Assembly: GCA_951406725.2 (NCBI GenBank) | Contig: OX597822.1 | Coordinates: forward strand, 72,478,001-72,542,000 | Length of the DNA stretch: 64,000 nt | Origin: Octopus vulgaris | Lineage: Eukaryota | Direction of reading: 5' to 3' | Part shown: positions 1 through 64,000 of the stretch, piece by piece | Layout of the letters: every line of letters begins with the position of its first letter | Position numbering within the stretch: position 1 is the stretch's first letter | Notes under the pieces: model-generated | Database searches by the model: none | What the model was told of the DNA's origin: nothing | The model's input: only the letters and a program-made list of their open reading frames with translations | Position numbers and translations under genes: made by a program

Positions 1-9
1 TATAAACAT

Positions 10-41
<32 letters not shown>

Positions 42-83
42 GTGTGTGTGTGTGTGAGTGTTTATAAATAGGTCGTAAATATT

Positions 84-1325
84 CTTTTCTACTTTAGGCA
101 CGAGGCATGACATTTTGGGAGAATGGACCAGTCGATTAGATCGACTCTAGTACACAACTGGTACTTAATTTATCGCTCTCGAAAGGATGAAAGGCAAAGT
201 CGACCTCGGCGGAATTTGAACTCAGAACGTAAGTACAGATGAAATATCGCTATGCATTTCGCCCGGCGTGCTAAAGTTACTTATTTCTTTACTGCCCACA
301 AGGGGTTACACACAGAGGGGACAAACAAGGACAGACAATCGACTAATCCCCTCTCCCAAAATTTCAGATGTTGTGTCTATAGTAGAAAACATTATTTTAA
401 GGCAGCGAGTTGGCTAAAACGTTATCACGCTAGACGATATGCTTAGCGGTATTTCGTCTGCCGCTACTTTCTAAGTTCTAATTTCGCCGAGGTCGACTTT
501 GCCTTTCATCCTTTCGGGGTCGATTAAATAAGTACCAGTTACGCACTGGAGTCGATATAATCGACTTTATCCGTTTGTCTGTCCTTGTTTGTCCGCTCTG
601 TGCTTAGCCCCTTGTGGGTAGTAAAGAAATAGATATTTCGTCTGTCAAAAGGCGGCGAGCTGGCAGAAACATTAGCCCGCCGGGCGAAATGCGTAGCCGT
701 ATTTCGTCTGCCGTAACGTTCTGAGTTCAAATTCTGCCGAGCTCGACTTTGCCTTTCATCCTTTCGGGGTCGATAAATTAAGTACCAGTTACGCATTGGG
801 GTCGATGTAATCGACTTAATCCGTTTGTCTGTCCTTGTTCGTCCCCTCTGTGTTTAGCCCCTTGTTGGTAGTAAAGAAATAGATATTTCGTCTGCCGTTC
901 AAATACCGCCGAGGTCGACTTTGTCTTTCATCCTTTCGGGGTAGAGAAATTAAGTACCGGTTGCCTACTGGGTCAATGTAATCGACTGGCCCCCTTCCCA
1001 CAAAATTTCGGGTTTTGTGCCTAGAGTAGAAAATATACTCATCATATTCTCAGATTCTCACAACTTTGAAATAGTTGACGTAAAAGAGGGAACACATTTA
1101 TAAGAATCGTTTCTATTCTAGGCACAAAGCCCGAATTTTTTTAGGGAGCGGGGGGTAGTTGATTACATCGGCTCCAGTACGCAACTGGTACTTAATTTAT
1201 TGAGGCGACAGGATGAAAGGTAAAGTCGACCTCGGCGGGATTTGAACTCGGAACGTAAAGATAGATGAAATAACGCTAAGCATTTCGCCCAGCGTTCTAA
1301 CGTTCCTACCAACTTGCCATCTTTA
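84..1325. mobile_element. Cluster of tRNA-derived SINE family A copies (both orientations, tandem bodies at 399-1033)
   Basis: Repeated head GGCGGCGAGCTGGCAGAA...GAGTTCAAATTC (A/B-box-like) and core CCGAGGTCGACTTTGCCTTTCATCCTTTCGGGGTCGATAAATTAAGTACCAG, seen more than 15 times in the window; the core resembles the MetaSINE-type central domain (from memory). Confidence 0.85.
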
Positions 1326-1449
1326 ACACACTTGTAAGAATGCTAGAGAAAAATAATACTTTCTGGTGGTACCCCTTTACAAATTTACTTTCTTCCCGAA
1401 GACTCATAGCATACCCTGTTTCAACAGCTCTAATAGCCACTGTACTTCT

Positions 1450-1993
1450 ACTTGTTTCCATCATTTGATTGCGGCCATGCTGGAGTATCGCTATAAAGTG
1501 TTTTATAGTGGAACAAATCGATCCCAGAATATTCTTTGTAAGCCTAATACTTCCTCTATCGCTTGTTTTGCCGAACCGCTAAGTTACGGATACGTATATA
1601 CACCAACGTCTATTGTCAAGCGATAATGGGGTGGGCGACAAACAGCCATAAAGACACACACATACACACACACACACACATACGATGAACTTCTTTCAGT
1701 TTCCGTCTAAATCCACTGTCCAGAGTGCCACCCAGTGGGACTGAACTCGGAATCATGTGGTTGGGAAGCAAGCTTCTTACTGTGGCCATGCTGGCACACT
1801 GTCTCGAGAAGTGCTTAAAGTTGAACAGACCGACCTCACTACTTATTGAATTCTTATATTGTAGGTATGTCTAGTGCCCATTGTAACGGTTTCTTTGGAG
1901 AAAGATCAAGTTACGAGTACGTAAACAAACCGATACCGGCTGTGAAGCGGTGGAAGAAACAAACACAGGCACAAGGACACACAACAAACGTCG

Positions 1994-2024
<31 letters not shown>

Positions 2025-2330
2025 CAAATATATATATAGTTGAAATTTACAGAAAAACAAACGACGAAGACAGGTGTATGAACGACAAGTAGGTGTATAA
2101 GTTTGACACTGGAGAAAGTGAGAAAGTCTTTGACGTTTCGAGCCTCCGCTCTTCAATATATATGTATGGCAAATTTTCAAAAGTTTCCATCTACCAAATG
2201 CACGCACAACACATTAGTCGGCCCGAGTCTATTGTTGAAAACGTTTGACCAAAGTATCACGCTGAAGAACTGAACCCAAAGACTCGTGGTCGCATGCTAT
2301 CTACTTAACCATATAGCCATGTCTGCGTTT
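1450..2330 (-). mobile_element. Two decayed copies of SINE family B
   Basis: Diverged matches to the full copy at 24790-25184 (GCCGAACCGCTAAGTTACGG, GGCCATGCTGG, GTGGGACTGAAC). Confidence 0.7.
2040..2156 (-). mobile_element. Penelope-like pLTR fragment with 5'-truncated hammerhead
   Basis: Minus strand TTGAA-GAGC-GGAG-GCTC-GAAA-CG-TC-AAAG (stem II, GAAA, palindromic stem III, GUC); flanked by (TA)n on both sides. Confidence 0.55.
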
Positions 2331-2615
2331 ATGATGATTAGTGCCAGATGCAAGTTACCTATTCGAAGAATGGTAAGGAAATATATTTTCCAAAGTTATT
2401 AGCAACATTAGTTTTACAACCGGCTAAAACGGTTATCTAAAAGAATATTTATTTCTAAATTTAGCGTATGGTCTCAATTTGTTTGTTAGATGAGACATGA
2501 TTTATGAAGTTCGTGCCTAATTGAGGAGAGTTAGCGGCCTAAGTGAAGCGACTTGTACCATTCTACCTCATAGCACAATACATAAAGCACACTAATACAC
2601 CACAACAAACGCACT

Positions 2616-2740
<125 letters not shown>

Positions 2741-5051
2741 CTCTTTGTGTGTGCATGTATGTATATACTCATATTCACGCCCACATATATAACAATTTTT
2801 ATGTTTATCTCTACCACTTTCTAGCTATATGCTCGGTTCCTTATTCGCTCTCTATCCCTGCTCTTTTTCCCTTCCTACATTTCTTTCTCTGTATCTCCTC
2901 TTCATAACATAAAAAAGACAACGGGAGATATGGAGAATAAAGTACGATACAATTTGGCAGTTTCTCAGAAAGTTTGCTTCATGATCAAAGAATGGTTTAT
3001 TTTGTAGACGATACAATTGCAAGTATTATGAGAAAACACGCCAACATTCTTCTTATTATCTTCAAATATTTCTATGAATTTTTCGTTAATTGGATATGGT
3101 ATATGCAGTATAAATATTGACTGATAGTGTGTTTCTCTTTATTTCAGACTCCTGTTTCTACTGTTTGTTAGCATTAGTTATTTCTGATAGAGCAGATTTA
3201 TAGCAGAAGATAAGAGGATTCAAATATTTCTATGCAGACCAAACAGAAATAAAAGGCGTCTGATAAAATTAAACATTTGAACAGACACCATTACATTGAA
3301 TCGCCAGCTATTTTATCAATTCTAATAAAATTTGAAATCAGAACTGCTACAATTTAGAGAATCGATTGACCAGTTAGTAAACATATGTCCATCAGCTACT
3401 GGCCTGTACATCAATAATGGAATATTATTATATATGTGTGTTGCTATCACATAAATAACAACTTAGCTGTCTTCCCATGGAGTTAAAGTAACTCCCTAAT
3501 TTGTATAATTAGAATAACGCAACCAGAAATATGTTCCATGAAATTTGCATAAAAGTAATAGTTAAGCGTTTGTCTGAGGGGTTATATCCTACTGTCTGGA
3601 TTACCTATAGTCTTTCTACTGTTTCCAATAAGAAGCATTCTATTTACTGGAGAAATCATTGTGCAAACAACAACAACAACAAAATTATAAAGGAAGAAAC
3701 GAAACACTGCACACCCGATACACACAAAAGCAATTTTTCACTCTCATACGAAATTTTACATCGATGGCATTGCTGAAACCGGATTACAAATAGCCGGATT
3801 TGACGTGTTCTAATGTATGTATTTACAGAAAAAACATCACCCAGTTAGCATAATATCAGTGACTTTTATCTTTGGGTTATGACTTGTTAACCTGACATAT
3901 GTTGTCAGTTTACACGGCGTATGAATTTAATTGAATGTGACGTCATGTTAATAGGTTATATGAGTTGTACATAGATGCACTCTTATTTGCTTTATATTAT
4001 ACTAATCATTGCGATTTCATAAATACACATAGCAAAAAACCACTTCACAGTATGCGGTCCCAGACAGCAAATACAGCAGTTTAGCAAATATTTTTAAAAT
4101 ATAGAATTTAACCCAAATTATATTATTCCACTATGGCTTGTTTCCAAATATTTGATTTTCAATGAGTGTCTTTAGCTTCTGACGATAAGAAATTTTATTA
4201 TTTGGCACAGAGAAAGCAAAGAAAATCAGTTTTGCATTTTAATTCTTTCGTTAAGATTTATCAATGTAACTTCGTTTGTTATATAGTCTATGTATTGCCA
4301 AAGTGTCTTTAATCGTATCCAAGTAACATTCTCTCATTAACAGTAGCAGATGTGTCCAGAAAATACCGAGAAAATTTATTTCAAGTTATACGAACTTACA
4401 GACAATAAAACACCTTTGTAGAAATATATAGGGAATTATTTAAGTTTTATCTTGCTGCATTCAAATATTGATTTATCATATTGACTCAAGACTAAATATT
4501 CATTGGTGAGAAGTAAAGTAAACCATCAGTACATTAAATGATGCCAGTTGTGTTGACTTCCTAAAAGTAGCGGCCAACGACATTATTACCCTGAAAGCAA
4601 AGACGTGTGACAGTAGACGTTCTGTACTAAAACTGAGCATAGTGTTAAAATGTATTGCTATTATCTCTTCTTAAAAAGCAACAACAGATGTTGATTTCTA
4701 TTCAAATTACCAACTTGACTAATAAATGGAATTTGAACTATGGTTTCCTTTCTTTTCCTTGCGACGTAGCGCCACATATAAATTGAATTTATCCTCAAAT
4801 TAAATCTACAATGAGGTTTTCGTTCCTTTAGATGCCTATCTGAATTTCTAGCGATGTTGTCACGTTAAAAAGTGGAAATAAATTTCCGTCGAAAACTCAT
4901 GTTTCGAAGGCAATGACTTGATATCAACGGTATCGACTCAGTGTATCGTTGTTATATTCTGCCATGATTCCAAATCGATTAAAGATAAATTATACATTGG
5001 TGAGAGTTGAAATGTAGAAGATTGAAGCTAACTGTTACAAACCATATATTC

Positions 5052-5103
<52 letters not shown>

Positions 5104-5240
5104 GATATGATCGTCATTGATGTATAGGATAACAAATCAGAAACATTTCTTGTTTTTGTGAGTGTAATAGGGTTGGCTAAAGTCGCACAGCGTCTTATTA
5201 AAGACATCGGTATATTTAGTGTTCAGAATCACTATGGTCG

Positions 5241-5600
<360 letters not shown>

Positions 5601-5699
5601 AACCGGCGAACTGGCAGAATCGTTAGCATGCCGGGCGAAATGATTAGCAGCATGCCGTCCGTCTCTACGTTCTGCGTTGAAACTCCACCGGTGTCGACA

Positions 5700-5822
5700 A
5701 ACAAATCAGTGGTATTGAGCAGAATATTTGATGTCACGCATCTGTTACAAAACATGTATGTTAACACTTTAGTTAAAATGTTTCAATTGAGATTAGAAGT
5801 CATGAGAGCCACTGCCTGGTGT
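5700..5822 (-). mobile_element. Diverged fragment of the element at 37744-38295
   Basis: GTGGTATTGAGCAGAATATTTG and CATGAGAGC(C/A)ACTGCCTGGT are shared with 38169-38282. Confidence 0.75.
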
Positions 5823-6800
5823 ATGCATGTATGTATGTATGTATGTATGTATGTATGTATGTATGTATGTATGTATGTATGTATGTATGTATGTATATAT
5901 GTATGTATGTATGTATGCATGTATGTATGTATGTGCGTATATATGTATGTGTGTATGTATATATGTGTGTATGTATATATGTATGTATATGTATGTATGT
6001 GTGTATGTATGTATATGTATGTGTGTATGTATGTATGTATGTATATATGTATGTGTATATGTATGTATGTATATATGTATGTGTGTATGTATGTATGTAT
6101 ATATGTATGTGTGTATGTATGTATTTCTTAGCTATATATCTATCTATCTATCTATCTACCTATGTGAACCCATGGAAAATGAACCTCCACCAACTATTCT
6201 GCCTATATATATGTGCACACTTTTCAATGCGATGTATGCCAGAAGGTTTGCAGATCCAACGGAGTCTTCAAAAGACATTTTAAGATCGACTACGAGCAGA
6301 ACTTATCTGCAGGTCTTGGTGGTCCAAATCAGATATGCAATCTATGTAGATGTGTCTTTTCAAAACATCGTCTTGTTTAAAAAGCTATATATCAGATGCC
6401 ATGATGGTTATAAGGTGTAGGTACAGGAGGTAGTCAAACTCTGCATAAGGAGTAGACAACCACCCACTATGTATGTATGTATGTATGTATGTATGTATGT
6501 ATGTATGTATGTATGTATGTATGTATGTATGTATGTAGGCAGGTATGTATTTATGAATGTATGTATGCATGCATGTATGTATATATGTATTTATGTCTGC
6601 GTGCATGTATGTTTGTGTGTATGTATGTATCCATGCATGCATGTATGTTCGTATTTATGTATGCATGTATGTTAATATGTATATATGTATGAATGCGTGT
6701 ATGCATGTAGGTATATACGTACTTATGTTTGCATGCATGTATGTTAGTATGTATGTATGTTTGTGTGTATGTGTATGTGTGTGTGTGTGTATATGTGTGT
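5822..6800. repeat. (TATG)n microsatellite blocks
   Basis: Direct reading; interrupted by the 6160-6468 insert. Confidence 0.95.
6160..6468 (+). mobile_element. Probable LINE 3' end (RTE-like) encoding two decayed C2H2 zinc-finger motifs, with (TATG)n tail
   Basis: Translation FQCDVCQKVCRSNGVFKRHFKI..., then ICNLCRCVF/KTSSCLKSY/IRCH with two small indels; a short UTR runs straight into (TATG)n. Confidence 0.5.
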
Positions 6801-7561
6801 ATATTACTCGGCAATTGAATAGTTTTTACTAGAAATATGACTAAAAATTGAATTTCAGTAAAAGTCTATAGTATTTGTCGTCCACTGGTGTGTGAATGGA
6901 AATTAAATCAAAATACTCTTTGTAGACGCTTCTTGTCTCATTTAAACAATAATCTTTTTCATAACAGAAAATATTTTCCATTGCCTATTTTTAAGCTTTG
7001 AAGTATTAGATCTCCGTACATATTCTATTCTGTCTGAGAAACGACTATTATACGCCGCTGCGTTATAATGAGATAGAAATTCATATAATGATTAATGTTA
7101 GAAATGAAATTACATAAAACATGTGATGAGCAGTTGAAACTACTCATCGCATTTCTTTGAAATATTTTCTAGTTTTATGGTAACGACTAAATATATTTGT
7201 ATCTAAACTTAGATATACACGTTAAAGGAAATAAAACATTAATTACAGTAATATTGTATACATTTAATAATTAAGCCTGCCTCACTAACTACTTTAATCA
7301 TATCTTTCCTAAACCTGGCTGGTCTATACATATTGTACTGAAGTCCGTAGTCTCTATAAAGTCCGCTTATTAGAGAAATGTTTTACGCCAGATATCTACA
7401 ACGTTTATTTCTGTGATCTTGTATAGTTGAACTTAGGCTTTCTGCTCAAAATAATGTCAAACAATTTGCTTTTCTTAGTTTTAATTTTTTCTGATCTATG
7501 TGGAATTATTAAACACAAAAGGGAAGATGTATAGCATAACATTTTTCTTAGATACGTATAG

Positions 7562-7748
<187 letters not shown>

Positions 7749-7749
<1 letters not shown>

Positions 7750-9043
7750 GGGGGACGTTCAATAAGTAATGCCCCTGACACACTTGCAGTTGTTTGATCT
7801 AGCTGAAATTTTGCATGTGCAATTATTTATATCTCCATAGATTAAGTGGCAAATTACAGTTCTGAACTAATTGTGTTTTCTGATTTACAGGTGTTTGAAC
7901 TGAGTCAAGTGTGAAATGGAGCCTGTTGAGTGTCGAGCAGTGATCCGGTTTTTGTATTTGAAAGGACGCACACCACGGGAGACTTTTGATGAAATGAAAG
8001 TAACTTATGGTGATGATGCCCCATCACATGACCTTGTAAAACGCTGGCATCATGAATTCAAACATGGTCGGAACTCTGTGGAAACAGCTCCTAGATCTGG
8101 TCACCCCCACCTTCTGCCATTGATGAGGCATCTGTCCGTCAGGTTGAGGCTGCCATTCTGGAAGATCGACGCATAACTATTCGCCAAATAGCCCATGAGG
8201 TCAAGATTAGTACCGAGTCTGTGGAAACTATCATTCATGACCATTTGCATATGCAAAAGGTGTCTGCCAGATGGATTCCCAGGTTGCTCACACCTTTCCA
8301 GAAGCAAGAACGCGTCGATTGCTCGAGGATGAATTTGGAGATGTGCCAATAAGATGAATCAAAATTTTTCAAAAGACTGATTACACAGGATGAAACCTGA
8401 GTCAATCACTATGATCCAGAGACCAAAGCCCAATCAATGCAGTGGAAGCACCCTGACTCACCTCCTCCAAAGAAGGCAAGAGTGCAGCCCTCCGCTGGCA
8501 AGGACATGCTCACAGTCTTCTGGGATCAGGACGGTGTAGTGATGACAGATTTCCTGGCAAAGGGTACCGCAATTACAGGAGCCTATTATGCTTCACTTTT
8601 GAGGAAATTAAGAGAAACTATCAAAATAAAGAGGCGGGGCAAGATCAGCAAAGGCATCCTCCTCCTGCCGGACAACGCTCCGGTTCACAACTCGGGTGTC
8701 GCAAGATCAGAAGCACAGGCGTGCGGCTATGAACTCCTCCACCATCCCCCCAACTCTCCTGACCTTGCACCCTCTGATTTTCACCTCTTCCCAGTCATGA
8801 AGTTGTTTTTGAAAGGAAAGCGCTTCCCAGATGATGCAGCCTTGATTTCTGAAGTTACGTCGTGGTTGGAGGACCAAGCTGGGGTCTTCTACAAAAACGG
8901 TCTCCAGAGCTGCATCAAACGATGGGACAAATGCGTAACTCTGGGTGGTTCCTATGTAAAAAAAAACTAATAACTGTGCCAAGTTTCGTTGCTCTACTGC
9001 TATGGGAAGTGGGCCAGAGGCATTACTTATTGAACGCCCCTCG
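7749..9043 (+). mobile_element. Full-length mariner (DD34D) DNA transposon, inactive
   Basis: About 1.3 kb; TIRs CGGGGGACGTTCAATAAGTAATGCC / GGCATTACTTATTGAACGCCCCTCG; TA at right end (CA at left); inserted in a (TA)n tract. Confidence 0.95.
7916..8970 (+). pseudogene. Mariner transposase pseudogene
   Basis: MEPVECRAVIRFL N-terminus, WIPRLL (WVPHEL-like), [28 protein letters not shown]; frameshift near 8105 and two in-frame stops near 8349 and 8398. Confidence 0.93.
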
Positions 9044-9069
9044 TATGTATATATGTGTATATATATATG

Positions 9070-9120
<51 letters not shown>

Positions 9121-9184
9121 TATATATATGTGTATATATATATAAGTATATATATATATGTGTATATATATATATAAGTATATA

Positions 9185-9243
<59 letters not shown>

Positions 9244-9267
9244 GTATATATATATGTATATATATAT
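9044..9267. repeat. (TA)n-rich microsatellite
   Basis: Direct reading. Confidence 0.95.
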
Positions 9268-9556
9268 TGTTTATCCCATAAGAAACATTAAAAAGGCGTG
9301 AATTACTTCGTTTTTTTGGTGGAACTCGTAAAACTATAAATAATAGTGTGTAAACATTGAGGTAAAAAGTCACTTAAGATTTAAAAAAAAACTCTTAGGC
9401 TGACCGTGAGACTATAAATCACATATTCAGTAAATACAAATGGAGTTGTTAAATTTGGAAAAGAGGGCATTAATCTATTTAGTGAAATAGGCTTTTGTAC
9501 CACTGTTGAATACCAGCTTTACTGTATGTAGTGGTCTGCAAATTATTTGCAATATA

Positions 9557-11079
9557 AACTGAACCACAAAAAAACTTCGCACACACACTAAATAGAAATC
9601 GGCTTATTAACAGACTGCCATAGCATTGTTAGAAAATGCTATTTAAGAAAGTGTTCTTTCTTAACGATAATACGTCATTTCTTAAAAGATGTTTGACGGC
9701 ATATGGTGTCATATGATGACGGAGTGTCCTGGTTCCAAAGAGATGAACTCAATATCTTGTGTGACCACCATTAGCGTCGATTACCGCCTGGCATCTACTG
9801 CACATTAAATGCACCAAACGATTGATGAAGGCCATGGGGATAGCAGTCCACACTCTGTTAAAACTTGCAGTGAGTTGTGCCGCAGTTGTCGGCCTTTAGA
9901 CGGATGTCATTTAGCCTTCTTTGTATTTCGTCCTACAGGTGCTCTATGGGGTTCAAGTTAGGACTTAAGGCAAGCTTAGGCAGTGTCTTGATGTTGTGCT
10001 ATTGGAGGAAGTCTGTTGTTAACCTGGCAGTATGGGCACGGCCGTTGTCGTGTTGGAACACATGATTCCGATGACAGCCAAAGTATGATACAATGTGAGG
10101 CCTCAACACTTGGTCGAAGTAGCGAGCAGTGGTTACTCCATTGGCACGGCCTTAGTCGATAATTTGGAAGACCACCGGTCCAAGTTTCTGGTTGAGTGTA
10201 ATCCTGTCCCACACCATAATGCCCTGTCCTCCCCATAAGTCTCTCGCCACCACACAGCCATCGGTATGACGTTCACCGTTTTTCTCCAAGCCTGAGCTCT
10301 GCCATCTGCCACACAAAATGTAATATCGACTTTCGTTAGAGAAGACTACAGTCCTCCACTGCTGATATCACCAATCCTCACATTTTTCAGCTCACTGCAG
10401 ACTTGCCCGTCGGTGACGATCTGTAAGGATGGGGTCCCTAGCCGGACGTTGACGAGACAGATTGAAAATCTCAGCCGACGACGAACTGTCTTCGCACAAA
10501 TGCGTCTGTGGTGAGTCCCTATGGTCTGCCTTGCTGATTCCGTTGCTCTCCGGAATCGGTCCTGCAAGTGCTGTCGGTGCAGGTGGAGATCTTGACGTAC
10601 CGTTGTAACCCTTGGGCGGCCACTGCGTGGATGATCATCCATGCTGTTTTTGGCATTGTATCGTTCCTTCAGCCGCTCAGCTGTCCAAATACTTCAGTTC
10701 AAGTCATTAGCAATGACTGATGTATGTTTACCAGCATGGAGACATCCGATGGCTTGCTCTCTCTGATTTCGTCTGAGCCTTGGTATACTTGCTCCGTTCG
10801 GAAGACGAATGACAGATTGGGTGCCTTTTATACTCAACGAGACAGTATTTTGCACATGCGTCATGCTTTTCATAAAAATGTGTTCGCAAGCATTACCGTG
10901 TTCACGAGTTCGAACCCTACAGGCAATCCTTGTGTTTTCAAAAGAGAGTTGCGTTGTGGGTCACTGACATCTCCCTGATGTCAAAATACCAACAAAATGA
11001 GATAAAATCCATATAATTGCAATATTGTGTGTGAAACAAATAACCTTTTACAGTGCGGCGTTTCTTTTGTAGTTCAGTA
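9557..11079 (-). mobile_element. Full-length Tc1-like (DD34E) transposon, inactive
   Basis: Imperfect TIRs AACTGAACCACAAAAAAACTTCGCAC / GTGCGGCGTTTCTTTTGTAGTTCAGTA, TA on both sides; about 1.5 kb. Confidence 0.88.
9745..10760 (-). pseudogene. Tc1/Tc3-type transposase pseudogene
   Basis: DDHPRSGRPRVTT, TVRRRLR, VFSNESRY, VFQHDNGRAHTARLTTDFL, LSPNLNPIEHL*DEI; several frameshifts and stops; ends approximate. Confidence 0.88.
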
Positions 11080-11839
11080 TAAATACAAATAGATTTAACC
11101 CTTTCTGTAAGCTTACAAGAAATTAATTTGCACGCAAAAAAACAAAAAATAATTTTAACCGTTCATCAAATATTTTATACAATTTAATTCCTAACATTAG
11201 TAAATTCATATCACCACTATCTTCAAAGGAACCTTCGTTTAGTTCATTGCTGTAATGCAACTCTCCGTAATCGTGGCTTCTCAGAGAAATTAAAATTACT
11301 ACCTAAATCTAATATTCTAAAGTGTAAAAAAGGCAGAGGAGTCTATTCATTCATGTTTTTGTTATAAAAAAGCAATACATATCTAAATTGTTAGAACTCT
11401 AAAGAGTTTCTTACTTTAATTTCCTCTCACATCACAGCAAATAACAATGTCCACGAAATGTTTATCGAAAATTGGATTAAGTTTAGCTGTCCGTCCCGTA
11501 AAAACGCTTTTTATGTTCCATTAGTAATTACAATGTTAAATTACTTTGTAATACAAGTAGTTTCTTCCCATTTTACAAATACTTGTAAATGTACATAATC
11601 GTAATAGTTGTCAGTTTGATGATAATTATCCAATCAATACGTCAACATGTCTACCTCGCGCCTACAAGCTCATAATACCGTTATATTTTCGGATTTTCAA
11701 GGCCTTTAGATTGAGAGTACAAGATTGCCCATGAACGAGACACCAATCTGTTCCAAAGTGAACACCCTGTACCAAATGATATTCATTTTAAAATGCGTGT
11801 ACTGAAGTAACGTTAAATGAAATGCTTTGTCAAGACCTA

Positions 11840-13128
11840 ACCATTGTGAGAACAAACATCTTAACAACACAGCCTCTATCTCTGATTCCCAACACGGCTT
11901 CGAGCCGAAGAGATCATGCTTGACCAGCTTACTGGTAATGGAAGAAATTGTGACGCGTATCCTGGATGATGGTGATGCTGTTGACATCGTTTTATTGGAC
12001 TTTGCCAAAGCTTTTGACTCGGTAAAACACCGCCTATTACTTGTCAAGCTTCAAGCATATAGTTTCCATCCAGATATTGTACGATGGGTTGGTGCCTTCC
12101 TCTCAGATCGCTACTTCCAAGTCCAAGTTAATGGTTCACTGTCCGACGTCTCCAGTGCGAGCAGTGGCGTGCCTCAAGGTTCAGTGCTTAGGCTCTTATT
12201 GTTCTTAGTCTTCATAAATGACTTGCCCGACGACCTCACGCAAAAACCTTTCTATTTGCCGATGATGTCAAACTGGTCGCTCCTCGCGGTGATATAGATG
12301 ATCTTCGTCGATGCCTCCACCAATTTTGGAGATGGTCTAACGAATGGGATCTGTGTCTGAACGTGTCAAAGTGTAGTTATCTGCCTATTGGCTCTTCTCC
12401 TGCAACTCAACTTGATTTCGAGCCGGGTCGTCTGCTTCTGGAGAGGACCGACCAGGTAAAGGACCTGGGTATCTTGGTGGATTCTTCCTTTTCACCTTCG
12501 GCCCAGTGCGTCCATGCTGCCAACAAAGCACGCAGAGTTCTGTTTTTGATTTGACGGTCATTCGGAATGCTCACAGCAGCCATATTCCTACCTCTCTATG
12601 TCACGCTGGTGAGACCCATATTGGAGTACGGGATTCAAGCCTCTTCTCCTTATCTCCTCAAAGACATACATCATCTTGAAAGAGTCCAGAAGCTGGCTAC
12701 CCGCATGGTTCTTGGTCTCAAGCATTTGTCTTATGAAGAAAGGCTGAAGTCGCTTGACCTTTATTCTCTAGAAAAACGACGACGACGTGGTGATCTCATT
12801 CTTGCTCACAACATCATAAGAGGAAAGTGTAACCTCTCGAAAGAGCTGTTCTTCACTCCTGCTCCAGAGTGTCGGCTACGGGGTCACTTCGAAAAGCTCT
12901 ATCTGCGACGATTTCATCTCAATCGAAGGAGAGGTCCGGGTTGCGGATCCGTGGAATAAGCTGCCGGCCGAGATAGTGAAGATGCCGACGACTGCTCTGT
13001 TCAAAGTCTCTCTTGACCAGAAATGGCCTGAACTCTTTGCATGAACACCACCCTGTACATAACTCCATGTTCCCCTACATGGCCTTGCTTTTTGCTTTTT
13101 GAGCCAAAAAATTAACTTAACTTAACTA
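11840..13128 (+). mobile_element. 5'-truncated CR1/L2-group LINE (RT and C-terminus, 3' UTR, short tandem tail)
   Basis: QHGF..RSCLTSLL, DIVLLDFAKAFDSV, SGVPQGSVL, (F)ADD across a frameshift, KDLGILVD, LVRPILEYG, LERVQKLATR, RRRGDLI; tail (TTAAC)n. Confidence 0.92.
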
Positions 13129-13371
13129 AGTCACAAACACCGAGATGCTATTTGGACATCGTGGCAAAATATACGTGGATAACAATTGTACGTCATAAGT
13201 GTATATTAGATGAATCAAACATTGATTTAATGCTCATCTACAGCGGCAAAATTAGTTTTAGTAACTTGTACTGGAAATGTGTGACAGTCCCCTCTATGTT
13301 CTTGTGACAACCCAATTCTTATATGCTAGAAGCGAAAAGAAAGCAAAACATTCTATTAGCGGTTCTAGAAA

Positions 13372-13640
13372 AAGACCGTGGCTTAGTTGTTAGGATGTTG
13401 TATTCATGATCCCAATATTGTGGTTTCGATTCCTAGACTGGTCGATGCTTAATGTTCTTGAGCAATACACTTCATTCAACGTTGCTCTATGATGAATTTG
13501 GCGTGCATATCTGGAGAGTGTTGATTTGAGGGAGAGTATTATCTTACGTACAGCACAAACATTTAGTCAGTGTAAAGAAATCGTCTGTGCAGGTTATTCA
13601 TCAGGATATTGCCGAGCCCTTACCAATTGTTAATGATAGG
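13372..13640 (+). mobile_element. Highly diverged tRNA-derived SINE (family C-like)
   Basis: GTGGCTTAGTTGTTAG...GGTTTCGATTCC...TGTTCTTGAGCAATACACTTCATT..CGTTGCTC matches 30966-31080. Confidence 0.55.
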
Positions 13641-14307
13641 AGAGACCACTAACTGAGGCTCTAATCAATCACTAATATATCACTAAATCGATACAAATAT
13701 GTCCGGTAATTAGATAATCCATCATTCCTTGAGTAATCAATCACGAAGTTAGTGAAGACTAAAACATATTCCACTTCAGAACATAGACTTTTCATTGAAT
13801 ATTGCAAGAATTTGAATTTCTCCATGACCTGTATACCATTCTACCACGCTTCTTTGAATTTCATGTCATCGGAATATTCACGATTGTCTTCCTCACACTT
13901 CACGCTTAATCAGTTTCTATATTGAAGGTTATTATATACATAACCACACTCTGAAACAGATTTCTAAGACGTGAGTTACGCGAGCAGCATACTCGTTTGC
14001 AATCAGCTGTTAAAAGCAATTAATGAACTTACAAGAAATTAATTTGCACGCAAAAAGTTAAAACTACACGTTGATTAATGATTATATTTATACATTCTGT
14101 AAGCGTAACGTGATTGTCACAAGAAATATTTTGCACAACATAAACGTTTTTCCACACGTTGTAGGGGGTTGGTGTAATTGATCTTATAGTGACGTGAAAC
14201 AGAGGTTCTTGATACGGGACAATCGGAAAGTAGACTTGGCTGCCTTTAGCTTGGTCATACTAGTTTATAGAGATATACAAGGTGGGCGATATTACTGCTA
14301 TCTACAT

Positions 14308-14619
14308 AAAATATTCTCAATCCATTTTGGCCAACGGCCCTTTTTGACTCTTGTACCACCTTAGAAAATAGTTTTTTTTTCGATATGCTACTTATTTTGA
14401 TATCAACAGATCATGATTAAAGAATAAAGAACATCGTGTTACATACGCGCTTGTACGCAGTCGGGAGTACAGATGTACAAATTGAAAAAAAAAAATTAAA
14501 TTAAATAAATAATTGAAAGTTTGCTAATTGTGATTATTTCCACCACGATGGTACAAGAGTGCCCCTTTGCACCAAAACGCCCCCCTCAAGCACCAAACGG
14601 CCCGGGTTGAGAACCTTTG
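14308..14619. mobile_element. hAT (Charlie-like) MITE
   Basis: Terminal ...TTCTCAATCC / GGTTGAGAACCTTTG; 8-bp TSD ATCTACAT/ATCTTCAT; subterminal inverted repeat ACTCTTGTACCA/TGGTACAAGAGT. Confidence 0.7.
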
Positions 14620-15011
14620 ATCTTCATCATATCATATACATACATTCATACATATGTAAGTTTATTTTCCCTGCTGATTGGAATTTCAATTTAAGAAGAA
14701 ATGTAATTGGCATAGTATCTTATGGCACAATAAAACCAATAAGGATCTATATATTATTTTGTCTTCAAACATCAATGTCAGGCTTCTATGGAAAGCAAAC
14801 GGAAAAGAAATTATAATTGGAGTTTAATATTTCTATCAGCACCTTTTGTCTTTCTGTTGCTCCTCTTTCGTGTCATCGTCGTCGTCGTCGTCGTTTGTCA
14901 TCATTAGCAGCAGACAGCAAAAATAGTGGCAGCAGGCTCATTGTAATCCTCATTTATCATGACAATTCACATCCTACATCATCAAACTATTACAGCTGTT
15001 GCAGTACGTAT

Positions 15012-15012
<1 letters not shown>

Positions 15013-15080
<68 letters not shown>
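15013..15080. repeat. (CA)n microsatellite
   Basis: Direct reading. Confidence 0.97.
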
Positions 15081-15083
<3 letters not shown>

Positions 15084-17339
15084 AGGCACGCACACATATA
15101 TGATTTCAGACATTGGACGGTGTTCGTGCCGGGGAGCTGCCTTGAATATTGTTTTTTTAAAACTTAACCAAAATAACCCCAATTCATACTTTGGTAAAAA
15201 AAAAGGTACTTATTTTGTCTTTTGCCTGGCAGGTAAAGTAACCAACGCCGTTGTCAAGCCGTGGAAGGGGAGCAAACATAGATACAAAACTCACTGACAC
15301 ACGCAAATATACGTGACGGGTTTTCACGACTAAATTCTATCAGAGAGCAGCTAATTAGAAAGCTATACATGCATGAATAAATTCTAACAATTAGCACTCG
15401 CGCAAATTTTATCAATAAAATGTATATATACCCTTACTATCACCACATAACATACAGAATAATTATAATTCAACAAAACTCAGGTTACCCAAGAAAAATT
15501 CAGGTTAACAAGAAGTATCTAAAGCCAAGGTGAACTTAAATGATTTATAGTCCAATCATGTCTTAACTGGCCGAAACTTTGTAGTGCATTTATACTCTAC
15601 CAAATATAATGAGTAATTCCTTCATATAATGTAAAAATGGTTTTGGTTATAACATAGAAACAAATATTTATATATATATTTACAAGAGAATCAAGTTATG
15701 CGGAGGTGAACAATCGTATATTCTTTTTAGGTCCAATAATTGTATCACACTATATCATTCCAGATTTGAAATTTTAAACAAATGCAAGCACTTGAGTAAG
15801 TTACCTTTCACAATCGGACACCACACATTCCTGATTGAGTAGCACTCTCACAGACTTAGGCTACCTCTCTGTTATATTATTCTACACTAGCTAGATTGAA
15901 TATGATTTCTATCGAGAAAGAGGACGAAAATATTGGTTTTCTTATTTTTTCTTTTCCTTCTTCTCATTCTACACTTTGATCAACCTCCTCCTTTTTTCTT
16001 ATGTTTTCTCATAGATAAACTTTTTTTAAATACATCTAATGATATGCACTGAGCCTGAAAGATTACTTAGAGATACATTGCACATTATATAAGTCTGCCA
16101 AATTATTGTATCTCTAAAGCACGAAACTGTTAGTAGCTGTTTTGTAAATTATGTATATCAAATTACTTATACATATTTATATATGTGCAGTGTAAAGATA
16201 TGTATTCTTAAGGAGAATACTGAATGTTAAAGCTGAGACTAGAATATAACATTCTCTCCCAATTTATTGTATATTTATAGAAGTAAGTTATCGCGGAAGA
16301 AAAAAAAAACTTTCGTTGACTTTCGTATCATACCAGCAACTCCTACACGATGAGAGTAATCGAGGTTTTTCATAAATTTAATATACATGCACTGAATATT
16401 TCCTGATATTCGTATATAGGGAGGTGAAAAAATATAAACATACAAAGATCAGAATATCTCTCTCTCTCTCTCTCTATTTAATATACACACACACACATAC
16501 ACATATGATGAATATTTTCATATATTTATGAGTATATGATGTATATAATTCACATATACTTAAGTATGTATATATATGTACAGACATACAAGTGTAAATG
16601 TATATATTATATATATATGTGTATATAATATATATTTGTATATATATATGTATACATATACGTTTTATAAGTGCATATAATGTGTATGTATGGATGTGTG
16701 TGCGTGCGTATTTCCATAAAGGTTTTATTTTTTATGCTAAGATTTATTTATATAAAGAGCTCTGCCGTTCATAGAAACTTGGCATTTCAGTGATACTTAA
16801 TTTGACTTGCAGGCTTTGCATTGTAATTACCCAGCAAAACAATGTTTGCCTTCATTGTTGTATTTTGGTCACAAATCGCAGAAATTAATCCCGTAAAAGA
16901 AGAGTCTCTCTCTCTCTGTCGTTCGCTCTCACAACGTATATATTTAGAGCAATGTTTTATGCAGTTATATAAACTCATTGAGTTTCTGAACCAGTCATGC
17001 ATATTTGTATAACTACATAATACCTAATAAGCTCATTTTTTTTCACTGCTAATAAAAAGGACGTTGCCTGACCCCGAAACATTATTCTCTCTGTCTTCTT
17101 TCAGCACAACAGTTGCCTGCATAATTTTTCTTGCTGTGGCTCCTACCACACCCATCAACAATGTATGCGGAAGATATAGTGAATAGTAGTGAATAATAAC
17201 TGATTAATGTTTGATGTATGAATGCATTTATAGGTAAAGACTATCAGTTATAGATACAGTCTAAGACAGACAAACGCCCAGAAAGATTCATGCCATCACA
17301 CATACACACACATATAGCAGACACATATAGACATTTATG

Positions 17340-17402
<63 letters not shown>

Positions 17403-17404
<2 letters not shown>

Positions 17405-17757
17405 ATGTACAGTGTACTTTTAGACGCATAAGAGATGGTCATAATAGGACATCTAACCCGCCAGGAGTAATTAAAATCCAAACCACTATTAAGGGCAATT
17501 TCGAAAGGGAATGAAAAATAAAACCGTTTACCATCTACTTCCTGGACCATGGTTTCAAGCTATCTTCAGCAAATATTTACGTTATTTGCTAAAGATAGCT
17601 TGAAACCATGGTCCACGAAATAGATCATAAACGTTTTTATTTTTCATTCCCTTTCGAAATTACCCCTAATAATGGTTTGGATTTTAACTAGCCCTTCTAT
17701 CGGGTTAGATGTCCTGTTATGGCCATCCCTTATGTGTTTAAATATACATTGTATTTA
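17403..17757. mobile_element. Fold-back element (inverted Penelope-like pLTR pair) with hammerhead-like motif in each arm
   Basis: Arms of about 175 bp centred near 17580; minus arm TG-CTGAAGA-TAGCTT-GAAA-CCATGG-TC-CA; plus arm has CTAAAGA; next to (TA)n. Confidence 0.7.
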
Positions 17758-17844
17758 TAATGAATAATATATAGTCTGTTGACTAGTTTTTCTACACGCT
17801 AGGCCACTAGTGGTAAAAAAATTATTAATATATATATATATATA

Positions 17845-17883
<39 letters not shown>

Positions 17884-18235
17884 CCGTATGTTTTCAATGT
17901 GTATAAATAATACGGAAAATATATATAAATAGTTATCAAGGTACCAGAAATTCAAATAAGTACCAAGGATGTAACACCGTACTTATAAAGGTAGAAGTTC
18001 CAGGGCTTAGTGAAATGTTTTCATCTAACATAAATAATTAAATGAATAACTACATTCGGTGAAAATGTCTTATTGATGCAGTTTGTTAAACTTTTTCCCC
18101 TGATGAGAAGATTGCATTGTTTTTACATAATTTTATTCCTTCTGGAATAATACCAATGTTTTCTGCAAAACTTATGTCGGAAGTATAATGATTTGAATAA
18201 CACCCGCATTTAACTCCATTTGCACATAACATACA

Positions 18236-18312
<77 letters not shown>

Positions 18313-19780
18313 CGAATTGAGGGAATGGAGCAGGTAAAATTCAATCTACATATACTTCCTAGCTAACAGATCCTCTGATGTGATAATTACTCAACGAGGG
18401 GTACTATGCCGGCTACTCACCAGGCCAAATATACCTTAAGTATGGGTAGCTTGTTTAGTACTATCGATGCTAACCTTTCAACGCTCGCACACACATTAAA
18501 TAGCTGCATAATCGTAGCGTTACCAACATTCAGTTTTTAACGCTCAGTTGCATAAACACTTCACAGCAAACTAGTAGGCGAACACAAATGAATGCAGAAA
18601 GGTGAATGTGCGTTGTGAGATACCTGTGATTCAGATGACGTTTGTGCTCTTTACTCATGGTGAAAGATTATCTTGAAGAAAGTCCTTCATAATTACAATC
18701 TCATAGTCACTATGATATTTGATTTGTAACTATTTATAATAAATAATGGACGTAGTACTTGTGTTTTGGCGAATTTTTTTCTTATGATCAAGTAACAACG
18801 TGTGATTGTGCAAATCATATCTTCTTTGTTACTAAAAATTTCCTATGTGTTATATAAGCATAGGTGTGGCCATTAACGAAAATGTCGCTTTGCAGATCAC
18901 TAACAAGAAATGGTAATATTCATTATTGGTTTTCGAAAACGTATTTCATGTTCAGGTGAGACATTATAATCTCCCCTTTCGCGTACCAATTTTGCGTCTA
19001 ACTCCCAGACGTCTTCAACGATACGTGCTGGATTGAGTTGGAGAATTTTGCGGATATCTTCGTTCTGTTTGCTTTGTGTGGTCGGTCGGAATTGTACACG
19101 AAATCCCGACCTGCTTGAACTTCGAAGAGGAAGTTCTTTCTGACATTAAGATAAAATGACTGACAGGAGACTTAAACTCCTTTCAATGTCTTCTTTAGGA
19201 GAAGAAAAAGCAGAAGAGTATCCATGTCTCTGTTCTGAGCCTCTATGATCGGTGAGATAAAGTGGGGTTACGTGAGATAAGACCAGAGATACGCGAATGC
19301 TTGCCACAACATGCAGCCTGGAAATTGCTGCCAATGTCTAGAATATTTTTGTAACAACAGGGTCCAGTGTTAAGTCCACAGTCACTACAATATATTGATT
19401 GTTTTATGTTGCATGATCAAATTACAAGAGATTGCTCAGTCGTTCTCCATCGCTTAAAAGTCGTAATGGCCTTCTGGAAACGCCACATATCCAATTTCGA
19501 AGAGAAAAACCAAGTGAGAAGTGGAAATAGACATAGATAAATAGATAGGAAGACAAACATAGAAAGAGAAAGGGACAGAGATAGAAAATGAAAGAAATAT
19601 AGACCGAACAAAGAAAACCTAACTCAATACTTCATATCTATTTTATTGCCTGATTCGTGGAGGTCAAAATTGATACAGGGATTTGAACTGAAAACGCAGC
19701 GTGCTGCAAAGAATTGTTCAAAACGATCTGACACTCGAGCGACTTTATATCGTTGTAGACAACTAAATCGAAGCCAGTAT

Positions 19781-20400
19781 ATAAACGTATGCATAACTAC
19801 CAACCTACCTACCTACCTACCTACCTACCTACCTACCTACCTACCTACCTACCTACCTACCTACCTACCTACCTACCTGCCTGCCTACCTACCTACTTAC
19901 CTACCTACCTGCCTACCTACCTACCTACCTGCCTACCTACCTACCTGCCTACCTACCTACCAATCTTTCTATTTACCTACCTACCTACTTACCTACATAA
20001 ATGTATGCATAACTACCTACCTACCAATCTTTCTATCTGCCTACATACCTGCCTACCTACCTACTTACCTACATAAATGTATGCATAACTACCTACCTAC
20101 CAATCTTTCTATCTGCCTACCTGCCTACCTACCTACCTACCTACCTACCTACCTACCTGCCTGCCTGCCTGCCTGCCTACCTATCTATCTATATATCTAT
20201 ATACCTATATGCCTACCTACCTACCAACCAACCAACGAACCTACCTACCTACCTATCTACATACCTACATACATAAATGTATGCATAACTACCTACCTAC
20301 CTACCTACCTACCTACCTACCTACCTACCCACTTACCAACCTACCTACCTACCAACCCACCTACTTACCTACCTACCTACCTACCTATCTATCTACATAC
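19781..20400. repeat. (CCTA)n microsatellite with higher-order unit
   Basis: ATAAA(C/T)GTATGCATAACTACC recurs at about 19781, 19997, 20073 and 20273. Confidence 0.93.
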
Positions 20401-20999
20401 ATACAGAGAGACAGACAGATATACATACATTATTTTGGGTTCAATGAATAACAAAAATCACTGCAAGCTTAAAGACATAATTATTCAGTGGATCATTTTT
20501 GAACGAGAAGAATTCGCGGATTTCATCTTTACATTGGAAGATACTAAACATTGATGAGATTGAACATAAACAATTGGAACAATTACTGGAGGGAATGTTT
20601 CCAATATACTAACTATTCTGTCAACCGGCATTCTTCAAGGATTAGATGTTGGTATTAAAACAGAATGCAAATTAAGTCTAACACTCAAGCTTTACTCAGG
20701 GCCATTGTCGATAACAGCGTATCATAACGACTTCGAACAAGTAGTCACGGGGTTTCCAGTTGTATTTCAGCGCGTAGATGTTTTACAGCAGAAGCCGCAA
20801 TATAAATGGCAATATATAATTGAAAAGCATAAGAAAATGAATTATGCTTACCATAGAAAAATTCATATAGATATAGATAGATAAATAGGTACAGAGAGAA
20901 AGAGAGATAGCTCGGGGCTACAAGATATATGATAGCATTACATGATACACATGTGTCACAAAAGCTGAAAAATGGGTAATCTCTTTCAAAGTTATCATG

Positions 21000-22500
<1,501 letters not shown>

Positions 22501-23230
22501 ATATACTGCTAAAATTATAAATAACAGGGAAAATCTTTTACGTTTAGAGTTAAAACTGTGGTAAAAGAAACGAATAAATGTATCACAGTTAGATCGGCAT
22601 AGCTAACTGAAATGACCGGAGGAAGGAAGAGGTCGATAGTGGTCTGAGTGGCAAGGGGGTAACTGTGAAACTGATATATATCTATGTTTGTGGGAGCATG
22701 TGAGCATGCATCCCCGAGTGTATAAAGGTAATGTGTGTTTGTGTATAAATACATATATATATACATACACACACATATATACGTATATATACTTGCGCAA
22801 TCTCCTGAGGATATGTATGGATTAAATTGCATTAAGTATTATATACATATCAGTAATAATATACCATGCCTGTTGGTTCATTTAGTGACATACAATATGT
22901 ATAATCATATCCGATTATGTCTAAAAGAAAATAATTATATACGTAGTACACATACATTTACACGTAATTATTGATACGTACATATACAATAACTCATTGA
23001 CTAATGGAAATTACATTCCGATATGTATTTGAAAGAAAACAAGTGTATTTGAAAGAAAACAAATAATTATGCCCAATGTGTAAAAGTGTTAGCTTGTACC
23101 TTGCCTGCCTTGGCGGTTTCGCGTATTCGTCGTGGTATATATAAACATATACTTATCTACTGGATACCTATTCAAATTTGTATGTAGTTTATATAAGAAC
23201 GTATGTTTGTATTTATATCTATTTATGTAC

Positions 23231-23632
23231 CAGGGACATGCCGCTTAGGCAGGCAAGGTAGGCAGTGCCTACCTTCAATAAAATAGACCAATAGCAGCAT
23301 TTTCCTTTTATAGAAAAAATATGCATCTAATTCAATAGAATTATGAAGGTTACTGTGATTACTATGCATAAAATGCAAAATACTTTATTGTTTTATAGAT
23401 TAGGGAGGCATAATTTGCCCCTGCCTTTCAATCACAGTTAGCTACTCATAGTACTGCTGTACTACACGTGCTGCGTACACTCCTATAACGCCATTTTCTT
23501 TACATTAATAAAGGCAGAAATAAATCTGCCTTCATCTCAGTCGCGCGCCTGTGTTTCGTTTATTTTTTGTGTGTTTTACTACATAAAGGTCACCAACTGC
23601 CTACTCTGAGTAGTTACAACGGTACGTGCCTG
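23231..23632. mobile_element. hAT-type MITE
   Basis: Imperfect TIRs CAGGGACATGCCG / CGGTACGTGCCTG; 8-bp TSD TTATGTAC/TTATGTAA; internal TGCCT/AGGCA motifs. Confidence 0.75.
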
Positions 23633-23877
23633 TTATGTAAATACAAAATTATGTATAAACGTATAAATGTAAATTTATACAAGAAAGTATGAGTGTATTT
23701 GTATCAATGTATGTACATACATATGAATGTATAAATGCATATATACATATACACATACACACACAACGTATACACAAAGACACACACTCACACACACATA
23801 TATAGACGAAATGCTTTGCATTTTTGTCTGGCATTGGTAATAATCCACCATCTTCGACAATATTGTAATCTTCATCT

Positions 23878-24221
23878 TAGACGCAGGAGTCGCTGTGTGG
23901 TAAGAAGCTTGCTTACCAACCATATGGTTCTGGGTTCAGTCCCACTGCGTGGCAACTTGGACGACTACCTTCTACTATATATTCCTTTACTGCCCACAAG
24001 GGGCAAAGATAGAGGGGACAAACAAGGACAGACAAACGGATTAAGTCGATTATATCGACCCCAGTGTGTAACTGGTACTTATTTAATCAACCCCGAAAGG
24101 ATGAAAGGCAAAGTCGACCTCGGCGAGCAAGATTTATTCAGTGAGTCGACCCCAATATTCCAGTACTTAAATTCTGTTTAGCCTGGTACGCAAGCAGTGG
24201 TAGGGACAAATATAGACACAT

Positions 24222-24314
<93 letters not shown>

Positions 24315-24526
24315 CACTTACGCATACGCATATATATATATCAATATATAAATATGACGAACTTCTTTCAGTTTCTATCTACCACATCCACTCACTAGAC
24401 TTTGGTCGATCCGTGGCTATAATAGAAGACACTTCCAGTAGGGCTGAACCAGGAGTCATGTTGTTGGGAAGCACGCTTCTTACATACAGCCACGCTTTTT
24501 ATATACGTATACATACATACTTACAT

Positions 24527-24580
<54 letters not shown>

Positions 24581-24778
24581 ACACACACACACACACATAA
24601 ACACACTTATGTACGACGGGCTTCTTTCAGCTTTCCTCTACCAAATCAACTCACAAGGCTTTGGTCGGTCCGAATCTATTGTAGAAGACACTTGCCCAAG
24701 TTGCCATGCAGTGGGACTGAAGGCAGAACCATGTGGTTGGTAAGCAAGCTACTTATCACACAGCCACTTCTATGCCTA
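23878..24778. mobile_element. Cluster of partial SINE B and SINE A copies with (CA)n tracts
   Basis: SINE B head (+) 23878-23975; SINE A body (-) 23985-24126; SINE B (-) 24190-24495 and 24610-24778. Confidence 0.8.
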
Positions 24779-24789
24779 TATTCTCCTTC

Positions 24790-25184
24790 TCTTTTTCTCT
24801 TTCACTTGTTTCAGTCATTTGACTGCGGCCATGCTGGAGCACCACCTTTAATCGAGCAACTCGACCCCGGGACTTATTCTTTTATAAGCCCAGTACTTAT
24901 TCTATCGGCCTCTTTTGCCGAACCGCTAAGTAACGGGGACATAAACACACCAGCATCGGTTGTCAAGCAATGCTAGAGGGACAAACACACAAACACACAC
25001 ACGCATATATATACATATATACGACGGGCCTCTTTCAGTTTCCGTCTACCAAATCCACTCACAAGGCTTTTGTCGGCCCGAGGCTATAGTAGAAGACACT
25101 TGCCCAAGGTGCCACGCAGTGGGACTGAACCCGGAACCATGTGGTTGGTAAGCAAGCTACTTACCACACAGCCACTCCTGCGCC
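24790..25184 (-). mobile_element. Full-length tRNA-derived SINE family B (CORE-like)
   Basis: Head GGCGCAGGAGTGGCTGTGTGGTAAG (A box), GGTTCAGTCCC (B box), CCTTGGGCAAGTG core, internal TA/TG microsatellite, tail GACTGAAACAAGT; near-identical copies at 46761, 58187 and 62515. Confidence 0.9.
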
Positions 25185-26059
25185 CATATATATATGTGTG
25201 TGTGTGTTTCTCCGTATGTGTGTATATGTACGTGTGCATATACGTGTGTATATATATTTGTCTGTCTGTGTATATGTAGTTTCGCTTGATGCGATGATAT
25301 AGCTTCCTCGGGACCACACATATTTGTTGTATGTGTACGTATGTGTGCATATGTGCACATATTTACATATAAACATATGTACACATTTATATCTGATGGA
25401 TCCAAATTTAAAAAAAATCTGTTTAAAGATGAAGTTTGAGTATATCGATTCGGTCACAATATTCCTTGCTGTAATAATAACTTGATGCTCATACAAATTA
25501 GAGTCCACAAGTTCTGTATGTCGCAATCTAAAATGTTACTTGTCATTTTTGCACATCAGATTAATATTTAGTTTTAGCATAATATAATAGAGTTTTAGAA
25601 ACAGAGCTAGTAGTTGTACTTCAAGAACCGGTTATCCCTCAGTAAATATACCTCATATATTTGTGAACGACACATGAGTACTTCTGCATGTGAGCAGCCG
25701 ATTTTAGGGCCATAGTTTAACGAAATTAATAAAAAACGGTTTAGGAGTTATCGGCTATAATTTTTTACACTTTATCATACTATGCAGTCAATACTCGATT
25801 TGTATTATACAGTTGATCACTCTTTCAATTTTTTCATTAAAAGAACACTGCTTGTATTGAAAATTTCTCTGTATTTATAAAAGACTCTAATATAAGTTTG
25901 TCAATTTATTTTGTCACGTTTTTCTTGCTTGTAGTAATTATGTTTTGTTACTTAAGCTAATGCATGCTTCGCGATGTATTGTAATGTGCAATTTTGGGAG
26001 TTTCCTTTATTTTCTGTTTATCTATTTTTTCGAAATTTTTACACACATACACACATACA

Positions 26060-26090
<31 letters not shown>

Positions 26091-26301
26091 CCATACGTAT
26101 ATATGTGTATATATATATGTGCATATATTCTACGTTCTATGTTCTACGTTATTATTTTAATAATTACTGGTATTTTTATATATGTAAAGCGTAATCTGGT
26201 ATACATGTATGTATATTATTACAATTGTTTTTTTAAATAAATAAATAGGCATAGTTTAATGTCTAAAAGTTCATCCCCTCCATTTTTCTATTGCAGTATA
26301 T

Positions 26302-26364
<63 letters not shown>

Positions 26365-26368
<4 letters not shown>

Positions 26369-26525
26369 CTGGCACTTTGGGCAAGTGTCTCCTACTTTAA
26401 CCTCAGGCCGACCAAAGCCTTGTGAGTGGATTTGATAGGCGGAAACTGAAAACACCCGTCGTATATATATATATGTGTGTGTGTGTATATATGTGTGTGT
26501 CTGTCTCCCCAACATCGCTTGACAA
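26365..26525 (+). mobile_element. Partial SINE B
   Basis: TTGGGCAAGTGTCT...GGCCGACCAAAGCCTTGTGAGTGGATTTG. Confidence 0.8.
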
Positions 26526-26532
26526 ATACACA

Positions 26533-26593
<61 letters not shown>

Positions 26594-26656
26594 GCTCTGA
26601 CCGTCTATTTATCTATATACCGTGTATATATATGTACACACACACATACGCGCGCG

Positions 26657-26698
<42 letters not shown>

Positions 26699-28019
26699 GT
26701 ATATATCAGTACACGTACGCTTATGTATCTAATGAGTGGAAAACATAACTGCTATTCAAAATTACTATAGTATATTGTAATAAACAGAGATGGGTTTAGA
26801 GATATACGGGTGGATGGATAATGGGCGATGAAATTGTGAGAGAATTGTCGGAGCGAAATAAGTAGAGAATATATGCACTTGAATCTCACTGTTAGTTTGT
26901 AAAAGACCAACTTCTTTATGGTTTGGTTTCTTCCATGATTTCATGCGCTGATTATTGCACTATCAAAGAACTTATACATATATCATCACATGAGCGTAAG
27001 ATCTATTACATTATGATTTATTAGTAGTATTAATATTTTTGTGTCGTTAAAAAACTGAATCAGGAGATGCATCTGCGTCATTTATCTCGTAATATCATAT
27101 GTTAAGCCATTGTCAAAATAGTTATGGTGATTCATTGGCAGATAGTTTTTTTTTTTTTATATATACATAACCGACTGTGGAATATTTATGTCTTCAATAT
27201 TGGTGTTAGCTGAGATTCTACGGTCCGTTCAAAATAATGTTTTCTAACTCTTTATAGTGCCAAGGCTAACGTAATTTGTAAAGCTGTTTATTTTACTTTG
27301 ATATCTAATACTGAATATTAAAAATATATGATTAGGTTGCAAAGCATCAACTTTTTTCCCATTATAATTTTCTTCTATAATTCTTAGGTTCTTGTATTGT
27401 ATTTGGATTTGAAAAGCTGTTTCAATGCATCGTACATGCATATTCGAAAGTTGCATCTACACGTATAAAAAAGATAAAACAAAAGAAAGACAAAAATAAA
27501 AAAAATGGATTACCTATATAAAAGGAAGGTAATGCAATCGTTGAGTAAGATAAGTCTAATAAAATGACTGAAGTACTTGAATATAGCTACCAGCAAGATC
27601 GCTTGCTACGCTGCGCTTGGAAAACATTTATAGAATTGTTTTGCTTTGGTTGATCAGAAAATGAGACACCTAGAAAAATTTGGAATGTACGTAGTCTAAA
27701 GCATAAAAGAAAATATATGAAATAAATGTTATAAATAACATATGAAAATGGTGTAATGGAAACTCAAAGCAGACAATATAAGAAACTCAAAGCAGGCAAT
27801 ATAAGAAATGATACGTTATATAATTTTTCATCGTTCTTTGAGCAGAACGGCAGCGTGGTAGGAAGCTGGACTCATAATTCGGTGGTCCGTTGACTGAAGT
27901 TGTGTTCCGCGAAGAAATGGACATTGTCTTTAATATTTACATATTGCAACCAAGTTTTCAACAAATATACCCATTATATAACTGTATGTATACGCACAGT
28001 GGTAGCCATAAATTATATT

Positions 28020-28447
28020 CTTTCTACTCTAGGCACAAGACCGAAACTTTTGGAGAGGGGGCCAGTACGCAACTGGTACTTAATTTATCGACCCGGAAAG
28101 GATTAAAGGCAAAATCGACCTCGGCGGAATTTGAACTCAGAACCTAACGGCAGACGAAATACTGCAAAGCATTTCGCCCGGCGTGATAAAGGTTATGCCA
28201 GCTCGCCGCCTTTCTATTTCTTTACTACCCACAAGGGGCTAAACACAAAGAGGACAAACAAGGACAGACAAACGGATTAAGTCGATTATATCGACCCCAG
28301 TGCGTAACTGGTACTTATTTAATCGACTCTGAAAGGATGAAGGGCAAAGTCGACCTCGGCGGAATTTGAACTCAGAACGTAGCAGCAGACAAAATTCCGC
28401 TAAGCATTTCGCCCGGTGTGCTAAAGGTTATGCCAGCTCGCCGCCTT
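28020..28447 (-). mobile_element. Head-to-tail dimer of SINE A
   Basis: Two complete heads (ends at about 28211 and 28447) that share the variant AAAGGTTATGCCAGCTCGCCGCC, followed by two different tails. Confidence 0.85.
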
Positions 28448-28577
28448 AAAGGTATAAACTATATAAGGAAAAAGACATTTAAACAGAGTAAAGAGATCAC
28501 CAACTAACTGGGGTGCACGAAAGTCTAAGTAACATAGCGGGTAGAGACGACAGCAACAATAAGATTTTCGCTTAGTA

Positions 28578-28888
28578 TGTGCATGGTTAGATGGTTACAG
28601 CGTCGTACTCTCAATCACGAGAAAGTGCGTTCGATTCTGGTGTTCATGAACAAGACTCTTTATTTTCACATGGTTTCACTTCACTCATCTGTAGAAATGA
28701 GTTGTGACCTCACTGGTGCCAAGCTGTAACCTTCCCTTGGATAACATCGGAGGCGTGGAGAGGATCGGCTGGTATGCATGGGCAACTGCTGGTATTCCAT
28801 AAATAACCCCGTCTCGACATCTGCCTCGGAGGGTAACTTTCTAGGTGTAATCCCATGGTCATTCATGACTGAAGGGGTCTTTACTCTC
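28578..28888 (+). mobile_element. SINE family C, diverged
   Basis: Colinear with 30966-31302. Confidence 0.8.
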
Positions 28889-29181
28889 TATATAATTATA
28901 TGTCATTACCATATATGTAATTATTAATTGTCGAATATTGAACGGCTGACGCAACTTTTGTTGGATGATGTAGGAAGTTTTAAAATGTTAGAACATTGCC
29001 ACAATCAATATCAATGTTTTAAATTATTGATAAATCTATTATTTACCTGCAGAAATAACTTTTCATAAGGGCCATTTTTTCTACTGTCATCTATATATCT
29101 TTTAATACAATTTTAATAGTTACTATTAAATATATAACCGTACAAGGGCCAGTACATCAAGTACCAGTATTATAACAAATT

Positions 29182-29395
29182 AAGGCGGCTACTTGGCAGA
29201 ATCGTTACCACGACAGACAAAATGTTGAGTGGCATTTCATCCTTCTTCACATTCTGAGTTCAAATTTCGCCGCGGTCGGGCTTGACGTTCATCCTTTCGG
29301 GGTCGATAAAATAAGTACCAGTTGAGTACTAGGGTCAATGTAATCGAGTCACACCTACGTGCAAATTACTGCCCTTGTGTCAAAATTTGACACCT
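29182..29395 (+). mobile_element. SINE A, diverged
   Basis: AAGGCGGC head, CATCCTTTCGGGGTCGATAAAATAAGTACCAG core. Confidence 0.8.
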
Positions 29396-30019
29396 ATTAC
29401 AAAATTTTAAAGCACCACCACAAATAACAACGCTGCAACAACGACCACGTTTGCCACCATCACAGTGACCATCACCATCACCGCTGCCACCGTCGTGACC
29501 GTCTCAACAGCTACTTGCATTGGCATTAACACCACTACCCCAAACACCAATAATACAACCCTGACAATATCACTAAGACTACTGTAACTTCAACACAACC
29601 ACCCTAACACTCGTCACCAAACTACCACCACCTTTATCTGGGATATTCGAATAACTACGCGAATCAGTAACAAATAAATGACATTCATTAAAGTCAGAAA
29701 TTTATAATATTTAGAAAATATTTATAAAATACTATGGAGGAAAGAAATAACCATAATATGTATATATATTTTTATACACACACACACACACACACTCACA
29801 TATAAGCTACGCCGAAACCATACAGCTCTGTTAGGTTGTCCATAGAAAGTTATGTACTTATAGATTTAATTACGTGTTATTGCAGTGTCTTACTAATACA
29901 TATTTTGAACATATGTTAAATTGCGTTTGTTAGTTTCGGCTTTATACATGTTAGTAAGAATTTTTTTTAGAGTTCAGAATATAATTAGTTGCAGGAATTT
30001 AAACACACAGACACGCGCA

Positions 30020-30317
<298 letters not shown>

Positions 30318-30850
30318 TACATGCCGTGATAGAGAGAGATAGTATAAAAGCGTATAATTTCGTTGAGAAAATGTATCAAAATATTTTAAGATAAACAATT
30401 AATCGTAACTTAGAAACTCAATACAGAAATGATGTAGATTATTAATCAGTACATCTATATGTGCATGTGCGTATGTTTATGTGTGTGTGAGAGAGAGAGA
30501 GGGGGAGGGTGAACGAGAGAGACGGAGAGAGAGAGAGGGTGTGTTTTCTTTGAAGGTAAATATGTATGTATAAAAACAATCGTGCGCACAAGTCTATGAC
30601 AGTCACACATATAAGCATGTCGACCCGTGCACATAAATAATTACACACACACATACGCAAACGTGTGTGTGTATGCGTGTGCGAATGTGTGTATGCACAT
30701 GTGTCAGTGGGATATACTTAATTGGGAGTAGTGAGAACGTGACTCGATTGCTGAGAGTTTCGTGCATGGCACTTAAACGTACGAAAGTCTCGGCCAATGA
30801 GTCACTTCATAACTTTTGCCAATTAAAAATAATTTTAAAAAAAGAGATAT

Positions 30851-31377
<527 letters not shown>

Positions 31378-31439
31378 TAACAGAATGAGATTAAAAATAC
31401 AAAGTTGTGTATAGTTTTCAGAACATTTATAAAGAGATG

Positions 31440-31487
31440 GTCTTACAGCTGTTTCTGGGATATTTTATAAACGCCTTCATCAGAGAC
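31440..31487 (-). ncRNA. Type I hammerhead ribozyme motif (stem II partly decayed)
   Basis: GTCT-CTGATGA-A-GGCGTTT-ATAAA-ATATCCC-A-GAAA-CAGCTG-TA-AGAC. Confidence 0.7.
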
Positions 31488-31729
31488 GGTGCGAGAAAAT
31501 GTTTAAATAATAGTTATTATAGAGAAAATGTGAAATACAGAGTGAAGTGCAGGAATGAAAAACAGAAGTGAGTTATGTAAGGACCTTGTATTTGCAGTTC
31601 CATTATTTAAGCAGAATGGTGCAAATACAATGTCCTTAATTACATCACGTCTGTTTTCATTCCTCCACTTCACTCTGTATTTCATATCTTCTCTATAATA
31701 ACTATTACTTAAAAACATTTTCTAGCACT

Positions 31730-31777
31730 GTCTCTGATGAGGGGATATATAAAATATCCCGGAAACAGCTGTAAGAC
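31730..31777 (+). ncRNA. Type I hammerhead ribozyme motif
   Basis: GTCT-CTGATGA-G-GGGATAT-ATAAA-ATATCCC-G-GAAA-CAGCTG-TA-AGAC: stem I GTCT/AGAC, 7-bp stem II, palindromic stem III, GUA cleavage triplet. Confidence 0.85.
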
Positions 31778-32244
31778 TTTCTCTTTATAAATGTTCTGAA
31801 AACTATACACAGCCTTGGATTTTCTTTTTATCTCATTCTGTTAATTTGTTATATATATATATGCTAATACACGACCTACGTTGGACTCTTCTCCGTATCA
31901 TTATAGAAACCTGGAGCTTAACTGTCCATAGCACATAATCAGCATTACTTGACACCTTTGAGTCTTCTTGACACCAATACATCTCATACCCTATATATAT
32001 ATATATATACACGCTTAGGCGCATGCAGCAGAAGACACGGATACACACACATACATACATACATATATGCATGCGGGTTTTTGCAATATATATATATTCA
32101 CTCCGAGTTTCGCGTTGCCTTTTGCAAAAACAATATTTTGAAAGTAAAATATATTCTGTAAAACGGTAATCCGAAACTCACAGCAAAATACTCTTTTTCA
32201 ATTAAAATGAAAAAAAAAGAAAAACGAATCCTATCACGTTCTTC

Positions 32245-32316
<72 letters not shown>

Positions 32317-32331
32317 CAGGGAGAGAGAGAG

Positions 32332-32362
<31 letters not shown>

Positions 32363-32651
32363 TGTATAGATATAGATATGTATGCATATATCTTTCTATC
32401 TATCCATCTATCTATATACATATATGAATACATTTTAGTGAGGGAAAAACTTGTGAATATATGTGTGTATGTATGTATATATGATAAATGCATGTATACA
32501 TATATGCATGCATGCATAGATGTATGTATTCATATATGTACGTATGCATGTATATATACATGTATGTATGAGCATATATTTTTTTTTGAATTGATACACA
32601 CCATCACACAGGCATTTTTACAAGCATATCTATATTTCATTCTATATATAC

Positions 32652-32693
<42 letters not shown>

Positions 32694-33599
32694 CTATATA
32701 TATATATATATATATAAAATATGCACATATATATAAATAGGATTATGCGTGTATAAGGGTGGTAGGTGTTTATTATTGTCTATCTATTGTAACATTTATG
32801 AATCTTTTCGATTTAATGTTTTATTGACCTGAAATTCCCCATTTCTTCAAAGAGAACTTTCTCGTTTCGACATAATCCAGACACAATGGATGCCAGTGTA
32901 CGCAACGATGCGATGAAAAATGTATTTCAAAAGTAAAAGATGCGTAGACGTTTTTGAAATAGTAAAACTCCTTATGCTAATTCAATTACGAGTTATTGAA
33001 TTATTGATAATATTGATATTTACAACATTCTGCACACAGGAAATACCCAAGACAGAGTATTTTATATATACTTACATACCCCATAGTTCCACAGCCTATT
33101 TTACTGAAGCTCATCATACTGAGTTCGTCTACCTCTGTTTGATGTGTGCGACAAGAAAAATAAAATAATACTTCAAGCGTAAGAGGATGAACGAATATCT
33201 TGTGAATATAAATTCATAGTTAAAACCATAGAAGCAATTTAAAGTAAATATTTTTTTCAGTAAAATCGAATGGTAGGCGCTATGTTGTGCATTTGGTATA
33301 GCTGTAGAACAATATTCAATAGTTCTGAAATTCGAGTTCAGTTAGTAGCCTATGAATTTTTCTGTTTTATGTTGATGCGTGTAATTCTATGAAATCCAAT
33401 TGGGGTGGATTCGTAGAATCGTCAGAGCGTCAGTACACAATACAATGCGGTATCTACGTACCACACATTATGTGGTGATATCACATTTCCTCAGTGTCTT
33501 CGAAATAAAGTATCAATCTGATATAATAATGTATAATATGAATTTACTACTCACCTTCAAAATTGACAGCCTTGTGTCTAAATCGGAATCAACGTTTGT

Positions 33600-34160
33600 A
33601 AGCAAATCTCAAGAGACTTGAACAACAGAAGGTCTCCAGAGAAGAGTTCCCCATCTCCACCACTCGCAGTGAAGTGTTTCAGCCTTTATCTTCTTAGGCG
33701 GTAAGGGGGCTGGCCCGCATCCAGGTTATGACTTCCTCTAACACTTTTTAGCCAGTTGTATATTGGAGATTTGTGCAATTAAACATCCCGGAGAGTTTAT
33801 CACTCAGCTTTCAAACATTTTCTTATTAAACTGTTATATGTTATTTTAGTTAGCAGAGATGATGTCTTGAGGCTTGGTTAGAACACGTCTCCTCAAATCT
33901 GAAGCATCATACTTAGGATTCTTGCACAGGAAGGATTGTCCTCTTAGTCATCCACAATCTCTTCAGCTCCCCTAATATTTCTCATGTTTTCGATTTCTTT
34001 GGTATCCATCCTCCTATCACATGGGATTGCAAGGTCTGTTGTCTCATAATGTTTCTTTTATCCTCTAAAATCATAATTGATCTTGCTTCAACAATACGGC
34101 GAGTTTTTATGGGAAATCCCATAAAATCCCGTAATAACTCCTCTCTGTCACAGTTTCTGC
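33600..34160 (-). mobile_element. Decayed R4/Dong-clade LINE 3' part (restriction-like endonuclease domain and UTR)
   Basis: Minus-strand translation GILWDFP, RRIVEAR, TDLAIPCDRRMDTKEIE, ELKRLW resembles ILWDF..QTD..IEARRPD..IDIAIPGD..KE..K..ELKRLW; abuts (ATT)n; 3' boundary approximate. Confidence 0.7.
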
Positions 34161-34167
34161 TTCGTGT

Positions 34168-34169
<2 letters not shown>

Positions 34170-34222
<53 letters not shown>

Positions 34223-34235
34223 CATTATTATTATT

Positions 34236-34307
<72 letters not shown>

Positions 34308-34315
34308 GTTATTGT
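34170..34315. repeat. (ATT)n microsatellite
   Basis: Direct reading. Confidence 0.97.
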
Positions 34316-34324
34316 ATAATGCGG

Positions 34325-34805
34325 AAGGCGGCGAGGTCGTAGAATCTTTAGAGCGCCGGACAAATGCTTGGCGGCATTTCGTGCGTCTTTACATACTGAG
34401 TTCAAATTCCACCGAGGATGACCTTGCCTTTTATCCTTTCAGGGCCGATAGAATACAGGGCTGACAGAATAAGTACCAGTCGAGCACTGAAATCGATGTA
34501 ATCGACTAGCCCCATACCCCCCAAATTTCAGGCCTTGTGCCTATAGTAGAAAAGATTATTATTGCTGTTGTTGCTGTTTTTGTTGTTGTTGTCGTTCTGT
34601 AAGGCGGCGGGCTGGCAGAACAGTCGGCACACCGAATAAAAGGTTTCGCAGCACTTCTGCTTGTATACTCCGAGTTCAAATTCCACCGAGTTTGACACTG
34701 TCTGTCTTCATTTAGGGGTCGAGTAACCGTTTCGAATAATGGGATCACTGTAATTCAGATGCTCCTGTCCTCAAAAACTCTTGGCCATGTGCTAAAATTT
34801 GAAAC
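34325..34805 (+). mobile_element. Two diverged SINE A copies
   Basis: AAGGCGGCG heads at 34325 and 34601, GAGTTCAAATTCCACCGAG, tail CAAATTTCAGGCCTTGTGCCTATAGTAGAAA. Confidence 0.75.
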
Positions 34806-34824
34806 CTGTATTATTGTTGTTGTT

Positions 34825-34881
<57 letters not shown>

Positions 34882-35699
34882 GCTTTTGTTGTGTTTGAAG
34901 GAGTATGATGTTGTTTTTGCGCCACATAAGTTATCATTAGGTTTTGGTGTTTTGAAAAAAAATATGGTTTTTGTTGTTCCATGGTTTTAGTGAACCAGCC
35001 AGCATCCTCTGAGGTTAGCTGTATTTATGAAATTTTTGTCCCTTTTAGGGAAATGCCCAGAGTAAAAAATAAAACCAATATGTCTTCGCAAACCAAGGGG
35101 ACAGTCAGCTGTTCCAATATCCAATACATTTTCAGTTTCCCACAACTATCTTCTTTCAGTGAATGTATGAACAACAATAACAATATTATCAACAAAAATA
35201 CAGGCGAAGACTATAGAAATAATAAAAATAATAATAAATGTGAAAGCAACACTATTTCTACCATCAGTGCCGGCCGAAAGCACAACAATAATAATGAACT
35301 TGAAAATAAAACAAAAACAACAAAAATCCCCAATAAACATGAAAAGAACATGAAAAATAGAAATAACTATTGACTCAGCAGATTTGATCATTCCACCTCC
35401 GCCAACACTAACACTATTAACAGCAACACGGATAAAAATCAAGACGCCGCATTTAACACATCCAAAGCTACAACGGGTTTGCACACGCTTCGCAACTGTA
35501 GGAAATAATTTGATTATCGTTTCAAGAATTTTAAATTATCAAAATTCTTGTTTACGAGTTCTGGCTGAAACGTTGAACTAAACATTTCAGACTCCATCCG
35601 ACGAGAAACCAATCTGGAAACTGTAATATATAATTCGATAGGTGTAAAAAAAATGAAAATAAAACCAGCAACATAGGAACACACATAGAATTGCTTAGA

Positions 35700-37270
35700 C
35701 TAAGACTGATTTGGGACATCAGAAATTATATCGATTACGGCATTTTACCGTAAGGTTCCCGACGGAGGATATGAGTAGGAAGAATCCCACAGCAACATTA
35801 CAGAGTGAAAAACAAGTACTCATACCAACCATCCTTAAGCGTAGAGTAGAAAGATAAAGGTAGACGATGTACCTCAAAAAGTAAACATCTCTTGGTTTGT
35901 GACGACGGCTGTCTTCGATACAGAGATCAGAACTAACTTTCCGCAGATTCAAAATTAGTCGGGCCAGAAGATAAATGTATGAATCCAAACGTATCAAGAA
36001 GTATAGAATCCACTTCAGACCTAATCGATCACCTAGGTGGTACAAACCTACGTGACCACTGAGGACAGAAAGCCTCTATGTTACTCAGAAGTGAGCAAAG
36101 AGAAAACTATCCCTGAAAGACCAGTTGAAGTGCCGAACGCTTACATCGCATCCAACCTCTATTGCCGCCTTGGACTCTGTTCACATCTGAACATACTGGA
36201 GGGACTCTTCCTTCTCTATCATTGGAACGCACGCGTTCCAGTAGTCAGAAGGCCCATTTGTGAGAAGCACGTTGAGTGAAGGGCTGGGTAAGCCATGGTA
36301 AAGGATGGTTAAGCCATGGTAAAGGATGGTTAAGCCATGGTTAAGACAGGTGCTGAGGCTACAACACTTCTAGTAACTCCTTAACGGAGAACAAGTGTGG
36401 CTACCTTTTGTCAGATGTGTTTTCCCAGCTCGTCTCTTAAAGAGAGCTGCACTCCTAGGTCACGTTAAGACCGAGAGAAGGATTAGCGCCCGAAATATCG
36501 TCAGCGTTCACAACTCTCTCCCATTCAACAAATTCGATTGGTAGAAATTCTATGATCGGCTTCTATAGGCGATTAGTGGTGGGTAAACGCGATAACATTT
36601 TAGGAAAACCGTGAAATTGGCAAAAATTAAATGGCTAATCTGTTCTAGACCTATTAACGCCCAACGGATAATATCCAAAAATCTCCAGAAATCTCCATGC
36701 GGCAATGGAGATGATTCGAGATAAATTCCATAGGTAGGGAAGTGCACTCAGTTAGACCAATTCGAGATGCACGCAGAATGAAGAAACCGTTTTTCACGCT
36801 TCCATCCAGTGCTCGAGAATTTCTGAGTGGTGAGTTTTGTAGAACACCATCTATCACGTATAGGATAGATTATGCTATAAGATGTGTCCATTTTGAAGAT
36901 CACACTACAGCCTTCCTTTGGCTGGGAAGAACAGATAATATTCATCAGACTGATAGCCATAGCGTAAGGGGTCGTATGTTTGACGGGGAAGAAAGGGCTG
37001 AAGACAGAAAGTTTCCTCCTTAATATTTTCGAATTCTCATCAAGATTTTCAAGTTTTTCTTGAAAAGGAAACTGCGAGTGTAGAGGGAAAGTGCTGCCTT
37101 CAGGCAAATGTCTTGACAGATGGATGAGAGGAGCAAGCTTATCCAGAATGAAGGGTCGTACTTCGAGCACCTGCTTTAGATGAGAGGAACACTGAATGGG
37201 TAGAGAGTAGGGCAGTTGCTTAAGTGGTGAGGGTGACCGTGGGTTTTGCGGTTTCAACGGATCGCTCTTA
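35700..37270 (-). mobile_element. Possible ancient LINE remnant (CR1/Zenon-like)
   Basis: GC-richer island with long broken minus-strand frames and weak APE/RT-like words (SSQPKEGCSV, VHFPTY, RDLGVQLS); contains a 20-bp tandem AAGCCATGGTAAAGGATGGT at 36290-36345. Confidence 0.3.
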
Positions 37271-37634
37271 GAAGCCTCTTATCTGTTTTGGAATTCGCTT
37301 TTTTAAAATTCTAAGCCTCCTGCATTATTTCTGTTGTAAATTGATGTACATGTGCAAACTCCTGTGTGATTTTAATGCAATCTTTTGCAGCTAAGAAATA
37401 TTGCTACTATAATTAACAAGACATCGAGTAGAAATGAAAGCGCGTCGTACAAATGTTTAACGTCACTTTTTCTGTCTTTTAACTTTCTAAGATCAAATTC
37501 TGCCGAAGTCGGCCTTACCGTTGATCCTTATTTTATCGATATTGATAAAAATCGGATCAGTCAAATATTGAGGTTGATGGTATCGACAAAGCTTCTCGTC
37601 TCAAAAATATTGGCCTTGTATAAATGTACGAGAC

Positions 37635-37743
<109 letters not shown>

Positions 37744-38295
37744 GAGTGAGAGAGCAGTTCATGTTATCAAAGTGACACTGGGGTAAAATATACAAAGCCC
37801 AATATACCCATCATGACTACCCGTCTGATAAAGGTACACCAGGCACATGCATCACAACCATGTGCGCGACATGGTGATCTCATATCAAGATAAACACCAC
37901 ATGACCTTGCAGGTGGAGCCCAGTTAGAATTTTCTTCAGGTTGAGTAGCCCATCCCGCTCAAAAGGTCCCTGAATAAGGGTTGTTTAAGGATGTTGAAAG
38001 AACCACCCATGTTTCCAGAGGTGAACTATTCAAACCCCAAAGAATCCCTCTCAACACATGGCTATGATGCTCCCCCACTACTTCTGCTCGTGATCAGAGA
38101 TGCACATATCGTCAGCCACTAAGGGACATGCTCAACTGGTTAAGGTCAAACAACTGACAAGCAAATCTGTGGTATTGAGCAGAATATTTGCTGTAGCCCA
38201 TATTTTATACCAAGACAAAACAATGTACATGATAACACTTCCAATCAGTTAAGATCAGAAGCCATGAGAGCAACTGCCTGGTACTGCATCAGGGC
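37744..38295 (-). mobile_element. About 550-bp interspersed element inserted inside an (ATT)n/(TAA)n array
   Basis: Pure (ATT)n on both sides; partial second copy at 5700-5822. Confidence 0.75.
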
Positions 38296-38373
<78 letters not shown>

Positions 38374-38481
38374 CATTGTTATATTTCTTGCCAAGTCGAC
38401 TTTTTCGGACAGTGATAATTATGGACATTTCATATGTGCAAGGTGAATTAAAAGTTTTGTTCACTTAAATTATTTGCACGA

Positions 38482-38571
38482 AACTTTGGAACGTTTTTTC
38501 ATTTTATTTTATACGGAAGTAAAACAAAAATATAGACTTTTAAAAAAATATATTTCGTGCTTGCTTCGCAG

Positions 38572-38637
<66 letters not shown>

Positions 38638-38729
38638 ATGTACCTGCGAAGCAAGCACGAAATATTTTTTTTAAAGTCTATATTTTTGTTTTACTTCCGT
38701 ATAAAATAAAATGAAAAAACGTTCCAAAG

Positions 38730-38731
<2 letters not shown>
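38482..38731. repeat. Near-perfect inverted repeat (about 95-bp arms) around a (TA)n spacer
   Basis: AACTTTGGAACG...CGCAGGTACAT / ATGTACCTGCG...CGTTCCAAAGTT, followed by (TA)n. Confidence 0.9.
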
Positions 38732-38768
<37 letters not shown>

Positions 38769-39730
38769 TGATATTTTTTTGCAAAAACATCAACTTGTGC
38801 TATAATAATAATATCCGCGAATATAGAGAAATAAAAGTATGTTGACATTCTGCCACGCACACAAATAAACAAAGAAAAATTAGCATAGACGAGCGTACCA
38901 AGTAGAATTTTTATTTTGACAGATGTAAAAATCACATTTTTAAGAGAAAACATTAAAAACAAATACAGTAAGATCATTTTAAATTATACAGTAAACAATA
39001 AAAAATAGCAATCACAATAAAACACAGTTTGCCAAGTGAAAAGTTTGAAAGTAATGACGTCATTACAGATGAGATTTGATTTTCTCTGGTATAAAGTCAA
39101 GTAGAAACCTTGGAGATAAGGGATCAATTTAAAAAGGAGTTGTGTAGGGTCTTATACCACACGAGACAAAGTCTCGTTACCGTAAGTAGAATGGTGGAGA
39201 AAGTGGAAATTTATTTGTGCTGATTAAAATACACTAGGGACTTTTAATTATTCTCGTCCGGAATAAGTGCAACAGTACACATGGTGAAATATAAGTTTCT
39301 CGTTTGTGCGCAGTAGGGGTTATGTAAATGCCTGCTTGAACTTTAATAAAAGTCTGATTTAAACAAAGCTGAAATAATGAGGCAAAAATCCGTATGTACT
39401 TTAGTGATCAAGTACTTTCGGCAGAGAATTACAATGGTGCTTATAAAGAGCGTCAAAAATGGTATAAATTCGTTTCGCACCTTTGAAGCTCAGAATTTGT
39501 ATTTAATTAGGACAGAGGTAACGAGAGGCAATATGCTATCAAGAATGGTCGGAGTGCACTGATAATGCCTTACGACTCTGCTTAAATGATAAGGCTATTT
39601 CAGAATTCAGGTCTTCTTAGATAGCTGTATCAAAATATTGATGATGTAGGGCAGAACTTTTGTTGTAACATTTGTGGTACCTTAAACTATTTGAACATTT
39701 TCTGTGCCACCAGAAGTTCGAAAGGCAGAG

Positions 39731-39778
<48 letters not shown>

Positions 39779-40217
39779 AGGGAGAGGGACGGGATGATTG
39801 CAAGAAGTCTGAGTATTCTCTCCTAAAAGCACTGTCAGGTGCAACGTCTAATCGGTTGAATATTTGACTCATCTTCAGTCATAGAAACCGAAGTAAAAGA
39901 GGCAAGAAAACAGGAAGTTTGGTGAGCGGGTGGAAATGCAGGGAAACAAGAGAAGCTTTACTTCTAGAGTGTGCATTAAAATAAATAAGCAAATTAATAA
40001 ATGAAATAGATCAAATTTACCCATCCATCACTAGGTATAAGTCCGTAGTGCGACACAACAAATGTATATAGTTTTAAAGTTTTTCAGAAGAAATCTGAAA
40101 ATATACCACGAAATCAGATTACAGTATGCGGAGTAGTGTATTCAACTTCCACCGTCGTAACATTGTTTTTACCTCTTCGTAGTTGCACCACACAAGTACT
40201 ACACGAGTACTGGGTTT

Positions 40218-40696
40218 GGACTCTTCAGTTTGGCTCACAGATTAAAACATTCTTTTTTTTTAACTAAACAGTTTGAAACTTCGGATGCTGGTGTAATTGC
40301 TCACGCCGAACACGGTTTACTTTCAACAGTTTTGACAAAATTTAATTTTTTTTAAGTAACCTCCCCCCCCAAAAAAAACAGCAAAATAAACGTTTAATAT
40401 GCTACAGGCAGTAAACAAAAATAAAATAGAACAGAGTGGTGACATTTAGTAGAGATGACCCGAAAGTTGTTGCACTTTGATTACTATCGCCATCAGCATT
40501 AGGTTTCTTCAGCTGAATACACGTTACCCAAATAAGACAACTTTAACACGAAATAACTTTTAAAATACGAAATTTTGTCAAAAATGTTGTAAGTAAACCG
40601 TGTTCAGCATGAGAAATTATACCAGAATACGAAGTTTGAAAAGGTTTGGTTAAAAGAAAATAATTAAAAAATCTGTTAGCCAAACTGAAGAGTTCC
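40218..40696. mobile_element. MITE with long imperfect TIRs (about 125 bp)
   Basis: ACTCTTCAGTTTGGCT...AACACGGTTTACTT...TTTGACAAAATTT mirrored by AATTTTGTCAAAA...AAGTAAACCGTGTT...AGCCAAACTGAAGAGT. Confidence 0.75.
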
Positions 40697-40969
40697 TTGA
40701 GGCCGATATAACAAACTAACACTCTTTGATATTGTGGTTTAACCTTATGGTTTAATTGGGATCACGTATCTTTCATCACCAATATATCGATAAAATGAAG
40801 TACCAGTGAATTTTCCAAATTTTAGGCCATGGTCATATATTTCAGTGGGGGAAGCAGACAGTTTAATGCTTAGATTTTGTCCAGTGAAAATAGCTTTTAT
40901 TGAATTTGAACCCACTTTTCAGTGACATTCTAGTATCTTAAGTATTTCTCTGCTATTTATATCTTAAAT

Positions 40970-41220
40970 AATAGTACATTTTAAGTAATTGTATATTTGA
41001 AATAATAGTAGATTTTATTTCGTTTTTGGATTTGATTTGCAAGATTCTTTATGTCAGTTCGCGTGTTGAAGCATATTCTATTGTGTCTGGGGGAGAGTCA
41101 TTTTCTTTTTGTGCCTTATAATATAATATAAGAAATATGTGGAAATTTTACCGGTGAGTGTGAAAAATTATAAGGCACAAAAAGAAAGTGACTCTCCCCA
41201 GACACAATAGTACATTTTAA
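40970..41220. mobile_element. Small insertion with 45-bp inverted repeat and 15-bp direct flanking duplication
   Basis: AATAGTACATTTTAA at 40970-40984 and 41206-41220; inverted repeat 41078-41122 / 41167-41210. Confidence 0.7.
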
Positions 41221-42650
41221 TTAAGCGAAATATATGGCTTTAATGGAAGATATAGGAGTTGTGGTATTAATGTTTCTTTTTCTTCAAATGCTATAGTAAA
41301 ATATGCAAGTTTACATTTACTTCGAATCGAAACCATTTCGAACTTTTTACTAAATTTCATTTCACCTCTAACACGATATTCAGGAGAATTAATGATACAT
41401 ATGTTATTCATTTCATCTACGTGGACCTCTCACTCTAAATATTTTTACCGCAAAAATGTTCCCTTTTTGAATAATTTTTAGTAAGAATGTAAATTCTTGA
41501 ATACTCGAGTTAATTACATTTTTATTTTGAATCATTATATATTCCGAGTATAGTTCCTGAAAAAAAAATACGTGTGATTCCCTCCGGCTATGGCCGTTAA
41601 TACCGAATATAACCATTCCCACTCCTTAAAAATCCTATTAAAGTTATCGATTTCATTTGCCTTGCAGCATTATACGTTACTGTACTGTACTGTTCTGATG
41701 TAGCTTTTCGTTATAGATAACAATGTCTCTCCCTCTAAATCTAAATTAACCAAAACAATATTTAAAAATTTAGAAGTTCATTTTCTAAGTATAACAATAT
41801 AATGATGCGAAGAACATACATTTATAAATCATATCACCTCATTCACGATTAGGCTACTTATTTTCTTTAACAATACTCCTATTGAATAGCAGGCTTCTGT
41901 ATTGATCAATAATTATCGGAAATCTTCAAAATACTACTTATATTCAGGGTTATAAATGTAGATTTAAATTTTGTTTAAAAGAATGTTTAAAGGCAATTCA
42001 GAAATATTCAAAAAGTGATAATAAGAAAAAAAATTGCAATAACTATTTTAATGAATGTATAATAATAAATCAAAGGACAACTTTATTATTAGTTGAATTA
42101 TAATGCGGAAATAATTTCAGTGTAAAAAAATAATGCTATTTTCTACATAAGTGAATATTGGCTAATTTTGTATCTATCATTAAGCAGATAATTGATAAAG
42201 TTGAAGATATTTTCCAAACGGCTGTTTCATTGATTAGATATTGAAATAGCAATATCATATCGTAATTTTATACATAAAGTAATTGCCTGTATTTTTATTA
42301 TGACAGTTTTCTCTACAGAGTGTAATTATACGGGAAATAATAACGTCAGAGCTCTGAATTATAATTTTAGTATTTATTCAAGCTAATGAATAAACATTCA
42401 TATAAGAATAGGGGTTACTTCGGCATTCATAAAAGAATTGAGGATTAGATTTGCTGTATCCATTATAATTTTTGATTCTCCGGTTCTGAGATCGACCCAA
42501 CTGTTACGATCTGTTCAAATCCCACCAAACAAACCCAACCAAATATATTTGAGCAAATATATTAGTTTTTACCCGCTAAATGAAGCAAAAATGCACTACT
42601 AAAACATTTGGAGAACGAAGCGGATGTTAGACTTAAAGAGTCACTCAATT

Positions 42651-42907
42651 TATACATTATTTACATTATTTACATTTGACGGATATTTGTCCTCCTTTTC
42701 TTTATTGTTAATACAACGTTTCGGCTGATATGCCCTCCAGGTGTCTTGGAGAAATTTCGAACCTGGGTTCTCATTCCTAAGGTATTTTCGATGTTATTAT
42801 TATTATTATTATTATTATTCAGGTCACTGCTTGGAATCGAACTCAGAATCTTGGGGTTAGTATCCCGCGATCTTAACCACTACGCCATATCCCCGTGAGC
42901 ATATAGC
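42651..42907 (-). mobile_element. tRNA-headed, hammerhead-type element, copy 1 (hammerhead core deleted)
   Basis: Colinear with 56300-56610; keeps CAGCC-GAAA-CG-TT but lacks CTGATGA. Confidence 0.8.
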
Positions 42908-43706
42908 AACTCCTTCAATTACAACACTGTCATCCAGTTGAGGCTGCATCGTATCAGAGATACAGCATGTACAGATTTGAAATGATGATTATATTTTTAA
43001 AAAAATTAAGAGTTTAAATTCTGAAAGTTATGTTCATTCCTACAAAGACTACATACAACAAGATTTGCCTTTCTTTCTTCCGTTCTAACCTACCTTTACC
43101 AAAAGCGCAATACTGAATCTAGCACTAAGAAATCTTTAGCACTAAATCTTTTTGAAAAACAGAAAAAAATGCTTCAATCTAAAGTGTAAACTGAACTTAA
43201 CAAACTTCAGAAAAGATGTTTATTCCTTGATCAGGCGTGAAGAAACGGGAGCAAGAAGAAAGGTATTCCGGCTGTAACGATGTTGTCTTTTTTTGTATAT
43301 CTAAGTCGCATCGTCCAATTTACCTTTTCTTTTCTTAATATACATTGCTTAAAGAAATATGTAGCAAGTGTGTAGCAAGTTAAATGACTGAGTAGAGGTT
43401 TATTCGGGCTTTAATTAAAGGCAGAAAATTAAAGCATACTTCAGAGAAGAAATAAATGCCTGCTTGACAAATTGATCCTTTCCCAAGAGCTTAAGACGAA
43501 TAAGGAAATAAATAGATATCTTTTTTAATACGCACTTGCTAATCACATATTGTTCCCACCGCAAAAATCCAGACGTATTAACAACAGAGATCAAAAGTTG
43601 ACACGACAAACACCATAACCTCAGTTGTTCTTCAAATAAGATGTATTTATGGTTATGACTGAATATAAAACCTCAACACTTTATCATCTGGAGAGTTTTA
43701 TATTCT

Positions 43707-44290
43707 TACTTCTTTATTACCCACAAGGGGCTAAACATAGAGGGGACAATCAAGGACGGACAAAGGGTTAAGTCAATTACATCGACCCCAGTGCGTAACT
43801 GGTACTTAACTTATCGACCCCGAAAGGATGAAAGGCAAAGTCGAACTCGGCGGAATTTGAACTCATAACGTAGCGGCAGACGAAATATCTAATTCTTTAC
43901 TACCCACAAGAGGCAAAACACAGAAAGGACAAACAAGGACGGACAAAGGGGTTAAGTCAATTACATCGACCCCAGTGCGTAACTGGTACTTAATTTATCG
44001 ACCCCGAAAGGATGAAAGGCAAAGACGACCTCGGCGGAATTTGAACTCAGAACGTAGCGGCAGATGAAATACCTAATTCTTTACTACCCACAGAGAGGAC
44101 AAACAAGGGCAGACGAACGGATTAAGTCGATTATATCGACCCCAGTGCGTAACTAGTGCTTTATTTATCGACCCCGAAAGGATGAAAGGCAAAGTCGACC
44201 CCGGCGGAATTTGAACTCAGAACGTAGCGGCAGACGAAATACTGCTAAGCATTTCGCCCGGCGTGCTAACGTTTCTTCCAGCTCGCCGCC
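43707..44290 (-). mobile_element. SINE A concatemer: one head plus three tandem bodies, inside a 19-bp TSD
   Basis: Three units of about 170-180 bp; CTGGAGAGTTTTATATTCT at 43688-43706 and 44314-44332. Confidence 0.9.
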
Positions 44291-44937
44291 ATCTTTAAGG
44301 CGCCAGTATAAAACTGGAGAGTTTTATATTCTGCCATAAACAATACTCCAGAGACATAACGCTTGAAAAGCGAGAAAAAACGCTTTAAAGGAAAATTTAT
44401 TTCTAACTTTGTTTCGTTTGTCAAATAACCGTTTTTACATTATTTTAGCGCCAAGAAACGGAACTCTGCTGTTTAATAGGTGAGATATGTAATTAAGATA
44501 GTTTAGCACGAATAAATAATCTCTAGCCTAACACAATTATTCGTTAAAAATAAAACGTTATGCATCGATATTGCTAATTTTGTATATCGCAAGAGTAATA
44601 ATCACCGGAAATTCATAAAGTCTATGGCCTAATTGTGAGTTAACTTGTATTTGCTAACTGAAAACAGAATATTTATTTAATTAAGGCTCTGTTGTTTGTT
44701 GAACTTTCATGACACTTGCAGGTTGCTTCAATTGGAAATATTTAAAAATATTTTATCATTGATTTTCACATGAAATTTTATATTGCCTGGTCAATTTATT
44801 GAAAATGTTATCAAAATCACGGACATTAATTTTATAAAAGAAAACAAATTAAGATTAAAGTATAAATCTTAATATCAATTTGAGGATGAAGTTTAATTTT
44901 ATTCTGTAGTTTTAACTACAATACTGAAAGATGGAAA

Positions 44938-44986
<49 letters not shown>

Positions 44987-46631
44987 ATAGAAATAAAAGT
45001 AAGCTTCTAGTTTTCTGTAACTTCAGCGCAACTTTGATTAACGGTTAAAGCTATCTCACTTCATAGCAACACTAGTATCATTGATAGAGATACACGCATC
45101 ACAAGTGAAGTGCATCCAAAATTTAAGCCCCTTCTTTAATAAAAAGAATAATCGTTGCCAATAAAACAGAAATTATGAGAGAACAATGTATCAAACAAGA
45201 CCAAAAAAAAAAAAGCCAAGGACTGTTATACACATATTAAACAACCATACTAGTCTTCATACACATTAGTAGTATAAAAGCAACGTATTAAATTTATAGC
45301 ATAAACGAAGAAAAAGAAACTAAGATAAACCAAACACTAATTTCAAATAAATTAGTGATTGTTCGCAGATTAACAAAATAAATACACAAAGAAATTAGAT
45401 ATCACAAACAGAAATATAATATCTTCAGCGAAGAAAATAAACGAAACAGTCAACCACCGACACTAATAAATAAGGTCCGAAAGAAATTTGAAACACCTGG
45501 GTCCGCGTACCACAAAGAAAATAAATAACATGTTCTGATTGTGCAAATACGTTCAAGCCACGAACATAGCATATTGGACGAGTCTTCTGTGTTTTATCGA
45601 GTAGAGCAATGTCTTTGAGCCGAATTAGGTGATTAGTTAAACGGAATCTGTTTGGAAAAACGTTACACACATGCACATACACCTATATACACAGTCATGC
45701 ATAATTCATACTGCGTATTCATCCGGAGATAACATCCCTCATGGACTTACCACCTCTGATGTATAATAAAACCTTAAAGACACCTACTGATATTGTAAAT
45801 AACCGCCCAACTGAATAAAAATCAGTTTTATGCAATAGAATCAGTATTAAATATCTGAAGTAAATCTGCCTTCTGATGTATTTGCATTAAGTATAATAAT
45901 TTAATACTGTTTCTATTGCAAATAACGGATTTTTATTCAATTAGTCGGCTATTCGCAATATCAGTGAATCTTTTTCACATTTTTCTCTATATCGAAGGTG
46001 GCAAAAGTTGTTTAAGCATGCGGTAGGCTTTTAGTAAACACCATTGACAAGGTCCAACGTGCCCAAAATACATCTAGCATTCTCGATAGCTGGGACAATT
46101 TTCGTTGCACCCCAAATACATGTTTTTTTAAAAAATGCAACGGGTCCACAAACTATGCTTTCTCGGGACGAATACTGTAGTACATATGCCTTACAACATT
46201 CTATTTTCATTATGTATGATAAATAGTTGGCTATTGTAATTTAATGATGCTTCTATTGGTACTATCTGCACAACGAATCAGTCATGCGCATTGCGTACGA
46301 AGACCAAACTCGAAACCACGAGGAAGGCCACTCACAACTAAATATTGGTATGCTTAATAATATACAGAATAAGGCATGGGTGAGTGGTTAGGGAGTTCGC
46401 TTTGCAATTACATGGTATCGAGTTCACTACCATTGTGCGACTGTTTGGGCAAGTGTCGTTTACAATATCTTGTGAGTGAGTTTGGCAGACATAATCTGTG
46501 TGGCAGCCCATTATATGTTGTGTATGCTTATGTGAGCGTTTGTGCCCTGTTTGCCTCCCCCACACCATATGACAACTAGTTTTGGTTTGTTTACGTCCTC
46601 GTTACATAAGGTTTCGACAAAAGTTATCAAT

Positions 46632-46750
46632 GCTTACTGCCATATCACGTTGAAAGCACCGGTTCTCGTCTGATCATCGAAGTTAAGCAACGTCGAGGCT
46701 AATTAGTACTTAGATGGGTGACCGCTTGAGAAACCTAGGTGCTGTAAGCG
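46632..46750 (+). rRNA. 5S rRNA gene copy (probably a dispersed pseudogene)
   Basis: GCTTACTGCCATATCACGTTGAAAGCACCGGTTCTCGTCTGATCATCGAAGTTAAGCAACG...TTAGTACTTAGATGGGTGACCGCTTGAGAA...GTGCTGTAAGC: full-length 119-nt metazoan 5S with GCTTAC/GTAAGC terminal helix; no T4 terminator; isolated. Confidence 0.92.
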
Positions 46751-46760
46751 TTACACATTT

Positions 46761-47274
<514 letters not shown>

Positions 47275-47439
47275 ATATGATGTGCCAAACTTTTAAAATG
47301 CGGAGTAGGGTTGATCTGTTCCACAATAAGTAAATATATAAGAATCCCTTCAAGGTCGTGACCTAGCATGGCCGCAGTCCAGTGACTGAGACAAGTAAAT
47401 GATTAAAGATATATTTACATATCTACAAGATATATGGAT

Positions 47440-47773
47440 ATATGGACATATCTACAAAGTAAGAAAACAGCACAGCTCCCATGACTTCAGGAAACATTTT
47501 TTCACGCTGAGAGTTGCTGAAGCATGGAACAAACTGCCGGCATCAGTTGTTAGTTGTCGGAGCACTGCATCCTTCAAAACTTCCATGCTTCCTGAGATTC
47601 GCCAACACTACACTTGATTTTCTCCCCTCCATACACACACAAGCATGTATCTGACTCATACATTGTTCGCTTTCCAGACATTTCTACATTACTGCATGTA
47701 CTTTATATGCACTTTCTGACAAGTTGTGGTGCACCTGAGCAGTGTATACAATTAATTTCATTATCATTATTAT
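47440..47773 (+). mobile_element. CR1-like LINE 3' end
   Basis: GHIYKVRKQHSSHDFRKHFFTLRVAEAWNKLPASVV...FK, stop, 3' UTR and ATT-type tail. Confidence 0.85.
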
Positions 47774-49029
47774 AAATAAACATCAGCGTATATCAATTAA
47801 AGACCAGCAAGAAATAAACTCTATCTGAAACAATATGGAAAACAGAAATCTAGATGAATGACCAACTCTTAAGTACAAGAGGACAAACATTAACGGTGAT
47901 AAAAAGTAACTGCAACGAACGCCTTCCCAGGACGTTATATTTAGGTTAGTAAATGCAAGACCCAATGGGCTAAATCATCTGAATTACTCGGCAGATATAA
48001 ATTATAGAATGAAAAGAATACGTTCCTGTCTCATTGAAATAGAAATGGAACGTACGAAATAATGAAACAAAGCATTTATTAAGATGGCTACAAAGAAAGG
48101 TAAGTGATAATGGAACTAACAGAAAGATTAGACAATTAATCCTAGCAATGATTTAAAAGACATAATCTGGAATAAAAGCCTCTTGTAGGATGTAATTGAA
48201 ATGTATATCAAAATTGTCTATTGAGATATCCGTGAAAAATCCATAACATCGGATGGAAAACCAACAACGATAAGATGAAATTATACTGGCAGCAAATTTT
48301 GAATGAAAATATACAGCATAATAAGGACCTTGTAAAATACAAGGGAGAGCATTCATTGTCTAACATGACTTAAGAAAATAAAGTTTTATATTTGGTGCCC
48401 ATATTGCAGAGATTTTGCTTGGCTCACAACATGCAAATCTTCGAACTACATCTTTCTATTCTTCCAAGCTCACTACGACATATACACACACACGCATACA
48501 TACACACCCTTCACAAGCGAACACACACACATATATATATATACACATGAACCTACGCAAAAACACATACATATACACACACACACCATGTACGGAAGCA
48601 CCCAGAATCACTTCTAGTTAACAATGTCACTGCCATTACTTTCAGTACTCACCCTCATCAGACTTTTCTGTTGCCCACTCTTTCCTCCATTCTGCAAGGA
48701 TACATGTATGTTCTAGGCTTTGGGAACACGCTTCAATATACTTCATTCTCTCTAACCCTGTTGACGGACTACTAAAACGCAGACGGTTATTAACAAAATT
48801 CGACTCGCTCCTTCTTTTAAGTATTCGTAATTACAGCTTATATAAATCAGATTCACTTGTGGCAAATCATTGCAACCTATCTCGTACACATACATTTTGG
48901 TAAAAATTCCCATCTATAGGCTTCATGCATCTCTCATTTCTTGTAGCCATAACAGTTCCTTTAACCTACAATTTATAAAAACCTAGCGTGGCCCAAAGTT
49001 CCGTTTTCATCAATAACTCCTTTGACATC

Positions 49030-49432
49030 ACCTTAGAATATTCCACTTATTATGTTCTCTCTTCCAAGTTTTTTCTTTCCACCGATCACTTGTGTCTTCC
49101 AGTGTTTCATACTTTCATTGATTATTTTCTCTATGTTTTTTTTTCTATTCCAAACATGCTCATTGTTTTACTTATCCAACTGTGTGTTACTATGTAATAT
49201 GCATTATTGTAACTTTGCCATGCTGCATTCAGTCCCGTCAATCTGCGTCTATAATTTCTAATTATCATTTTATCAACTCATAAATTATCTTTTTTTGCTC
49301 TACTTTGTTCCTGTATCCTTTCTGTTCTTCTGGAAGTAGGTTGTTACTTTCCAGATGGTTGTATAACTCTTCCGCCAAGACACCGGTCATAAGCTTCCAC
49401 ATTAGTGGTAGACAGGTTTTAGGTCGAAAATT
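49030..49432 (-). mobile_element. Decayed R4/Dong-clade LINE reverse transcriptase fragment
   Basis: [40 protein letters not shown]...VDKMII...LNAAW...VTHSWI...MFGI...ESMKHWKT...GIF*GD; not in the ORF track because of frameshifts. Confidence 0.85.
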
Positions 49433-49724
49433 TAACGCAAGTTCTCATCGAAAGGATCCTTGAGGGATAGCAGCATTCGTCTATTATCATATTGATTATT
49501 AGTATTTGTTCTTTTGGGGACAGCTAGGATTTCGAGATTGGCACTTCGGTGTTGAATGCCTTCCGCGATAATTAACAACTGATTATAAAAGCTTATGACC
49601 TGAGGAAAGAGACCCTGTGAGATCTCTGACAACCGCCAGTTGTCCGCCCTCGCAGAATCAGCCAGAGCAAATAAGACCGAGCGCTCTGAGAAATAAAACT
49701 ACAATAATAATAGTTGTAATAATT

Positions 49725-50109
49725 ATTTCTACTGGAAGCGCAAGGCCTCAAATTCTGGGGAAGAGGTTAAGTCGATTACATCGATCCCAGTGTGTAACTA
49801 ACATTATTTAATCGACTGCGAAAGGATGAAAGGCAAAGTCAACCTCTTCAGAATTTGAACTCATAGCATAAAGGCAGACGAAATACCTATTTCTTTACTA
49901 CCCACAAGGGGCTAAACACAGACGGGACAAACAAGGAAAAACGGACGGATTAAGTCGAATACATCGTAACTGGTACTTATTTAATCGACCCCGAAAGGAT
50001 GAAAGGCAAAGTCGACCTCGGCGGAATTTGAACTCAGAAAGCAGTGGCGGACGAAATAGCACAAAGCATTTCGCCCGGCGTGCTAACGTTTCTACCAACT
50101 CACCGCCTT
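49725..50109 (-). mobile_element. SINE A: one head plus two tandem bodies
   Basis: Junction GCAGACGAAATACCTATTTCTTTACTACCCAC at about 49874-49905. Confidence 0.85.
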
Positions 50110-50244
50110 AATGATAATTGTAATAATGGTAATGATTTTATATACATTTATACATACGCAAAACAATCTAACTACACATGTATGTATTTGAGCGTGCGCT
50201 CGCGTCGTATCATGTGTTATCGGCGTAGAATGCAGCAACAACAA

Positions 50245-50610
50245 GTGGAGGCACAATGGCCCAATGGTTAGGGCAGCGGACTCGCGGTCGGAGGATTGCA
50301 GTTTCGATTCCCAGATCGGGCGTTGTGTGTGTTTATTGAGCGAAAACACCTAAAGCTCCACGAGGCTCCGGCATGGGGTGGTGGCGAACCCTGTTGTACT
50401 TTTTCGCTACAAATTTCTCTCACTCTTTCTTCCTGTTTCTTGTCCCCGACTTCCTACGCAACCACTGAGCCTGGATACGCATTCATCCATCCGTCGATGC
50501 TCTCTGTGTCGGGGGTTGACCTGCTTTTTCTTCTGTGGGTCTTAGGAATAGCAAAGGACCACGTTTTGGACTTCTCCCAAGGGGACGAAGACCGCTTCGC
50601 TCAACAGCAA
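50245..50610 (+). mobile_element. tRNA-derived SINE, fourth family, with (CAA/CAG) tail
   Basis: TGGCCCAATGGTTAG A box, GTTTCGATTCCC B box, GTTGTGTGTGTTTATTGAGC core-like segment; CAA-type repeats on both sides. Confidence 0.7.
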
Positions 50611-51210
50611 CAGCAACATCAGCAACAACTTGGGAATAACCTTGGGAACACGATGTCGTCTCCTGGTGACTAAAAGCTGCTAGGGTTTTTTTTTTTTGGT
50701 AAATAGCCTATTAATTTATTCTAACATTTTCAGCTACGAAAGTTCGTTTCCAGTTTTCTATAAAATATAGGACGATTTTATTATGAATATCATTGCTATT
50801 TAATTTGATTATCTAATCAGATATATTATCACGATACAATGAAATAATAATAAAAGTTCCTGCAATAACCTATATACTGTCTATATCCCTTTATCTCATT
50901 TATGTGGCCATGAAAGTAAGAACTGTCTTAGAAAATGAGGATAATTAAATTGCGCTAATGCTTCTATCGTAAAAAAGTCCTTAGAATTAATGTTGTGTCA
51001 ATGTAAATGGACGAGAAAGGGAGAAGAATGGAATAATTTGCTTTGTTGATAAATTGTTTCTGAAATGCATGGTAAATGCATGGAAACCTTCACTCACCAT
51101 AATAGAGTTGTTAACGTACGAGTATGAGTAGTGGGGTTAATAAGAGCATTACTAACCACAAATTACAATTAAAAAGTTCTTTTCTCGAATTCAGTCAAAT
51201 AAGTTTTACT

Positions 51211-51274
51211 TATCCTGATGAGAGACCCTCGATGAAACTGATAACTTCATCGGAATTTAGTCTACATGTAAATA
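51211..51274 (+). ncRNA. Decayed hammerhead-like motif
   Basis: TATC-CTGATGA-G-AGAC-[hairpin CGATGAA/TTCATCG]-GTCT-(CGAA missing)-ACATGT-A. Confidence 0.35.
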
Positions 51275-51379
51275 TTTGATGGCGATATTCTCTTAAGATG
51301 AGTAATCTTAAAATATATAATGTTATTTGCAAAATCTCATATCATGCGCTTAGATATATCAACTATTTTCGCACTTATA

Positions 51380-51910
51380 CATGTACACATCATCGATTTC
51401 TCATATAATAGTATTATAGAGCACGCGATATTTTCGAAAGATGTGTTGAACGCAAACGTCACATCTCAACATGTGCTTAACAATAACATCGTTTCAAACA
51501 TTTTAAAGTCGTTTCGCATGACTTGGATCGGTAATTTTCTGTCAGATCTTGCAGATACAATGTTTTCAAATATTTTGTTTTTTTCTCAATATATTCATTA
51601 GATCTCCACACTCTTCCTTCTAAACATTTAACGTCATCTCGAACAACGACCCACTTCGTAACACTTAACATACAAACATCAACGTCGTGCAATATATTTA
51701 AGCATCCCACGACAACCTTGTGCCAATTTCACGAATACAGATTCCGACAACATCCTAGAAAAGGGCTACATCAACGTTGTCTATTTGAACTGTTTAAATA
51801 CGGTTCATATCAAGGAAAACAATCTTGTACAACACACCTTAATTACGTTCAATATACAACTAAAGCCTTCAAAATCAATACAAATGCAAGCGCTTGGTGT
51901 TTGCATAAAG
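51380..51910 (+). mobile_element. Possible ancient CR1/L2 RT remnants
   Basis: TWIGNFLSD and NILEKGYINVVYLN...LVQHTLITFNIQ weakly resemble RT segments. Confidence 0.35.
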
Positions 51911-52269
51911 GTAAGAGTATGACATTGTGGTGATATCTGTGCATAAGACTGTATGCATTTCTCAGAGTTTGAGAAGGTTGTTTAGTTATGGACTGAAAAT
52001 GATAGGCTTGAAGACGGATCTCTGTGGTATTCTATTCCGTGAGTTGACTTAAATACAAGTGAAATCTGAAGTGACCCCAGTCAACTGGATTTTGTTGAAG
52101 ATGGGGAAAAAACCTTAAATACGAGTAAGATAACTGATTCACATAACTCTCTTAAAATGTAACATTTCTGAAGTTTTTTTTAGCATTCACATTAACGTTT
52201 TGGCCAACAGAAAAAAACCCATCAGATCGATCATGGGTTATACTAGAGCTTTCCATCCCATTGTCTTTC

Positions 52270-52505
52270 CACAAACAGACAATAAGCAGGAAAGAATACA
52301 AATCGGCACACTGTACAACATGACAGGTTGTACATAGACCGTGCATGCAACAGAATGAAAGTACTGGAACGAAAGACTACAGAATTATGCCACGGGTACA
52401 GTTTGATACAACAGCATGCCTCTATCTCCTTACATTCACAATCACTGTAAGAAAAACCATTTCGAAACCCCAGGCATATATACAACATCAAAGAGCATCA
52501 CTATA
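52270..52505 (+). mobile_element. Possible ancient Helitron helicase remnant
   Basis: TLYNMT and RIMPRVQF...LTFTI...AY weakly resemble Pif1-like LCNGT / IPRI..LPF...AYAMT motifs. Confidence 0.25.
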
Positions 52506-53949
52506 CATAACAAAATACAATATCTCCGCTTTTCATCCTATAGATGAGCACATGGGTACAGAAATAACAGCAAAATAAACAGACTAAATAGAGTCTGATT
52601 TTTGCTGAAGTGCTTACTGCCCTTAATAAACGTAGAGGGTAAGCAACTGGCACATTTTGACAGATTCCACTTAGCTGACTTCAGATATAACCAACACTAT
52701 AATCTGCAGGTTTAATGTTATGTACTTGACAGCGGAACATATCCAGTGGAGTTTGTCGTGTAATCTTAGGGACTACAAGACGTGTTCAGTATTGTTTTCG
52801 TTCCGAGCGAAATAATTCATAGAATTGAATATACCCAGCTATATTCTACAATAACTGGGAGGATGAAAGGAATATAAAATGCACCATATTATGCAATGGC
52901 AAATATTAGAACTCACATAAATACGTATGTGTTGACATATATGCGTAAACAACCACACAGAGAATTATACATTTGGAAATATTTAAGTCGCTCCACTTGT
53001 ATCACAAATGAACGAAGAAAGTAATAAAGAAATGAAATAACAAAAATGATATAAAACTATAATTTCAATATGATTTCTCTAAGATATTTCATTTCTGACA
53101 TTTCAAGAGAACCATGTTGTCAATTGCTTAATTTACTTTTATTCTATTTCAAGGTTTTATTCTCCACCTTCAATAAAAATCAATTGACTGGAATCACTTC
53201 TAATTAAACTTATTTTTCATATCAACACTCACAAGTGAACAGTCTAACTTGTATTCTTTCCCCGTCAGTAATTTTGCAAAGAAATGTAAAACGAAAGAAA
53301 GAATATATAGCAATGGAAAGGTTTATGAAGAATTTTGCAATGGATTCTTTATTCAAATGTTTTCATAATGGACACTTTACCCTTGAGAGGTGGAAAACGA
53401 AAATAGTAATTTCAAGATATTTGATTTGATTCTAAAAATATTTTAATTGAAAATTTTAAAATAATGTATTTCTCTGTACATGAAAATGAAGTAAATATGT
53501 TATTACTTTGTAAAGGAAAAGGGAAAGAAACTGTCAGCTTAAAAGGATTTTTACAAATCTTGAAAATAAATTGTTATATCAAATTTAAGCAAGACCTTGT
53601 CATTTAATGTGAATTCTATTGTAAGACACAAAGCCGGTCAGCGCCATTGCTTATCTTTGCTATCTCAGTAAAATTGCGTTTTGATAAGTAAAATAAATAT
53701 TATATAATAGAGCAATGAAACCATTTAAATTGTCGCAGTGATTTCTCTAGAATATAATGCAATCATTTTTTTCTTATGCTACAATGAACCAACTTAATGC
53801 CAGGTAGAGCTATATCTATGCTTGATCAATAGCTGATCAAGAAATCCTTACTTACATATACAACAAATTTCATACAAAGTAATATACTGACTAGCTGTTA
53901 TAACTCTACTTCTTTTACATCAAATATTACGCTATCATCAGTTAATAGT

Positions 53950-54650
53950 ACTTTCTACTATAGCCACAAAGCCAGAAATTCTGGGGCGCACATGCGCAAC
54001 TAGTACTTCATTTTATCAACACTGAAAGGTTGAAGGGCAAAGTCGACCTCGGTGGAATTTGAACTTAGAAGGTTAAGACCGACGAAATGCCAGCTTGCCG
54101 TCGTATCATCAGTTTATGATGAAATCCAAAATCTGTTTTCTATACATTATCAAAAGAAACTAGCATAATGATTCATTCCAACAGAGTATTAATAGGTTGG
54201 TCAGAGAGTTAAGCAAGATAATTTACTTAATTAGCAAACAATTATACCCCATGCTGAAGAGCAAAAATTTATTATAAAAACGATTTAATCTGGCCAAGAA
54301 TGACAGATGAGGAAACATGGAATATAAATTCTTTAAGCTTAATTATAGAACGTAATGGGGAGTGTGTCTGTTCTTTGGTTGTACTGTGGCGACTCCAGAT
54401 TGTACTGGGAATATTCCAGGCATGCTTCAGCCTTAATACGGCTTTTGAGTTTAACACAGAAATCTTAGAATGAGTATAGAAGAATAATATATAGCGCACA
54501 AATGAATGTAAAATAACTCTCTGAAATAGGCACAAAGTCTAGAATTTTGGAGTAACGGGCAAGTCGATAATATTGAAACAAGTGCTCGGCTGGTACTTAT
54601 TTTATTGGATCGAAAGAGTGAAAGGTCAAGTCAATCAATCTCGGAATCGT
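53950..54650 (-). mobile_element. Two diverged SINE A fragments (53950-54100, 54525-54650)
   Basis: GGCAAAGTCGACCTCGGTGGAATTTGAACT; AGGCACAAAGTCTAGAATTTTGG...CTGGTACTTATTTTAT. Confidence 0.7.
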
Positions 54651-55457
54651 TAAAATTTACGTAAAAAGTCCCAAGTTCATCTGAGTGTTTTCCATCATAA
54701 GCATCCAGATAGGTAATAGATATAAGTCCTGTCATACTTTACAAATAATTTCTGTAAAGATTCTTCATTTGCTTTTAATCAAAGGTTTTCCTGAAGAATA
54801 AAACAATGCTAAAACATACATTCTGACTTTCATCACTGTTTGGATGACACTAACCCATATCACCTCTGCATAAGCCATGGCACGTGATAACTAAAGACAT
54901 AACAAAAGTAATTTTACATTATATGAACCATTCATTTTACTGTCCAGTCACAAAAGCCACAGATGAAATGAAACTATCTTTTGGATCGATCAATCTTACT
55001 GTCAAAATGTCACACGCTTAAATCAGGTAAATACAAAACTATATCATGTTCCTGTCACTTTGACTAAAATAAAATAAATGAACAGGTTCTTGTAAATTTC
55101 CAACTTTGCGTGCTTTCTTTAGTTTCCCAATAAATCTTTCGGTCACACAGATGTACTGGCTGATGGTATCTGAGATAATTATTGATACATACATACTAGT
55201 TAATAGCTAGTTAACTATAGATTTTTATAGGTAAAAAGAAAAAAAATTGGGGAACGTACCAAGTCACTTATATCGTAATCAGTTTTGAAGTAGTATTTCA
55301 TCAAATTATTCTTAATAAATACGAAAAGTTTTGGTCTGGCATTCTACAGTTTTTGTTCTTCCACCGCCCTTATTAGCATAATAAATGCTTCTAATTAAGG
55401 TAAAAATCCAACCATTTTGTTGCTGATATACCGTCACGTAGTAGTTCGACGAATGGG

Positions 55458-55786
55458 AGACCCCCTTCGGTCATGAATGACCATGGTATTGCACCTAGAA
55501 AGTTACTCTCCGAGGCACAAGTCCAGGCAAGGTTGTTCATGGAAAGCCAGCAGTCGCCCATGCATACCAGCCTCCCCTCTCCACACAACTGATGTTATCC
55601 AAGGGAAACGCAAAGGCCGATGCAGCTTGGCACAAGTGACGTCGCAACTCATTTCTACAGCTGAGTTTACTGGAGCAACGTGAAATAAATTGTCCTGCTC
55701 AAGAACACAACACGCAGCCCGGTGCGGGAATCGATCTCACAACCTCGCGATCGTAAGCTCGACGCTCTAACCACTTAGCCATGCGC
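55458..55786 (-). mobile_element. Full-length SINE C
   Basis: Reverse complement of 30966-31295. Confidence 0.9.
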
Positions 55787-55934
55787 GTTCACAGATCGAC
55801 CTATACTCATTAATGTTTAACATTAGAATAAATATTAGAAATGTTGTATGGACGATTTCTCCGATTTCATTCCATAGCTTGGAGCGTGATACAGAAACTA
55901 TGGAGATACAGTTGCATACATATATAGCTTTTTT

Positions 55935-56060
55935 CTGTCGAGGTCGACTTTTCTTTTCATCCTTTCGGGGTCGACAAATTACGTACCAGTTGCATACTGG
56001 GGTCGATATAATCAACTGGCCCCCTCCCTCACAATTTCGGGCATTGTGCCTAGAGTAAAA
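55935..56060 (+). mobile_element. SINE A 3' half
   Basis: CGAGGTCGACTTT...CATCCTTTCGGGGTCGA...TTGTGCCTAGAGTA. Confidence 0.8.
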
Positions 56061-56299
56061 AAGTATAAATATATAGCTTTTACTAGAATAGCTATTTTGT
56101 ATTATTCAAATGCAAGAATCTACTGATATATCTCATGAGAGTTTTATAGTTCCTATCACACCAGAGAGATTGTTTAAATACAAGGGTAACCACGTTTAAT
56201 TAATAAACATTTCAACGACTTAGAGACAGGAAATTAAAAATCTAGCATTAGTAAGATGTGTAGAAGCGACTAACCCGTTTTAGATGGAATAAGATCTGC

Positions 56300-56450
56300 A
56301 TTGTTTATATTTGACGGATATTTGTCCTCATCTTGTTTGTTGTTAACACAACGTTTCGGCTGATATAACCTCCTGCTTCATCAGGTGTCTTGGGGAAATT
56401 TCGAACCCGGGTTCTCATTCAAAGGTATTTTTCGGTGTTGTTATTATTAC

Positions 56451-56484
<34 letters not shown>

Positions 56485-56500
56485 GTTATTATTATTATTA

Positions 56501-56539
<39 letters not shown>

Positions 56540-56706
56540 TCACTGCCTGGAATCGAACTCGGAACCTTGGGGTTAGTAGCCCGCGCTCTTAACCACTACG
56601 CCATATGTCCACGGGCATATGGAGTAGTGGTTAAGAAAAAACAAGATGAGAACAAATATCCGTCAAATGTAAATAATGTACATAATTCCTCATCTCTTAA
56701 ATATAG
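56300..56706 (-). mobile_element. tRNA-headed element with hammerhead ribozyme, copy 2, plus inverted partial duplication
   Basis: Minus strand: tRNA-like head 56538-56610 (TGGCGTAGTGG, GTTCGATTC), (AAT)n, hammerhead, tail; 56612-56706 is an inverted head start fused to an inverted tail. Confidence 0.85.
56345..56390 (-). ncRNA. Type I hammerhead ribozyme motif
   Basis: AGACAC-CTGATGA-AGCAGGAGGTTATATCAGCC-GAAA-CG-TT-GTGTT; stem I GACAC/GTGTT; GUU triplet; stem II 5' strand mutated. Confidence 0.75.
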
Positions 56707-57961
56707 ATCTATTTTGGTACTGTAGCGATGAATTAGATATTCCAAATTTCTCTACATCTGTTTCTGTTATTCATTTATGACATATTATTATTACCTAACT
56801 ATCAAGGTACTTTCAAGAAGGTCTAGCTTATGTGGCTTCTGTATGAGGCAATGCAACTCTGATTTTTATTTCTCTTGCTTCTTAGATAGTAATTCAAAGG
56901 AATCTTAATGGCATGTTTACAAGCAAGTACACTTGAAGTATATTTTAAATTGAGGCATTCAAATGGTTTGTGATTAGAACTATTTGTTAAAATAGTTGGA
57001 TCTTCAAAACAAAACAGAAAAAATGAAAAGCATCTACCAAAATAATTACGTAGGAGCCAGCGTTTAGGAAAAATATTTTTAATGAAAACGTTGCATCGAA
57101 TGACACCTTCAGCTAACGGTTTAATCAGGCATGTAGTAATTAGAGCTTATCGATATTATTCAGCTTACTATTTTAACTTAAGTATTCTCCTCATTTATAC
57201 ATAACAAATTAGTTGATAACCTGGTGCCAATCCCAGTCTGTGAATTCTTCAGAGAAATCCCATTTCAATTACGGAATTTTCTTTTTTTTTTTAGTAAGTC
57301 AATGTGATTGCTTTTCACGCCTTCACACTTTCGTCTTCATTGAAGCCTGAATTCAATTAACGTTGTAAATGATGGAAGCTTTCTCGAAAATGCTCGCAGC
57401 GGAATCCCTTTTGTTTCATTCAAAACATTAATTTGAAAACTTAGAATGAGAATATAAAGAACTACTCAAAATAAATGGGGTTTATTTTTTTATGGTTCTT
57501 AAAATGAAAATTAAAATCACATTGAAAGATTCATAGGGTCGAAGTTGTTGGATATGGGGGGAAAATCGTGTAATTTATAAAGCATTTATACATTAAAGAA
57601 GAAAACAAACCCAATACGCATGCTATAATATCAAATTGAAACTTATTCAAAAGAACGACTCAAAAATGGATATCTCTAGAAATAAAATGAACATTTCCTT
57701 TCAATTCTTTATGGGTATCCGTTATTGACCGGGTAAAAAATACCAATCATTACACTAAGAGGGTCTTATATCTTACATTTAAATTGGATGGTTACAATTT
57801 TTTTTTACACTATGAAATGATGTTTGATGTACGTTAAATTTCTCCTTAACTTCCCCAAGTAATAACCGCATACAGTCTTACTCTATATACTATTGCTCTT
57901 CTCGTGCACTATATCTCTACCATCTCTACTTCCACACAAAGAAGAAGCAATAATGAACATG

Positions 57962-58009
<48 letters not shown>

Positions 58010-58186
58010 TACACACACACACATAGAAACACGCGCGCATGCATGCATACAAACGTACAGCCATTTATTGAAAAATTACGTGGGGCTACAACTTCATTCC
58101 GATTTATAAAACAACGAGGTTGGGTGATAAAAAAATACTATATAAGTTCAGGAAGCAAATGCAATTATATATATATATATATATAT

Positions 58187-58350
58187 AGGCGAGGGGGTGG
58201 CTGTGCGATAAGTAGCTTGCTTACCAACAACATGGTTCCGGGTTCAGTCCCACTGCGTAGCACCTTGGGCAAGTATCTTCTACTATAGCCTCGGGCGAAC
58301 CAAAGCCTTGTAAGGGGATTTGGTAGACTGAAACTGAAAGAAGCCCGTCG

Positions 58351-58417
<67 letters not shown>

Positions 58418-58626
58418 GTATGTTTGTGTGTCTGTGTTTGTACCCCTCCAATATCGCTTGACAACCGATGCTGGTGTGTTTACGTCCCCGTAAATTAGTG
58501 GTTCGGCAATAAGAGACCGATAGAATAAGTACTAGGCTTACAAAAATAAGTCCTGGGGCCGATTTCTTCGACTAAAAGCGGTGCTCCAACATGGCCACAG
58601 TCAAGTGACTGAAACAAGTAAAAGAG
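58187..58626 (+). mobile_element. Full-length SINE B
   Basis: Matches 46761-47274. Confidence 0.9.
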
Positions 58627-58634
58627 CAAATGAG

Positions 58635-58661
<27 letters not shown>

Positions 58662-58666
<5 letters not shown>

Positions 58667-58990
58667 TCTTATCAAATATTAAAAATATGAGAAAGAAGTT
58701 TTGTTGGAGTCAGAGAGAAAATCATTTTTGTTGGGGTTTAACAGTTTGTACCCAAATTCTAGAACTAAAAATTAGTTACAAACTTTCAAACCACCCCCAA
58801 AATATTTTTTCTCACTGACTCCCTCCAAAATTCTTTCTCATATTTCTAACATTTGTTAAGATGAATTCATCGAAGCCGGTAATATTTTATTAAATATTCT
58901 CTTAAATATACTTCTGTGGTTTATTTACTTCTTTAAAATATGATTTAAAATTTGTATGGTCTCCTAACTGCTTTCCATTTCTCTCTCTCC
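58662..58990. mobile_element. Fold-back Penelope-like pLTR element between (TA)n tracts
   Basis: Imperfect inverted repeat 58662-58755 / 58768-58866; hammerhead-like motif at 58848-58886. Confidence 0.7.
58848..58886 (+). ncRNA. Hammerhead motif, U3:A8 variant (mutated copy)
   Basis: AACAT-TTGTTAA-GATGAATTCATC-GAAG-CCGG-TA-ATATT; the inverted arm reads AATAT-TTGATAA-GATGAAT. Confidence 0.55.
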
Positions 58991-59380
58991 ATATATATAT
59001 ATAGTAGTAACAGAAAAGAGGAATTTCGGTTGTCCCCACGTGGTGGATTGTAATGTATATAAGAAAAATAAAAACGGAAGGCCATAGGAATGCCGCTTAC
59101 AGCATATCTAACAAAAAAGATCGTTTTTAATAGGCAGCGTTAGCAATACGAATATGGTTCTGTTTCTCAATACGATAAAACCTGATTATCAATACACTGG
59201 TTAGGAATCATCTTGACGACCACAATAAAATAACCGCTGATAGGATGCGAACTGGCCATTTTCTAGAGTGAGTGTGACGGAAGGGGATGTGCGAAATGAT
59301 AAATAATGGAGTATATATATATATAAGAAAAATAAAAACGGAAAATTCGTACACTTACATGGTTATAGTAAAATTTTTAA

Positions 59381-59417
59381 TGTATCGACCGGTTTCGCAA
59401 TTGCTATTCATGATACA
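59381..59417 (-). ncRNA. Minimal type I hammerhead, A3:U8 core variant
   Basis: TGTATC-ATGAATA-GCAATTGC-GAAA-CCGG-TC-GATACA. Confidence 0.75.
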
Positions 59418-59580
59418 ATGTTTAATTTATATGAAAATATATTTTTTCTTAAGAACCTTTTAGGTTTTGGGTGGGGAAAAATATGTGTACAGAAAGAAGA
59501 TTCCCTCGTGAATCACATTATAAACAACATGGATCCATTTTCTTCTTAAGAAAAAATATATTTTCATATAAATTAAACAT

Positions 59581-59617
59581 TGTATCATGAATAGCAATTG
59601 CGAAACCTGTCGATACA
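59581..59617 (+). ncRNA. Minimal type I hammerhead, A3:U8 variant (one change in stem III)
   Basis: TGTATC-ATGAATA-GCAATTGC-GAAA-CCTG-TC-GATACA. Confidence 0.65.
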
Positions 59618-61289
59618 TTAAAAATTTTACTATAACCATGTAAGTGTACGAATTTTCCGTTTTTATTTTTCTTATATATATATATATACTCCATTATTTA
59701 TCATTTCGCACATCCCCTTCCGTCACACTCACACTAGAAAATGGCCAGTTCGCATCCTATCAGCGGTTATTTTATTGTGGTCGTCAAGATGATTCCTAAC
59801 CAGTGTATTGATAATCAGGTTTTATCGTATTGAGAAACAGATCCATATTCGTATTGCTAACGCTGCCTATTAAAAACGATCTTTTTTGTTAGATATGCTG
59901 TAAGCGGCATTCCTATGGCCTTTGCTGGCTTCTCTGTGACCATAGAACTCGATGTCATTAATATTTTGTAAATGACATTAGTAACTGTTGCAGGTCAGCA
60001 ACTGCAGGAAAGACTAGCAAGTGAGAATATTTACTACAGAGAAACGATGTGCTAAGGAGAAAGATATAATATTTAATGCGGAACTGCAGATGGTGGATAT
60101 ATCAACAGTGACAGCAGGACAATAGATGAGCGGATCAGAGGTGTCTAAGGCGTAGAGGTTTGAGACCAGTCAGTCCTTTGGCACGCAGATAATTACATAG
60201 AAATTAGATAGAAAAAAGAGAGAGAGAGAGAGAGGAAATGACACATTCTGTAAGTCAGAGTCTAGTGTTTCTCCGTTACTAATTGACTTACTATTAGTCG
60301 GCTTGAACTATTTGGATGCGATTCAAGCTGTCTGTAAGCGTCTCATATGTTAAGTTTCGACAGTACGAGATAAGGATCAAACTCTCCTCTTGCATCATTA
60401 TTTAAGTATTAACCAACATTGATTCACTTCTTTTTGTTTCTCACATACACACATAATCCCCGCTCTCTCTGTCCTCCATCCGTTCCTATCTATCTGTCCC
60501 TCTCTCCTACCCCTCTCTCTTTCTCTGGTTTGTCTTTAGATTTTAATACGTGGCTAGTATCATCGAAAGTTTGGAAAGGAGAGTTTATCAATTTCTACCG
60601 AATTATGAAATGTTAATGAAACTGAAAGGTTGTCCCGAGCTATTGGTAAGTCCCACGTGGACTACGTTTTATAGACACATCATCAAATGCGTTTGAATAA
60701 GAATCGGAAAACTTATATGCTTATAATTCAGACACTTCATTATTCCTTAGCAAATATCTTTTATCGTCTGCTTTTTTCAGTTGTTGCAGTGTGATCATGG
60801 TGGGGAATCTGCTTGAAAGATTTTAGTCCAGTAAATCGACCCCAGTAGTGTATTTTCTAGTCTCGTACTTACTCCACACCTATTCTCATACTTATCCTTT
60901 TTTGGTGAACTACTAATTTACGAAGATGTAAAGAAACCAATACCTTCCTAAAGACAAAACGTGCTTATAATGTCTACTTTCAGAAGATCGTCTTCCTAGC
61001 GTTCATAATAATTTTTCTATCGTCTTGGCTTAACAGCCCTCACCGTTTGTTTTTTACTGTTTTGTTCTCACTGTTCTATTCCTGTTACCACTTTCACCCG
61101 CTGCAAAAAATCTCAAATTTTATTTAATTTGCTTTGAGGGAAAGATTGTGTAAATGAAGTCGCGTCTTGCCCTTGAATTCGAATCCGCGAAGTAGATGAA
61201 ACAGGGACAACTGAAGAGGGGGAATATTCTTTTTGCTGCATGTTTCGTTTCTCATTGTGTTTAACATTTTTTTGAGGTCTCCTGTACCC

Positions 61290-61621
61290 ATATATGCATG
61301 TATGTATACATATATATGCATATATTTATATAATATATATATGTACATATGCATATAATATATACATATATATGCATATATTTATATAATATATATGCAT
61401 ATATTTATATAATATATACATATATATATATATATATGCATATATTTATATAATATATACATATATATATATATGCATATATTTATATAATATATATATA
61501 TGTATATGCATATATTTATATAATATATATATGTATATATGCATATATTTATATAATATATATGTGTATATATACATATATTTATATAATATATATGTGT
61601 ATATATACATATATTTATATA

Positions 61622-61652
<31 letters not shown>

Positions 61653-61675
61653 ATATATATATATGCATATATATA

Positions 61676-61740
<65 letters not shown>
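61290..61740. repeat. TA-rich minisatellite (CATATATTTATATAATATAT units) grading into (TA)n
   Basis: Unit recurs about 10 times; similar units reappear at 62845-62960. Confidence 0.9.
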
Positions 61741-61741
<1 letters not shown>

Positions 61742-62468
61742 GTATATTGGCAGGGCAAGACTGCTAGGTAGTCGGCCGTATGCTAGAAATAGATCATCAA
61801 CGATCAAACTACCTAGCAGTCTTGCCCTGCCAATATACACAAATATTAGAATTTTCTCTGATTTCTCAGATTTTTTGTATGCTAGACTACTGGTTTTAAA
61901 TTGATATTAAAGTTGATATTAATTTATCTCCCTCATTATTTAAATATTGAAATAAATACGTTCTCTAGTAGCAAGCACTAACCGCAGTGAATTATTTACT
62001 GCAGTTCTTCGCGCCGGAACTAAGACATTTGAAATTTTATACCTAATGTAATCGGTAAAACTAAACACGTGTCTGTTTTGGCACAGAAAGCTGGGCTTAG
62101 TTTTTCAGATTGCATTTACACTGAACAATTGTACTGATGAGGCCACGGACATTTGAATTACGTATGTAATTCTTTTGTTAAAGGCCGAAACCGAGGTATG
62201 CAATTAATTCTGTTTTTTATATAAATTTTCATCTGTCCTGCCCGCCAAATTTGGTTCTGGTGTTCGCTGAATTTTTCCTCTAGAGAACTTTCTTTGTAGT
62301 TTGATCGTTGATGATCTATTTCTAGTATACGGCCGACTACCTAGCAGTCTTGCCCTACCAATATACACATATATTAGAATTTTCTCTGATTTCTCAGATT
62401 TTTTGTATGCTAGACTACTGGTTTTAAATTGATATTAAAATTAATATTAATTTATCTCCCTCATTATT

Positions 62469-62475
<7 letters not shown>
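61740..62475 (+). mobile_element. Penelope-like element terminus: inverted piece plus partial tandem pLTRs, in (TA)n
   Basis: Inverted repeat 61740-61812 / 62296-62367; direct repeat 61808-61947 / 62336-62475; hammerhead at 62127-62205. Confidence 0.85.
62127..62205 (+). ncRNA. Type I hammerhead ribozyme with extended stem II
   Basis: AATTGTA-CTGATGA-GGCC-[38 nt incl. GAATTAC/GTAATTC hairpin]-GGCC-GAAA-CC-GA-GG-TA-TGCAATT; all core nucleotides canonical. Confidence 0.88.
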
Positions 62476-62514
<39 letters not shown>

Positions 62515-62515
<1 letters not shown>

Positions 62516-62716
62516 TCTTTTACTTATTTCAGTCATTTGGCTGTGGCCATGCTGGAGCACCGCCTTTTAGTCGAGCAAATCGACCCCGGGACTTATTCTT
62601 TGTAAGCCTAGTACTTATTCTATCGGTCTCTTTTGGCGAACCGCTAAGTGACGGGGACGTAAACACACCAGCATTGGTTGTCAAGCAATGCTAGGGGGAC
62701 AAACACAGACACATAA

Positions 62717-62748
<32 letters not shown>

Positions 62749-62846
62749 GTATACATATATACGACAGGCTTCTTTCAGTTTCCGTCTACCAAATCCACTC
62801 ACAAGGCATTGGTCGGCTCGGAGCCATAGCAGAAGACACTTGCCAC
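62515..62846 (-). mobile_element. SINE B lacking head
   Basis: Matches 24800-25105. Confidence 0.88.
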
Positions 62847-62882
62847 ATATATTTATTTATATAATATATATACATATATATT

Positions 62883-62935
<53 letters not shown>

Positions 62936-63233
62936 ATATATATGTATATTTATATTATATATATATGTATATATATATATGTATGTGTGTGTGTGCATTG
63001 CACTGTTCCGTGATGGGATCAAAAAAAAAATACTCCATGTGGTGAAAGATAAATAATATTTAATGAATACAATATATAGTTTTACGAGCAGCTAACAGTT
63101 TCATGCGAGGAAAACTTCGCAGATAACATTTCTTAACATGCCTGGTGCCTTGGACACAGTCTGAGGAGTGAGTGAAGGCCCTAAACACGTTAAAAAATGC
63201 AGTCAGATAAGCTTCCATCACATGAAATTATTA

Positions 63234-63304
63234 GCAAAATATATATTGTGCATATTAAATAATATATATATATATATTATTTAATATGCACAATATATAT
63301 TTTG

Positions 63305-63305
<1 letters not shown>
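63234..63305. repeat. Perfect 72-bp palindrome centred on (TA)n
   Basis: GCAAAATATATATTGTGCATATTAAATAATATATAT followed by its exact reverse complement. Confidence 0.9.
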
Positions 63306-63367
<62 letters not shown>

Positions 63368-63384
63368 ATGTAGATACACTCACA

Positions 63385-63547
63385 ACATGCTTCTTTTAGT
63401 TTCCATATACAAAATCCACACAGAAGGTGTTGGTCTGCCCGGGGCAATTGTAGGAGGCATATACACAAAGTGCCATGCTGTGAATTTGAATCCGAAAAGA
63501 CATGCTCGAGAAGCAACCTGCTTACCACACAGCCACGCCTCCGCCTA
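63385..63547 (-). mobile_element. Diverged SINE B 5' half
   Basis: CTTACCACACAGCCACGCCTCCGCCT head; CTTTTAGTTTCC...CAAAATCCAC. Confidence 0.7.
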
Positions 63548-64000
63548 TATTTCGATGCATTGATTTCGAAATCTATTGTTGCACATATATAGTTTAGGTA
63601 AGTAATTGTTATCAGTCCATTGACCCTGTGGACATTGCCTGGGTAATTCTGATCTATGTTTCTTTAATTACCATTAAACTTATCTCGGAAATTGTCAACT
63701 AAACTTTCTTAGTTTTTAACAGAACTTTAGGATGCGAATTGAATTAGAAAATAATCAATCCAAAATTCTAAGATTAACAGAAATGTGACACGAATACACT
63801 CGGCAATATACACTTTGGTTGATTACGAATTTCACGGGAGCGATAGAAATCAGACACATTTTGTCAAAATCTACGTCGGAATACTAATCTCTTGGGAAAA
63901 AAAAAACATGCTAACGTTAGCACACATTCTAAAAGCCAAAAGCCATCACTAATAATATTAGTGTCAACTTTTATCTCTCTCACTCACTCTCTCTCTGTAT

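Follow-up and report, generated by a model that had tools for sequence, protein, structure and literature searches.

The closest described relatives of the octopus repeat analysed here are Penelope/Poseidon-type Penelope-like elements (PLEs) with minimal hammerhead ribozymes (min-HHRs) in their pseudo-LTRs. As described in PMC4209133, PMC8557442 and PMC2377424, these elements encode a reverse transcriptase (RT) with a C-terminal GIY-YIG-type domain and no Zn-finger linker, their pseudo-LTR doubles as the 3' UTR, their copies carry inverted 5'-truncated arms with a 30-40-nt extension on one end, and most hammerhead motifs lie in solo truncated copies. Inverted arms and a one-sided extension are given as the PLE insertion signature (PMC8557442). 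The min-HHR is characterized by an extra base after A9, G10.1-C11.1 and a palindromic 15.2-16.2, and is reported not to cleave as a monomer and to cleave at a low level as a dimer (PMC4209133). The sole dissected Penelope promoter, that of Drosophila, is Pol II-type with an intron (PMC2377424). LTR-type TRIMs are known to have small-RNA promoters within their terminal repeats; examples are Cassandra, Helenus and Ajax (TRIMp3; PMC10886601), non-autonomous LTR elements moved by Gypsy/Copia that carry a small-RNA-derived Pol III promoter. Short non-coding units with type I hammerheads are represented by SM-alpha and Sj-alpha (PMC6765202) and by animal non-LTR retrozymes (PMC7229834; 10.64898/2026.07.22.740005); these form tandem arrays with mostly canonical hammerheads for which self-cleavage is shown. 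SM-alpha appears to be Pol III-transcribed (PMC6765202), and retrozymes have been proposed to derive from PLE pseudo-LTRs (PMC7229834; 10.64898/2026.07.22.740005).

The octopus element shares the RT, pseudo-LTR and insertion traits listed above and the details of the min-HHR, probably also the GIY-YIG-type C-terminus without a Zn-finger linker, and adds an A/B-box head and an (AAT)n tract inside the pseudo-LTR. It also differs in that its 5' ends pile up at the head edge, in the lack of a conserved sense-strand TTTT, and in its candidate promoter, which is unlike the Pol II-type one of Drosophila. The segment resembles Cassandra, Helenus and Ajax in placing a small-RNA-derived promoter within a terminal repeat, but it lies in the pseudo-LTR of a protein-coding PLE beside a hammerhead. 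With SM-alpha and the retrozymes it shares a short unit with a type I hammerhead, whereas in octopus the copies lie scattered, singly or in head-to-head pairs, the hammerhead is of the minimal type and part of the coding sequence, and the head is found in the parent PLE as well. Compared by description only, the octopus tRNA-derived SINEs (Ohshima & Okada 1994, via PMC10886601, PMC4758252) are similar in their tRNA-derived heads; OR2 has been classed as a CORE SINE, but the PLE head is not followed by a CORE-like body. The repeat was recognized in a window of 64,000 nt of Octopus vulgaris DNA (GCA_951406725.2, contig OX597822.1, positions 72,478,001 to 72,542,000), and the following features are numbered from its first nucleotide.

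56300..56706, minus strand: minimal hammerhead-tailed repeat, window copy
56536..56610, minus strand: tRNA-derived head, with A box 56603-56593 and B box 56558-56549, a candidate Pol III internal promoter
56437..56535, minus strand: (AAT)n spacer, 33 units
56300..56418, minus strand: N-terminal coding segment of the PLE ORF, with its ATG at 56418-56416, frameshifted in the window copy
56345..56389, minus strand: minimal type I hammerhead motif, helix II broken in the window copy
56611-56612: palindrome centre
56613..56636, plus strand: inverted head 5' end (fold-back arm), 24 nt, 92% complementary to 56587-56610
56630..56683, plus strand: inverted tail-end copy, an inverted-arm remnant, 54 nt, 87% complementary to 56294-56347
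56686..56705, plus strand: PLE extension (~35 nt), where the element body begins behind the pseudo-LTR, carried by the inverted arm alone
42651..42907, minus strand: second, more decayed copy, with a decayed fold-back, head 42890-42820, (AAT)9, and tail 42795-42665 without the CUGAUGA core

A preliminary description had read this locus as a chimeric SINE in which a minus-strand tRNA-like head with A and B boxes is followed by an (AAT)n spacer and a hammerhead tail. Both boxes were located, the spacer was counted, and the fold-back claimed for the head 5' end is present as 24-bp arms, decayed in the second copy. That copy is colinear as stated, with head, spacer and tail all in place, except for the lost hammerhead core. 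The fold-back of the window copy is strongly stable as RNA (z = -6.7; 0/200 shuffles equally stable). The 54-nt inverted tail copy and the extension had been overlooked; they show that the window copy is a palindrome of two head-to-head arms, one of which has lost its middle at a short GTTAA microhomology read from the sequence.

The head is tRNA-like rather than a tRNA, since a good copy scores only 10.8 bits (E 9.7) against RF00005 and ARAGORN called 0 tRNAs in the window. Rfam likewise gave no tRNA or hammerhead match in the window, 5S rRNA alone exceeding its gathering score. Among 24 genomic tRNAs (7 anticodons), the head is nearest to Arg-TCT (score 65 vs 57 for the next), which is not decisive as Thr, Ala, Cys and Arg-TCG tRNAs score close to it. 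Weak similarity over short stretches (E 0.006-3) was found to other SINE heads of the same genome. The A and B boxes are kept at 95.5% and 96.6% of non-CpG positions in 77 arms, against 92.9% for the rest of the head, a weak difference. The head is likely to work as a Pol III promoter inside the pseudo-LTR.

The hammerhead consists of a 5-bp helix I, CUGAUGA plus an extra A, helix II and GAAA-CG-UU, with no helix III loop, and is called by its match to the published min-HHR description (PMC4209133). Rfam hammerhead models had no match to the window at E<=10. The ribozyme motif reported earlier is present at 56389-56345, but a 1-nt deletion and a substitution have left helix II with 1-2 bp, compared with 6 bp in a typical copy, and have shifted the reading frame. 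Across the examined family loci the core is intact in 79/111 ungapped arms. Self-cleavage of a solo copy is unlikely, because min-HHRs need a dimer and inverted pairs place their motifs on opposite strands. As the ATG of the ORF sits in the tail, the minimal hammerhead is dual-coding, serving also as protein-coding sequence.

The repeat belongs to a dispersed family, as had been proposed from two copies. Searching the genome with the tail yielded 2209 candidates, and forty fixed 10-kb stretches contained 2 loci, corresponding to ~5 per Mb with a wide error. Exact 24-mers numbered 5937 for the hammerhead and 3293 for the head (reversed controls, 0), which by rough calibration represent ~26,000 hammerhead arms and ~15,000 head arms. 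Head and tail form one unit: the tail is present in 29/30 head loci, the 30th running into >500 AAT units, and the head in 24/29 tail loci, which does not agree with the two occurring mostly apart. The tract between them varies from a few units to >500. At L121 it extends from position 1576 to the end of the locus and has grown to at least 502 AAT-type units; in this way the element would seed long microsatellites. Foreign elements lie within the tract at L002, L011, L120 and L150, and elements that target AAT may use it as an insertion site; the insert at L011 appears similar to a Dong/R4 3' end.

The same sequence was found upstream of the head in four family loci (L128, L132, L022 and L106), and in three of these it translated as a PLE C-terminus. 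A search with this C-terminal peptide gave 3025 candidates. Of 30 loci selected by the ORF end, 28 have the head after the stop codon and 26 have the tail; stop codon and head are usually separated by ~32 nt, which contain a hairpin. The order in the parent is stop codon, 32 nt with the hairpin, head, (AAT)n, ATG, minimal hammerhead, and extension with the ORF body. One copy (L173) has a 569-aa open frame with an RVT_1 match (E 2.7e-6) and 2989 homologues. This frame is 40% identical end to end with P0069, which has both RVT_1 and GIY-YIG; L173 itself had no direct Pfam GIY-YIG match, and the GIY-YIG match of P0069 (E 1.6e-5) covers the aligned region. A PDB sequence search returned 0 matches. 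No Zn-finger linker between RT and endonuclease is visible in the parent translation, unlike in the 781-aa PLE family described below. On its translations, the parent appears to be a Penelope/Poseidon-type retroelement with an RT and a GIY-YIG-type C-terminus.

The other end of the ORF was read from the near full-length L184, the one copy in which tail end, extension and ORF body form a continuous reading frame. The frame is open from the ATG through the tail in 8/8 other translatable copies, and 2/10 lack the exact start motif. The closest full-length homologue, P0003, is identical at 12/20 N-terminal positions (E 9e-6, pairwise), and an N-terminal TPD..PKR motif was found in only 1/26 long homologues. 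The in-frame continuation in L184, together with the ATG frame through the hammerhead, identifies the tail as both pseudo-LTR and ORF start. Head, (AAT)n and hammerhead tail together are almost certainly the terminus (pseudo-LTR) of this PLE. This bears out the proposal that the repeat is moved by Penelope machinery and not by a LINE, the head following a PLE ORF in 28/30 loci. A comparison of the tail with the pseudo-LTR of an autonomous PLE had also been suggested; the tail is indeed a PLE terminus, although not a standard one. The A/B-box head was absent from 8 distant relatives in metagenome contigs (34-42% identity), of which only 4 span the ORF end, with short flanks.

A young PLE family obtained in a hunt with Pfam GIY-YIG was tried as the partner and rejected, the tail lying downstream in 0/30 loci and a different 3' end in 12 extended loci. 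This family (L101-L105 and L110, for example G000:C16:20834500-20842500) has many intact 781-aa ORFs in copies that are 93-98% identical, and a likely Zn-finger linker (Neptune-like). Tandem CCAAT/CRE-like repeats lie in its 3' UTR beside a (TA)n flank, together with a hammerhead-like motif, recognized by eye, with a U3-A8 core variant.

Insertions of the octopus element have the PLE signature. Inverted head-to-head pairs were found in 38/87 loci, and the extension is on one arm in 35 of these pairs, on both arms in 0 and on neither in 3. Head-to-tail tandem arrays are not the rule; solos and head-to-head pairs dominate, with occasional partial tandems (for example, L029). Short copies exceed ORF-linked copies ~4-5 to 1. 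Divergence is equal in the two groups (6.0% vs 6.0%), and 0/250 alignment columns are diagnostic between short and ORF-linked copies after correction, so both come from one source and not from a separate SINE lineage. The tRNA-related head with A and B boxes is a SINE2 trait; the remaining organization is not that of a SINE2, because the partner is a PLE instead of a LINE, (AAT)n is internal where a SINE2 has a 3' simple-repeat tail, the ends are PLE-type, and the head belongs to an autonomous element and not to an independent non-autonomous lineage. Head-to-head palindromes make up about half of the short loci; within transcripts these would form long dsRNA and could be ADAR substrates (cf. 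PMC5625713).

About 75-80% of full heads end at the head 5' edge, where a loss of ~14% is expected. In exact 24-mers, the head has 3293 occurrences and the ORF end, 78 nt upstream, has 813, so that retention across the head edge is 0.25 (0.21 after rough calibration), compared with 0.86 expected from 5' loss further upstream. This drop is not overstated, because the ORF-end pattern is matched more often per copy (13/30 vs 6/30). Upstream continuation was seen in 1/21 full-head arms of tail-selected loci and in 3/29 head-selected loci. The perfect fold-back junction (437 by exact 23-mer, some counted on both strands) is about as frequent as the native junction (452). Ends between -7 and ~+8 are likewise seen in copies that have no inverted head at this point (for example, L015, L016, L025, L121 and L135). 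The native hairpin upstream of the head has z -0.5 in the copy folded, and its pairing ends at -7, the same base as the pile-up wall.

The sense strand over ~2.6 kb has no TTTT site common to more than 3 copies (worst 3/29), with 15 private TTTT runs across the 38,125 bases aligned; for the first ~700 nt of the body, this alignment contains no more than 1-2 copies. L184 has 0 TTTT in 2625 nt vs 5.8 expected, and 0/300 base shuffles are as low. With dinucleotides kept, the deficit is modest: 3.5 are expected in L184 (P 0.033), and P is 0.18 for the majority state, 0.05 for L176 and 0.11 for L181. A control PLE ORF has 9 TTTT in 2343 nt and 8/8 distant relatives carry 2-9; the unrelated PLE fragment of L106 has 0 in 555 nt, and L173 has 3 private T4 runs. 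The pile-up and the TTTT lack fit Pol III transcription from the head, and a hairpin-driven reverse-transcriptase stop fits the pile-up too.

Two raw RNA-seq runs were chosen by species label, and ~6% of each was read and aligned to the ORF-linked copy L156. The 11,146 and 8,470 reads obtained are equal in both directions, behaving as unstranded, and 79-82% run on into unlike sequence. No pile-up of starts, ends or cleavage sites was seen on L156 in these standard libraries, which are blind to short Pol III RNA and to self-cleavage.

We favour, with a probability of roughly 0.55, a reading in which the short copies would arise by Pol III read-out from the head, with the protein encoded by the element copying the RNA. 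The rules used here for Pol III starts and TTTT stops are the canonical ones. Transcription would start ~6 nt upstream of the head, at a pyrimidine-purine step, read through the T4-free head-AAT-hammerhead tail of the 3' pseudo-LTR and stop at the first flanking TTTT. The RT/GIY-YIG protein would recognize the shared 3' end and copy the short RNA; the cDNA 3' end, GCCC-NN-GGGC, would then fold back and prime the inverted arm, and the arms of the palindrome would later decay by microhomology deletions, as in the window copy. In partial tandems, the promoter and start codon for the full ORF would come from the upstream pseudo-LTR, and hammerhead activity would be confined to dimers within tandem transcripts, solo and inverted copies being inactive. 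A broader version is less likely: in it, the PLE would have taken over a Pol III promoter from a captured tRNA-type segment, and Pol III would transcribe all 2.6 kb of the T4-free element from the upstream pseudo-LTR and a built-in SINE from the 3' pseudo-LTR. The whole-element RNA would in that case be an uncapped message with its ATG after the AAT tract and the hammerhead as its first codons.

The same 5' ends could instead come from a Pol II transcript of the full-length PLE, with cDNA fold-back at the native hairpin making the wall at the head edge. This is a tentative second choice, since fold-back on a full-length Pol II RNA predicts the same wall from the end of hairpin pairing at -7. 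The native hairpin is present in ORF-linked copies, and its 2-nt bulge coincides with the starting point of the perfect palindromes; in age and alleles, short copies cannot be told from ORF-linked ones, the RNA-seq mirrors the copy profile without a start pile-up (a weak test), and the Drosophila Penelope pseudo-LTR promoter is TATA-less and Pol II-type (PMC2377424). The hairpin is weak, however, copies without an inverted head end at the same place, and the lack of sense-strand TTTT is left unexplained. An independent SINE, that is, a tRNA head with a PLE tail that spreads, in the manner of SM-alpha or a non-LTR retrozyme, from separate master copies, would account for the excess of short copies, the A and B boxes and the absence of T4 within the unit. 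It is improbable given that the head is part of the autonomous element, that no diagnostic columns or difference in divergence set the short copies apart, and that these are dispersed solos or inverted pairs with a minimal hammerhead not of the canonical SM-alpha/retrozyme type. The chimeric SINE and the analogy with Schistosoma SM-alpha put forward in the preliminary description were accordingly abandoned. The elements found inside (AAT)n at four loci might suggest that PLE tails nested by chance or targeting in an unrelated SINE, locus by locus; this is hardly credible and was ruled out by the linkage of head and tail and by the same junctions in the ORF-linked element, and inversions and truncations span the head-AAT-tail junctions.

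In the literature searched, neither the present family nor any tRNA-type promoter within a PLE pseudo-LTR was found described; repeat databases were outside this search, and the family may well be deposited there as Penelope or SINE. SINEs are taken to be LINE-dependent. A PLE terminus with a tRNA-type promoter would show how PLE-dependent SINEs can arise directly from a parent that is still readable, and if whole-element reading by Pol III were true, a PLE-dependent SINE would have been caught at birth. If the Pol III part fails, what remains is an ordinary family of PLEs in which truncation has a hot spot. The family makes two matters testable: the origin of PLE inverted arms, for which one fixed fold-back site has served hundreds of times, and the ability of Pol III to make a long protein-coding retroelement RNA. 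With some 15,000 loci, of which about half are palindromic, it would also be a source of (AAT)n microsatellites and possibly of dsRNA.

Other repeats were noted in the window. Another abundant SINE-like repeat lies at ~55930-56080, ~220 nt downstream of the window copy. A 5S rRNA match (98.2 bits) at 46632-46750, plus strand, has a SINE head within ~10 nt in place of a T-run terminator, and probably represents a 5S pseudogene or a 5S-SINE junction. The plus-strand frames at 8401-8970 and 11821-12959 presumably correspond to a mariner transposase fragment and LINE RT fragments.
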